Virus record (IMG/VR): IMGVR_UViG_3300026187_000002
Location: 1-39,538 of that record
DNA: 39,538 nucleotides
Direction: 5' to 3' (one strand)
DNA from: a virus
Lineage: Duplodnaviria > Caudoviricetes
The position numbers and the translations under genes were made by a program. The notes below the pieces were generated by a model. The model saw nothing but the letters and a program-made list of their open reading frames with translations, was not told where the DNA came from and ran no database searches. The number at the start of each line of letters is the position of its first letter. Within the stretch, counting starts at the first letter, position 1. This document shows positions 1 through 39,538 of the stretch, in pieces.

Positions 1-103
1 GTGATGATGATAGTGAATATCCATCTTCTCCAATGTCTATAACACTTTCAACGAGGTAAATTAAAATGGCAGAATTTAGTAATTATTTAGAAAACGCATT
101 TAT
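1..103. repeat. Direct terminal repeat, left copy (circular assembly overlap)
   Basis: Bases 1-103 are identical to 39436-39538, and the junction falls in coding sequence between the adaptor gene and the gene at 66. Confidence 0.95.
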
Positions 104-452
104 TAATGCAGCTTTAAGAGCAACAAATTTTACTGCACCTACAACGGTGTATGTATCTTTATATACAAGTGACCCAACAGATGCTGATTCAGGAACAGAA
201 GTATCAGGTGGTTCATATGCTAGAACATCAGCAGCATTTGATGCACCAAGTAACGGTGTAACACAAAACACATCTGATGTTACATTTCCAACAGCTACTG
301 CTTCATGGGGAACAGTTACTCATGTGGCTATTCATGATGCTGCTTCTGCTGGTAATATGTTATTTCACACACCTTTAGATACATCTAAAACAATTGACAC
401 AGGTGACATCTTTAAAATTACATCAGGCAACTTAACAGTTACATTAGCTTAA
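66..452 (+). CDS. Virion structural protein (tail/fibre-associated)
   Basis: 128 aa, Thr/Ser/Gly-rich beta-type protein (SNYLENA...VYVSLYTSDP...EVSGGSYAR) typical of phage virion modules; RBS GAGG; follows the adaptor gene across the junction. Confidence 0.7.
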   Translation: MAEFSNYLENAFINAALRATNFTAPTTVYVSLYTSDPTDADSGTEVSGGSYARTSAAFDAPSNGVTQNTSDVTFPTATASWGTVTHVAIHDAASAGNMLFHTPLDTSKTIDTGDIFKITSGNLTVTLA

Positions 453-461
453 GGATAAATA

Positions 462-1133
462 ATGGCACTTGTCGTTAAAGATAGAGTAAGAGAAACAACT
501 ACAACCACAGGAACAGGCACAGTTACGCTTGCTGGTGCAGTAGATGGTTTTCAATCATTTTCTGCCATAGGTGATGGAAATACAACATACTACGCTATTG
601 TAAGTGGAAACAACTGGGAAACAGGTCTTGGAACTTATACAGCATCAGGCACAACTTTATCTCGTGACACCATATTAGAATCATCTAATAGTGGAAGTGC
701 TATTACATTAGCTGGGACAAGTGATGTGTTTGTAACATTCCCTGCTGAAAAATCTACTCCATTAGATTCTAATGATGATTTGGTTATTTCTAATAATTTA
801 AGCATTGGTGGTCAAGGATATTCACCAACATTAACATTAACAGATGGTGCAACAATTAACTGGGATACAGATAGTGGTCAAGTGGCTACAGTTACATTAG
901 CTGGTAATAGAACATTTGCAGCACCTACTAATTTAGTAAATGGTGGATTCTACGCATTAGAAATTGTGCAAGATGGCACAGGCTCAAGAACTGCAACATG
1001 GAACAGTGTATTTAAATTTACAGGAGCAACAGCACCTACATTAACCACAACAGCTAGTGCTAAAGATTATTTAGTATTTAGAAGTGATGGCACAAACTTG
1101 TATGAACAAGGTCGTAGTTTAGGGGTAGGTTAA
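462..1133 (+). CDS. Tail fibre/structural protein
   Basis: N-terminus ALVVKDRVRETTTTTGTG and C-terminal TLTDGATINWD...QDGTGSRT domain, common in aquatic phage fibre modules. Confidence 0.7.
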   Translation: MALVVKDRVRETTTTTGTGTVTLAGAVDGFQSFSAIGDGNTTYYAIVSGNNWETGLGTYTASGTTLSRDTILESSNSGSAITLAGTSDVFVTFPAEKSTPLDSNDDLVISNNLSIGGQGYSPTLTLTDGATINWDTDSGQVATVTLAGNRTFAAPTNLVNGGFYALEIVQDGTGSRTATWNSVFKFTGATAPTLTTTASAKDYLVFRSDGTNLYEQGRSLGVG

Positions 1134-4100
1134 TGATTGTATTACCAGCAGGTGGTCAACAGGCACAATACAACATTGAGCAAAGTGTAAGATTTAGATA
1201 TGACACAAATGCTAACTTTGATGGTATTAAGTGCTATACAAATAACGGAAGAACAACAGGCACAATATCTTGTTGGGTAAAACTTTCTGATGCTCGTCAT
1301 GACAACTATCATTACATTTTTGAGCAAGGCGGTGATGCCAATAATAGAATATCGTTGCTTACAAGAAGTTCTGCTGATGCAAACGCATATAGATTACATT
1401 TCTTATTAACCGTAAGTGGAACTAATTATCAACTTGTAACCACTAGAGTATTCCGTGACCCAACTGCTTGGTATCATATTGTTGCAGTATTAGATACAAC
1501 AAATGCCACTGCGGCAGATAGAATGAGGTTGTATATTAATGGTGAAAGAGAAACTGATTTTGTTACAAACACAGTTTCATCAATACCTCAAAACCAAGTT
1601 ACACGATTTAACAGTAACTGGGATAGAACAGTAGGAAGTTATAGTTATGGGTCTGGTGTATATACTATGGAAGGGTATATTGCTGACTTTAAAATTGTTG
1701 ACAATCAAGCATTAACAGCAGATGATTTTGGCGAGTATGATGAAACCTATAATACATGGAGACCAAAAGAATACACTGGCTCTTATGGATTAAATGGTGT
1801 TCATTTAGACTTTGCTGATAATTCAGGATTAGGTGTAACTGAAATAGGCAAGAATAAAGCTGAATACACTATGTTATCTGCCAGCACAGACGGAACTAAT
1901 GGATATTATAGATATTCTCAATTATCAGGTGTATCAGATGGTTCTCAAGGAACAATATCAATGTGGGTCAAGTTTGATAACGCTAGTCCAAGTTCTAATA
2001 GTGGTAATGCTTGGGATTTAGTATGGGGTTCAAGAGATAACTCTGTTGGTGATTCTGTAGCTATTTATAGATATTCTTCTGGTGCTATTAGTGTCAGATT
2101 ATATGATAGTAGTTTTAGTAATATCTTGTTTAGTAATTCTACTAGCACATTAACATCAACAACTGATTGGTATCACATTTACACAACTTGGGATACAGTC
2201 AACGAATATTTTCATGTGTATATTAATGGTGTTGAAGAAACAATGTCTTCATACACATTTAACAATAATAATAATGTTAATTACACTGTGCCTTATTGTG
2301 GATTTGCTGGTGACTTGTATGCACCTTACGGACCAAATACACCTGCTGATTGGGGTCAAATATATGTCAACTATTCAGAATATTTAGACCCAGCAACTTA
2401 TTTAGATAAGTTTATATCAGGTGGCAAACCTGTTGGTCTTGGTGGTGATGGTTCTTTACCTAGTGGTAATTCGCCAACTGTATATTTAAATGGTGCAGGT
2501 GGCACAACAAAAACAACCAATGTTGGAACTGGCGGTGCTTTCACTCAATCAGGAAGTGTTGCTTCTGGTTCATCTTTAACAGGTGAAGGATATAGTGAAT
2601 ATGACTTTACACCTAGTGGTATTTCTTTAACATCTGGTTACACTTATGACTGGATGAAAGATGTGCCTTTGCCTGTTGATGAAGATACAGGTAATTTTTT
2701 TACTATGCACCCATTATGGAAGTCTAGCAATTCAACTACTTCTTTTGGTAATTTAAGGGCTCAATCAACTGGCGGAGTCAATCATACTCAATTAGCTAGT
2801 CATACATGGCAAAGCGGTAAGTGGTATATTGAAATATATATCGTGAACGGTTCTGATTCAGATATGATTGGTATACAGCGATATATTGATTTTACAGGAA
2901 CATATACAGATAGTTATAGAGTAGACACTAAAAGTGCTTATGGTGCAGGGTTATATAGAAATGGGCAAGTATATACCACATCAGGAGCAACTAACTGCAC
3001 AGCATCATTTACCACTGGTGATACCATCATGATGGCTATTGATATAGATAATGATAAAGTATGGTGGGGTGTAAACGGCACTTGGGGTAATTTAGGAGGT
3101 GCAGGTGTAGGTGACCCAGCTAATGGCACTAACCCACACTTTACTAATGTTGTATCTGAATATGATGGCAATATTTTTGGTTTATCTGATGCTTCGTCAG
3201 GTAGTAATTATGATATGGCTATAAATTTTGGACAACAGCCATATAACTATACACCACCATCAGGATTTAAAAAGTGTAACTCATATAATGTTGAAGGGTA
3301 TAGAGTATCTACTGGAGATCAAGAAATTGCATCAGGTAAAGATACTCATGATATTAAAACTTGGACAGGAAACGGAACAAGTCAAGACATTACAGGATTA
3401 AAATTTCAACCTGATTTAGTTATAATTAAAAATTTATCTACTGCAAGATACTGGCGACTGCAAGATTCAGTGCGTGGTGCAACTGGCACAGATACCATGT
3501 TATATACAAATAACAGTAGTAATGCGGCTAATTATAGTAATGCAATTACTTCATTTAACAGTGATGGTGTTTCATTAGGAACTGATGTTGGTGTTAATGA
3601 AAGTGGTAAAAACTTTGTAGGATACTTTTGGAAAGCAGGTGAAGGAACAACATCGTCTAATACAGAAGGTTCAATTACCTCTACAGTGAGTGCAGCTTCA
3701 GAAGTAACAGGCATGAGTATTGCAAAATACACAGGTAATGGCACAGCAGGTGCAACGATTGGACATGGGCTAAATACAACATTTTCATATTCACATCTTT
3801 ATATGGTGAAAAATTTAAGCACCAGTCAAAATTGGGCATTAGCACATAGAGTTGCCAATGTAACACGATACATTCCTATGCCATTAGGTGCTAGAACAAC
3901 AGATTCTACAATATGGAATGACACATTAATGAACGCAACTGTAGCAACAGTTGGAACAAGTGCATTAACAAACACAAGTGGTGATGATTATATTTTATAT
4001 TCTTTCTCATTTGATGGTGGCAGAATATATTATTATCGTGGTTCAGGAACAGATAATGGACAAACATTTATTCCATTAAACTTTAAACCATCAATGATAT

Positions 4101-4348
4101 GGATTAAACCTAGAGACAATACTACTCAATGGTATGTATGGGATAATGGTCAAAATACCCATAACCCTAGAAACACATTTCATTATTTAGATTTAACAAA
4201 CACACCGAATACAAGCGGAGCAGATATAGATTTTCTATCTAATGGTGTAACTATTAGAAACACAGCAGCAGATTTAAATGGAAGTAGCACAATTTATGCA
4301 TTTGTTGCTTTTAAAGACACTCACGCAAAATACTCATTAGCAGGATAA
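1133..4348 (+). CDS. Large receptor-binding/tail fibre protein with ConA/LamG-like and SPRY-like domains
   Basis: Two LamG-like blocks (TISCWVK...WYHIVAV...LYING; TISMWVKF...WYHIYTTW...VYING), a SPRY-like block (SGKWYIEI...GDTIMMAIDIDNDKVWWGVNG) and C-terminal (W/Y)TGNGT repeats. Confidence 0.75.
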   Translation: MIVLPAGGQQAQYNIEQSVRFRYDTNANFDGIKCYTNNGRTTGTISCWVKLSDARHDNYHYIFEQGGDANNRISLLTRSSADANAYRLHFLLTVSGTNYQLVTTRVFRDPTAWYHIVAVLDTTNATAADRMRLYINGERETDFVTNTVSSIPQNQVTRFNSNWDRTVGSYSYGSGVYTMEGYIADFKIVDNQALTADDFGEYDETYNTWRPKEYTGSYGLNGVHLDFADNSGLGVTEIGKNKAEYTMLSASTDGTNGYYRYSQLSGVSDGSQGTISMWVKFDNASPSSNSGNAWDLVWGSRDNSVGDSVAIYRYSSGAISVRLYDSSFSNILFSNSTSTLTSTTDWYHIYTTWDTVNEYFHVYINGVEETMSSYTFNNNNNVNYTVPYCGFAGDLYAPYGPNTPADWGQIYVNYSEYLDPATYLDKFISGGKPVGLGGDGSLPSGNSPTVYLNGAGGTTKTTNVGTGGAFTQSGSVASGSSLTGEGYSEYDFTPSGISLTSGYTYDWMKDVPLPVDEDTGNFFTMHPLWKSSNSTTSFGNLRAQSTGGVNHTQLASHTWQSGKWYIEIYIVNGSDSDMIGIQRYIDFTGTYTDSYRVDTKSAYGAGLYRNGQVYTTSGATNCTASFTTGDTIMMAIDIDNDKVWWGVNGTWGNLGGAGVGDPANGTNPHFTNVVSEYDGNIFGLSDASSGSNYDMAINFGQQPYNYTPPSGFKKCNSYNVEGYRVSTGDQEIASGKDTHDIKTWTGNGTSQDITGLKFQPDLVIIKNLSTARYWRLQDSVRGATGTDTMLYTNNSSNAANYSNAITSFNSDGVSLGTDVGVNESGKNFVGYFWKAGEGTTSSNTEGSITSTVSAASEVTGMSIAKYTGNGTAGATIGHGLNTTFSYSHLYMVKNLSTSQNWALAHRVANVTRYIPMPLGARTTDSTIWNDTLMNATVATVGTSALTNTSGDDYILYSFSFDGGRIYYYRGSGTDNGQTFIPLNFKPSMIWIKPRDNTTQWYVWDNGQNTHNPRNTFHYLDLTNTPNTSGADIDFLSNGVTIRNTAADLNGSSTIYAFVAFKDTHAKYSLAG

Positions 4349-4351
4349 AAC

Positions 4352-4852
4352 ATGGCATATAAACTAAACGGCAAAGTAATTAATGGTTCATTTACTCATA
4401 ATGGCAATCAATATCCTAGCAACTGGTTAGCATTGTCAACACAGGCAGAAAAAGATGCTATTGGTATTACATCGGAAAATGAAACAGACAGAGAAGATGA
4501 TTTCTATTACCATAATGGTGATATAAATACACCTAAAGCATTAGATGATGTAAACCAAACAGATGATGATGGCAATCAACTATATGAACCTGATGGCACA
4601 ACACCATTAGTCACTAAAGGTTTAAAAACATTATGTGAAGAAGCTGTTAAGAAAACATCACATACTTTATTATCTAAAACAGATTGGTATGTTACTCGCA
4701 AGTATGAACAAAATGTTGTTATACCTGATGACATTACTACAAAACGAACAGCATTAAGAAATGAATCTAATAGGTTACAAACTGCTATTCAAGCTGCTAC
4801 AAATGTTGCAGAATTAATTACAGCGATGAACTCACAAGATTGGGGTGAATAA
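4352..4852 (+). CDS. Tail fibre-associated/assembly chaperone-like protein
   Basis: YPSNWL and LLSKTDWYV...RTALR motifs; directly downstream of the large fibre gene. Confidence 0.55.
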   Translation: MAYKLNGKVINGSFTHNGNQYPSNWLALSTQAEKDAIGITSENETDREDDFYYHNGDINTPKALDDVNQTDDDGNQLYEPDGTTPLVTKGLKTLCEEAVKKTSHTLLSKTDWYVTRKYEQNVVIPDDITTKRTALRNESNRLQTAIQAATNVAELITAMNSQDWGE

Positions 4853-5448
4853 TGTTTGGCATACATGGGTTTTCTGAAAAGCCATATAGCTCATTATTCT
4901 ACAATCCAGTATTAGCTAGTGGTGACATTACTGCTGATGCAACAGTAACAGGTTTTGGTGGTTTAGAAAAAAGAGCCACTGCAAGTGTATCTGCCGATGC
5001 AACATCATCTGCTGTAGCAATACGATTAAGAACAGCATCTGGTGCAATATCAGGTTATGCACTAATGGATGCAGAAGGTTTTTCATTAGCAGTAGCTAGT
5101 GGAACAATATTTTCTAATGTGAGTGTAACTGCATTAGGTGGTGTTGTATTTGCATCAGGTCCTATCAACATTAATGCAACAGCAACATCAACAGGTCTTG
5201 GTGGTGTTGAATATGATGGTGTTGGAAATATCAATACAACTGCAAATGTATCAGTATTAGGTAATGCTATCTTTGTTGGTGATGCAGTGATTAATGCAAA
5301 CGGAACATTATCATCAGCAGGGTATATATTAGGTGAAGAATGGACAGATAGTGCAGTTGGATCAGAAACATGGACTGCATCATCTACTGGAAGTGAAACA
5401 TGGGTGGAAGATACACCTGAATCAAATACATGGTTACGACAAGGATAA
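4852..5448 (+). CDS. Virion structural protein, Ala/Gly/Thr-rich, with C-terminal Trp repeats
   Basis: MFG..FSE.P N-terminus; four Trp codons at an exact 30-nt period (5341, 5371, 5401, 5431). Confidence 0.6.
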   Translation: MFGIHGFSEKPYSSLFYNPVLASGDITADATVTGFGGLEKRATASVSADATSSAVAIRLRTASGAISGYALMDAEGFSLAVASGTIFSNVSVTALGGVVFASGPININATATSTGLGGVEYDGVGNINTTANVSVLGNAIFVGDAVINANGTLSSAGYILGEEWTDSAVGSETWTASSTGSETWVEDTPESNTWLRQG

Positions 5449-5451
5449 AAC

Positions 5452-6336
5452 ATGGCAAAAACAAAAATATCTCAATATGATTCAACCGCAGCTAACAATA
5501 CCGATATAGATGGTATTAATATTGCTGAATCATGTCCGCCTTCAGGTATTAACAATGCAATTCGTGAGGTTATGGCACACCTTAAAGACTTTCAGTCTGG
5601 GGTTAGTGGTGATACATTACCTATAGCATCTGGTGGAACAGGAACATCAACAGCATCTGGTGCTAGAACAAGTTTAGGTTTAGGTGCTTTAGCAGTTAAA
5701 GATACTATTGCAACTACTGATATAGATGCAGATGCAGTCACTAATGCAAAAATTGCAGATGATTCTATCGATTCAGAACACTATGTAGATGGCTCTATAG
5801 ATACTGCACATATTGCTGACGATCAAATAACAAGTGCTAAAATTGCAGACAATGCAGTTGGTGCAGATGCACTCAATGTTAGTGGTAACGGAACTTCTGG
5901 ACAAGCATTATTATCTGATGGTGATGGCACATTTAGCTGGGGAACATCAGGTGGTATTACAGAAACAACAGGTTCTGCACCATATTATGGAGCAAGAGCA
6001 TTTGCTAACTTTGATGGAACATTAACAGGAACAATCACACCTCGATCACAAGGTAATATTGCAAGTATTGTTAGAAACTCAACAGGTGTTTATACAGTAA
6101 CATTTACTGAAGCGATGCCTGATGCAAACTATTGTATTATTGGAACTTGTGGTGAAAACCCTGTTAATAACGGAACTGTATATTTAAATGCTATATTTAT
6201 TGCAGCAGGTGGTCATGGTATCACACCAACAAAAACAGCTAGTTCATTTAATTTCCAAACTATATTTGCTGATGGAGGTAGTGGCTTCGGTTATTTAACT
6301 GACTATGATGAAGTTTCATTCACAATTATAAGGTAA
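5452..6336 (+). CDS. Tail fibre protein
   Basis: N-terminal anchor (NIAESCPPSGINNAIREVMA), 10-aa AVTNAKIAD-type shaft repeats, C-terminal tip (ARAFANFDGT...GVYTVTF). Confidence 0.7.
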   Translation: MAKTKISQYDSTAANNTDIDGINIAESCPPSGINNAIREVMAHLKDFQSGVSGDTLPIASGGTGTSTASGARTSLGLGALAVKDTIATTDIDADAVTNAKIADDSIDSEHYVDGSIDTAHIADDQITSAKIADNAVGADALNVSGNGTSGQALLSDGDGTFSWGTSGGITETTGSAPYYGARAFANFDGTLTGTITPRSQGNIASIVRNSTGVYTVTFTEAMPDANYCIIGTCGENPVNNGTVYLNAIFIAAGGHGITPTKTASSFNFQTIFADGGSGFGYLTDYDEVSFTIIR

Positions 6337-6339
6337 ATT

Positions 6340-7767
6340 ATGGCAACTAGAATACAATTTGAAGAATGGTTGCCTGACCAACCATCAGTAACATCATTAA
6401 GAGATGCAAAGAATGTATACCCTACAAGCGTAGGTTATGCACCATTTAATAATGCAGTAGACTTTTCTCAAGCTGCATCTGAAAATATTAATTCTGTATT
6501 TGGTGCTAAATATGGTGATGAAGTAGCTATCTTTGCAGGTGGTGCAAGTAAATTGTTTAAACTTGATGCAACAGATTTATCTGTAGACGATGTATCAAAA
6601 TCTGGTGGTTACTCTGGTAGCACATGGAACTTTACACAATTTGGTAAAGTTGTTATTGGTGCTAACAATCAATCTAAATTACAATCATGGACTATAGGAG
6701 CATCATCTGCATTTGCAGATTTAGATACAAATGCACCGATTGCTAAATATGTCACTGTAGTTCGTGACTTTGTAGTCACTGCTAACTTAAATGCAAGTGT
6801 AGATACAAACAAAGTTCAATGGTCAGATATTAACGATGAAACTACATGGACAAGTGGCACAACATCACAATCAGATTATCAGATTATCCCTGATGGTGGT
6901 GATATTACTGGCTTAACTGGTGGTGAAATAGGTTTAATCTTTTTAGAAAAATCTATTGTTCGTATGTCTTATGTTGGCTCACCATTATTCTTTCAGTTTG
7001 ACACAATTTCAAGAGGTTTAGGTTGTTTAGAAGGTAATTCTATAGCACAATATGGTGCTACATCATTCTTCTTATCTGCTGACGGTTTTTATAAATGTGA
7101 TGGTCAGACAGTAACAGGGATTGGCACAGAAAAAGTAGATAGATATTTCTTTGATGATGTTGATTTAACATCACTAGGAACTATGTCTGCTGCGGCTGAC
7201 CCTATTAAAAAATTAGTAGTATGGAACTATAAAAATGTTGATGGTGGTCGCAGTATTCTTATATACAACTGGCAACTAAACAAATGGTCAAGAGTAACTA
7301 CTGACTCTACAGGAGTAGGAACTATATCTACAACTGGTTATACATTAGAAGGTTTAGAGACTGTATTAGGATACACCGATTTAGAAACTATACCAGCATC
7401 ACTAGACAGTCGATTATGGGTTGGTGGTAAGTTCTTATTTGCAGGATTTCAAGATACTAAAATTGTTACCTTTACTGGCACAACTTACAATTCTGAAATT
7501 ATTACACCAGATATAGAAGTTGGATACAATTCTGTAGCAACTTTAGTTAGATCACAAATAGATAATGGTAGTGCTAATATTAAGATCGCATCAAGACGAG
7601 AACTAGATGATAACATACAGTTTGGTTCATCATCTACAACATCATCAGAAGGTCGAGCAAGTGTTAGAAGTGCTGGTCGTTATCATAGGTTCTCTATAAC
7701 GCCAACAGGAAACTGGACTAACGCATCTAGTATTGATGTAGATTTTAGAACTCAAGGTAATAGATAA
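6340..7767 (+). CDS. Tail nozzle/DNA stabilisation protein (P22 gp10-like position)
   Basis: 475 aa, beta-propeller-like (VQWSDIND, FFLSADGFY) with EWLPDQP N-terminus; podovirus synteny. Confidence 0.65.
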   Translation: MATRIQFEEWLPDQPSVTSLRDAKNVYPTSVGYAPFNNAVDFSQAASENINSVFGAKYGDEVAIFAGGASKLFKLDATDLSVDDVSKSGGYSGSTWNFTQFGKVVIGANNQSKLQSWTIGASSAFADLDTNAPIAKYVTVVRDFVVTANLNASVDTNKVQWSDINDETTWTSGTTSQSDYQIIPDGGDITGLTGGEIGLIFLEKSIVRMSYVGSPLFFQFDTISRGLGCLEGNSIAQYGATSFFLSADGFYKCDGQTVTGIGTEKVDRYFFDDVDLTSLGTMSAAADPIKKLVVWNYKNVDGGRSILIYNWQLNKWSRVTTDSTGVGTISTTGYTLEGLETVLGYTDLETIPASLDSRLWVGGKFLFAGFQDTKIVTFTGTTYNSEIITPDIEVGYNSVATLVRSQIDNGSANIKIASRRELDDNIQFGSSSTTSSEGRASVRSAGRYHRFSITPTGNWTNASSIDVDFRTQGNR

Positions 7768-8564
7768 TGCAGTTTAGACGATTACAACCACAGTATGCAG
7801 ATACTCGTGAAATTGCAGAAGTTACCAATCAAATATTAAATGGTAAGTTAAATTGCACAGGCACATTTGATTTAGATACAAGTTGGGCAACAACAACGAC
7901 TATATACAATGAGCGTATCTCTACAGACTCTAAAATACTATTAGTTCCATTTAGTGATGCAGCAGAAACATCTACAGCACCTTATGGTGAGTTTACTAAA
8001 AACACAGATCAGTTAGCACCTAGTGCTGGTAATACAGCAGTTGTTGAATGGACTACCGAACATGAAGTTAATGGAGTGTATTTAGATACAGGTAACACAT
8101 CTAGAATATATGTAAGAAATGACGGCATATATAAAGTATTATTTTCATTGCAATTAGCAAATGCTAATAACGATGGAGAACACGCAGATGTATGGTTTAG
8201 AGTTAATGGAACTGATGAAGCAGATTCAGGAAAGAGATTTGGTTTGCCTGCAAGAAAGTCTAATGGTGACCCATCTCACTTAACTGGAACTTCAAGTCAT
8301 GTGTTAGATTTAACAGCAGGTGATTATATCGAGATAGCAGGAGCAACATCTTCGACTGATGTTTCTCTTGAACATTTTACTGCAACAACGACAACACCTT
8401 ACACAAGACCTGCAATACCGTCTGCACAAATAAATATTACATACATTGCACCATTTAGCATGGACAATGTATATGTGTCTGCACAGCAAAACGGACAAGC
8501 AACAGTATCACACTTTGCTAATAATACATCAAACAACACATATGGGTATGTTATAATAGGGTAG
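7767..8564 (+). CDS. Tail-associated protein with C1q/TNF-like domain
   Basis: Central segment SRIYVRNDGIYKVLFSLQL...LDLTAGDYIEI resembles C1q/BclA-CTD jelly-roll motifs; lies after the nozzle gene. Confidence 0.5.
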   Translation: MQFRRLQPQYADTREIAEVTNQILNGKLNCTGTFDLDTSWATTTTIYNERISTDSKILLVPFSDAAETSTAPYGEFTKNTDQLAPSAGNTAVVEWTTEHEVNGVYLDTGNTSRIYVRNDGIYKVLFSLQLANANNDGEHADVWFRVNGTDEADSGKRFGLPARKSNGDPSHLTGTSSHVLDLTAGDYIEIAGATSSTDVSLEHFTATTTTPYTRPAIPSAQINITYIAPFSMDNVYVSAQQNGQATVSHFANNTSNNTYGYVIIG

Positions 8565-8585
8565 TATATTTCTAGGATTTGTATC

Positions 8586-8996
8586 ATGGAAACTAACCTA
8601 TTCGTAGTTCCTACTACACACATACATCAGTTTTGGCATTTAGCTGAAAAACATTTACAACGAGCTATAGATACTGGTAACGGTGAATTTACACTAGACC
8701 AGTTAAGACAGTTTGTCTCACAAGGCAATTCAGAACTATTCTTAATACTAAAGGATAAAGAATGTCTTGGTGCATTTACAGTCCAATGGGTTATGTATCC
8801 TAACGACAGAGTGGCATATATCACTTATATAGGTGGTTATACAGATCACAGATGTTGGGAACAATTTCTTAATTGGGTAAAGAATAACGGTGGAACTAAA
8901 GCACAAGGTTCTACTGCAAAAGAATCCATAGTTCGTTTATGGAAACGAAAATGGGGTATGAAACCTAAATATACATTAATGGAGTATAAATTATGA
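8586..8996 (+). CDS. GNAT-like fold virion assembly protein (P22 gp14-like position)
   Basis: 136 aa; sits between the tail genes and the first ejection protein, a position usually held by an acetyltransferase-like protein in podoviruses. Confidence 0.5.
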   Translation: METNLFVVPTTHIHQFWHLAEKHLQRAIDTGNGEFTLDQLRQFVSQGNSELFLILKDKECLGAFTVQWVMYPNDRVAYITYIGGYTDHRCWEQFLNWVKNNGGTKAQGSTAKESIVRLWKRKWGMKPKYTLMEYKL

Positions 8997-9799
8997 TATC
9001 GTTTAACAAACTATTCAACATCTTCTTTGGAACAGGAATGGTGCAATTATTGACATTCTACAAAGGAGGAGGTGGTGGAGGTAGCACACAAACTACACAA
9101 AACCAATTAGACCCTACTGTTAGACCGTTTGTTGAGTATGGTTTAGAAGAGGCTAAAGCATTATATCAAACAGATACTCCACAATACTATCCATATCAAA
9201 CCTATGTAGACCCATCATCACAAACTCAATCTGCATTACAAGCTGCACAAAATAGAGCATTAGCTGGTAATCCATTAGTGCCAGCGGCTCAACAACAATT
9301 ACAAAACACAATACAAGGTCAAAATTTAGGTCTCAATCCATACTTTGCTAACGCACTACAAGGTGCGGCAGGTGTTGCTACTACACAGTTCCAAGACGCT
9401 CTAAAAGACATTGCATCTCAAAGTTCACGAGCTGGTCGCTATGGTTCTGGTGCAATGGGTGACTTACAGTCAAGAGCATCTACCAATCTAGCTAAAGAGT
9501 TGACAAGCAGAGCTGGAGAACTAGCTTATCAAAACTATGCGGCTGAAAGAGCAGCACAAGAAAGAGCAACACAATTAGCACCATCTATGGCTCAAGCTGA
9601 TTATGCAGATATAAATCAATTATTAAATATAGGTCAAATGTCTGAAGATTACCAAAGACAAGCATTAGAATCAGATATTGCTAGATATGACTTTGAACAA
9701 AATAAACCATATCAAAAACTTTCTGCATACCTTGGTGCTGCATATGGCGCACCTATGGGTCAAGTGTCTACAACAGAATCTTCAGGAGGTGGCAAGTAA
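8993..9799 (+). CDS. DNA ejection/pilot protein (P22 gp7-like)
   Basis: Hydrophobic leader followed by KGGGGGGS; Gln/Ala-rich helical body; AGRYGSG motif. Confidence 0.6.
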   Translation: MISFNKLFNIFFGTGMVQLLTFYKGGGGGGSTQTTQNQLDPTVRPFVEYGLEEAKALYQTDTPQYYPYQTYVDPSSQTQSALQAAQNRALAGNPLVPAAQQQLQNTIQGQNLGLNPYFANALQGAAGVATTQFQDALKDIASQSSRAGRYGSGAMGDLQSRASTNLAKELTSRAGELAYQNYAAERAAQERATQLAPSMAQADYADINQLLNIGQMSEDYQRQALESDIARYDFEQNKPYQKLSAYLGAAYGAPMGQVSTTESSGGGK

Positions 9800-10683
9800 T
9801 GTGGAATTTTATTGTTCCAGCTGCGATTGGAGCTGTCACTTCCTATGCAATGGGTAAAGACCCAGTGCAAGGTGCTGCTGTTGGTGGTTTGACAGGTGGG
9901 CTTTTTGGTGGTGGTTTTGAAGGTGGCTTGTTTGATGTAGGCAAGGGTGTAGCGACTAACTCTATGACTACACCAACACTAGGTGGGCTAACATTAACAG
10001 GGGCTGGATCAGGTGGTGCTGCGGCAAGTGGATTAGCATCAGGAGCAACATCTATAGGTGTTCAAGATTTAGCAACTCGTGACCTTATTAACTCAGGTTT
10101 TAAAGACACTGCAATGACTATGCAAGACATAGACGCATTAAACCCAGCATTAGCTGAAGGTTATGACGATGTGTTAATGGATCGAGTTAATAACTTATCT
10201 ACTGACATTGTGCAAGATAATGTTATGCCAGGTGTAGGTATTAATTTAGATCAAGCTGCAATTGATGATGTAATTACACCAGGATTGAGCAATATATATG
10301 AAGAAGCACCATACATGGCTATTCGTGATGGAGTTGCACCTGATATGAGTTACATTCCGGGTCAACTAGGTGATAAGTTTGAAGGTGTTAAGGTTCAAAA
10401 CCCATATATGTATACAGACAATTCAGTGGTTGCTCCTACTGATTTATTAGAAACAGAAGAGCCAAGATTCTTTAGTAAAGCAGTTGATTATGCAAAAGAA
10501 AATCCTGTAAAAGTTGGGATAGGTGGATTAGGCTTATTATCATTGCTAGACCAACGTCAAACAATGCTTCCTACTAGCGCTGGTGGTGGAAGTATTAAAG
10601 CAGGTAGCCCTGATGCAGTAAAATATAACCAAATGGTTTCATCATACACTCCAAAACAACGTAGACAATTCTCACTTATTTAG
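9799..10683 (+). CDS. Internal virion/ejection protein
   Basis: Gly-rich hydrophobic N-terminal segments (AAIGAVTS...AVGGLTGGLFGGG); translationally coupled within the ejection cluster. Confidence 0.55.
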   Translation: MWNFIVPAAIGAVTSYAMGKDPVQGAAVGGLTGGLFGGGFEGGLFDVGKGVATNSMTTPTLGGLTLTGAGSGGAAASGLASGATSIGVQDLATRDLINSGFKDTAMTMQDIDALNPALAEGYDDVLMDRVNNLSTDIVQDNVMPGVGINLDQAAIDDVITPGLSNIYEEAPYMAIRDGVAPDMSYIPGQLGDKFEGVKVQNPYMYTDNSVVAPTDLLETEEPRFFSKAVDYAKENPVKVGIGGLGLLSLLDQRQTMLPTSAGGGSIKAGSPDAVKYNQMVSSYTPKQRRQFSLI

Positions 10684-10691
10684 GAATACAC

Positions 10692-12353
10692 ATGGCAGAT
10701 AAATTCACAACAATGCTACAAGGCGGTGGTTTCAATCCATATAAAGGATTTATGCAACCTGGTATGCAACAACAATTTCAAGACGCACAGATGTTTGATA
10801 CATTTATGGGTCTGTTGGGTGGCTATGGCAATTCTTTATATAAAGGCTACAGTCCAACTCAAAAGATTTTCAACACTATTGTTGGTGGATACACAGGAAG
10901 CCAAAACACAGTAGATCGATTTGGTAAAATCCTACAAGCACAAACAGGTCTTACTAAAGACAGACTTGATATTGCGCAAAAAGGTATGCAAAACCAAGAA
11001 TTAATGAACAAAATGATCGCTACAAAAGAATTAGTTGATAGCAGTAATGATCCTTTCTTAAAAAGAGCATACAGCATTGATCCGGGTGCTATTACTAAAG
11101 CCGTATATGAATCTAATTATGCAAAAATGCCTAGATTAAGTGGTGATGATTTCTTCATTGCCAAAGCTTTGAATTATGACATCAATAATATGTCACAAGA
11201 ACAAGCACAAAACATCATGAAGATCAGACAAGGTATGTCACCAAAAGATTATGCTGACTTACAAATCAATATTGCAAATATTAAAAAAGATATTCCTTCA
11301 TTGGCAGATCAAATTCCACCTGGATATACTCAAAATGATGCTATGAATCAAGTCATAAGAAATGATCTTGTAAACAAAGTAAATCAGTTTAGTGAAGGCA
11401 ATCAAGGAGGATATAGACCTCCAACATATATGCCCGGATATAATGTTAATATTCCATCAACTGATATATTAAGTAACAAACCATCATTTACTGCGTCTAA
11501 AGATGCTGAGTTTGTTGGAGGTGGATATACCCTACCATCAACCACCAATAAACAACCAGTAAATAAAACGGAACAATACCTTGCAAATCAAAATCAAATT
11601 CAAAACATTGTAGACCTAAATAAACAAATTTCTAAAAACACAGGTATTCAAGGTCTCACATCAGATTATCAATATTCGCCTAAATTTATACAAAAAATGA
11701 TGGATGCAAAACTTGATAATCAAGTTAAATATACACAAATGTTTGATGATTTTAACAACACTTTAGAAAGTATTGACCAATTAAGTAATCATGCAGGTTT
11801 TAATAAGTTATTTAGTGCTGGTGGATTTATTCAAGGCAAACTTTCTAGGGATGCTATACAAGCCAAATCTATTTATGACAACATCATATCTAAAGGTGTA
11901 TTAAATAAATTAGTAAACATGAAAATTAACGACCCTAATGGTGCTACTCCATTTGGTCAAATGAACTACTCTGAATTACGTTTAGTTTATGATTCATTTA
12001 TTAAGCTAAAAGAAGCTGGTGGTGATCCTACTGCTGCAAAATTAGCTTTAAGTGAATTAAAAGAAAATATGAAGTTGGCTAGAGGCTATATGATGCAGAA
12101 AAGCCAAGGATATTACGGAGATGAATTAAACTCTAGTTACCCACAAATGTATTCACCTGATAACCTTGTTGGTCCTGGTGGACGATATGTAGCGACAGGT
12201 AAAGTGTTACAAGGTAAATACTATGGAATGGCAGATAACTTACAACCTGATGTATATTATGTGGTTATGGAAGATGGAACATATATCCCTGTTCCAAATA
12301 AAAAAACAGGCAACAATTTAACTAGACAAGACTATTATAAAAGGAATTATTAA
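10692..12353 (+). CDS. Internal virion/ejection protein (gp20-like position)
   Basis: 553 aa, helical; contains GATPFGQMNYSEL, similar to the G-x-L-S-x-x-E motif seen in podovirus ejection proteins. Confidence 0.55.
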   Translation: MADKFTTMLQGGGFNPYKGFMQPGMQQQFQDAQMFDTFMGLLGGYGNSLYKGYSPTQKIFNTIVGGYTGSQNTVDRFGKILQAQTGLTKDRLDIAQKGMQNQELMNKMIATKELVDSSNDPFLKRAYSIDPGAITKAVYESNYAKMPRLSGDDFFIAKALNYDINNMSQEQAQNIMKIRQGMSPKDYADLQINIANIKKDIPSLADQIPPGYTQNDAMNQVIRNDLVNKVNQFSEGNQGGYRPPTYMPGYNVNIPSTDILSNKPSFTASKDAEFVGGGYTLPSTTNKQPVNKTEQYLANQNQIQNIVDLNKQISKNTGIQGLTSDYQYSPKFIQKMMDAKLDNQVKYTQMFDDFNNTLESIDQLSNHAGFNKLFSAGGFIQGKLSRDAIQAKSIYDNIISKGVLNKLVNMKINDPNGATPFGQMNYSELRLVYDSFIKLKEAGGDPTAAKLALSELKENMKLARGYMMQKSQGYYGDELNSSYPQMYSPDNLVGPGGRYVATGKVLQGKYYGMADNLQPDVYYVVMEDGTYIPVPNKKTGNNLTRQDYYKRNY

Positions 12354-14302
12354 TGGTAGATCAGCTTATTGCACCTCCAGTGGAGGTTATAGGGGAGCTT
12401 GAAGACAATCCTTTTAACTTTGAACTTGACCCAACAAAAGCAGTTAAAGGAACAAATAGAAAAGATATAGACTTTCGTCCAGAAGACACTAGAGTCCCTC
12501 TAGAAAACAATCCTTTTGATTTTGATATCGAGGCACAAAAAGAAAGAGTTCCGAAAGACATACGAGTGTCTGACCCTATATCTTTTGTTATAAATACTGC
12601 GGCAAATTTTCCCGGATCAACCTTAGATCTTGCAAAAGCATACGCAGAACCAATCATTCACCCTGTAAGAACTGCGCAAAATGTTAAAAAGATATTTAAC
12701 GGTTTTGCTGAGTTAAAAGCATATCACGAACTAAGGGAACAAAACCCAAACAATCCTGATTTAGCTATTACAGATGATATGAGAGCTGCGCAATCAGTTT
12801 TAGATTATTATGCTGAAAGATATGGTGATTGGAAAGGTGATGAAACAGACTCTTGGGATGTAATAGGCAAAAAGATATTAAGAACTATTGAGAATGATCC
12901 AGCAGGTTTTCTTGGCGATCTAACTATGATTTTTTATCCTACAGGTGGAATAACTAATCTAAGTGGTAGAGTATTAGGATCTGTAGAAAAAGCCTTAGGA
13001 AGCACAGGTAAAATTGGTCAAACAGTAACTAAAACAGGTCAAGCTATAACCACAGCAGGAACAAAGATTGATCCTATTTTTAGAACTGCGCAAATTGGTA
13101 AAGCAGTAGGTGTTCCTATTTTAAATTACATGGCAGGCCCTGGCACTACTCAATCTATGAATCAAGCCTTCAAAGCTGGACAAGCAGGTGGTGAGGCAAA
13201 CAAATCATTTAGACAGGCTATTAAAGGTAAAATCAAAGAGTCTGATATCTTAAAGGCATTTAATAAATCAGTAAATTCTTTTAAAGCTAAGATTAGTAGT
13301 AATTTCAATTCTTTTGCTAATAGAATTAAAACTGTTAAAAATAAAGGCACTGAATCTATAGACTTCTTAAATAGAAAAATAGATGAGATTAGAAAAGATT
13401 TATTTGAAGATGTAGAAGTTCCAACAGGTAATAAAATTGAGTCTAAAACTGTAGATTCTAAAGGCAACCCTATTGAATCTGTAGATGAAATAAACATTGT
13501 AAGGCAAAAAAAACCCGGATCTAAGAATGTTGATGTTGAAAACTTTCTGTTATTAGAAGAAAGACTTGATCGTTTTAAAAATATGAATAAGTCTGACATT
13601 ACGGGTGGTGATTTATTAAACCTAAAACAAGATATTCAGTCCTACTTTACTCCTGGCAATAAATACAATGATGTTATTACAGACGCTAATAAATTATTTT
13701 TAGATGATTTAAACAAAATAGACACCAATACAAATAGTGTGTTTAGCTCTTATTCTAAAATGATTGATGATTTAGATGACTTAGTGGTTACTACAGGCAA
13801 GTCAGATAGACCACAACTACAAATCGGCAAACTACAAACTTTATTAAGAGATACTCCAAGAGGTAAAGTAGGTTTGCAAGAAATGGATAAGTTACTAAAA
13901 GAGTTAGATACTAATGTCCTAAATCAACTTGGTGGACAAAACCTAAATAGAATATTTAATATGGGTGGTATAAAAAATACACTCGGAGCTACAGGTGCTG
14001 GAGCAGTAGGGTCTTCAGGTATTTTGGGTGGTGTAGGTGTTGGTGTTAATCTGCCACTTGTATTAGGTTTATTTGGAGGGGGTGCTGCAGCATCTTCACC
14101 AAGATTACTAGGAAATATATCTAATATATTAGGTGTAGGTTCTAGATATACCAAACCTGGTGTTATTTTACCTGGAATGGGTGTAGACCGTGCAGTTCAA
14201 CAAACTGCTTATGAGCCGTTCCCAATAGATCCAATGGATGTAAGCAAAATGGATTATCAAATTAATCCTAATTTGTTTGATCCTGACTTTTTAGCACGAT
14301 GA
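12353..14302 (+). CDS. Large internal virion/ejection protein (gp16-like position)
   Basis: 649 aa with C-terminal Gly-rich hydrophobic stretch followed by SSPRL; last gene of the ejection cluster. Confidence 0.55.
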   Translation: MVDQLIAPPVEVIGELEDNPFNFELDPTKAVKGTNRKDIDFRPEDTRVPLENNPFDFDIEAQKERVPKDIRVSDPISFVINTAANFPGSTLDLAKAYAEPIIHPVRTAQNVKKIFNGFAELKAYHELREQNPNNPDLAITDDMRAAQSVLDYYAERYGDWKGDETDSWDVIGKKILRTIENDPAGFLGDLTMIFYPTGGITNLSGRVLGSVEKALGSTGKIGQTVTKTGQAITTAGTKIDPIFRTAQIGKAVGVPILNYMAGPGTTQSMNQAFKAGQAGGEANKSFRQAIKGKIKESDILKAFNKSVNSFKAKISSNFNSFANRIKTVKNKGTESIDFLNRKIDEIRKDLFEDVEVPTGNKIESKTVDSKGNPIESVDEINIVRQKKPGSKNVDVENFLLLEERLDRFKNMNKSDITGGDLLNLKQDIQSYFTPGNKYNDVITDANKLFLDDLNKIDTNTNSVFSSYSKMIDDLDDLVVTTGKSDRPQLQIGKLQTLLRDTPRGKVGLQEMDKLLKELDTNVLNQLGGQNLNRIFNMGGIKNTLGATGAGAVGSSGILGGVGVGVNLPLVLGLFGGGAAASSPRLLGNISNILGVGSRYTKPGVILPGMGVDRAVQQTAYEPFPIDPMDVSKMDYQINPNLFDPDFLAR

Positions 14303-14359
14303 TATGGCACGACTTAACCCTACCCCCTATCAACTTATACAACGCACCAAAGGTAACCC

Positions 14360-14584
14360 ATGGAACAAGTAAAAGAAACAGTAGCAGTTCACTCGGCAGA
14401 AATTGATCATATGAAACGAGATATTGACTACATCCTTGAAAAAGTAGATAAGATGGATCAAAAGGTAGATAACATCGAGAAAGTTTTATCTGAGCTAAAT
14501 GGTGGCAAAAGAGCCATGATGTGGTTCATAGGTGTTATTGTGGCTATATTAAGTTTCTTATTTGGTCACTGGATGGATAAATAA
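14360..14584 (+). CDS. Coiled-coil protein with C-terminal TM helix (holin/antiholin-like)
   Basis: Heptad pattern followed by MMWFIGVIVAILSFLFG; first gene of the lysis region. Confidence 0.55.
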   Translation: MEQVKETVAVHSAEIDHMKRDIDYILEKVDKMDQKVDNIEKVLSELNGGKRAMMWFIGVIVAILSFLFGHWMDK

Positions 14585-15057
14585 TGGATAGAATGACCAT
14601 TATCATCGTTTGTTTTTTAATTATTGGTTTAATATGGATACAATATGCGTTTTCTGCTGACACTACTATCAAATATTCTGGGATGCCTGTCCCATCTGCT
14701 ATGTCTCCTAGCATTAGTGCTTTCAGTAATGATATGTGTAAGTCAGGTGTTTCAGGTGGAGCTAACACAGGTGTTATTTCAATATCTGGTGGAGCTACTA
14801 TAACCGATGAGAACTGTGAGCGAATCAAACTTGCCAAGGTAATGAATGACCTAGGATTAAAAGTAGCAGCTGTTAGCATACTATGCCAAGATGACCGTGT
14901 ATTTGAGGCAATGCTTCAAGCAGGTTCTGCCTGCCCTATAAATGGTGCTATCTCAGATGCTGCAATGATGGCATGGTTTGAACTTAAACCTGAAGTATTT
15001 GAGAGGTTATATGGCAAGGATTGGCGTCCTCCTACTGTTACTTATCCAATGGAGTAA
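14584..15057 (+). CDS. Exported Cys-containing protein of unknown function
   Basis: Signal peptide-like N-terminus ending YAFSA; four Cys in the mature part (DMC, ENCER, LCQD, ACP). Confidence 0.7.
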   Translation: MDRMTIIIVCFLIIGLIWIQYAFSADTTIKYSGMPVPSAMSPSISAFSNDMCKSGVSGGANTGVISISGGATITDENCERIKLAKVMNDLGLKVAAVSILCQDDRVFEAMLQAGSACPINGAISDAAMMAWFELKPEVFERLYGKDWRPPTVTYPME

Positions 15058-16084
15058 TTTATATGCGTGGAGTTGTTACTATAATAATGGCGAAGATGGG
15101 TGGTATGATGGAACGAGCATGGTATGCGATGGTATCGAGGTTAGCGTGGCTATTGAGACTCATTACTGTGAATGGTATCGTCCTGATGACCCGTATTGCG
15201 CACAGTTTCAAGTCCCTACTTGCGTGGATGTGGTTGAATATAAAACAGAAATGTGTCCCACAAATTATACTGGAGCTATCAACTATAGCAGAAACTACTC
15301 TTGCCAAACACTCTCTTTCACAGAATGGGTTGAAAGTAGTAATAATTGCACTGCTTTACCACCTTCATGTGTTGAAAGCACTGAGTCTAGGACTATGGCG
15401 TGTCCTAGTGGTTATGAAGGACAAATTACTGAAACGAGGATAAGTTCATGCCCAAATCCCTACGCAGAGCCGTTATGGCTCGAGTGGCTAGAAGAAAACA
15501 ATACTTGCAAACAAAGCGTAAGCGATCCACAATCCCCATTGTCGGTTACGAATCCTATAAGCCCTGTGTCTCCCATCAACACAGAATCTGCAATTGCACC
15601 TCAAATAGATGCCCAGAATAGCCCTGTAGAACCCTCTGTAAGCCCCGCTACGGGCATTTCTAACCCTAACCAAGGGGTAGGTATACCCAAAGAATCAAAC
15701 GTCTCTGAAAAAGCTCAAACAAGTAGTAAGGATGACAAGAAGTCTAGCACCGATAAAAGTGATAGCACCGACACAAAAAATCAATCCAACAATGATGGGC
15801 AAAAGAATGATAGCAAGGATAGGAAAAACCCATCTATCAACAGTCCTAAGGAAATTGTTCATGGCTTTGGTCTTGTCCTTTCATTAGAATTATTAAATAA
15901 ACCAATGGAGTTCTATCAACCACCCTTGGTAGACCCCTTTACTATAGCACAGGAGTTTCCAATACATGAATCTACCAGAGAGTTTCAACTTGACCTTCTC
16001 AAAAGGAACGATATCGAAAATTATTATTATAGTATTTCCGATGATACTTGGGACGGGATACGCAGGAGTGACATTCTACAATAA
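15011..16084 (+). CDS. Exported Cys-rich repeat protein
   Basis: ATG 15011 preceded by GAGAGG; signal peptide MARIGVLLLLLIQWSNLYA; 12 Cys; two CPxxYxGxI...SC...W..(S/N)NxC repeats; Pro/Ser/Lys linker. Confidence 0.7.
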   Translation: MARIGVLLLLLIQWSNLYAWSCYYNNGEDGWYDGTSMVCDGIEVSVAIETHYCEWYRPDDPYCAQFQVPTCVDVVEYKTEMCPTNYTGAINYSRNYSCQTLSFTEWVESSNNCTALPPSCVESTESRTMACPSGYEGQITETRISSCPNPYAEPLWLEWLEENNTCKQSVSDPQSPLSVTNPISPVSPINTESAIAPQIDAQNSPVEPSVSPATGISNPNQGVGIPKESNVSEKAQTSSKDDKKSSTDKSDSTDTKNQSNNDGQKNDSKDRKNPSINSPKEIVHGFGLVLSLELLNKPMEFYQPPLVDPFTIAQEFPIHESTREFQLDLLKRNDIENYYYSISDDTWDGIRRSDILQ

Positions 16085-16397
16085 GATGTTAAAGACAATT
16101 GAAGCTACAAGTAAGTTCAGAGTTATTGAGGACAATATCAATACACTACAATTAACTGTCGATGCAATAAAAGAAAGACAGTTGGAAGGACTTAATACCA
16201 ATGTTAGGCTACAAGAAAAAGTTGCTGATGCGTATGTTCTTGCAAAAGAAAGTAACGCAATTGCTCTCTCAACGCAAAGAGAATTCCAAGCTACAACAGA
16301 AGCAACAAAATCAGAAGTAGAGACTATGATAAAGTCTGTAGAAGATAAGCTCGAAGTAATTAAACGAGCTACTACTAACCCATTAGATAGGAGATAA
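15966..16397 (+). CDS. Membrane-anchored coiled-coil protein (possible spanin-like)
   Basis: TM IIIIVFPMILGTGYAGVTFY followed by a long coiled coil; AGGAG upstream. Confidence 0.6.
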   Translation: MNLPESFNLTFSKGTISKIIIIVFPMILGTGYAGVTFYNKMLKTIEATSKFRVIEDNINTLQLTVDAIKERQLEGLNTNVRLQEKVADAYVLAKESNAIALSTQREFQATTEATKSEVETMIKSVEDKLEVIKRATTNPLDRR

Positions 16398-16398
16398 A

Positions 16399-16797
16399 AT
16401 GGTTTGGACAGCATTAATTTCACCAGTAGCATCATTACTGGATAAGTTTATAGAAGACAAAGATCAGAAGAATAAGTTAGCACATGAAATTGCCACAATG
16501 TCTGAAAAACACGCCCAGGAATTAGCTAAGGGTCAGCTCGAAGTAAACAAAGTAGAAGCTGCACATAGATCACCTTTGGTTGCTGGTTGGAGACCATTTA
16601 TTGGTTGGGTTTGTGGTGTTGCATTAGCATGGCATTTTGTCTTAGCACCTGTTATACTTTTCTTAGCAGCGTGGTTCAATGTAACATTACCTGCTTTGCC
16701 TGAATTTGATATGGGTTCTTTAATGACTGTATTAATGGGTATGTTAGGTCTTGGTGGACTGCGCACCTTTGAAAAACATAAAGGACTAACTAAATGA
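16399..16797 (+). CDS. Holin (3TM, GTA-type family)
   Basis: GWRPFIGWVCG and MLGLGGLRTFEK signature motifs; adjacent to the endolysin. Confidence 0.85.
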   Translation: MVWTALISPVASLLDKFIEDKDQKNKLAHEIATMSEKHAQELAKGQLEVNKVEAAHRSPLVAGWRPFIGWVCGVALAWHFVLAPVILFLAAWFNVTLPALPEFDMGSLMTVLMGMLGLGGLRTFEKHKGLTK

Positions 16798-17228
16798 GGC
16801 TTTCACCGCACTTTAGCCTAGAAGAATTAACTCATTCTGATACGGCTACAAGATTAGACATCGACAATACTCCAACAGTCGAGGTTATTGATAACTTAAC
16901 TTTTTTAGCGAACGAATTAGAATATGTTAGAAATTTACTTGGTCATCCTATGCTTATTAGTAGTGGCTTCCGTAGCTATGCTCTCAATGATCATTTGGGA
17001 AGCAACAGAACTTCTAGCCACACAAAAGGCTTGGCGGTGGACTTTATTTGCCCTAGCTTTGGGAATCCCAATAGTGTGTGCGATGCTATCGTTATGGCAA
17101 ACGTAAATTACGATCAAGTAATATTAGAATATGGTCGTTGGGTGCATTTATCTTTTCACCCAAACAAGCCTAGAAACCAAGCATTAATCATTGATAAGAA
17201 AGGCACTAGACCATATAAACAGTCGTAG
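16794..17228 (+). CDS. Endolysin, peptidase M15A-type Zn metallopeptidase
   Basis: LSPHFSLEEL, ISSGFRS, SSHTKGLAVDF and WVHLSF zinc-binding motifs. Confidence 0.85.
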   Translation: MRLSPHFSLEELTHSDTATRLDIDNTPTVEVIDNLTFLANELEYVRNLLGHPMLISSGFRSYALNDHLGSNRTSSHTKGLAVDFICPSFGNPNSVCDAIVMANVNYDQVILEYGRWVHLSFHPNKPRNQALIIDKKGTRPYKQS

Positions 17229-17243
17229 GGTAACGTAAAGTAG

Positions 17244-17252
17244 TGCTACAAT
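17244..17252 (+). promoter_or_regulatory. Extended -10 promoter, probably producing a leaderless mRNA
   Basis: TGcTACAAT ends 6 nt before ATG 17259; no Shine-Dalgarno in between. Confidence 0.45.
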
Positions 17253-17258
17253 AAAAGC

Positions 17259-17996
17259 ATGAAGATCCTACTTCTAGATATTGAGACATCTCCTAATACG
17301 GCTCATGTATGGGGGTTGTATAATCAAAACGTAAGTATTAACCAACTCATGGAATCCTCCTATGTAATGTGTTGGGCGGCCAAATGGCTAGGTGAATCTG
17401 AAGTGTTCTTTAGCAGTAAAATGGAAACTACTCATCGTAAGATGATTAGAACCATACATAAGCTATTGGATGAGGCAGATGCAGTTATTCATTACAACGG
17501 CACTAAGTTTGATATACCAACCTTAAACAAAGAGTTCCTCCTTCTCGGTTTAAGGCCCCCTGCACCGTATAAAGAGATTGATCTTCTCAAGACATCTAGA
17601 GCAAAATTTAAGTTCCCATCTAACAAACTCGACTATGTTGCAAAAGCTCTTGAGTTAGGTGAAAAGGTGAAACACATCGGTCATGAGTTGTGGATTCGTT
17701 GCATGAATAAAGACAAAAAAGCATGGGAAATGATGAAGAAATACAATATCCAAGATGTTGTATTGCTTGAGAAAGTGTATAACAAAATGTTGGCATGGAT
17801 CAAAAATCATCCTAACCAAAATGCCTATCACGATGGCACTGTTTGTCCTACCTGTGGAAGCCAAAAACTTATTAAAAAAGGTGTTTCTTGTAATTCAACC
17901 CATAAATATCAGAGGTATGTATGCAAAAACTGCAACACCTGGAGTCGTGGGAACAAATCTTTACTAAGAGGTCAACCCTCCCTCGTAGCAGTCTAA
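17259..17996 (+). CDS. RNase H-like (DEDD) 3'-5' exonuclease with C-terminal zinc ribbon
   Basis: LLLDIETSP, HYNGTKFDIP, KYNIQDV catalytic motifs; CPTC...CKNC. Confidence 0.85.
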   Translation: MKILLLDIETSPNTAHVWGLYNQNVSINQLMESSYVMCWAAKWLGESEVFFSSKMETTHRKMIRTIHKLLDEADAVIHYNGTKFDIPTLNKEFLLLGLRPPAPYKEIDLLKTSRAKFKFPSNKLDYVAKALELGEKVKHIGHELWIRCMNKDKKAWEMMKKYNIQDVVLLEKVYNKMLAWIKNHPNQNAYHDGTVCPTCGSQKLIKKGVSCNSTHKYQRYVCKNCNTWSRGNKSLLRGQPSLVAV

Positions 17997-18004
17997 TTTT
18001 AACT

Positions 18005-18166
18005 ATGGATATAAATGAAATAGCAGACCATATGACCGACAAGTTGGTTATAGGGGTCGAAGTCGAATATGATAACAATACACTGGTTTTAACACTTGAT
18101 GATGGATCTACTATAGAGTTAGTTGTTGATAGCATTTTTGCTGAAATACAACCGTATGACTCGTAA
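18005..18166 (+). CDS. Small acidic hypothetical protein (53 aa)
   Basis: ATG 18005 just after the exonuclease stop; MDINEIADHM...LTLDDGSTIEL. Confidence 0.6.
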   Translation: MDINEIADHMTDKLVIGVEVEYDNNTLVLTLDDGSTIELVVDSIFAEIQPYDS

Positions 18167-18359
18167 AGGTGCAAAGGAGATAACACTTCCTAACGGTGTA
18201 GAAACAGACAATTACTCTAAAGATTATATTCTTTATTGTGAAGCATTAAACTTATCTAAAAAACCCTTATATAAAAGAAGAGAATGGCTAACAAAGATCA
18301 AAAATCAAGAAAGAGTCGATGCCTTAAAATATTGGCTAGAGTGGATTTGGAAGAATTAA
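18156..18359 (+). CDS. Hypothetical protein (67 aa)
   Basis: ATG overlaps the end of the preceding gene; last rightward gene before the convergence point. Confidence 0.6.
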   Translation: MTRKGAKEITLPNGVETDNYSKDYILYCEALNLSKKPLYKRREWLTKIKNQERVDALKYWLEWIWKN

Positions 18360-18378
18360 TTGCTATCTTTATGGTTAT

Positions 18379-18573
18379 TTATGGTTTGTATTTGATGGGT
18401 GTTTTAGTCACTGTGCTAGGTAAGTAGATATAATCCTCAAATAAGCAACTCGTGTATTCTGCATCTTGGTAATGTTCTTTTACATATAGATCTGCATACG
18501 CACAATTCTCAAAATGCCCAACATACATTGGGTCTTGCATAGTCATATATACGATTAGAACGTATTCAAACAT
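18379..18573 (-). CDS. Hypothetical protein
   Basis: 64 aa; coupled to the upstream gene through a TAATG overlap. Confidence 0.6.
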   Translation of the reverse strand: MFEYVLIVYMTMQDPMYVGHFENCAYADLYVKEHYQDAEYTSCLFEDYIYLPSTVTKTPIKYKP

Positions 18574-18719
18574 TACTCGAACTGAACTTTGTTATCAGGA
18601 AATACTTTATGTCTTTTCCCAGAAGCTTCTTGTTCTACTTCAACTCTTATACCATCTTCTTCTTGAAAAAAATTAAGATTGAGCCATCTACCTTCAATTG
18701 CTATTCTTTTTGTTATCAT
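18573..18719 (-). CDS. Hypothetical protein (48 aa)
   Basis: Internal ATG (MITKRIAIEGRW...) of track ORF 18573-18770 preferred because the upstream part is occupied by another ORF. Confidence 0.5.
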   Translation of the reverse strand: MITKRIAIEGRWLNLNFFQEEDGIRVEVEQEASGKRHKVFPDNKVQFE

Positions 18720-18834
18720 TCTTACATAGTCCATTTCCATATATATCCCTACCACACCACCACTTTTCATGATAAGTGTTAGCAGGTTCTTTACACTTAT
18801 GACAAACTTGTTTACCTACTTTAATCTTCGTCAT
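18694..18834 (-). CDS. Small zinc-finger-like protein (46 aa; not in ORF track)
   Basis: MTKIKVGKQVCHKCKEPANTYHEKWWCGRDIYGNGLCKNDNKKNSN; four Cys; fills the gap in the leftward operon. Confidence 0.55.
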   Translation of the reverse strand: MTKIKVGKQVCHKCKEPANTYHEKWWCGRDIYGNGLCKNDNKKNSN

Positions 18835-19147
18835 GCAGTGGGTCTTCTATCCATTCATCAGGCATATTTCTTGGGGAAATTAATTTTGCCAATTCTTCAG
18901 CATAAATTTCTTCTTCTTTATCTAAATACCATCTTTGTTTTCGACATTCCTCGATCCTATTTTTTAACTTATCAACTTCGCTAAGATCAGAAGATTGTTT
19001 GTGTCCACGTCTATCTAAATACTTTCTATTGTTACCCTTGCAGTAACCTATGACTTCTTCTTGAGTAGACTTGGCTTTAATTACATCGAATGTTTCTATG
19101 CCACCTATTTTATAATGGTTTGGATTAATTGGATCACTCATTTTCAA
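18821..19147 (-). CDS. DUF3310-like protein
   Basis: DPINPNHYKIGGIETFDVI...GYCKGN..KYL.R motif. Confidence 0.8.
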   Translation of the reverse strand: MKMSDPINPNHYKIGGIETFDVIKAKSTQEEVIGYCKGNNRKYLDRRGHKQSSDLSEVDKLKNRIEECRKQRWYLDKEEEIYAEELAKLISPRNMPDEWIEDPLHDED

Positions 19148-19475
19148 CGCTCCTTACAGATGTTAAATGATTACCACTTCCTAGATAATAACTATGCAAC
19201 TTTTGAAACATATTGTCAATAAAATCCCGGTTGCCCATTTGATCTCTCAACTCATCAATATCGACATCTAGTAACCATACGGCTAATTTTAAAATATCTG
19301 AATCTGCCATCAACCAACGATATGCTTGACTTCTAAGTTGTGCTTTTTGATCAGCCTTATTTTGTTTCTTAGAATAATCGTGTAAAGCTCTTACAAAGAT
19401 AGCTGCGATTAGCCTCCCTTCAGGTGACGCTGCTAATTGGTTGCGTAATTGGGTTTCCCCTCCCTTAACAATCAT
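19134..19475 (-). CDS. Hypothetical phage protein
   Basis: PEGRLIAAIFVRALHD...AYRWL; AAGGA upstream. Confidence 0.65.
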   Translation of the reverse strand: MIVKGGETQLRNQLAASPEGRLIAAIFVRALHDYSKKQNKADQKAQLRSQAYRWLMADSDILKLAVWLLDVDIDELRDQMGNRDFIDNMFQKLHSYYLGSGNHLTSVRSVENE

Positions 19476-19530
19476 ACAAATCCTTAGTTGTTTGTAATCA
19501 TATTAACACAACACCTATTTATCTATGGAT

Positions 19531-19556
19531 TATAATGATGTTGTAGGCAACTACAA
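19531..19556 (+). promoter_or_regulatory. pqqA -10 box and 5' leader hairpin
   Basis: TATAAT at 19531-19536; TTGTAG-GCAA-CTACAA hairpin (GNRA loop) at 19541-19556; no consensus -35 seen. Confidence 0.55.
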
Positions 19557-19578
19557 ATCTAAAGAAGGGAGAAATATT

Positions 19579-19650
19579 ATGTGGACAAAACCATCAGCAA
19601 CTGAAATGCGTTTCGGCTTTGAAGTTACAATGTATGTATGTAACAAGTAA
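19579..19650 (+). CDS. pqqA: Pyrroloquinoline quinone precursor peptide PqqA (23 aa; not in ORF track)
   Basis: MWTKPSATEMRFGFEVTMYVCNK: W-x-K-P leader, R-x-G-F-E-V-T-M-Y core with the Glu-x3-Tyr pair; RBS GGGAGA 6 nt upstream; terminator immediately downstream. Confidence 0.95.
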   Translation: MWTKPSATEMRFGFEVTMYVCNK

Positions 19651-19651
19651 T

Positions 19652-19680
19652 AAAAAAGGGAGCTAAATGCTCCCCTTTTT
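19652..19680. terminator. Bidirectional intrinsic terminator
   Basis: AAAAAAGGGAGC-TAAAT-GCTCCCCTTTTT between convergent pqqA and the SSB-like gene. Confidence 0.85.
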
Positions 19681-19693
19681 ATAAAGACATAAA

Positions 19694-19996
19694 CTAGAAA
19701 GGAAGGTCATCTATGTCTTTACCATCATCTTGCGCCACTGGTCTACTGCGTGATGATGATTCGTCACGAGGAAAAAATACTTCAGAGTTGCCCAGGATTG
19801 TAGTCTGAACACCACCATCTCTTTCCTCTTTTGTTGTTGATTGACTGATAAAGCCATTATTACCGTATTGGTCTTTAGTGTCTGTATCTACCCATGTGGT
19901 TAGATTCATCCATTTATTACCATTTTTATCAGTAGTAACTCTGTCTTTCTCGATCTTGCTTAAATTAATTCCGATGTTAATTCCGTATCTAGGCAT
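19694..19996 (-). CDS. Single-stranded DNA-binding-like protein
   Basis: Acidic C-terminal tail ending DIDDLPF; located in the recombination operon. Confidence 0.65.
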   Translation of the reverse strand: MPRYGINIGINLSKIEKDRVTTDKNGNKWMNLTTWVDTDTKDQYGNNGFISQSTTKEERDGGVQTTILGNSEVFFPRDESSSRSRPVAQDDGKDIDDLPF

Positions 19997-20171
19997 TATA
20001 CCCTCCCTCTTTTAGTGCATTTTCTTTTGTATCAAATATTCCAATCATCTTCACACCTTCATCAGACAGAAAATGATATAGACCCCAAAATACTCCATTT
20101 TCAGCTACAAACATCAGTATTCGACCTGTAGCTTCTTCATATTGTATTCCTCTTTCTGCATCCCATTTCAT
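19989..20171 (-). CDS. Hypothetical protein
   Basis: 60 aa; AGGAG RBS; tightly packed in the operon. Confidence 0.55.
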   Translation of the reverse strand: MKWDAERGIQYEEATGRILMFVAENGVFWGLYHFLSDEGVKMIGIFDTKENALKEGGYNA

Positions 20172-20173
20172 AC

Positions 20174-20779
20174 CTACTCCTTTTTATTTATTGCTTCTTG
20201 CATATCTTCAACTTCATTAAGGAACTCTATGACTTCATCCTCTAGTTCTTTAATAATCTTATCATCTTTTTCTATCCTTTGCACATATAATCTTAAATGC
20301 TCAGGAAAGAAGGGCGAGTATGACACGAAGTCACACCAAGAACGATTCGTGCAGGCCATCTGAAAATACATCTGTTTTAACCATTTAGACGGAATCTTCT
20401 TAGTTAGTAAAATCTCAGTGTGTGTATGAGATTGGGGACACTTGATCTCGATTAGTCCGTCATCACCGACCAATCCGTCTGGCGAAGCACCTGCCATCTT
20501 AATTGTAGGATGATCTATAAATCCCACATCTTCCACACTATGATTTTCTAATATATATGCGGCCTTAGCTTCATCTTCTGTATCTATTCCATGTTGCATA
20601 GCTGCATTTATATATGTATCTGTTTTTTGGTTAGTCAAACGCTCAGTAAGAAGTTGAACTTTATAAGCCTTCCTGGTTGCAGACTCACCTGATCGACCCT
20701 TGGAGGTCACTGCATCCATCTTACTAGCAGTAACCTTCCCTAATCGAGCCTCAAACCATTCATCAGTTCTTTGCTCCAT
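20174..20779 (-). CDS. YqaJ/lambda-type recombination exonuclease
   Basis: EQRTDEWFEARLGKVTAS, GASPDGL, IEIKCP and QMYFQM motifs. Confidence 0.9.
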   Translation of the reverse strand: MEQRTDEWFEARLGKVTASKMDAVTSKGRSGESATRKAYKVQLLTERLTNQKTDTYINAAMQHGIDTEDEAKAAYILENHSVEDVGFIDHPTIKMAGASPDGLVGDDGLIEIKCPQSHTHTEILLTKKIPSKWLKQMYFQMACTNRSWCDFVSYSPFFPEHLRLYVQRIEKDDKIIKELEDEVIEFLNEVEDMQEAINKKE

Positions 20780-21080
20780 CTCTTGCCCTTTCTAATCTGT
20801 CTAAAAAATGTGGTTGATATTGCGAGAACCACCAATTTGCTGTTTCACCGTCTTTATATAACTTCCATTTACAAATTTCATCTATATGAACAACTGCACT
20901 ATGGGTATCCTCTCCCATGTTAAATGAAAAATATTGAACAATATAATATAGATCATTTATTTTACCTTCAATACAACCTTGCATTGATATTTCATCTTGC
21001 TGAGTTTTTTCCATAAACTTGTATGTATGAAAGTAGTGTCCTACTAAATCATTCCTTATTTCAAATTCTTTATTTTCCAT
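20763..21080 (-). CDS. Hypothetical protein
   Basis: 105 aa overlapping both neighbours in the operon. Confidence 0.6.
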   Translation of the reverse strand: MENKEFEIRNDLVGHYFHTYKFMEKTQQDEISMQGCIEGKINDLYYIVQYFSFNMGEDTHSAVVHIDEICKWKLYKDGETANWWFSQYQPHFLDRLERARDGAKN

Positions 21081-21591
21081 TTTCCTCTTCCCTTTTAATT
21101 ATTGCATTAACTATAGGCAATCCTTCTTTTCTAAGTCTATTATCCTTCCAACTATTAAATAAAGTTTTAACAGCGTTTACACCACCATCTTCAAAAGCAT
21201 TATTCAATTGATCTTCTACGGCAATGTTTAATGTATCTTCACCTTTGTAGATATATAAACCGATACCAAACACGGCTATACATTTTGCTAGACATCTCAT
21301 CATTGCAGTGTTGATATCCATTGCAGTTGGATTCTTAATTGCTTTGTTATTTTGGATAACAGGTAATTGCATACCCATTGTTTTACCAAAAGCATTTACC
21401 TTACAAAACACCATATATGTGTCATTGTAGATTTGTGGCTCATCAAACTCCCATGTTGCTTTTGGGTCTCTTCTTAGTAATTCTTCTACTGCAACTGTCC
21501 AGGTGAGGTAGTTAAAACGACCTTTTTTCTCGATATGTTTATCTACATTGACCTGTGATAGTGCAACAAAATCATAGATTTCTGCTGACAT
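21070..21591 (-). CDS. Single-strand annealing protein (Sak/DUF1071-like)
   Basis: KKGRFNYLTW..A and INTAMMRCLAKCIAVFGIGLYIYKGED motifs; paired with the exonuclease. Confidence 0.8.
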   Translation of the reverse strand: MSAEIYDFVALSQVNVDKHIEKKGRFNYLTWTVAVEELLRRDPKATWEFDEPQIYNDTYMVFCKVNAFGKTMGMQLPVIQNNKAIKNPTAMDINTAMMRCLAKCIAVFGIGLYIYKGEDTLNIAVEDQLNNAFEDGGVNAVKTLFNSWKDNRLRKEGLPIVNAIIKREEENGK

Positions 21592-21621
21592 AATGTTCTC
21601 CTTTTTAGTTATGTATAGATA

Positions 21622-21650
21622 AGTCTATATTAGATTATAATAATAGTCAA
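21622..21650 (-). promoter_or_regulatory. Leftward sigma70-type promoter
   Basis: Minus strand TTGACT-N17-TAGACT upstream of the SSAP gene. Confidence 0.6.
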
Positions 21651-21657
21651 TTTTTAT

Positions 21658-21702
21658 TTGACATTAAACATATTTTAATATTAGAATGAACTTATGTTTA
21701 AT
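21658..21702 (+). promoter_or_regulatory. Rightward sigma70-type promoter with overlapping inverted repeat
   Basis: TTGACA-N18-TAGAAT (21658-21687); perfect 10-bp IR ATTAAACATA (21663-21672) / TATGTTTAAT (21693-21702). Confidence 0.6.
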
Positions 21703-21715
21703 TATGGAGATAAAA

Positions 21716-21853
21716 ATGGATAGAGATAGCTGGTTACAAGATTACGATGGTTATTTAGATCAACAGTATCAAAAGCAAGATGATGAAGAGCGTGAGCAAC
21801 ATGAAGCAGATTATGCAGTTGATGAATATTTTTTAAATAAAGGAAAGAAATGA
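21716..21853 (+). CDS. Small acidic protein (45 aa; not in ORF track)
   Basis: GGAGA RBS; MDRDSWLQDYDGYLDQQYQKQDDEEREQHEADYAVDEYFLNKGKK; ATGA overlap with the next gene. Confidence 0.7.
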   Translation: MDRDSWLQDYDGYLDQQYQKQDDEEREQHEADYAVDEYFLNKGKK

Positions 21854-22041
21854 TAATTATAGATCCAAAAATAACTTTTACTGATGCACTTAATTATTTT
21901 AATGGCGATAAATTACTATTAAGAAAAGAACTAGGTGATGTCTCTAGGCAAGTAGTTTATAACTGGAAGAAGAAAGACCGTCTTCCATCAGATAAGGTGC
22001 TTATGTTACAACAATATGTAATCAAAAATGATATTTCTTGA
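21850..22041 (+). CDS. Cro-like HTH regulator
   Basis: DALNYFNG...LRKELGDVSRQVVYNW...LP pattern; position before the replication genes. Confidence 0.7.
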   Translation: MIIIDPKITFTDALNYFNGDKLLLRKELGDVSRQVVYNWKKKDRLPSDKVLMLQQYVIKNDIS

Positions 22042-22195
22042 ACGATTAACACATGAGGTTTTAGACTATGACAATTATCTGCTGCGTAGGTTCACTAGCT
22101 ATGCCATGGCAAAACAGTTTGTAGAGAATAAACCTGGATGTAAGGTCAAGAAGATTAAATTTGATTTATCACAAATGGAGGAGTGTTCATTTTGA
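22028..22195 (+). CDS. Hypothetical protein (55 aa; not in ORF track)
   Basis: MIFLERLTHEVLDYDNYLLRRF...; overlaps both neighbours. Confidence 0.5.
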   Translation: MIFLERLTHEVLDYDNYLLRRFTSYAMAKQFVENKPGCKVKKIKFDLSQMEECSF

Positions 22196-22842
22196 ATTAT
22201 TATTCACACCATATTGGTGACTTTATAAAAGACACTAATTATTTAACACATGAGCAAAGAAGCATTTATTTATCTCTTATTTGGCTATATTACGATCAAG
22301 AAAAGCCTTTAGATAAAGATCTAGATATTATTGCTATGAAAGTTAAGGCAACCAAAGATGATATTGAGTTATTGTTAAAGATTTTTTTTACTGAAGAAGA
22401 GGATTGCTATAGACATTCTCGATGCGATATTGAGTTAGAAAAGGTCTACAATAGGTCTGAAAAAGCTAGACAAAACGTGCAAAAACGTTGGGATAAAGAG
22501 AAAAAATACAAACGTAATACAAACGTAATACTACCCAATACCCAAAACCCAATACCCAAAACCCAAGTTAATAAAGAAAAATCTTATAAAGACGATCCTA
22601 AATTTATGGAGTTTTGGCATACATATGATCATAAAGTTGGTGCAGTTGAAGCCTATAAGGTATGGGTTAAGGATAAGTGTGAGAAACAGTTGGATGTTAT
22701 AAAGAAACATATTGCTTTTTATCATGCAAGTAAGAATTGGAAAGAAGGTTTTAGGAAAGATCCTAGGACTTATCTATACCAAAAGATGTATTTAGATGAT
22801 GTAACAGGATCTACGCCTAAAATTAAAGGAAGGGTTTTATGA
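22192..22842 (+). CDS. Replication initiator (YdaU/DUF1376-like, lambda O analogue)
   Basis: TTG start after GGAGGAG gives MNYYSHHIGDF; C-terminal FMEFWHTY...K.G...AYK.W domain; internal repeats. Confidence 0.8.
   Translation: MNYYSHHIGDFIKDTNYLTHEQRSIYLSLIWLYYDQEKPLDKDLDIIAMKVKATKDDIELLLKIFFTEEEDCYRHSRCDIELEKVYNRSEKARQNVQKRWDKEKKYKRNTNVILPNTQNPIPKTQVNKEKSYKDDPKFMEFWHTYDHKVGAVEAYKVWVKDKCEKQLDVIKKHIAFYHASKNWKEGFRKDPRTYLYQKMYLDDVTGSTPKIKGRVL
22471..22567 (+). repeat. Putative replication origin (iterons and 7-mer repeats)
   Basis: Tandem ATACAAACGTA x2 plus partial (22506-22531); two more AAACGT cores upstream; five tandem ACCCAA(T/A/G) heptamers (22533-22567) inside the initiator gene. Confidence 0.7.
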
Positions 22843-23756
22843 GTGAGATAACAGTTGGTGAAATGATGGATAGAATCATCATTACAAAAAAACAGATTGA
22901 TGAGGAACATGGTGAGTTAGAAATAAATGATTATAAGATTAAATCTACAGATGGTTTTTATGATCAACTAATTAAGTATTATCGAGATGAGAAAGATTCC
23001 GGGTATTCACTACCATTTGCTAAGACTGATGGTAATTTCTCTGTAAGGTTAGGTGAATTAACTATTTTTACAGGCGTATCAGGTCATGGTAAGTCAATGA
23101 TGTTGTCGCAGATTTGTTTGTATCTAATGAACTACACAAAAGTGTTAATTGCAAGTATGGAGATGAAGCCTGTATTGACATTATCAAGAATGATTACGCA
23201 AAAGCTAGGTGACCACAATCCGACAGATAAGTTTATAAAACAATTTTGCGATGAGTTTGAAAATAAGTTATATATTTATGACCAACAAGGGGTAACTGAT
23301 AGCACAGATATGTTTAGTGTGTTGATGTATGGCAAAGAAGTATTGGGAATTAATGTTTTTGTAATTGACTCATTGATGAAGATGGGCGATATATCTGAAG
23401 ACAACTATGATGCACAAAAAGTATTTACTGATAGATTAGCGGCCTATTGTCGAGACCTAAACATTCATGTGTTTTTAGTATGTCACACCCGGAAGATGTC
23501 TGATGAATACACACACCCTGATGCTACTAACATTTTGGGATCAAGTCACATTAGAAACCTTAGTGATAATATCTTGTTATGTTTTAGAAATAGGGAAATA
23601 GAAGATTTAAAGTTTGCAGGTAATTGTCCTGAGGAGCGAGAGAACGAACCCACTGCATATCTAAAAGTTCAGAAGCAAAGAAATTATCCATTTGAAGGAA
23701 CATTTTCTTTGTGGTTTCATGAGAAAAGTTTGACTTATAAGGAGAAGCCAGTATGA
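22839..23756 (+). CDS. DnaB-family (SF4) replicative helicase, no primase domain
   Basis: Walker A GVSGHGKS, SMEM, VFVIDSL, LVCHTRK, GSSHI and KQR motifs. Confidence 0.85.
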   Translation: MSEITVGEMMDRIIITKKQIDEEHGELEINDYKIKSTDGFYDQLIKYYRDEKDSGYSLPFAKTDGNFSVRLGELTIFTGVSGHGKSMMLSQICLYLMNYTKVLIASMEMKPVLTLSRMITQKLGDHNPTDKFIKQFCDEFENKLYIYDQQGVTDSTDMFSVLMYGKEVLGINVFVIDSLMKMGDISEDNYDAQKVFTDRLAAYCRDLNIHVFLVCHTRKMSDEYTHPDATNILGSSHIRNLSDNILLCFRNREIEDLKFAGNCPEERENEPTAYLKVQKQRNYPFEGTFSLWFHEKSLTYKEKPV

Positions 23757-23917
23757 TGACAGTTAAAGAGTTGCTCAGTAGGATTGAAGATGTTTTTGGT
23801 GACGTAAGTAAAATTAGGTTCATTGACAACTGTGGTAACATACAATCTTGGGAGAAACGTGATGGTAAATTTTACCTTATCAAAACACAACAGAGACATT
23901 CTGAAACAACGCATTGA
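23753..23917 (+). CDS. Hypothetical protein (54 aa; not in ORF track)
   Basis: AGGAG upstream; ATGA overlap with the helicase stop; MMTVKELLSRIEDVFG... Confidence 0.5.
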   Translation: MMTVKELLSRIEDVFGDVSKIRFIDNCGNIQSWEKRDGKFYLIKTQQRHSETTH

Positions 23918-24227
23918 TAATCTTGATGAAGACAAGATATACACTGTAGAGATTCGAGAAAGAAAGATTAAGCGATCTGTTGATCAGAACAAACGCCTTT
24001 GGAAACTATATACAGTTATTGGTGATTCACTTGGATACCAACCTGAAGAGATGCATGAATTATTAGCATTTAAATTTTTAGGTGAAGAAAAGAATATTAA
24101 CGGTGAAAAGATTTTTAAAGTGCCTTCTACATCCACATTAACCATAGATGATATGGCAGAGTATCAAAGACAAATAGAATTTTGGGCATCAACTAACTTT
24201 GGGATGCAATTTAAAGATGGTCTATAG
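23862..24227 (+). CDS. ninB: NinB-like recombination protein
   Basis: KRSVDQNKRLW and STSTLTIDDMAEY motifs; GGAG upstream of the start. Confidence 0.7.
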   Translation: MVNFTLSKHNRDILKQRIDNLDEDKIYTVEIRERKIKRSVDQNKRLWKLYTVIGDSLGYQPEEMHELLAFKFLGEEKNINGEKIFKVPSTSTLTIDDMAEYQRQIEFWASTNFGMQFKDGL

Positions 24228-24498
24228 AAATAAAAAACTACTTGTTAAACTAAGAGATCTACCTTGTATGTGGTGTGGTGCTATGGATGGAACAGTTTGT
24301 GCTGCACATCGTAACCAAGGAAAAGGAATGGGATTAAAAAACAGTGACGCATTAGTCGCTTCATTATGTTTTACCTGCCATTCAGAATTAGACAATGGTG
24401 CAAAACTAACAAAAGAAGAACGTAGAGAACTATGGAATGAGGCTTATGTTAGAACAATGCAACATCTAATTGAAAATGAAATGTTGGTTCTTAAATGA
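24217..24498 (+). CDS. Zn-binding HNH-like nuclease (YbcO/DUF968-like)
   Basis: PCMWCG...AAHRNQGKGMGLK.SD...LCFTCH motif. Confidence 0.7.
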   Translation: MVYRNKKLLVKLRDLPCMWCGAMDGTVCAAHRNQGKGMGLKNSDALVASLCFTCHSELDNGAKLTKEERRELWNEAYVRTMQHLIENEMLVLK

Positions 24499-25631
24499 GA
24501 TATTTATCAGTTTGTAGTGGTATCGAGGCGGCAACAGTAGCTTGGCATCATATGGGTTGGAAGCCTGTTGCTTTTTCAGAAATAGAAAAGTTTCCTAGTG
24601 AGGTTTTACAACATCATTACCCAAATGTAGCCAACTTAGGTGATATGAATAAATTTAAAGAATGGAGTGTAGATGGAACAGTTGACCTTATTGTCGGAGG
24701 AACACCATGCCAATCCTTCTCAGTTGCAGGCCTCAGAAAAGGACTTGAAGATCCTAGAGGAAATCTCGCACTTACCTTTTGTGCATTACTTAATAAGTTT
24801 AGACCCAAGTGGTTCGTTTGGGAAAACGTGCCAGGTGTCCTCAGTTCCAATAAAGGACGAGACTTTTCTTCCTTCATCTCAGCGGTGGCTCAACTCGGGT
24901 ATGGGTTCAGCTACAGGGTGCTTGACGCTCAAAACTTCGGAGTCGCACAGCGAAGAAGAAGAGTGTTTGTTGTCGGACATCTTGGAGACTGGAAACCTAC
25001 TGCCGAGGTATTATTTGAGTCCAGTAGCCTGCAATGGGATACTAAGAAGAGCAAAGAAAAGAGGGAAAAAACTTCCACCGACCCTATACCAAGCGTTGCT
25101 AACTGTCTCCAAACAACTTGCAACAACTTCTCAAGATCAGACGGATTCAACATGATCCCATTGTTACATCAAGATTATGTAGATGCACTTTGCGCTAGAG
25201 ATTACAAAGGATTAAATTCTGATAGTCTTCACAGAAAAGCTATTGTAGAAACATTAGCATATTCAGCAGACAAAGCACCAACCTTAACTTCTAGTGCTGC
25301 AGGTATAAGTCGAGTGGGTAATGATACTACGGCTGATAGCCAATACATTGCTTTTCATGCAACACAAGATCCTATTAGTGGTGATAAGTCACCGTGCATA
25401 GGTGCAATAGGTAAGATTGGAGTGATGGATAAATCAGATGCTATGAGGGTAAGAAGATTGACCCCTATAGAGTGTGAAAGATTACAAGGATTTCCTGACG
25501 GATACACAGACATCAAAGATAAATGTCCTGATGGTCCAAGATATAAAGCACTAGGAAACAGTATGGCAGTTCCTGTTATGAGATGGATAGGTGAACGAAT
25601 CAATAAGATTGAGCCTAAATATCAAGATTGA
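24495..25631 (+). CDS. DNA cytosine-5 methyltransferase
   Basis: Motif I (SVCSGI), IV (GGTPCQSFS), VI (ENVPG), VIII (QRRRRVF), IX (RRLTPIECERLQGFPD), X (LGNSM). Confidence 0.92.
   Translation: MRYLSVCSGIEAATVAWHHMGWKPVAFSEIEKFPSEVLQHHYPNVANLGDMNKFKEWSVDGTVDLIVGGTPCQSFSVAGLRKGLEDPRGNLALTFCALLNKFRPKWFVWENVPGVLSSNKGRDFSSFISAVAQLGYGFSYRVLDAQNFGVAQRRRRVFVVGHLGDWKPTAEVLFESSSLQWDTKKSKEKREKTSTDPIPSVANCLQTTCNNFSRSDGFNMIPLLHQDYVDALCARDYKGLNSDSLHRKAIVETLAYSADKAPTLTSSAAGISRVGNDTTADSQYIAFHATQDPISGDKSPCIGAIGKIGVMDKSDAMRVRRLTPIECERLQGFPDGYTDIKDKCPDGPRYKALGNSMAVPVMRWIGERINKIEPKYQD
24673..25155 (+). CDS. Nested alternative-frame protein within the methyltransferase (beta-polypeptide-like)
   Basis: 160 codons open in the +1 frame; GGAG 5 nt before ATG; LSDILE...YYLSP.AC.GILRRA..RGK.LP motif. 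Confidence 0.6.
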   Translation: MEQLTLLSEEHHANPSQLQASEKDLKILEEISHLPFVHYLISLDPSGSFGKTCQVSSVPIKDETFLPSSQRWLNSGMGSATGCLTLKTSESHSEEEECLLSDILETGNLLPRYYLSPVACNGILRRAKKRGKKLPPTLYQALLTVSKQLATTSQDQTDST

Positions 25632-25642
25632 GCCTAAATATC
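25605..25642 (+). repeat. Perfect 19-bp tandem repeat AAGATTGAGCCTAAATATC x2
   Basis: Read directly; spans the methyltransferase stop codon. Confidence 0.9.
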
Positions 25643-25672
25643 GAAATTTTCGCTTTTTTAAGGGGTTAAAAT

Positions 25673-25819
25673 ATGGGGAAAGGAAGTAGTAGACGAGTTG
25701 AAGATACAAAAAAAGTAGAATCAAATCCATTTTGGGAAAACACATCATTTGCAAAAAAGCAAAAGGAAAAGTATGGCAACGAGTCCAACACAACTGACAC
25801 TAAAAAAACTAAGAAGTGA
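25673..25819 (+). CDS. Small basic hypothetical protein (48 aa; not in ORF track)
   Basis: MGKGSSRRVEDTKKVESNPFWENT...; AAGGGG upstream. Confidence 0.55.
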   Translation: MGKGSSRRVEDTKKVESNPFWENTSFAKKQKEKYGNESNTTDTKKTKK

Positions 25820-26090
25820 GGGTTATACCACTGTTCAAATAGTCGAGCGATGGAATGCCTTTGCAAAGATTAGACAAGATCTATTTCAGATCATAGATGT
25901 ATTAGCCGTGAAAGATGGTGAAACAATTGGCATCCAAGTAACAAGTAAAACTAATGTCCCTGCCAGGATTAGAAAAATTGAAGAGTGCGAACACCTCAAT
26001 AATCTTCGAGATGCGTCCTGGAAGATATTAGTTCATGGATGGTATAAAGAGAATAACCGATGGAAACTTAAAGAAGTTGATGTCAGTTAG
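25773..26090 (+). CDS. PD-(D/E)xK-type nuclease (resolvase-like)
   Basis: SPTQLTLKKLR.EGY...VERWN...QDLFQIIDVLAV...IQVT pattern. Confidence 0.6.
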   Translation: MATSPTQLTLKKLRSEGYTTVQIVERWNAFAKIRQDLFQIIDVLAVKDGETIGIQVTSKTNVPARIRKIEECEHLNNLRDASWKILVHGWYKENNRWKLKEVDVS

Positions 26091-26126
26091 ATTGAGCTTA
26101 TCTATTAAGATTGAGCATTAAATATG
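26089..26126 (+). repeat. Second pair of AGATTGAGC repeats with 19-bp period
   Basis: AGATTGAGCTTATCTATTA and AGATTGAGCATTAAATATG, immediately before the RBS GGAGG. Confidence 0.75.
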
Positions 26127-26134
26127 GAGGATAT

Positions 26135-26551
26135 ATGAAAAGCAAATATGATCATAGAAATTACGTTTACAAAATAAATGGCAAAGAATATAAAAAACCT
26201 CAAGCCTTGAAAATTATTTTGGATATTTTAGGAACGACAAAAAAATCAATGGAAGAAATAGCAGAAGAAGGAAAACTTTCTTTTGATAATGTCAGAACAC
26301 TAATTCACACTTTAAAAGATAATAACCAAGTTTTAAACACGAAAGAAAGAAGAAACGGAAAATTCCTTTATAAGTCCATATATGATTGTTTATTGGCTCA
26401 GTTATTAACGCCAAAAGTTGAAGATATAGAAAAGGCGTTCAAGGTAAAAGGTAAAACTATTAAAAAGGTTGAGGACTTTAAAAATAAATCCTTAGGTTAT
26501 AAGCCAAACAATATTAATTTTGGTTCATCTCATTACGATCAACTCGGCTAA
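26135..26551 (+). CDS. Winged-HTH-like DNA-binding protein
   Basis: ATG 26135 after GGAGG; ILDIL...SMEEIAEEGKLSFDNVRTLIHTLK. Confidence 0.55.
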   Translation: MKSKYDHRNYVYKINGKEYKKPQALKIILDILGTTKKSMEEIAEEGKLSFDNVRTLIHTLKDNNQVLNTKERRNGKFLYKSIYDCLLAQLLTPKVEDIEKAFKVKGKTIKKVEDFKNKSLGYKPNNINFGSSHYDQLG

Positions 26552-26874
26552 TGGAATTAGATTTCTTATTAAATATTTTAGATAATTGGGCGTTATGGAT
26601 GCGCTCAGATAATCATCGCTTAGGATATCCTAGGAAATCTATTCTTCTTTCTAGTGGTGGTGAGAGTGTCGAGGGGGTGTTGGATGATATGATGCAAGAG
26701 ATGGATTTAAAACACGTTGAAATCATTGACGCCCTTATTGAAGACCTACCAAAAGACCTCAAAATGGCTTTATATGCTAGATATTTGAGATCTAAAAAGC
26801 CGATGTATTACGAAATCAAATTAAATGATGCTATTGAGCGATTGCTGCAATTGGCTGAATCACGCATAAATTAA
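26551..26874 (+). CDS. Q-like late antiterminator/activator
   Basis: LDNWALWMR...LGYP N-terminus; sigma-region-4-like C-terminus (IDALIEDLP...ALYARY); last gene of the rightward early operon. Confidence 0.55.
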   Translation: MELDFLLNILDNWALWMRSDNHRLGYPRKSILLSSGGESVEGVLDDMMQEMDLKHVEIIDALIEDLPKDLKMALYARYLRSKKPMYYEIKLNDAIERLLQLAESRIN

Positions 26875-26878
26875 GGGA

Positions 26879-26906
26879 TTGACGGATTCCGATTCTATGA
26901 GATAAT
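26879..26906 (+). promoter_or_regulatory. Putative late promoter (pR'-like)
   Basis: TTGACG-N16-GATAAT with TG extension, 5 bp after the Q-like stop. Confidence 0.5.
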
Positions 26907-26929
26907 TGGGGGGTGGGAAAGTTACGCCC

Positions 26930-26963
26930 AAAAAAAACCCCTCTTCCGAGGGGTTCATTTTTT
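26930..26963. terminator. Bidirectional intrinsic terminator
   Basis: A8 run, AACCCCTC-TTCC-GAGGGGTT stem-loop, then CATTTTTT, at the convergence of two operons. Confidence 0.85.
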
Positions 26964-27117
26964 AGTTGATCTTGAAACACAAATAAAGCATATAACTCAA
27001 TGAGAAGGTCATAAAGACCATAAAGGCATATAAACATATTAACCCTAGCTTCTCATATAGCTTCCTATACCATGGTTTTTTATAAAAGATTGGTTGATAA
27101 ATTTTTTCATAATCCAT
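26962..27117 (-). CDS. Small membrane protein (51 aa)
   Basis: ATG 27117 after GAAAGGA; C-terminal TM LGLICLYAFMVFMTFSLSYMLYLCF. Confidence 0.6.
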   Translation of the reverse strand: MDYEKIYQPIFYKKPWYRKLYEKLGLICLYAFMVFMTFSLSYMLYLCFKIN

Positions 27118-27128
27118 TTTGAATCCTT

Positions 27129-27224
27129 TCATGATTGGATAAAATAATTTAAAAAGTTTAAGAAGATAAACACCAAAAATAAGGTAAAAAGACCTTTTAA
27201 TATTTCTTTTAATAGGTTTTTCAT
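27129..27224 (-). CDS. Hydrophobic micropeptide (31 aa; not in ORF track)
   Basis: MKNLLKEILKGLFTLFLVFIFLNFLNYFIQS; ATGA overlap with the upstream gene. Confidence 0.5.
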   Translation of the reverse strand: MKNLLKEILKGLFTLFLVFIFLNFLNYFIQS

Positions 27225-27469
27225 GTGTTCCAATACCTTTGAGATTTTGCGATGTTTTCTTGTAAATCATATAAATATTTATGATCTTTATCAGAATCAA
27301 ATTTTAAAGCCCTTTTTAGATCATAGAAAAATGAGAGTAATTTTCCAACGTCTGATAAATAAAGGTCTTGCATTTCTTGAAGGTTATCTAATGCCGAATC
27401 AAAATCTTTAAATCCTTGTAATAATTTAATGCGTTGTTGTTCGGTTAAAGTTATGGATTTATCTTTCAT
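27221..27469 (-). CDS. Hypothetical early protein
   Basis: 82 aa; ATGA overlap; GAAAGGA upstream. Confidence 0.65.
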   Translation of the reverse strand: MKDKSITLTEQQRIKLLQGFKDFDSALDNLQEMQDLYLSDVGKLLSFFYDLKRALKFDSDKDHKYLYDLQENIAKSQRYWNT

Positions 27470-27756
27470 TTGTAAATGTTCCTTTCTAGGGTGTTGTTAT
27501 TAAATGGAATAGTAGTTCCGTTATAGTCTACGAACCAATTAAAGTCTTTTTGAAAGACCTTATAACCTAAACGGTATTGATTCGAGGCTTGGTTCATTCG
27601 TGTTTTTGTGGTGTTCGTATACCAATCACCACTATTTAGAATAATTTCAAAGTCGTTAAATTTTACAACGTCCGTTTCATGATATTTAACGCAAATGTAA
27701 TTGCCATCACTATAAACGGTTGTTTTATGTGTTCCTAATTTAGATTGAGAAGCCAT
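27466..27756 (-). CDS. Hypothetical early protein (W-x-T-x-TTKxR family)
   Basis: ATG 27756 after GAAAGGA; SGDWYTNTTKTRMNQ...VFQKDFNWFV. Confidence 0.7.
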   Translation of the reverse strand: MASQSKLGTHKTTVYSDGNYICVKYHETDVVKFNDFEIILNSGDWYTNTTKTRMNQASNQYRLGYKVFQKDFNWFVDYNGTTIPFNNNTLERNIYK

Positions 27757-27919
27757 TTTTAATTCCTTTCTCTTTAAGATCATATTCATATAAAGCCATA
27801 CGAATATGGTTTTCAAGAATCTCAAAAGACTCTTGAGGGGTTAAAATTCCGTTCTCAATGTCCTTTTGATGGACTTGGACGGTCTTACAAAACTCATGGT
27901 GGTTAAATGTTATGTTCAT
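27740..27919 (-). CDS. Hypothetical early protein (59 aa; not in ORF track)
   Basis: MNITFNHHEFCKTVQVHQKDIENG...; ATGA overlap; fills the gap. Confidence 0.55.
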   Translation of the reverse strand: MNITFNHHEFCKTVQVHQKDIENGILTPQESFEILENHIRMALYEYDLKEKGIKNGFSI

Positions 27920-28167
27920 TTTATGTCCTCACGGTTAAATTGAAATTGATGTTCGCTCTCTTCTACTTCCCATAGATCATCAAAATCATTGTCTAAATGG
28001 ACTAATTGAAAATTATCGCTTTCTGCTGCTTTTGCTACGATAGGATCAAGAAGCCCTTGATTCCAAAGGTCTCTGACATCATCAAGTGATGAACCTTTAA
28101 CCCTAATTACTACGTCCATCTCGTAATGGCGTCTAACTGTTACATCATAAAATTTAGGCATTGTCAT
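27916..28167 (-). CDS. Small acidic early protein (DpnD/PcfM-like pattern)
   Basis: FYDVTVRRHYEMDVVIRVKGSSLDDV beta-beta-alpha pattern; acidic tail. Confidence 0.6.
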   Translation of the reverse strand: MTMPKFYDVTVRRHYEMDVVIRVKGSSLDDVRDLWNQGLLDPIVAKAAESDNFQLVHLDNDFDDLWEVEESEHQFQFNREDIK

Positions 28168-28351
28168 TCCTTTCTATAGGTGTGTATTGAGTTAATATAA
28201 ATTTTGCCATCGTATCAGTTAAAAAATAGTATTGCTTCCAAGCGTCATAGGTTAGGAAATCGTTGACGTAAGAAAGATATAATTCTTCTACTGATAAAGA
28301 ATGGTTAAAACCTTTTGGATAATAAATATCTTTGGGTAACTTTTGTTTCAT
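28154..28351 (-). CDS. Hypothetical early protein
   Basis: LYLSYVNDFLT motif; GGAG RBS. Confidence 0.65.
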   Translation of the reverse strand: MKQKLPKDIYYPKGFNHSLSVEELYLSYVNDFLTYDAWKQYYFLTDTMAKFILTQYTPIERNDNA

Positions 28352-28542
28352 GTGTTTTCCTCCATGTTTCTTTCTGCCTCTTGAATTTTACGATGAATTT
28401 TGAAGAGTAAATATTTAAGGTTGTAAATATATTCTGCATGAGATTCTACCCCTCCCAATTCTGAGAGGTTCTGTATCTCATCCATAATATTGTCAATAAT
28501 TGTTGGGTGTAATTTCATTGTTAATATTGGATATGGTTTCAT
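28348..28542 (-). CDS. Hypothetical early protein
   Basis: 64 aa; GGAGG RBS; ATGA coupling. Confidence 0.6.
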   Translation of the reverse strand: MKPYPILTMKLHPTIIDNIMDEIQNLSELGGVESHAEYIYNLKYLLFKIHRKIQEAERNMEENT

Positions 28543-28790
28543 TGTTGATCCTCCATGATTTGGTTCATTGTGTAGTTATAAACGCTTCCGATTTTGATTC
28601 TATGAAATGATGCGTTTTCTTTTAAATAACTACGAGTTATTTTTGTTCCTCGGTTATGATGCGCTTGAGGGGGTAATTGTTGAATCTTTTCATATAATGA
28701 ATTAATAGCGTCCGATTTATGGCTATCAATTGCCATTAATTGGTAACTATCATATGGATCAATAGAGTTAGAATAAATTGCTAACCACAT
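28539..28790 (-). CDS. Hypothetical early protein
   Basis: 83 aa; GAGG RBS. Confidence 0.6.
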   Translation of the reverse strand: MWLAIYSNSIDPYDSYQLMAIDSHKSDAINSLYEKIQQLPPQAHHNRGTKITRSYLKENASFHRIKIGSVYNYTMNQIMEDQQ

Positions 28791-28792
28791 TT

Positions 28793-28990
28793 TTAAACCT
28801 CACTTTCTATTTGATCAATATGCCATTCATCTAATAATAATGCTTTATTGGATTTTATGGCTTTATAAATTTTTGCGTCATAGTCACCTTGTAAAATGCC
28901 TTCGTGGAAATCATCAATATTATCGGCATTTGCTTTAATTTCTATGCGCTTTGAAAAATATACATTAATTGAAGCGATAAAATTATTCAT
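28793..28990 (-). CDS. Small acidic early protein (DpnD/PcfM-like pattern)
   Basis: FIASINVYFSKRIEIKANADNIDDF; AGGAG RBS. Confidence 0.6.
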   Translation of the reverse strand: MNNFIASINVYFSKRIEIKANADNIDDFHEGILQGDYDAKIYKAIKSNKALLLDEWHIDQIESEV

Positions 28991-29292
28991 TAAATTAACT
29001 CCTTATTAAATACGTTATCAATAAGTAAATTAGGAATAACCCAATTTACAAATAGGATATTTTTAAGTTCTTGAAGTGATTTAGATTCGTAAGATTGGTT
29101 TTCAATCTCTAACAGATAATTATCACCATCACCATTTATGATGTAACAACTGAGATTACAATAGAATAATCCTCCATTAGATCTGTAATCGTCATGAACA
29201 TCTGTGAACCATGGTGGTAAATCATCACCTTTTAAGAATGTTTCTGAATCATTAAATTCTTGATAGGCTTGAGCGATTGTTTTAATTTTCAT
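28990..29292 (-). CDS. Hypothetical acidic early protein
   Basis: ATG 29292 after GGGAGG. Confidence 0.6.
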   Translation of the reverse strand: MKIKTIAQAYQEFNDSETFLKGDDLPPWFTDVHDDYRSNGGLFYCNLSCYIINGDGDNYLLEIENQSYESKSLQELKNILFVNWVIPNLLIDNVFNKELI

Positions 29293-29576
29293 GATGCGTC
29301 CTCCCATCTTTTGATTTCATCTGCATAATCTGAGGCTATTTCTTCAAAATTGATATCATCTATAAAGTAATTAATTGCACCTTTAACAATGTCTTTATGA
29401 TCATCTTCAAAATAGCAATACTCAGTAAAGAGTTCCTTGAGACGTTCTGCAAATTCAGAAGTATAAGAACAATTATTAAAATCCTTCGCTAAGTCTTTAA
29501 TGCACAATTCAGAGAAGAATTCGAGGTTGGCTTTCCAAGTAGCATAGTTAGTCCAACCGTTATATTTGTCTGACAT
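29289..29576 (-). CDS. Acidic early protein with YNGWTNYATW motif
   Basis: ATG 29576 after GAAAGGA; first gene of the leftward cluster; ends INFEEIASDY. Confidence 0.7.
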   Translation of the reverse strand: MSDKYNGWTNYATWKANLEFFSELCIKDLAKDFNNCSYTSEFAERLKELFTEYCYFEDDHKDIVKGAINYFIDDINFEEIASDYADEIKRWEDAS

Positions 29577-29962
29577 GATAAATCCTTTCATAGTTAAGTA
29601 GTAGACAATTAAACACTATATTAAATAGAACTAAATGTAAACAACTTATTTACGATTAAGGCTAAAAAAGATTATTTCGTAGTTATAAAGGGAATTAATA
29701 ATAAATCTTGGTCAAAATATATTCAGTTGAACAAATAATTACTAATTGCTGCAAAAGTTCATTAAAGGCATTTTAAAGCCCATAGAGCGATTAAATGTTC
29801 CAGGGTAGGGTAAGGTATACCTTGGCAGGTAAAGTCCTCACCAGGGGCGATTGTGTGCGTTTTAGAATGATTGTTGATATTAATAAGCATAGGTCTTGCA
29901 GGGGCAAACAATAAAATACATATGTAAATCAATGGTTTACGTTTAAATTAAGAGGTTATTAA

Positions 29963-30361
29963 ATGAGTGATGAACAATTAAATGCTCCAATTGAGGGCAA
30001 AAAGGATGAAAATGCACCAAAACGAGGCAGGCCCTCACACCTTCCAAATGACGATACCCGAAAAACTGTATATGAGTTATCGTCAGTAGGAACAACGTAT
30101 GAAGATATCGCCACAGTATTAGGCATATCGCATGACACGCTAAGAAAGCATTACAAACCTGAGTTAGATAAAGGTCGTATTGACGCTAATGCGATTATTG
30201 CTGGGACATTATTTAAACAAGCCCAGGATGGCAATACTTCTGCTGCTATTTTTTGGCTCAAGACACGAGCTAGATGGAAAGAAACAACTCAACATGAGGT
30301 TTCAGGTAACCCGGATGGTTCACCTGTTGAAGTAAAAATCATTACGGGAATAGATGACTAA
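29963..30361 (+). CDS. terS: Terminase small subunit
   Basis: GRP motif, HTH (YEDIATVLGISHDTLRKHY), AAIFWLKTRARW, C-terminal EVSG.DG.PV; upstream of terL. Confidence 0.8.
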   Translation: MSDEQLNAPIEGKKDENAPKRGRPSHLPNDDTRKTVYELSSVGTTYEDIATVLGISHDTLRKHYKPELDKGRIDANAIIAGTLFKQAQDGNTSAAIFWLKTRARWKETTQHEVSGNPDGSPVEVKIITGIDD

Positions 30362-30380
30362 CCCCCACCCCCTTATTTAT

Positions 30381-30408
30381 ATACAAACGTATTACAACCG
30401 TATTACAA
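30381..30408 (+). repeat. Iteron-like 11-bp repeats matching the origin
   Basis: ATACAAACGTA-TTACAACCGTA-TTACAA; the first unit is identical to the origin unit. Confidence 0.65.
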
Positions 30409-30445
30409 AACTAGGGTAGTGGTAATTTTATACTAGGAGTAAATT

Positions 30446-30568
30446 ATGCCAAATGTAGGCGGTAAGAAGTTTGCTTATACAAAAGCAGGTAAGAAGAAAG
30501 CTGCAGAATATAAAAAGAAACAAGACAAGAAAAAGAGTCGCAAGGGATACAAGAAGAAAGGTAAATAA
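30446..30568 (+). CDS. Lys-rich microprotein (40 aa; not in ORF track)
   Basis: AGGAG RBS; MPNVGGKKFAYTKAGKKKAAEYKKKQDKKKSRKGYKKKGK. Confidence 0.75.
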   Translation: MPNVGGKKFAYTKAGKKKAAEYKKKQDKKKSRKGYKKKGK

Positions 30569-30570
30569 TT

Positions 30571-30942
30571 ATGTCTAATTTAGGAAACTTATCTCCACAA
30601 GAGTTAGAAATGCTAAAACTCAGAATGATAGGTAATGATATGGATCAAGGTATTTATAACGATCCTGAGTATCAGAAAAACCTCATTCAACAAAAAAACG
30701 ACATGATTAGGATGAAAATGAGAACGCCTAATTCTGTTGTAGATCCCAATACTGGTGAATATTTGGGTGAATATGAGTTTATGAGCTTATTATCTCCTGG
30801 TGGCGCAACACCTTTTGGACAAATAAACCAAAATGAAATGAATCTTATTAACCAAAATGGTGCTACACCTTTTCCACAGTTAAGCACAAGTGAGTTAAAT
30901 CTTAGTAGATTGTTAAATCAAATTAAAATGTTAGGCGGTTAA
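30571..30942 (+). CDS. Hypothetical protein with internal GATPFxQ repeats
   Basis: 123 aa; 19-aa tandem repeat. Confidence 0.7.
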   Translation: MSNLGNLSPQELEMLKLRMIGNDMDQGIYNDPEYQKNLIQQKNDMIRMKMRTPNSVVDPNTGEYLGEYEFMSLLSPGGATPFGQINQNEMNLINQNGATPFPQLSTSELNLSRLLNQIKMLGG

Positions 30943-30944
30943 TT

Positions 30945-31121
30945 ATGGCAAAGAGAGGCTTGTATGAAAACATCCATAGAAAAAGGAAACGTATTAAGGC
31001 TGGATCTGGAGAATCAATGCGCAAACCTGGAACTAAAGGCGCACCAACATCAAAAGCCTTCAAGCAAGCCGCTAAAACAGCCAAAAAGAAAACTAAGCGA
31101 ACTTCTAAAAAACGTAAGTGA
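30945..31121 (+). CDS. Lys/Arg-rich microprotein (58 aa; not in ORF track)
   Basis: MAKRGLYENIHRKRKRIKAGSGESMRKPGTKGAPTSKAFKQAAKTAKKKTKRTSKKRK. Confidence 0.75.
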   Translation: MAKRGLYENIHRKRKRIKAGSGESMRKPGTKGAPTSKAFKQAAKTAKKKTKRTSKKRK

Positions 31122-31130
31122 TTGTGTCTA

Positions 31131-31265
31131 ATGTGGTCATATCATTTTTATTGGGGTTTTAATCTAGGATTCGAGATCTACGAAGGTGAGGTTGAAGGTA
31201 ACCTTGTAGATTACTTCCTAATTAACCTTGGTCCTTTAAGAATACAGAAAGCAGAGTGGGCGTAA
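31131..31265 (+). CDS. Small aromatic-rich protein (44 aa; not in ORF track)
   Basis: MWSYHFYWGFNLGFEIYEGEVEGNLVDYFLINLGPLRIQKAEWA; TAATG coupling to the next gene. Confidence 0.55.
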   Translation: MWSYHFYWGFNLGFEIYEGEVEGNLVDYFLINLGPLRIQKAEWA

Positions 31266-31519
31266 TGGCAGTGAAAAAGAAAAAAGTAAATCTCTCTGTA
31301 GGTAGAGGTGAAAAACGCTCAGTCAAACAAGGTGCTGGTCTCACGGCTAAAGGAAGAGCGAAGTATAATAAAGCAACTGGTAGTAAATTAAAAGCTCCTG
31401 TGACAGGTAAAGTTAAACCTGGAAGCAAGGCCGCTAAAAGACGTAAGTCATTTTGTGCGAGAAGTAAGGGGTGGACAGGTGAGAGAGGTAAAGCTGCTCG
31501 TAGAAGATGGAAATGCTAG
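31265..31519 (+). CDS. Basic protein (GLTAKGRAKYN...RRKSFCAR...RRWKC family)
   Basis: ATG 31265; highly basic, with a motif recurrent in aquatic phages. Confidence 0.75.
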   Translation: MAVKKKKVNLSVGRGEKRSVKQGAGLTAKGRAKYNKATGSKLKAPVTGKVKPGSKAAKRRKSFCARSKGWTGERGKAARRRWKC

Positions 31520-31665
31520 ACGATAGCCCTTGTAATGGGGTATGTCGAATGAAAGATAATCACTGTATATCATGTGGTAGAGACTATGAAGACTTAGCAC
31601 AATGGTTATACATGAGTAGAGAAGCAAGACTAGATAGAATGGAACAACTTAAAAAGGAGCGATGA
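31513..31665 (+). CDS. DUF1289-like Cys-rich small protein (50 aa; not in ORF track)
   Basis: SPCNGVCRMKDNHCISCGRDYEDLAQWLYMSREAR matches the SPCxxxC...CxxCxR...W..MS pattern. Confidence 0.7.
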   Translation: MLDDSPCNGVCRMKDNHCISCGRDYEDLAQWLYMSREARLDRMEQLKKER

Positions 31666-32942
31666 CCCTTATGGAGTCGCAAAACAAAATGGACACCGGG
31701 TATAGACCCCGTCCACCACAAAAACAAATACACAGTTTAGTAAAGAATAATCGATTCTCAGTAGTGGTTGCTCATCGTAGGATGGGTAAAACTGTATGTG
31801 CTATTAACCAACTGATTCATTCAGCGTTAAAATGCAAGAAACCTAATCCTAGGTTTGCATACATAGCACCAACTTACAATCAGGCGAAAAGGGTTGCTTG
31901 GGATTATCTTCTTGAGTATACAAGACCGCTTGGTGGAAAGGCGAACATTGCAGAATTACGAGTGGACTTTATGGGTCGTAGGATTTCTTTGTATGGAGCT
32001 GATAACCCAGACTCTCTTCGAGGTATCTATCTTGACGGTGTTGTCATTGACGAGATAGGTGACGTAAACCCATCTTTATTTACTGAAATTTTAAGACCTG
32101 CCTTGGCTGACCGTGAAGGTTATTGTATGGCTATGGGAACTCCAAAAGGTCAAAACCATTTTAAAGACTTGCGTGATCGTGGTGAGCGTAACGATGGTTG
32201 GGCATTATTAGAGTTTAGAGCATCAGAAACTGATCTTCTACCTAAATCAGAGTTAAAAGCAGCGCATGAAGAAATGGGTGAAGACAAATATATGCAAGAG
32301 TTTGAATGTTCTTTTCAAGCTCCTGTAGAGGGTTCTTACTACTCTAAAATGATGCACGACTTAGAAGAAAAGAGTCGTTTTGTAAACATCGAGCGTGATG
32401 ATTTAGCAAGAACATATACTGCTTGGGACTTAGGTATGTCGGATTCTACGGCTATTTGGGTTGCTCAGTTAGTAAACAAAGAAATACGTTTAGTAGATTA
32501 TGTTGAAAACCATGGCGTAGGTTTAGATTATTACGTTTCTTGGCTACAACAGAATGATTGGATGTATGCAACACATATCCTTCCTCACGATGTTGCAGTT
32601 CGTGAGTTAGGCACAGGAAAGTCTAGGCAAGAGATGTTAGAAGATGCAGGCCTCTCTGTTACCATTGCTCCAAAAATTAACGTAGCTGATGGTATACAAG
32701 CTGTTAGACGAATTTTACCACGTTGTTGGTTTGATCCTGAAAAAACAAAACTTGGCATGGATGCACTTCGTAACTATAGACGAGTGTTTGATGAAAAACG
32801 TAATGTCTTTCATGACCGACCTTTACATGATTGGTGTTCTCATGCGTCTGATGCCTTTAGGTATTTAGCAGTAGGTTTAGACGAAGCACCAGCTGAGCAA
32901 TGGCATCGAACCATTGAAGTTAATAACAATTGGATTGTATAA
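31662..32942 (+). CDS. terL: Terminase large subunit
   Basis: Walker A HRRMGKT, YIAPT, LRG..LDGVVIDE, GTPKG, QEFECSF, nuclease WDLG and HASDAFRY. Confidence 0.95.
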   Translation: MTLMESQNKMDTGYRPRPPQKQIHSLVKNNRFSVVVAHRRMGKTVCAINQLIHSALKCKKPNPRFAYIAPTYNQAKRVAWDYLLEYTRPLGGKANIAELRVDFMGRRISLYGADNPDSLRGIYLDGVVIDEIGDVNPSLFTEILRPALADREGYCMAMGTPKGQNHFKDLRDRGERNDGWALLEFRASETDLLPKSELKAAHEEMGEDKYMQEFECSFQAPVEGSYYSKMMHDLEEKSRFVNIERDDLARTYTAWDLGMSDSTAIWVAQLVNKEIRLVDYVENHGVGLDYYVSWLQQNDWMYATHILPHDVAVRELGTGKSRQEMLEDAGLSVTIAPKINVADGIQAVRRILPRCWFDPEKTKLGMDALRNYRRVFDEKRNVFHDRPLHDWCSHASDAFRYLAVGLDEAPAEQWHRTIEVNNNWIV

Positions 32943-35042
32943 ATGAGCGAAAAACTAAAAGCAATATTAGAAAACGAGATTGAAGATGCCATAGGTTATC
33001 TTGAAACCGAAACAACGGATGAAAGACAACAGGCACTCGAATACTATCTGCGTGAACCCTATGGTAACGAGGTAGAAGGTAAATCTCAAATTGTAACTGG
33101 TGAAGTTGCAGAAGTTGTTGACGGTGCATTACCTCAACTTATGCGCTTATTTGCATCCGGGGATAAGGTTGTGCAATTTGAACCTGTCAATGACGGTGAT
33201 CAACCATTTGCTAAACAAGCAACAGAATATGCTAATTGGGTGTTTAACAAAGACAACGATGGCTTTCTTGTTATGCACAATTGGTTTAAAGATGCACTCT
33301 TGCAAAAAGTAGGTGTTGTAAAAGCATATTGGGAAGATAAGATTGATGTAAAAAAAGAATCTTATGAATACTTATCTGAAGACGATTTAGCAGTTATTAT
33401 CAATGATGATGAAATAGAAGTTGTAGAAAAAGAATCTATAGAAAAATTAGTTCTTGAAGAACAACTTGGTCCTAATGGAGAAGTGCTAATCCCTGCTCAA
33501 TACGAATATTTTTATAACATTAAAGTTAAAAGATCAGAAAACAACGGCAAGGTAACTATTGAAAATGTTCCACCTGAAGAGTTCTTAATATCTAAACGTG
33601 CAAGAACAATTAGCGATGCACCTTTTGTCGCACATCGTAAAATGGTAACTCGTTCAGAGTTGATCGCTATGGGTTACGATGAAGATACTGTAATGGAGTT
33701 AGGGACTGGTGATGCACTAGAATTTAGTCCTGAAAGAATAGCACGATACACTCGTGGTGAACAACCGACTGACATGGATTCTGATGATGAATCTATGCAA
33801 TTAGTAGAAGTGTATGAATGTTATCTTAAAGTAGATGAAGACGATGATGGGATTGCTGAATACAAGCGTGTTGTTTACGCATCACACGAAATATTAGAAG
33901 AGCATGAATGTGATTACAACCCATTTCATTCTTTATGCCCAATTCCAATTCCACACAAGTTTTATGGTCAGTCATTAGCAGATCGTGCCATGGACTTACA
34001 ATTAATCAAGTCTACAGTTGTCAGACAGATGTTAGATAACTTATACCTTACTAATAACTATCGAGTTGGTGCAGTTGAAGGACAAGTTAATTTAGATGAC
34101 TTACTAACATCTACAGCAGGTGGTGTGGTTCGTATGAAGAATCCAAATGCTATTGTCCCTATGACAGTGCAATCTTCCGCTGGACAATCTTTCCCAATGT
34201 TAGAATACTTAGATGGTATTCAAGCTAGAAGAACAGGTATATCTGATTCTCAACAAGGCTTAGACCCTAATGTATTACAAAATGTTACTGCCGCAGCCGT
34301 CTCTGCGATGTCGGCAGCATCAACGGGTAAATTGGAACTAATCGCCCGGATCTTTGCAGAGACTGGCGTTACTTCTTTATTTAGAGGTATTTTACATTTA
34401 CTTTGTAAATATCAACAAAAAGAAAGAATTGTTCGTATCAACGGTCAGTTCATACCATTTAATCCTAGAGAATGGAAAAACAACTACAATGTAACTATCA
34501 ATGTAGGTCTAGGCACAGGTCAAAGACAAGAACAACTTTCTACTATGGCTATGATCTTGCAAAAACAAGAACAAATCTTACAACAGTATGGTTTATCTAA
34601 TCCTCTTGTAAATATAAAACAATACAGAGACACATTAGCTAAGTTTATTAATATGGCTGGATTCAAAGATTCTACTGAATTTATGAATGAAATTACACCT
34701 GAAATGAACGCTGCATTATCACAACCACAACCTGAGAAACCTGATCCAAATACACAAGCTGCTCAAGTGTTAGCACAAGTAGAGCGTGAGAAGGCTCAGT
34801 TGAAAGCACAAACAGACCAAGCTAAGTTACAGTTAGATCGTGAACAAATGCAATTAAAAGCACAACAAGAAGCATTAGAACTAAAACAAAAAGAAGTGCA
34901 ACAAACTGCTGATCTTGCATTAAAAGAACTGAAAATTAAGCTAGACGCTTCTAATGCAGATAAAAAATCACAATCTGACCAAACTAAAACAATCATGGAT
35001 GCGTTAGAAAAGATTAACAATATTGCTAATAGAGGTATGTAA
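32943..35042 (+). CDS. Portal protein (P22-like, with C-terminal helical barrel)
   Basis: 699 aa directly after terL; ENVPPEEF motif; Gln-rich coiled-coil C-terminus. Confidence 0.9.
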   Translation: MSEKLKAILENEIEDAIGYLETETTDERQQALEYYLREPYGNEVEGKSQIVTGEVAEVVDGALPQLMRLFASGDKVVQFEPVNDGDQPFAKQATEYANWVFNKDNDGFLVMHNWFKDALLQKVGVVKAYWEDKIDVKKESYEYLSEDDLAVIINDDEIEVVEKESIEKLVLEEQLGPNGEVLIPAQYEYFYNIKVKRSENNGKVTIENVPPEEFLISKRARTISDAPFVAHRKMVTRSELIAMGYDEDTVMELGTGDALEFSPERIARYTRGEQPTDMDSDDESMQLVEVYECYLKVDEDDDGIAEYKRVVYASHEILEEHECDYNPFHSLCPIPIPHKFYGQSLADRAMDLQLIKSTVVRQMLDNLYLTNNYRVGAVEGQVNLDDLLTSTAGGVVRMKNPNAIVPMTVQSSAGQSFPMLEYLDGIQARRTGISDSQQGLDPNVLQNVTAAAVSAMSAASTGKLELIARIFAETGVTSLFRGILHLLCKYQQKERIVRINGQFIPFNPREWKNNYNVTINVGLGTGQRQEQLSTMAMILQKQEQILQQYGLSNPLVNIKQYRDTLAKFINMAGFKDSTEFMNEITPEMNAALSQPQPEKPDPNTQAAQVLAQVEREKAQLKAQTDQAKLQLDREQMQLKAQQEALELKQKEVQQTADLALKELKIKLDASNADKKSQSDQTKTIMDALEKINNIANRGM

Positions 35043-35701
35043 TGTTACTTAACTACGGACTACAACAAAAAGCACCTAACATTGTATCTGCACCACAATC
35101 TTATATTGATAAAGATGCAATTCTAGGATTAACTCCTAGTCAATATGAAGGTTTAAAGTCTGTAGGTAATACTGGATACTTTTATGGTGACAATAGAATG
35201 TATGAACCATACAAAGTTCCTGCAACAACTTATTGGACAAAAGGTTCTGGCATACATAGTGGTTTAGGTGGTTCTGTGCAAAGACAATATCAACCAAGCA
35301 CTAATATTGCAGGTGTTACCCAACCAAGCAGACCATCAAATAATGTATTAGGATTTCCTAGTGGATATATAGCACAAGGCGGTGCAGAAACAGGCACAAT
35401 ATACAGAGGCACACAAGCATTTAGACCAGTTAATGTAGATGTAACAGGCTTTAGTAAATCTAAAGGTGATGATGATATTTATACATATGATCCATCTATG
35501 GCATACATTTATGCAAACACACCTAGACCTGCACCAGTGCAAACACCGAATATTATGTCATTCTTATCAGCACCTACACCAATGGCTGCACCAACAGGTA
35601 ATTATGGAGCAGGGAGATATTTAGGAAACACAGGATTATTAGGTGGTTTAGATTTTGGATTACCTAGCGGTCAATCTGCAAACACACAAGGAACAGCGTA
35701 A
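35042..35701 (+). CDS. Hypothetical Gly/Tyr/Pro-rich protein
   Basis: 219 aa; TAATG-coupled to the portal gene. Confidence 0.6.
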   Translation: MLLNYGLQQKAPNIVSAPQSYIDKDAILGLTPSQYEGLKSVGNTGYFYGDNRMYEPYKVPATTYWTKGSGIHSGLGGSVQRQYQPSTNIAGVTQPSRPSNNVLGFPSGYIAQGGAETGTIYRGTQAFRPVNVDVTGFSKSKGDDDIYTYDPSMAYIYANTPRPAPVQTPNIMSFLSAPTPMAAPTGNYGAGRYLGNTGLLGGLDFGLPSGQSANTQGTA

Positions 35702-36210
35702 TGGGATCACCAGCATTAGAAAATTTTTATAACGCATCTCAACAAGTTGCAAAATTAGCAAATGTTCCAGTTAGCCAAATAGTTCAAGTTGGTTATGATG
35801 AGCAAGGAAATCCTATATTTGATAAAGTGTCAAATTTAAACAAGCAAATTAATACGATTGCTACTGACATTTATAATGACTCACCTAATGACCCAAGATT
35901 TGCAACTGCTGACCCTAACTCTCCAAGTGGGTATTCAGTATTTAATGACCCAATTAGCAAATTTGATTTATTAACTAATTACAGACAAGTAAATGACAAA
36001 TATGTCCCATTATATGGATTAGAGCCATTACAATCTTACAATCAAAAAGTAAACCCAATATCTAATAACGCTTACTTTAATCGAGTTAATCCATACACTA
36101 GACAACTAGATGCGTTTACCAGTTTATTAAATCCTGCTGCACAATATGCACAAAAGCAGGGAAATCCAAACCCAGAAGCATCAATGGGTGATAACTATTC
36201 GGTAGGTTAA
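35701..36210 (+). CDS. Hypothetical protein
   Basis: 169 aa; TAATG-coupled. Confidence 0.6.
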   Translation: MGSPALENFYNASQQVAKLANVPVSQIVQVGYDEQGNPIFDKVSNLNKQINTIATDIYNDSPNDPRFATADPNSPSGYSVFNDPISKFDLLTNYRQVNDKYVPLYGLEPLQSYNQKVNPISNNAYFNRVNPYTRQLDAFTSLLNPAAQYAQKQGNPNPEASMGDNYSVG

Positions 36211-36211
36211 G

Positions 36212-36442
36212 ATGACTAGACAAGAAGCAATACGCAACATCCTTCAAGATGACGAGTTTAATAAAGTTATCCAAGAATTGCGTGAAAACCAAGTAAACAG
36301 AATTATCTACTCTAACGAAGACGATGCTAAAGAAAGAGAACAAGCATATGTCAGAGTTAAGACGATAGACGAACTCATGGGTTATCTTGAATCCATCGCT
36401 AAAGATAGCGAGATAAAAGATAAAGCATGGAAGATATTATAG
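36212..36442 (+). CDS. Small head-module protein
   Basis: 76 aa, helical (REQAY), immediately before the scaffold gene. Confidence 0.65.
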   Translation: MTRQEAIRNILQDDEFNKVIQELRENQVNRIIYSNEDDAKEREQAYVRVKTIDELMGYLESIAKDSEIKDKAWKIL

Positions 36443-36492
36443 ACTTTTCTATAATGGCAACCCTTGCCTAAAGGGAACATTAAGGAAATACA

Positions 36493-37515
36493 ATGAGTGA
36501 AGAAACCATGACACCAGAGACTGGTAGTGGAGAACTAACTGTGAGAGATGCTGCTACACAATTTGAAGGCTTCTTATCAGCAGGTGAGGAATCTACGGAT
36601 CAACCAGAAACTGTTGAAGCAGAGGCAACTGAAGAAAGTGTAGAAGAAGTAGTAGACGAATCAGGTGAAGAGGAAGTTGTAGCCGATGAGTCTATGGAAG
36701 CTCAAGATGAAGGTGATGAAGAAGTCGAGTATGAAGAAGAGGAGCTTGTAGAAGAAAATCCAACCTATACTGTAAAAGCAGCAGGTGAAGAGAAACAAGT
36801 AACCCTTGATGAATTAATGCAAGGCTATCAGCTTGGTGCAGATTACACGAAAAAGACTCAAGAAGTTGCTGAACAACGCAAAGCTATTGAAGCAGAGCAA
36901 CAGGCAATTGTTGAAGCGAAACAAGTTAGGGATACATATGCTCAACGGCTACAGGCTATTGAAGAATTTTTACAACAAGATTCTGAAACACCTGAATCAT
37001 TGGCCGCAATGAAAGAAAACGACCCAATAGGATACGCAGAAAAAGTCGCAGATATGACTTTAAAAAAAGAACAGTTAGCACAAGTTCGTGCTGAACAGCA
37101 ACGCCTTGCCCAACAGCAACAAGCGGAGCGTCAGCAAAACATGGCTAAACATATTCAACAGGAAGCACAAAAACTTTCACAAGTCCTACCAGAGTTTTCA
37201 GATCCAACCAAAGGCGAACAAATCAGAAATGAAATTCGCAATTATGGTAAGAGTGTAGGTTTTACAGACCAAGAGTTAGCTAATGTATACGATTCTCGTC
37301 ATGTATTAATGCTACACAAAGCGATGCAATACGATAAACTTCAAAAATCTAAACCGTCAGTAACCAAAAAGGTAGCGAAAGCTCCCAAGATGGTTAAACC
37401 TGGAACAAAGGTAAAAGAAGGCAATCGTGATCTTCGCAAAAAACAAATGAATAAGCTAAAGCAAACTGGTAAAGCTAGGGATGCTGCGGCTCTTTTTGAA
37501 AACTTTATATCATAA
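36493..37515 (+). CDS. Capsid scaffolding protein
   Basis: Very acidic N-terminus; VTLDELMQGY...DYTKKTQE; C-terminal LKQTGK.RDAA..F; precedes the capsid gene. Confidence 0.85.
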   Translation: MSEETMTPETGSGELTVRDAATQFEGFLSAGEESTDQPETVEAEATEESVEEVVDESGEEEVVADESMEAQDEGDEEVEYEEEELVEENPTYTVKAAGEEKQVTLDELMQGYQLGADYTKKTQEVAEQRKAIEAEQQAIVEAKQVRDTYAQRLQAIEEFLQQDSETPESLAAMKENDPIGYAEKVADMTLKKEQLAQVRAEQQRLAQQQQAERQQNMAKHIQQEAQKLSQVLPEFSDPTKGEQIRNEIRNYGKSVGFTDQELANVYDSRHVLMLHKAMQYDKLQKSKPSVTKKVAKAPKMVKPGTKVKEGNRDLRKKQMNKLKQTGKARDAAALFENFIS

Positions 37516-37529
37516 GGAAGTGAATAATT

Positions 37530-38513
37530 ATGGCAACATATCAAACCCATCAGGCAGTAGGTGAAAGAGAAGACCTAACTGATGTAATTTATAACATCTC
37601 TCCAACAGACACACCATTTATGTCATCTGTTGGTAAAACAAAAGCAACTGGTGTTTACCACGAGTGGCAAACAGACTCATTAGCTGCGGCTGATATTGAC
37701 AACGCAGCAGTTGAAGGTGCAGATGCTTCTTCAGCTACAATGTCTCCAACAGTTCGTGTTGGTAACTACACACAGATTTCACAAAAAACTATCCAAGTCG
37801 CTGGCACATTAGAGGCTGTTGATAAGGCTGGTCGTAAATCTGAAAAAGCATATCAGTTAAGCAAGGCTTCTGCTGAACTTAAACGAGATATGGAAAAAAT
37901 CTTGTTATCAAACAAAGCTGCTGGTGCAGGTTCATCATCTACAGCAAGAACTTTAGGTGGTTTACAAGCATGGCTAGAAACTAACGCATCTTTAGGTGCA
38001 ACTGGCGTTGCTGGTGCTGACGGCTCTACACAGCGTGTTTCTGGAACAGACAGAACATTTACAGAAGCTATTTTAAAAGCTAATGTTAAAGCTGTATATG
38101 AGCAAGGTGGCGATCCATCAGTTCTTATGGTAACTCCATCAGCTAAACAAACAGTATCAGGTTTTGCTGGTATTGCTGAACAGCGTTACATGGCTCCATC
38201 ACAAAAAGCAACAACTATCGTTGGTGCTGCTGATGTTTACTTATCAGACTTTGGCACATTATCTGTTGTTCCTAACAGATTTATGACTGCTGATATTGCT
38301 GGTAATGTAGGCACAGGCGGTGCTGGTCAAGACGATGGTGAAGTTGCATTTGTTTTAGACCCAGAATATGCTTCTATTGCATACTTACGCCCATTCGCTA
38401 CAAACGAATTGGCTAAAGCTGGTGACAGCGAAAAAACACAGCTTTTAGTTGAATACACACTAGAAGTTAAAAACGAAGCTGCACACGGCATTATTGCTGA
38501 TATTGCAGAGTAA
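37530..38513 (+). CDS. Major capsid protein (DUF5309/SU10-like)
   Basis: REDLTDVIYNISPTDTPF, HEWQTDSL, NYTQI, ELKRDME and EYTLEVKNE motifs; followed by a terminator. Confidence 0.9.
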   Translation: MATYQTHQAVGEREDLTDVIYNISPTDTPFMSSVGKTKATGVYHEWQTDSLAAADIDNAAVEGADASSATMSPTVRVGNYTQISQKTIQVAGTLEAVDKAGRKSEKAYQLSKASAELKRDMEKILLSNKAAGAGSSSTARTLGGLQAWLETNASLGATGVAGADGSTQRVSGTDRTFTEAILKANVKAVYEQGGDPSVLMVTPSAKQTVSGFAGIAEQRYMAPSQKATTIVGAADVYLSDFGTLSVVPNRFMTADIAGNVGTGGAGQDDGEVAFVLDPEYASIAYLRPFATNELAKAGDSEKTQLLVEYTLEVKNEAAHGIIADIAE

Positions 38514-38521
38514 TAGAATAT

Positions 38522-38547
38522 GACCCTCTTCGGAGGGTCTTTTCTTT
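38522..38547 (+). terminator. Intrinsic terminator after the capsid gene
   Basis: GACCCTC-TTCG-GAGGGTC followed by TTTTCTTT. Confidence 0.9.
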
Positions 38548-38556
38548 AGGATTGTT

Positions 38557-38874
38557 ATGGCAAAGCTAATACAAAAAGATGAAGTAAGAACACAAACAGC
38601 ACACGAAGCAGACAATGGTCAAATCGTAGTAGCTACTACACAAGATGTAACAGACATCGTAGAACAAAATAAACAAGAATACAACGCAACAAATGGTCGT
38701 TGGGGTGATGATGTCTTTGACAATAAGATTGCATCTATTCCACTGACAGTAATAGACGATTTAAACAAAGCAGGAATCATGCGTGGATTTGCAGTATTAG
38801 ATCAAAAGAAATTTAAAGCATGGTTAAATAACCCAGACAACAGATTCTTTAGAACAAGACAAGGCAGAGTATAA
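38557..38874 (+). CDS. Conserved head-module hypothetical protein
   Basis: QDVTDIVEQNK...IASIP...WLNNPDNRFFRT. Confidence 0.7.
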   Translation: MAKLIQKDEVRTQTAHEADNGQIVVATTQDVTDIVEQNKQEYNATNGRWGDDVFDNKIASIPLTVIDDLNKAGIMRGFAVLDQKKFKAWLNNPDNRFFRTRQGRV

Positions 38875-39494
38875 TGGCATTTACTAGCTATACAACATTA
38901 AAGACAAAGATAGGTGAGTATTTGGCTCGAACAGATTTAGATACACAAATACCTGACTTTATTCGTCTTGCAGAAGAAAGATTGCGTAGAGATTTACGCA
39001 TTAGACAAATGTTAAAAGTAGCTACAGCAACAGCAACTGCTGATGATTCTACAGTATCTCTACCATCTGACTTTCTTGCAATGAAAGATTTACACATAGA
39101 TGCAACTCCAGTCAGAGTATTGAAATTTCAAAACACATCTAACTTTTTTAGAAACGCTAGAGTTACAGATAAAGGCGTTCCTACTATGTATACATTATTA
39201 GGCAGTGAGTTTCAATTTGCTCCAGTTCCTGATACTGCATACACATTAAGAATGGTGTATTACCATAAACCTGATTTTTTATCAGACAGTAACGCATCTA
39301 ACTTATTTTTAGCTAACTGCCCAGATTTATTGTTATACGGTGCATTAGCAGAAGCAGAACCTTATCTTATGAATGATGAACGAATTCAAACTTGGGCATC
39401 TTTGTATGATCGAGGTCTAGCATCATTAAGAGCAAGTGATGATGATAGTGAATATCCATCTTCTCCAATGTCTATAACACTTTCAACGAGGTAA
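38874..39494 (+). CDS. Head-tail adaptor protein
   Basis: YTTLKT.I..YLARTDL...IPDFIRLAE...LPSDFL...PDLLLYGALAEAEPYL. Confidence 0.75.
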   Translation: MAFTSYTTLKTKIGEYLARTDLDTQIPDFIRLAEERLRRDLRIRQMLKVATATATADDSTVSLPSDFLAMKDLHIDATPVRVLKFQNTSNFFRNARVTDKGVPTMYTLLGSEFQFAPVPDTAYTLRMVYYHKPDFLSDSNASNLFLANCPDLLLYGALAEAEPYLMNDERIQTWASLYDRGLASLRASDDDSEYPSSPMSITLSTR

Positions 39495-39538
39495 ATTAAA
39501 ATGGCAGAATTTAGTAATTATTTAGAAAACGCATTTAT
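39436..39538. repeat. Direct terminal repeat, right copy
   Basis: Identical to 1-103. Confidence 0.95.

What the first reader, a model, noticed from the sequence alone, without database searches (positions are those of the whole stretch)
19579..19650. Phage-encoded PqqA: cofactor precursor peptide as an auxiliary metabolic gene
Seen: an unannotated 23-codon ORF, MWTKPSATEMRFGFEVTMYVCNK, with a good RBS. Known: PqqA is the ribosomal precursor of pyrroloquinoline quinone; its Glu-x3-Tyr pair (EVTMY) is cross-linked by PqqE/PqqD, one peptide is consumed per PQQ, and PQQ is the cofactor of methanol (MxaF/XoxF) and other periplasmic dehydrogenases. No pqqB-E are in the genome. Inference: the phage supplies only the stoichiometric substrate to sustain host methanol oxidation during infection, or competes for the host maturases. 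The ATEMRFGFEVTMYV form is the one I associate with Methylophilaceae, which with the low GC suggests an OM43/LD28-type host. Phage pqqA may already have been noted in metagenomes, so novelty needs a literature check.
Basis: partly seen in the sequence, partly recalled or inferred. Interest (0 to 1): 0.9.

Follow-up and report, generated by a model that had tools for sequence, protein, structure and literature searches.

The report
Phage-borne PQQ precursor gene pqqA
This phage carries an intact 23-codon copy of pqqA, the small peptide that bacteria use up to make the cofactor PQQ, and likely feeds it to the enzymes of a likely methanol-eating host; viral pqqA was already reported in 2020, but the same gene sits unannotated in all six named cultured phages of this host family, where its role could be tested.

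Summary
Confirmed. Window 19579-19650 (+) encodes a genuine PqqA (TIGR02107 44.7 bits, cut-off 20) in a complete 39.5-kb podovirus-type genome without pqqB-E. It is a stand-alone unit (TATAAT box, leader hairpin, GGGAG, two-way terminator) inserted antisense behind the Sak-YqaJ recombination genes, a position held in 34 of 80 YqaJ relatives. Its anatomy matches the solitary pqqA of OM43 chromosomes, and the closest cultured phage by portal protein is OM43 phage Venkman (62%). Viral copies are under strong purifying selection: 120 of 120 keep the reactive Glu and Tyr, which favours real substrate over decoy. Viral pqqA is in print (Lake Baikal 2020; a 2026 reservoir study), and this scan has noted it in at least 60 other genomes. 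Not found in print: it lies unannotated in all six named cultured Methylophilaceae phages (9 records, at least three unrelated lineages), in no cultured phage of another host among 50,697 records, and in roughly 3,200 IMG/VR stretches. Likely role: topping up host PQQ for methanol dehydrogenase during infection (about 0.68); expression and benefit are untested. New member of a known kind.

The parts
19531..19536 (+). Perfect -10-type box (TATAAT), predicted promoter of the pqqA unit; no good -35 at 16-18 nt, so the consensus scan did not call it
   Evidence: Sequence; not among the 5 promoter calls; a perfect box lies 26-75 nt upstream in 65 of 184 distinct phage pqqA leaders against a shuffle mean of 14.8, maximum 25
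19541..19556 (+). 6-bp hairpin with a GCAA loop at the predicted 5' end of the transcript (possible mRNA stabiliser; inferred)
   Evidence: In both the minimum-energy and centroid structures; small leader hairpins also in OM43 solitary pqqA leaders
19567..19571 (+). Shine-Dalgarno site GGGAG, 7 nt before the ATG
   Evidence: Sequence; one of only two 20-59 aa ORFs with a strong RBS outside larger ORFs in the window
19579..19650 (+). pqqA, 23-residue PQQ precursor peptide; Glu15 codon 19621-19623, Tyr19 codon 19633-19635
   Evidence: TIGR02107 44.7 bits, PF08042 43.3 bits
19650..19682 (.). Two-way intrinsic terminator (A run, GC stem, T run), predicted to end both the pqqA transcript and the leftward recombination operon
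   Evidence: Called on both strands; shuffle mean 0.3; aligns with the terminator of OM43 solitary pqqA
19694..19996 (-). Context: probable single-strand DNA-binding protein (inferred from position and acidic tail), converging on pqqA
   Evidence: PHROG 24909 unknown function; the gene at this position in MW202481 is annotated putative SSB
20174..20779 (-). Context: YqaJ-like recombination exonuclease; anchor of the conserved pqqA position
   Evidence: PF09588; synteny
21070..21591 (-). Context: Sak single-strand annealing protein
   Evidence: PF06378
19134..19475 (-). Context: 113-aa protein of unknown function, diverging from pqqA
   Evidence: No Pfam, PHROG or NCBIfam hit; kept beside pqqA in the four closest YqaJ relatives L252-L255

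Best explanation
The phage carries an intact, stand-alone pqqA gene, likely captured from an OM43-type Methylophilaceae chromosome, and likely expresses it during infection so that the host's own PqqD/E/B/C enzymes would turn the peptide into PQQ and keep methanol dehydrogenase, the host's predicted main energy source, supplied. Shown: the gene, its family membership, its cassette anatomy, purifying selection on viral copies, its spread across unrelated phage lineages, and that OM43-type genomes hold pqqE, a PQQ alcohol dehydrogenase and several unlinked pqqA copies. From established knowledge: PqqA binds PqqD, PqqE cross-links its Glu and Tyr, and the peptide is consumed, whereas the enzymes turn over catalytically. 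Inferred: host identity, transcription from the TATAAT box by host RNA polymerase, that PqqA supply limits PQQ in infected cells, and that this raises phage yield.
For: Membership above curated cut-offs. 120 of 120 IMG/VR matches to an N-terminal pattern that does not contain Glu15 or Tyr19 keep both, a full frame and an RBS-like site; 110 distinct genes give 24 peptides; pN/pS is 0.015 for codons 13-19 and 0.071 for codons 13-23. Present in 9 records of six named cultured Methylophilaceae phages, the 7 GenBank copies tested all above cut-off, in different genomic settings; three different PqqA queries found no other cultured phage among 50,697 records. 151 of 151 genomes of the host family have pqqA, 147 with two or more matches, and 22 of 29 genomes of 1.4 Mb or less have exactly three (my count); PMC4109929 reports 3-12 pqqA copies against one pqqB-G set. 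In KB13 all three copies lie over 100 kb from pqqE, so a stand-alone pqqA acting in trans is the host's normal arrangement. Perfect TATAAT in 65 of 183 phage pqqA leaders against 15 of 250 control phage ORFs and 2 of 137 bacterial copies; terminator-like hairpins in 72 of 183 against 18 of 250.
Against: No expression or biochemical data exist here. In Acetobacter, overexpressing pqqAB raised PQQ only 29% while pqqABCDE raised it eightfold (PMC7936290 section 7), so the precursor need not be limiting. PQQ is a recycled cofactor, so new synthesis matters only if apo-enzyme is made or PQQ is lost during infection (own reasoning). The gene is not universal in this phage lineage: 10 of 42 low-GC YqaJ relatives with at least 1 kb of downstream DNA lack it there, and only 1 of 15 near-complete related records has it (hosts unknown, most are distant high-GC relatives). 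The window's -35 region is poor, and matches of 5 of 6 or better to the -10 box are hardly enriched (96 of 183 against 83 in shuffles). 29 of 119 viral peptides are not of the Methylophilaceae-like type, so methanol oxidation cannot be assumed for all. Related sequences are not independent counts.
Confidence: 0.68

Rival explanations
1. The peptide is converted to PQQ, but the benefit is not methanol oxidation: for example redox buffering during a long infection, or another PQQ enzyme.
For: 29 of 119 viral peptides are of other types, so some hosts may not be methylotrophs; two of the four small genomes searched hold a second, lower-scoring PQQ-dehydrogenase-like gene.
Against: Among cultured phages the gene is confined to Methylophilaceae hosts, although the collection holds many phages of other hosts (one search lists 105 Pseudomonas phage records for one query alone); the Baikal virus carries it together with methanol dehydrogenase (PMC7678222).
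Confidence: 0.15
2. The peptide is a decoy that occupies PqqD/PqqE and lowers host PQQ synthesis or spares S-adenosylmethionine.
For: PqqA binds PqqD tightly (Kd 0.39 uM in Methylorubrum; PMC10906245), so a flood of peptide could tie it up. No bacterial copy examined was identical to the window peptide.
Against: 120 of 120 copies keep Glu15 and Tyr19; the window peptide differs by one residue from host copies, and its Ser6 and Cys21 both occur in host copies. A decoy would be expected to lose the reactive pair.
Confidence: 0.08
3. It is a neutral passenger picked up from the host and not yet lost.
For: Hosts have several stand-alone copies that are easy to capture, and the gene sits beside a recombination module; some relatives lack it.
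Against: pN/pS 0.015-0.07 with synonymous sites heavily changed; same position and antisense orientation in 34 of 34 carriers among YqaJ relatives only 52-75% identical; separate settings in Venkman-type, Zobellviridae and T4-like phages; no broken copy among 120.
Confidence: 0.05
4. The gene serves as a homology anchor (attP-like) for integration into a host pqqA by the neighbouring Sak/YqaJ recombinase, as the phage has no integrase.
For: Position next to Sak-YqaJ; 66 of 72 nt identity to a host copy; no tyrosine integrase in the record.
Against: Selection acts on the peptide, not the DNA; only 1 of 361 host-family genomes holds a capsid homologue, a broken 47% match on a 2.8-kb contig; the gene also occurs in unrelated settings without these recombinases.
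Confidence: 0.02
5. Artefact: chance ORF, host contamination, or the real gene is the overlapping antisense ORF or the 41-codon in-frame extension from ATG 19525.
For: Gene callers annotated an antisense hypothetical ORF over this spot in Melnitz and MW202481; the window has a 31-codon antisense ORF and an upstream in-frame ATG.
Against: Curated cut-offs passed; 0 motif hits in 300 shuffles; changes fall on third codon positions of the + frame; the RBS sits before ATG 19579; present in cultured, sequenced phages.
Confidence: 0.01

Closest known systems
Viral PqqA of Lake Baikal population VP_266 (Coutinho et al. 2020, PMC7678222; passages read)
   Same: Virus-encoded PqqA in a predicted Methylophilaceae phage, proposed as an auxiliary metabolic gene that boosts methanol oxidation.
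   Different: VP_266 is T4-like and also carries methanol dehydrogenase; this is a 39.5-kb podovirus-type genome with pqqA as the only methylotrophy gene found. That paper says cultured phage P19250A encodes none of its AMGs, yet P19250A has an unannotated pqqA.
Stand-alone chromosomal pqqA copies of Methylophilaceae (PF08042 / TIGR02107), especially the solitary copy of OM43 strains
   Same: 22 of 23 residues and 66 of 72 nt identical to the closest copy; same leader hairpin, RBS and terminator layout; unlinked from pqqB-E.
   Different: Viral; perfect TATAAT far more frequent in phage leaders (65 of 183) than in bacterial ones (2 of 137).
Unannotated pqqA of cultured OM43/LD28 phages Venkman, MEP301, MEP401, MEP402, Melnitz and P19250A
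   Same: 73-96% identical peptides; Venkman has it at the same place, antisense behind Sak-YqaJ.
   Different: Cys21 here instead of Met/Leu; other lineages place it elsewhere (before a tRNA gene in Melnitz, ahead of a run of same-strand genes in MEP401/402).
Virus-encoded pqqA, pqqD, pqqE listed as phosphate-solubilisation AMGs in reservoir sediments (PMC13188868; passages read)
   Same: pqqA found on viral contigs.
   Different: Listed only, read as phosphorus cycling; no link to methylotroph phages in the passages seen.
Cyanophage psbA (recalled from own knowledge, no call)
   Same: A phage copy of the one consumable or fast-turnover part of the host's main energy module, acquired by several phage lineages.
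   Different: psbA encodes a reaction-centre protein with shown expression and benefit; pqqA encodes a peptide substrate, and neither expression nor benefit has been shown.

Membership tests
PqqA (TIGR02107 / PF08042) | Score above the curated cut-offs | tested here: met
   44.7 against 20; 43.3 against 21.1
PqqA (TIGR02107 / PF08042) | Short peptide with Glu-x3-Tyr near the C-terminus, the residues cross-linked by PqqE | tested here: met
   Glu15, Tyr19 in a 23-residue peptide; Glu16/Tyr20 in Methylorubrum numbering per PMC10906245
PqqA (TIGR02107 / PF08042) | Intact translatable gene under purifying selection | tested here: met
   RBS, ATG, double stop; pN/pS 0.015-0.071 across viral copies
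PqqA (TIGR02107 / PF08042) | Bound by PqqD, cross-linked by PqqE and converted to PQQ | not testable with these tools
   Needs biochemistry; no complex prediction was sent
Complete pqqABCDE biosynthetic cluster | pqqB, C, D, E beside pqqA | tested here: not met
   None in the window; none in 120 viral loci, 80 of them with long flanks, while the same queries found pqqB in 13 of 68 bacterial loci of 6 kb or more
Auxiliary metabolic gene | Host-derived metabolic gene inside a bona fide viral genome, flanked by viral genes | tested here: met
   Complete record with portal, capsid, terminase, Sak, YqaJ; host homologue 22 of 23 residues identical
Auxiliary metabolic gene | The host has the pathway the gene acts in | tested here: inconclusive
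   4 of 4 small OM43-type genomes have pqqE above cut-off, 3 of 4 a PQQ alcohol dehydrogenase above cut-off; but the host of this phage is inferred, not shown
Auxiliary metabolic gene | Expressed during infection and changes host metabolism to the phage's benefit | not testable with these tools
   Needs infection transcriptomes and mutants
Venkman-like phages of OM43 | Shared head module and recombination-region synteny with Venkman | tested here: met
   Portal 62% identical over 99% of its length, best cultured match; same Sak-YqaJ-(SSB)-pqqA order; no formal genus assignment was computed

The most novel reading that the evidence does not exclude
pqqA is the hallmark auxiliary gene of methylotroph phages, their counterpart of cyanophage psbA: captured separately by small podo/sipho-, Zobellviridae and T4-like phages, carried by every cultured Methylophilaceae phage, hidden below gene-calling thresholds, and needed because the precursor peptide limits PQQ, and hence methanol oxidation, in infected cells. 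It would then be both a host marker for thousands of uncultured phages and a direct viral control on aquatic methanol turnover.
Probability: 0.5. Interest if true: 0.72.

Novelty: new member of a known kind. Interest (0 to 1): 0.48.

Why it matters
The idea is in print, but only as a passing remark on one uncultured virus. The same gene lies unnoticed in all six named cultured phages of OM43 and LD28 methylotrophs, so an untested metagenomic claim becomes a bench experiment with existing phage-host pairs. If the phage peptide raises PQQ and methanol oxidation during infection, viruses would steer a main route of C1 carbon in coastal and fresh waters with a 72-base gene that annotation pipelines miss. 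The peptide type may also serve as a host marker for uncultured phages.

Tried and rejected
Rfam scan of the window: 0 matches at gathering thresholds, so the leader hairpin is no known RNA family. No tRNA or tmRNA genes. Sequencing-run search: no RNA holder listed among 24 runs, which says nothing about expression. Laying contigs of 4 runs gave summed depths of 121-1,901 over the two pqqA bins against mostly 1-25 in most other bins; this is the pile-up of many other pqqA-bearing contigs and is not a copy number, so I did not use it as evidence. Terminator likeness as a host clue: the best non-self scores were OM43-type copies (35 of 90), but similar stems follow many Methylophilaceae copies (27-33), so it is weak support only. 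Ser6 as a phage-only variant: rejected, a Ser/Thr-6 pattern matched 19 of 361 host-family genomes and 9 of the 10 loci read have a Ser6 copy. Plasmid search gave 47 records, all 74% identical or less, in other Proteobacteria. The two 'Acinetobacter phage MD-2021a' hits were set aside: the one inspected is a bacterial pqqABCDE operon; the second and an E=5 hit were not inspected. The attP idea was tested and not supported. No tree was built because 72 nt cannot resolve donors; separate acquisitions are inferred from unrelated gene contexts only. No structure or complex prediction was sent (23-residue peptide, textbook pair). The review PMC7736144 is not held.

Full report
Observation. It passes the curated cut-offs of both PqqA models (TIGR02107 44.7 bits against 20; PF08042 43.3 against 21.1) and matches no PHROG family. 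A degenerate core motif occurs once in the window and never in 300 shuffles. The window is a whole virus record (39,538 nt, direct terminal repeats, CheckV 100%) with SU10-type portal, capsid and adaptor, terminase, Sak, YqaJ, DnaB-like helicase, holin and M15 endolysin. No pqqB-E were seen among 65 proteins scanned; six-frame searches found no pqqE, no PQQ alcohol dehydrogenase and no tyrosine integrase.

Anatomy. pqqA runs against both neighbours, between a 113-aa unknown gene (19134-19475, -) and a probable SSB gene (19694-19996, -) at the end of the Sak-YqaJ operon. It has a perfect TATAAT at 19531-19536, a 6-bp hairpin with a GCAA loop at 19541-19556, and a terminator called on both strands at 19650-19682. 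The -35 region is poor and the consensus scan did not call this promoter, so the promoter is a prediction. Across phages it is more than chance: a perfect TATAAT lies in 65 of 184 distinct leaders against a shuffle mean of 14.8 and maximum of 25, and in 15 of 250 control phage ORFs and 2 of 137 bacterial pqqA copies; terminator-like hairpins follow 72 of 183 phage copies against 18 of 250 controls; looser -10 matches are hardly enriched (96 against 83). These leaders are partly related, so the counts are not independent events.

Host. The best cultured match of the portal is OM43 phage Venkman (62% over 99% of the length), which has pqqA at the same place and orientation. A motif for the Cys-bearing peptide type matched about 310 stretches of GTDB genomes; of the 80 titles shown, 63 name Methylophilaceae or Methylophilales, 15 are unspecific (KB13 among them) and 2 name other groups on contigs under 4 kb (41 further titles not seen). 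The closest bacterial gene found is 66 of 72 nt and 22 of 23 residues identical, in a 1.2-Mb genome at the site orthologous to the solitary pqqA of KB13; -10 box, leader hairpin, RBS and terminator line up with the phage unit. PMC13037479 lists KB13 among OM43 isolates (passages). Runs holding much of the region, apart from three possible source samples labelled soil, are labelled estuary or marine. An OM43-type host is therefore likely but not shown.

Host pathway. All 151 genomes sampled from that family have pqqA; 147 have two or more matches, and 22 of the 29 genomes of 1.4 Mb or less have exactly three (my count; matches are not strict copy numbers). PMC4109929 reports 3 to 12 pqqA copies against a single set of the other pqq genes (passages). 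In KB13 the copies lie at 35.3, 846.7 and 846.9 kb, pqqE at 736.7 kb and the PQQ alcohol dehydrogenase at 147.0 kb. So even streamlined genomes keep extra precursor genes, all acting in trans, and the phage unit mimics one of them.

Spread in viruses. tblastn against 50,697 GenBank phage records gave 13 hits: 9 records of Methylophilaceae phages (Venkman, MEP301, MEP401, MEP402, P19250A, four Melnitz), one uncultured Manatee Spring genome, two 'Acinetobacter phage' contigs (the one inspected is a bacterial pqq operon) and one E=5 match. I inspected 6 of the 9 and the Manatee record: none annotates pqqA; Melnitz and the Manatee record carry an antisense 'hypothetical protein' over it. All 7 copies pass the TIGR02107 cut-off. 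Two further queries of other peptide types returned the same 12 records; divergent alphaproteobacterial-type PqqA would be missed. A 2026 paper names Venkman, MEP301, Melnitz and MEP401-402 as the known OM43 isolates, so 5 of 5 of these, plus P19250A, carry it. In IMG/VR a core motif matches about 3,200 stored stretches (estimate from 3 of 64 parts; stretches, not species). Of 120 sampled, 119 parse as intact 23-25-residue genes (one with Ns dropped) and none has pqqB-E in the DNA fetched (80 with long flanks). 90 of 119 are of the Methylophilaceae-like type by my own pattern and 29 are not. Of 79 long loci, 23 share YqaJ or Sak with the window and 27 share nothing with the window or six reference loci; 22 of 26 of the latter that I scanned have PHROG hits, including T4-like replication genes and unrelated terminases.

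Conservation. Among the 80 best YqaJ relatives, found without any pqqA pattern, 34 have pqqA, all antisense and 300-746 nt downstream; 32 of 42 low-GC loci with at least 1 kb of downstream DNA have it, and 0 of 32 higher-GC loci (one carrier, L251, is identical to the window). It is not universal: in whole-record searches 8 of 43 relatives have it, 1 of 15 among those at least 90% complete; the two long records with the closest capsids (88% and 74%) have it, three near-complete ones at 67-70% do not. With a pattern covering only codons 1-12, 120 of 120 matches keep Glu15, Tyr19 and a full frame; 110 distinct genes encode 24 peptides; pN/pS is 0.015 over codons 13-19 and 0.071 over 13-23 (many of these contigs overlap the first scan). 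In the 16 distinct synteny-found genes it is 0.147 over codons 2-23.

Mechanism. PqqA binds PqqD in a 1:1:1 complex with PqqE, which cross-links Glu and Tyr before proteolysis, PqqB and PqqC finish PQQ (PMC10906245, passages). The peptide is thus consumed. In a Hyphomicrobium PQQ producer, high pqqA and pqqE expression went with PQQ synthesis (PMC9851590, passages). I infer that the phage supplies this consumable so that holo-methanol dehydrogenase is maintained while host transcription declines (0.68). Against it: in Acetobacter, pqqAB overexpression raised PQQ only 29% against eightfold for pqqABCDE (PMC7936290 section 7), PQQ is recycled, and nothing here shows expression. A decoy is unlikely because the reactive pair is never lost; a neutral passenger because of the selection signal; an attP role because only 1 of 361 host-family genomes holds even a broken capsid homologue.

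What is in print. PMC7678222 reports PqqA and methanol dehydrogenase in T4-like Baikal population VP_266 and says P19250A encodes none of its AMGs (passages), which the hit in KX815270 contradicts for pqqA. PMC13188868 lists viral pqqA, D and E as phosphorus-cycling AMGs (passages). PMC11118758 mentions a PqqA family co-expressed with host defence systems (one passage). Term searches of the main texts on Melnitz (PMC9004378), MEP401/402 (PMC10580990), MEP301 (PMC8024684) and Venkman (PMC8163748) found 'pqq' only once, as a medium supplement; their supplements were not searched and the original P19250A paper was not seen. Ten library searches showed no paper that describes pqqA in cultured methylotroph phages or its prevalence; subscription journals are mostly not held. 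PMC12801897 and PMC9564219 were checked and are not relevant. This scan has 63 earlier notes on the same gene type in at least 60 other genomes; they are unchecked AI notes and are not counted as evidence.

Verdict. A real gene, correctly named, with a well-supported host family and a plausible but untested function. It is a new member of a known kind. Its value lies in how common and overlooked it is and in the cultured phage-host pairs that make the question testable. Interest 0.48.

Noticed in passing
GenBank KX815270.1 28085-28153 (L005:4001-4072): Phage P19250A has an unannotated pqqA, although PMC7678222 states it encodes none of the AMGs reported there.
   Followed up: yes
L007:3961-4056 (Melnitz MZ577097.1) and L002:2067-2195 (MW202481.1): Gene callers annotated an antisense 'hypothetical protein' over the real pqqA; in Melnitz pqqA directly precedes a tRNA-Leu gene.
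   Followed up: partly
L012, L021, L023, L029, L036, L040, L047, L055, L064; L011, L048, L058, L066, L074, L088 and others: 29 of 119 sampled viral PqqA peptides are of other types than the Methylophilaceae-like one, which points to phages of other PQQ-making hosts; hosts not identified.
   Followed up: partly
CAKLQF020000010.1 (L008): A record filed as 'Acinetobacter phage MD-2021a' is a bacterial contig with a full pqqABCDE operon.
   Followed up: yes
L331-L333 (G001:C1:846200-847500 and orthologues): OM43-type genomes carry two pqqA copies in tandem about 200 nt apart, plus a solitary third copy, all far from pqqE in KB13.
   Followed up: partly
window 30446-30568 and 30945-31121 (+): Two small, very lysine/arginine-rich ORFs (40 and 58 aa) between the small and large terminase genes; no NCBIfam hit. 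The 40-aa one has a strong RBS.
   Followed up: no
window 21591-21686: Divergent intergenic region with overlapping TATAAT boxes on both strands (21636 +, 21639 -) ahead of a weak Cro/CI-like helix-turn-helix gene (21850-22041), although no integrase was found.
   Followed up: no
window 24495-25631 (+): C5-cytosine DNA methyltransferase without a neighbouring restriction gene among the scanned ORFs.
   Followed up: no
window 1-103 and 39436-39538: Exact 103-nt terminal direct repeat that cuts through coding sequence; probably the assembly overlap of a circular contig.
   Followed up: no
L296 (IMG/VR record G397, 35,080 nt, rated 100% complete): Low-GC relative sharing Sak, YqaJ and SSB with the window but lacking pqqA anywhere in the record; a natural control if its host can be found.
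   Followed up: partly
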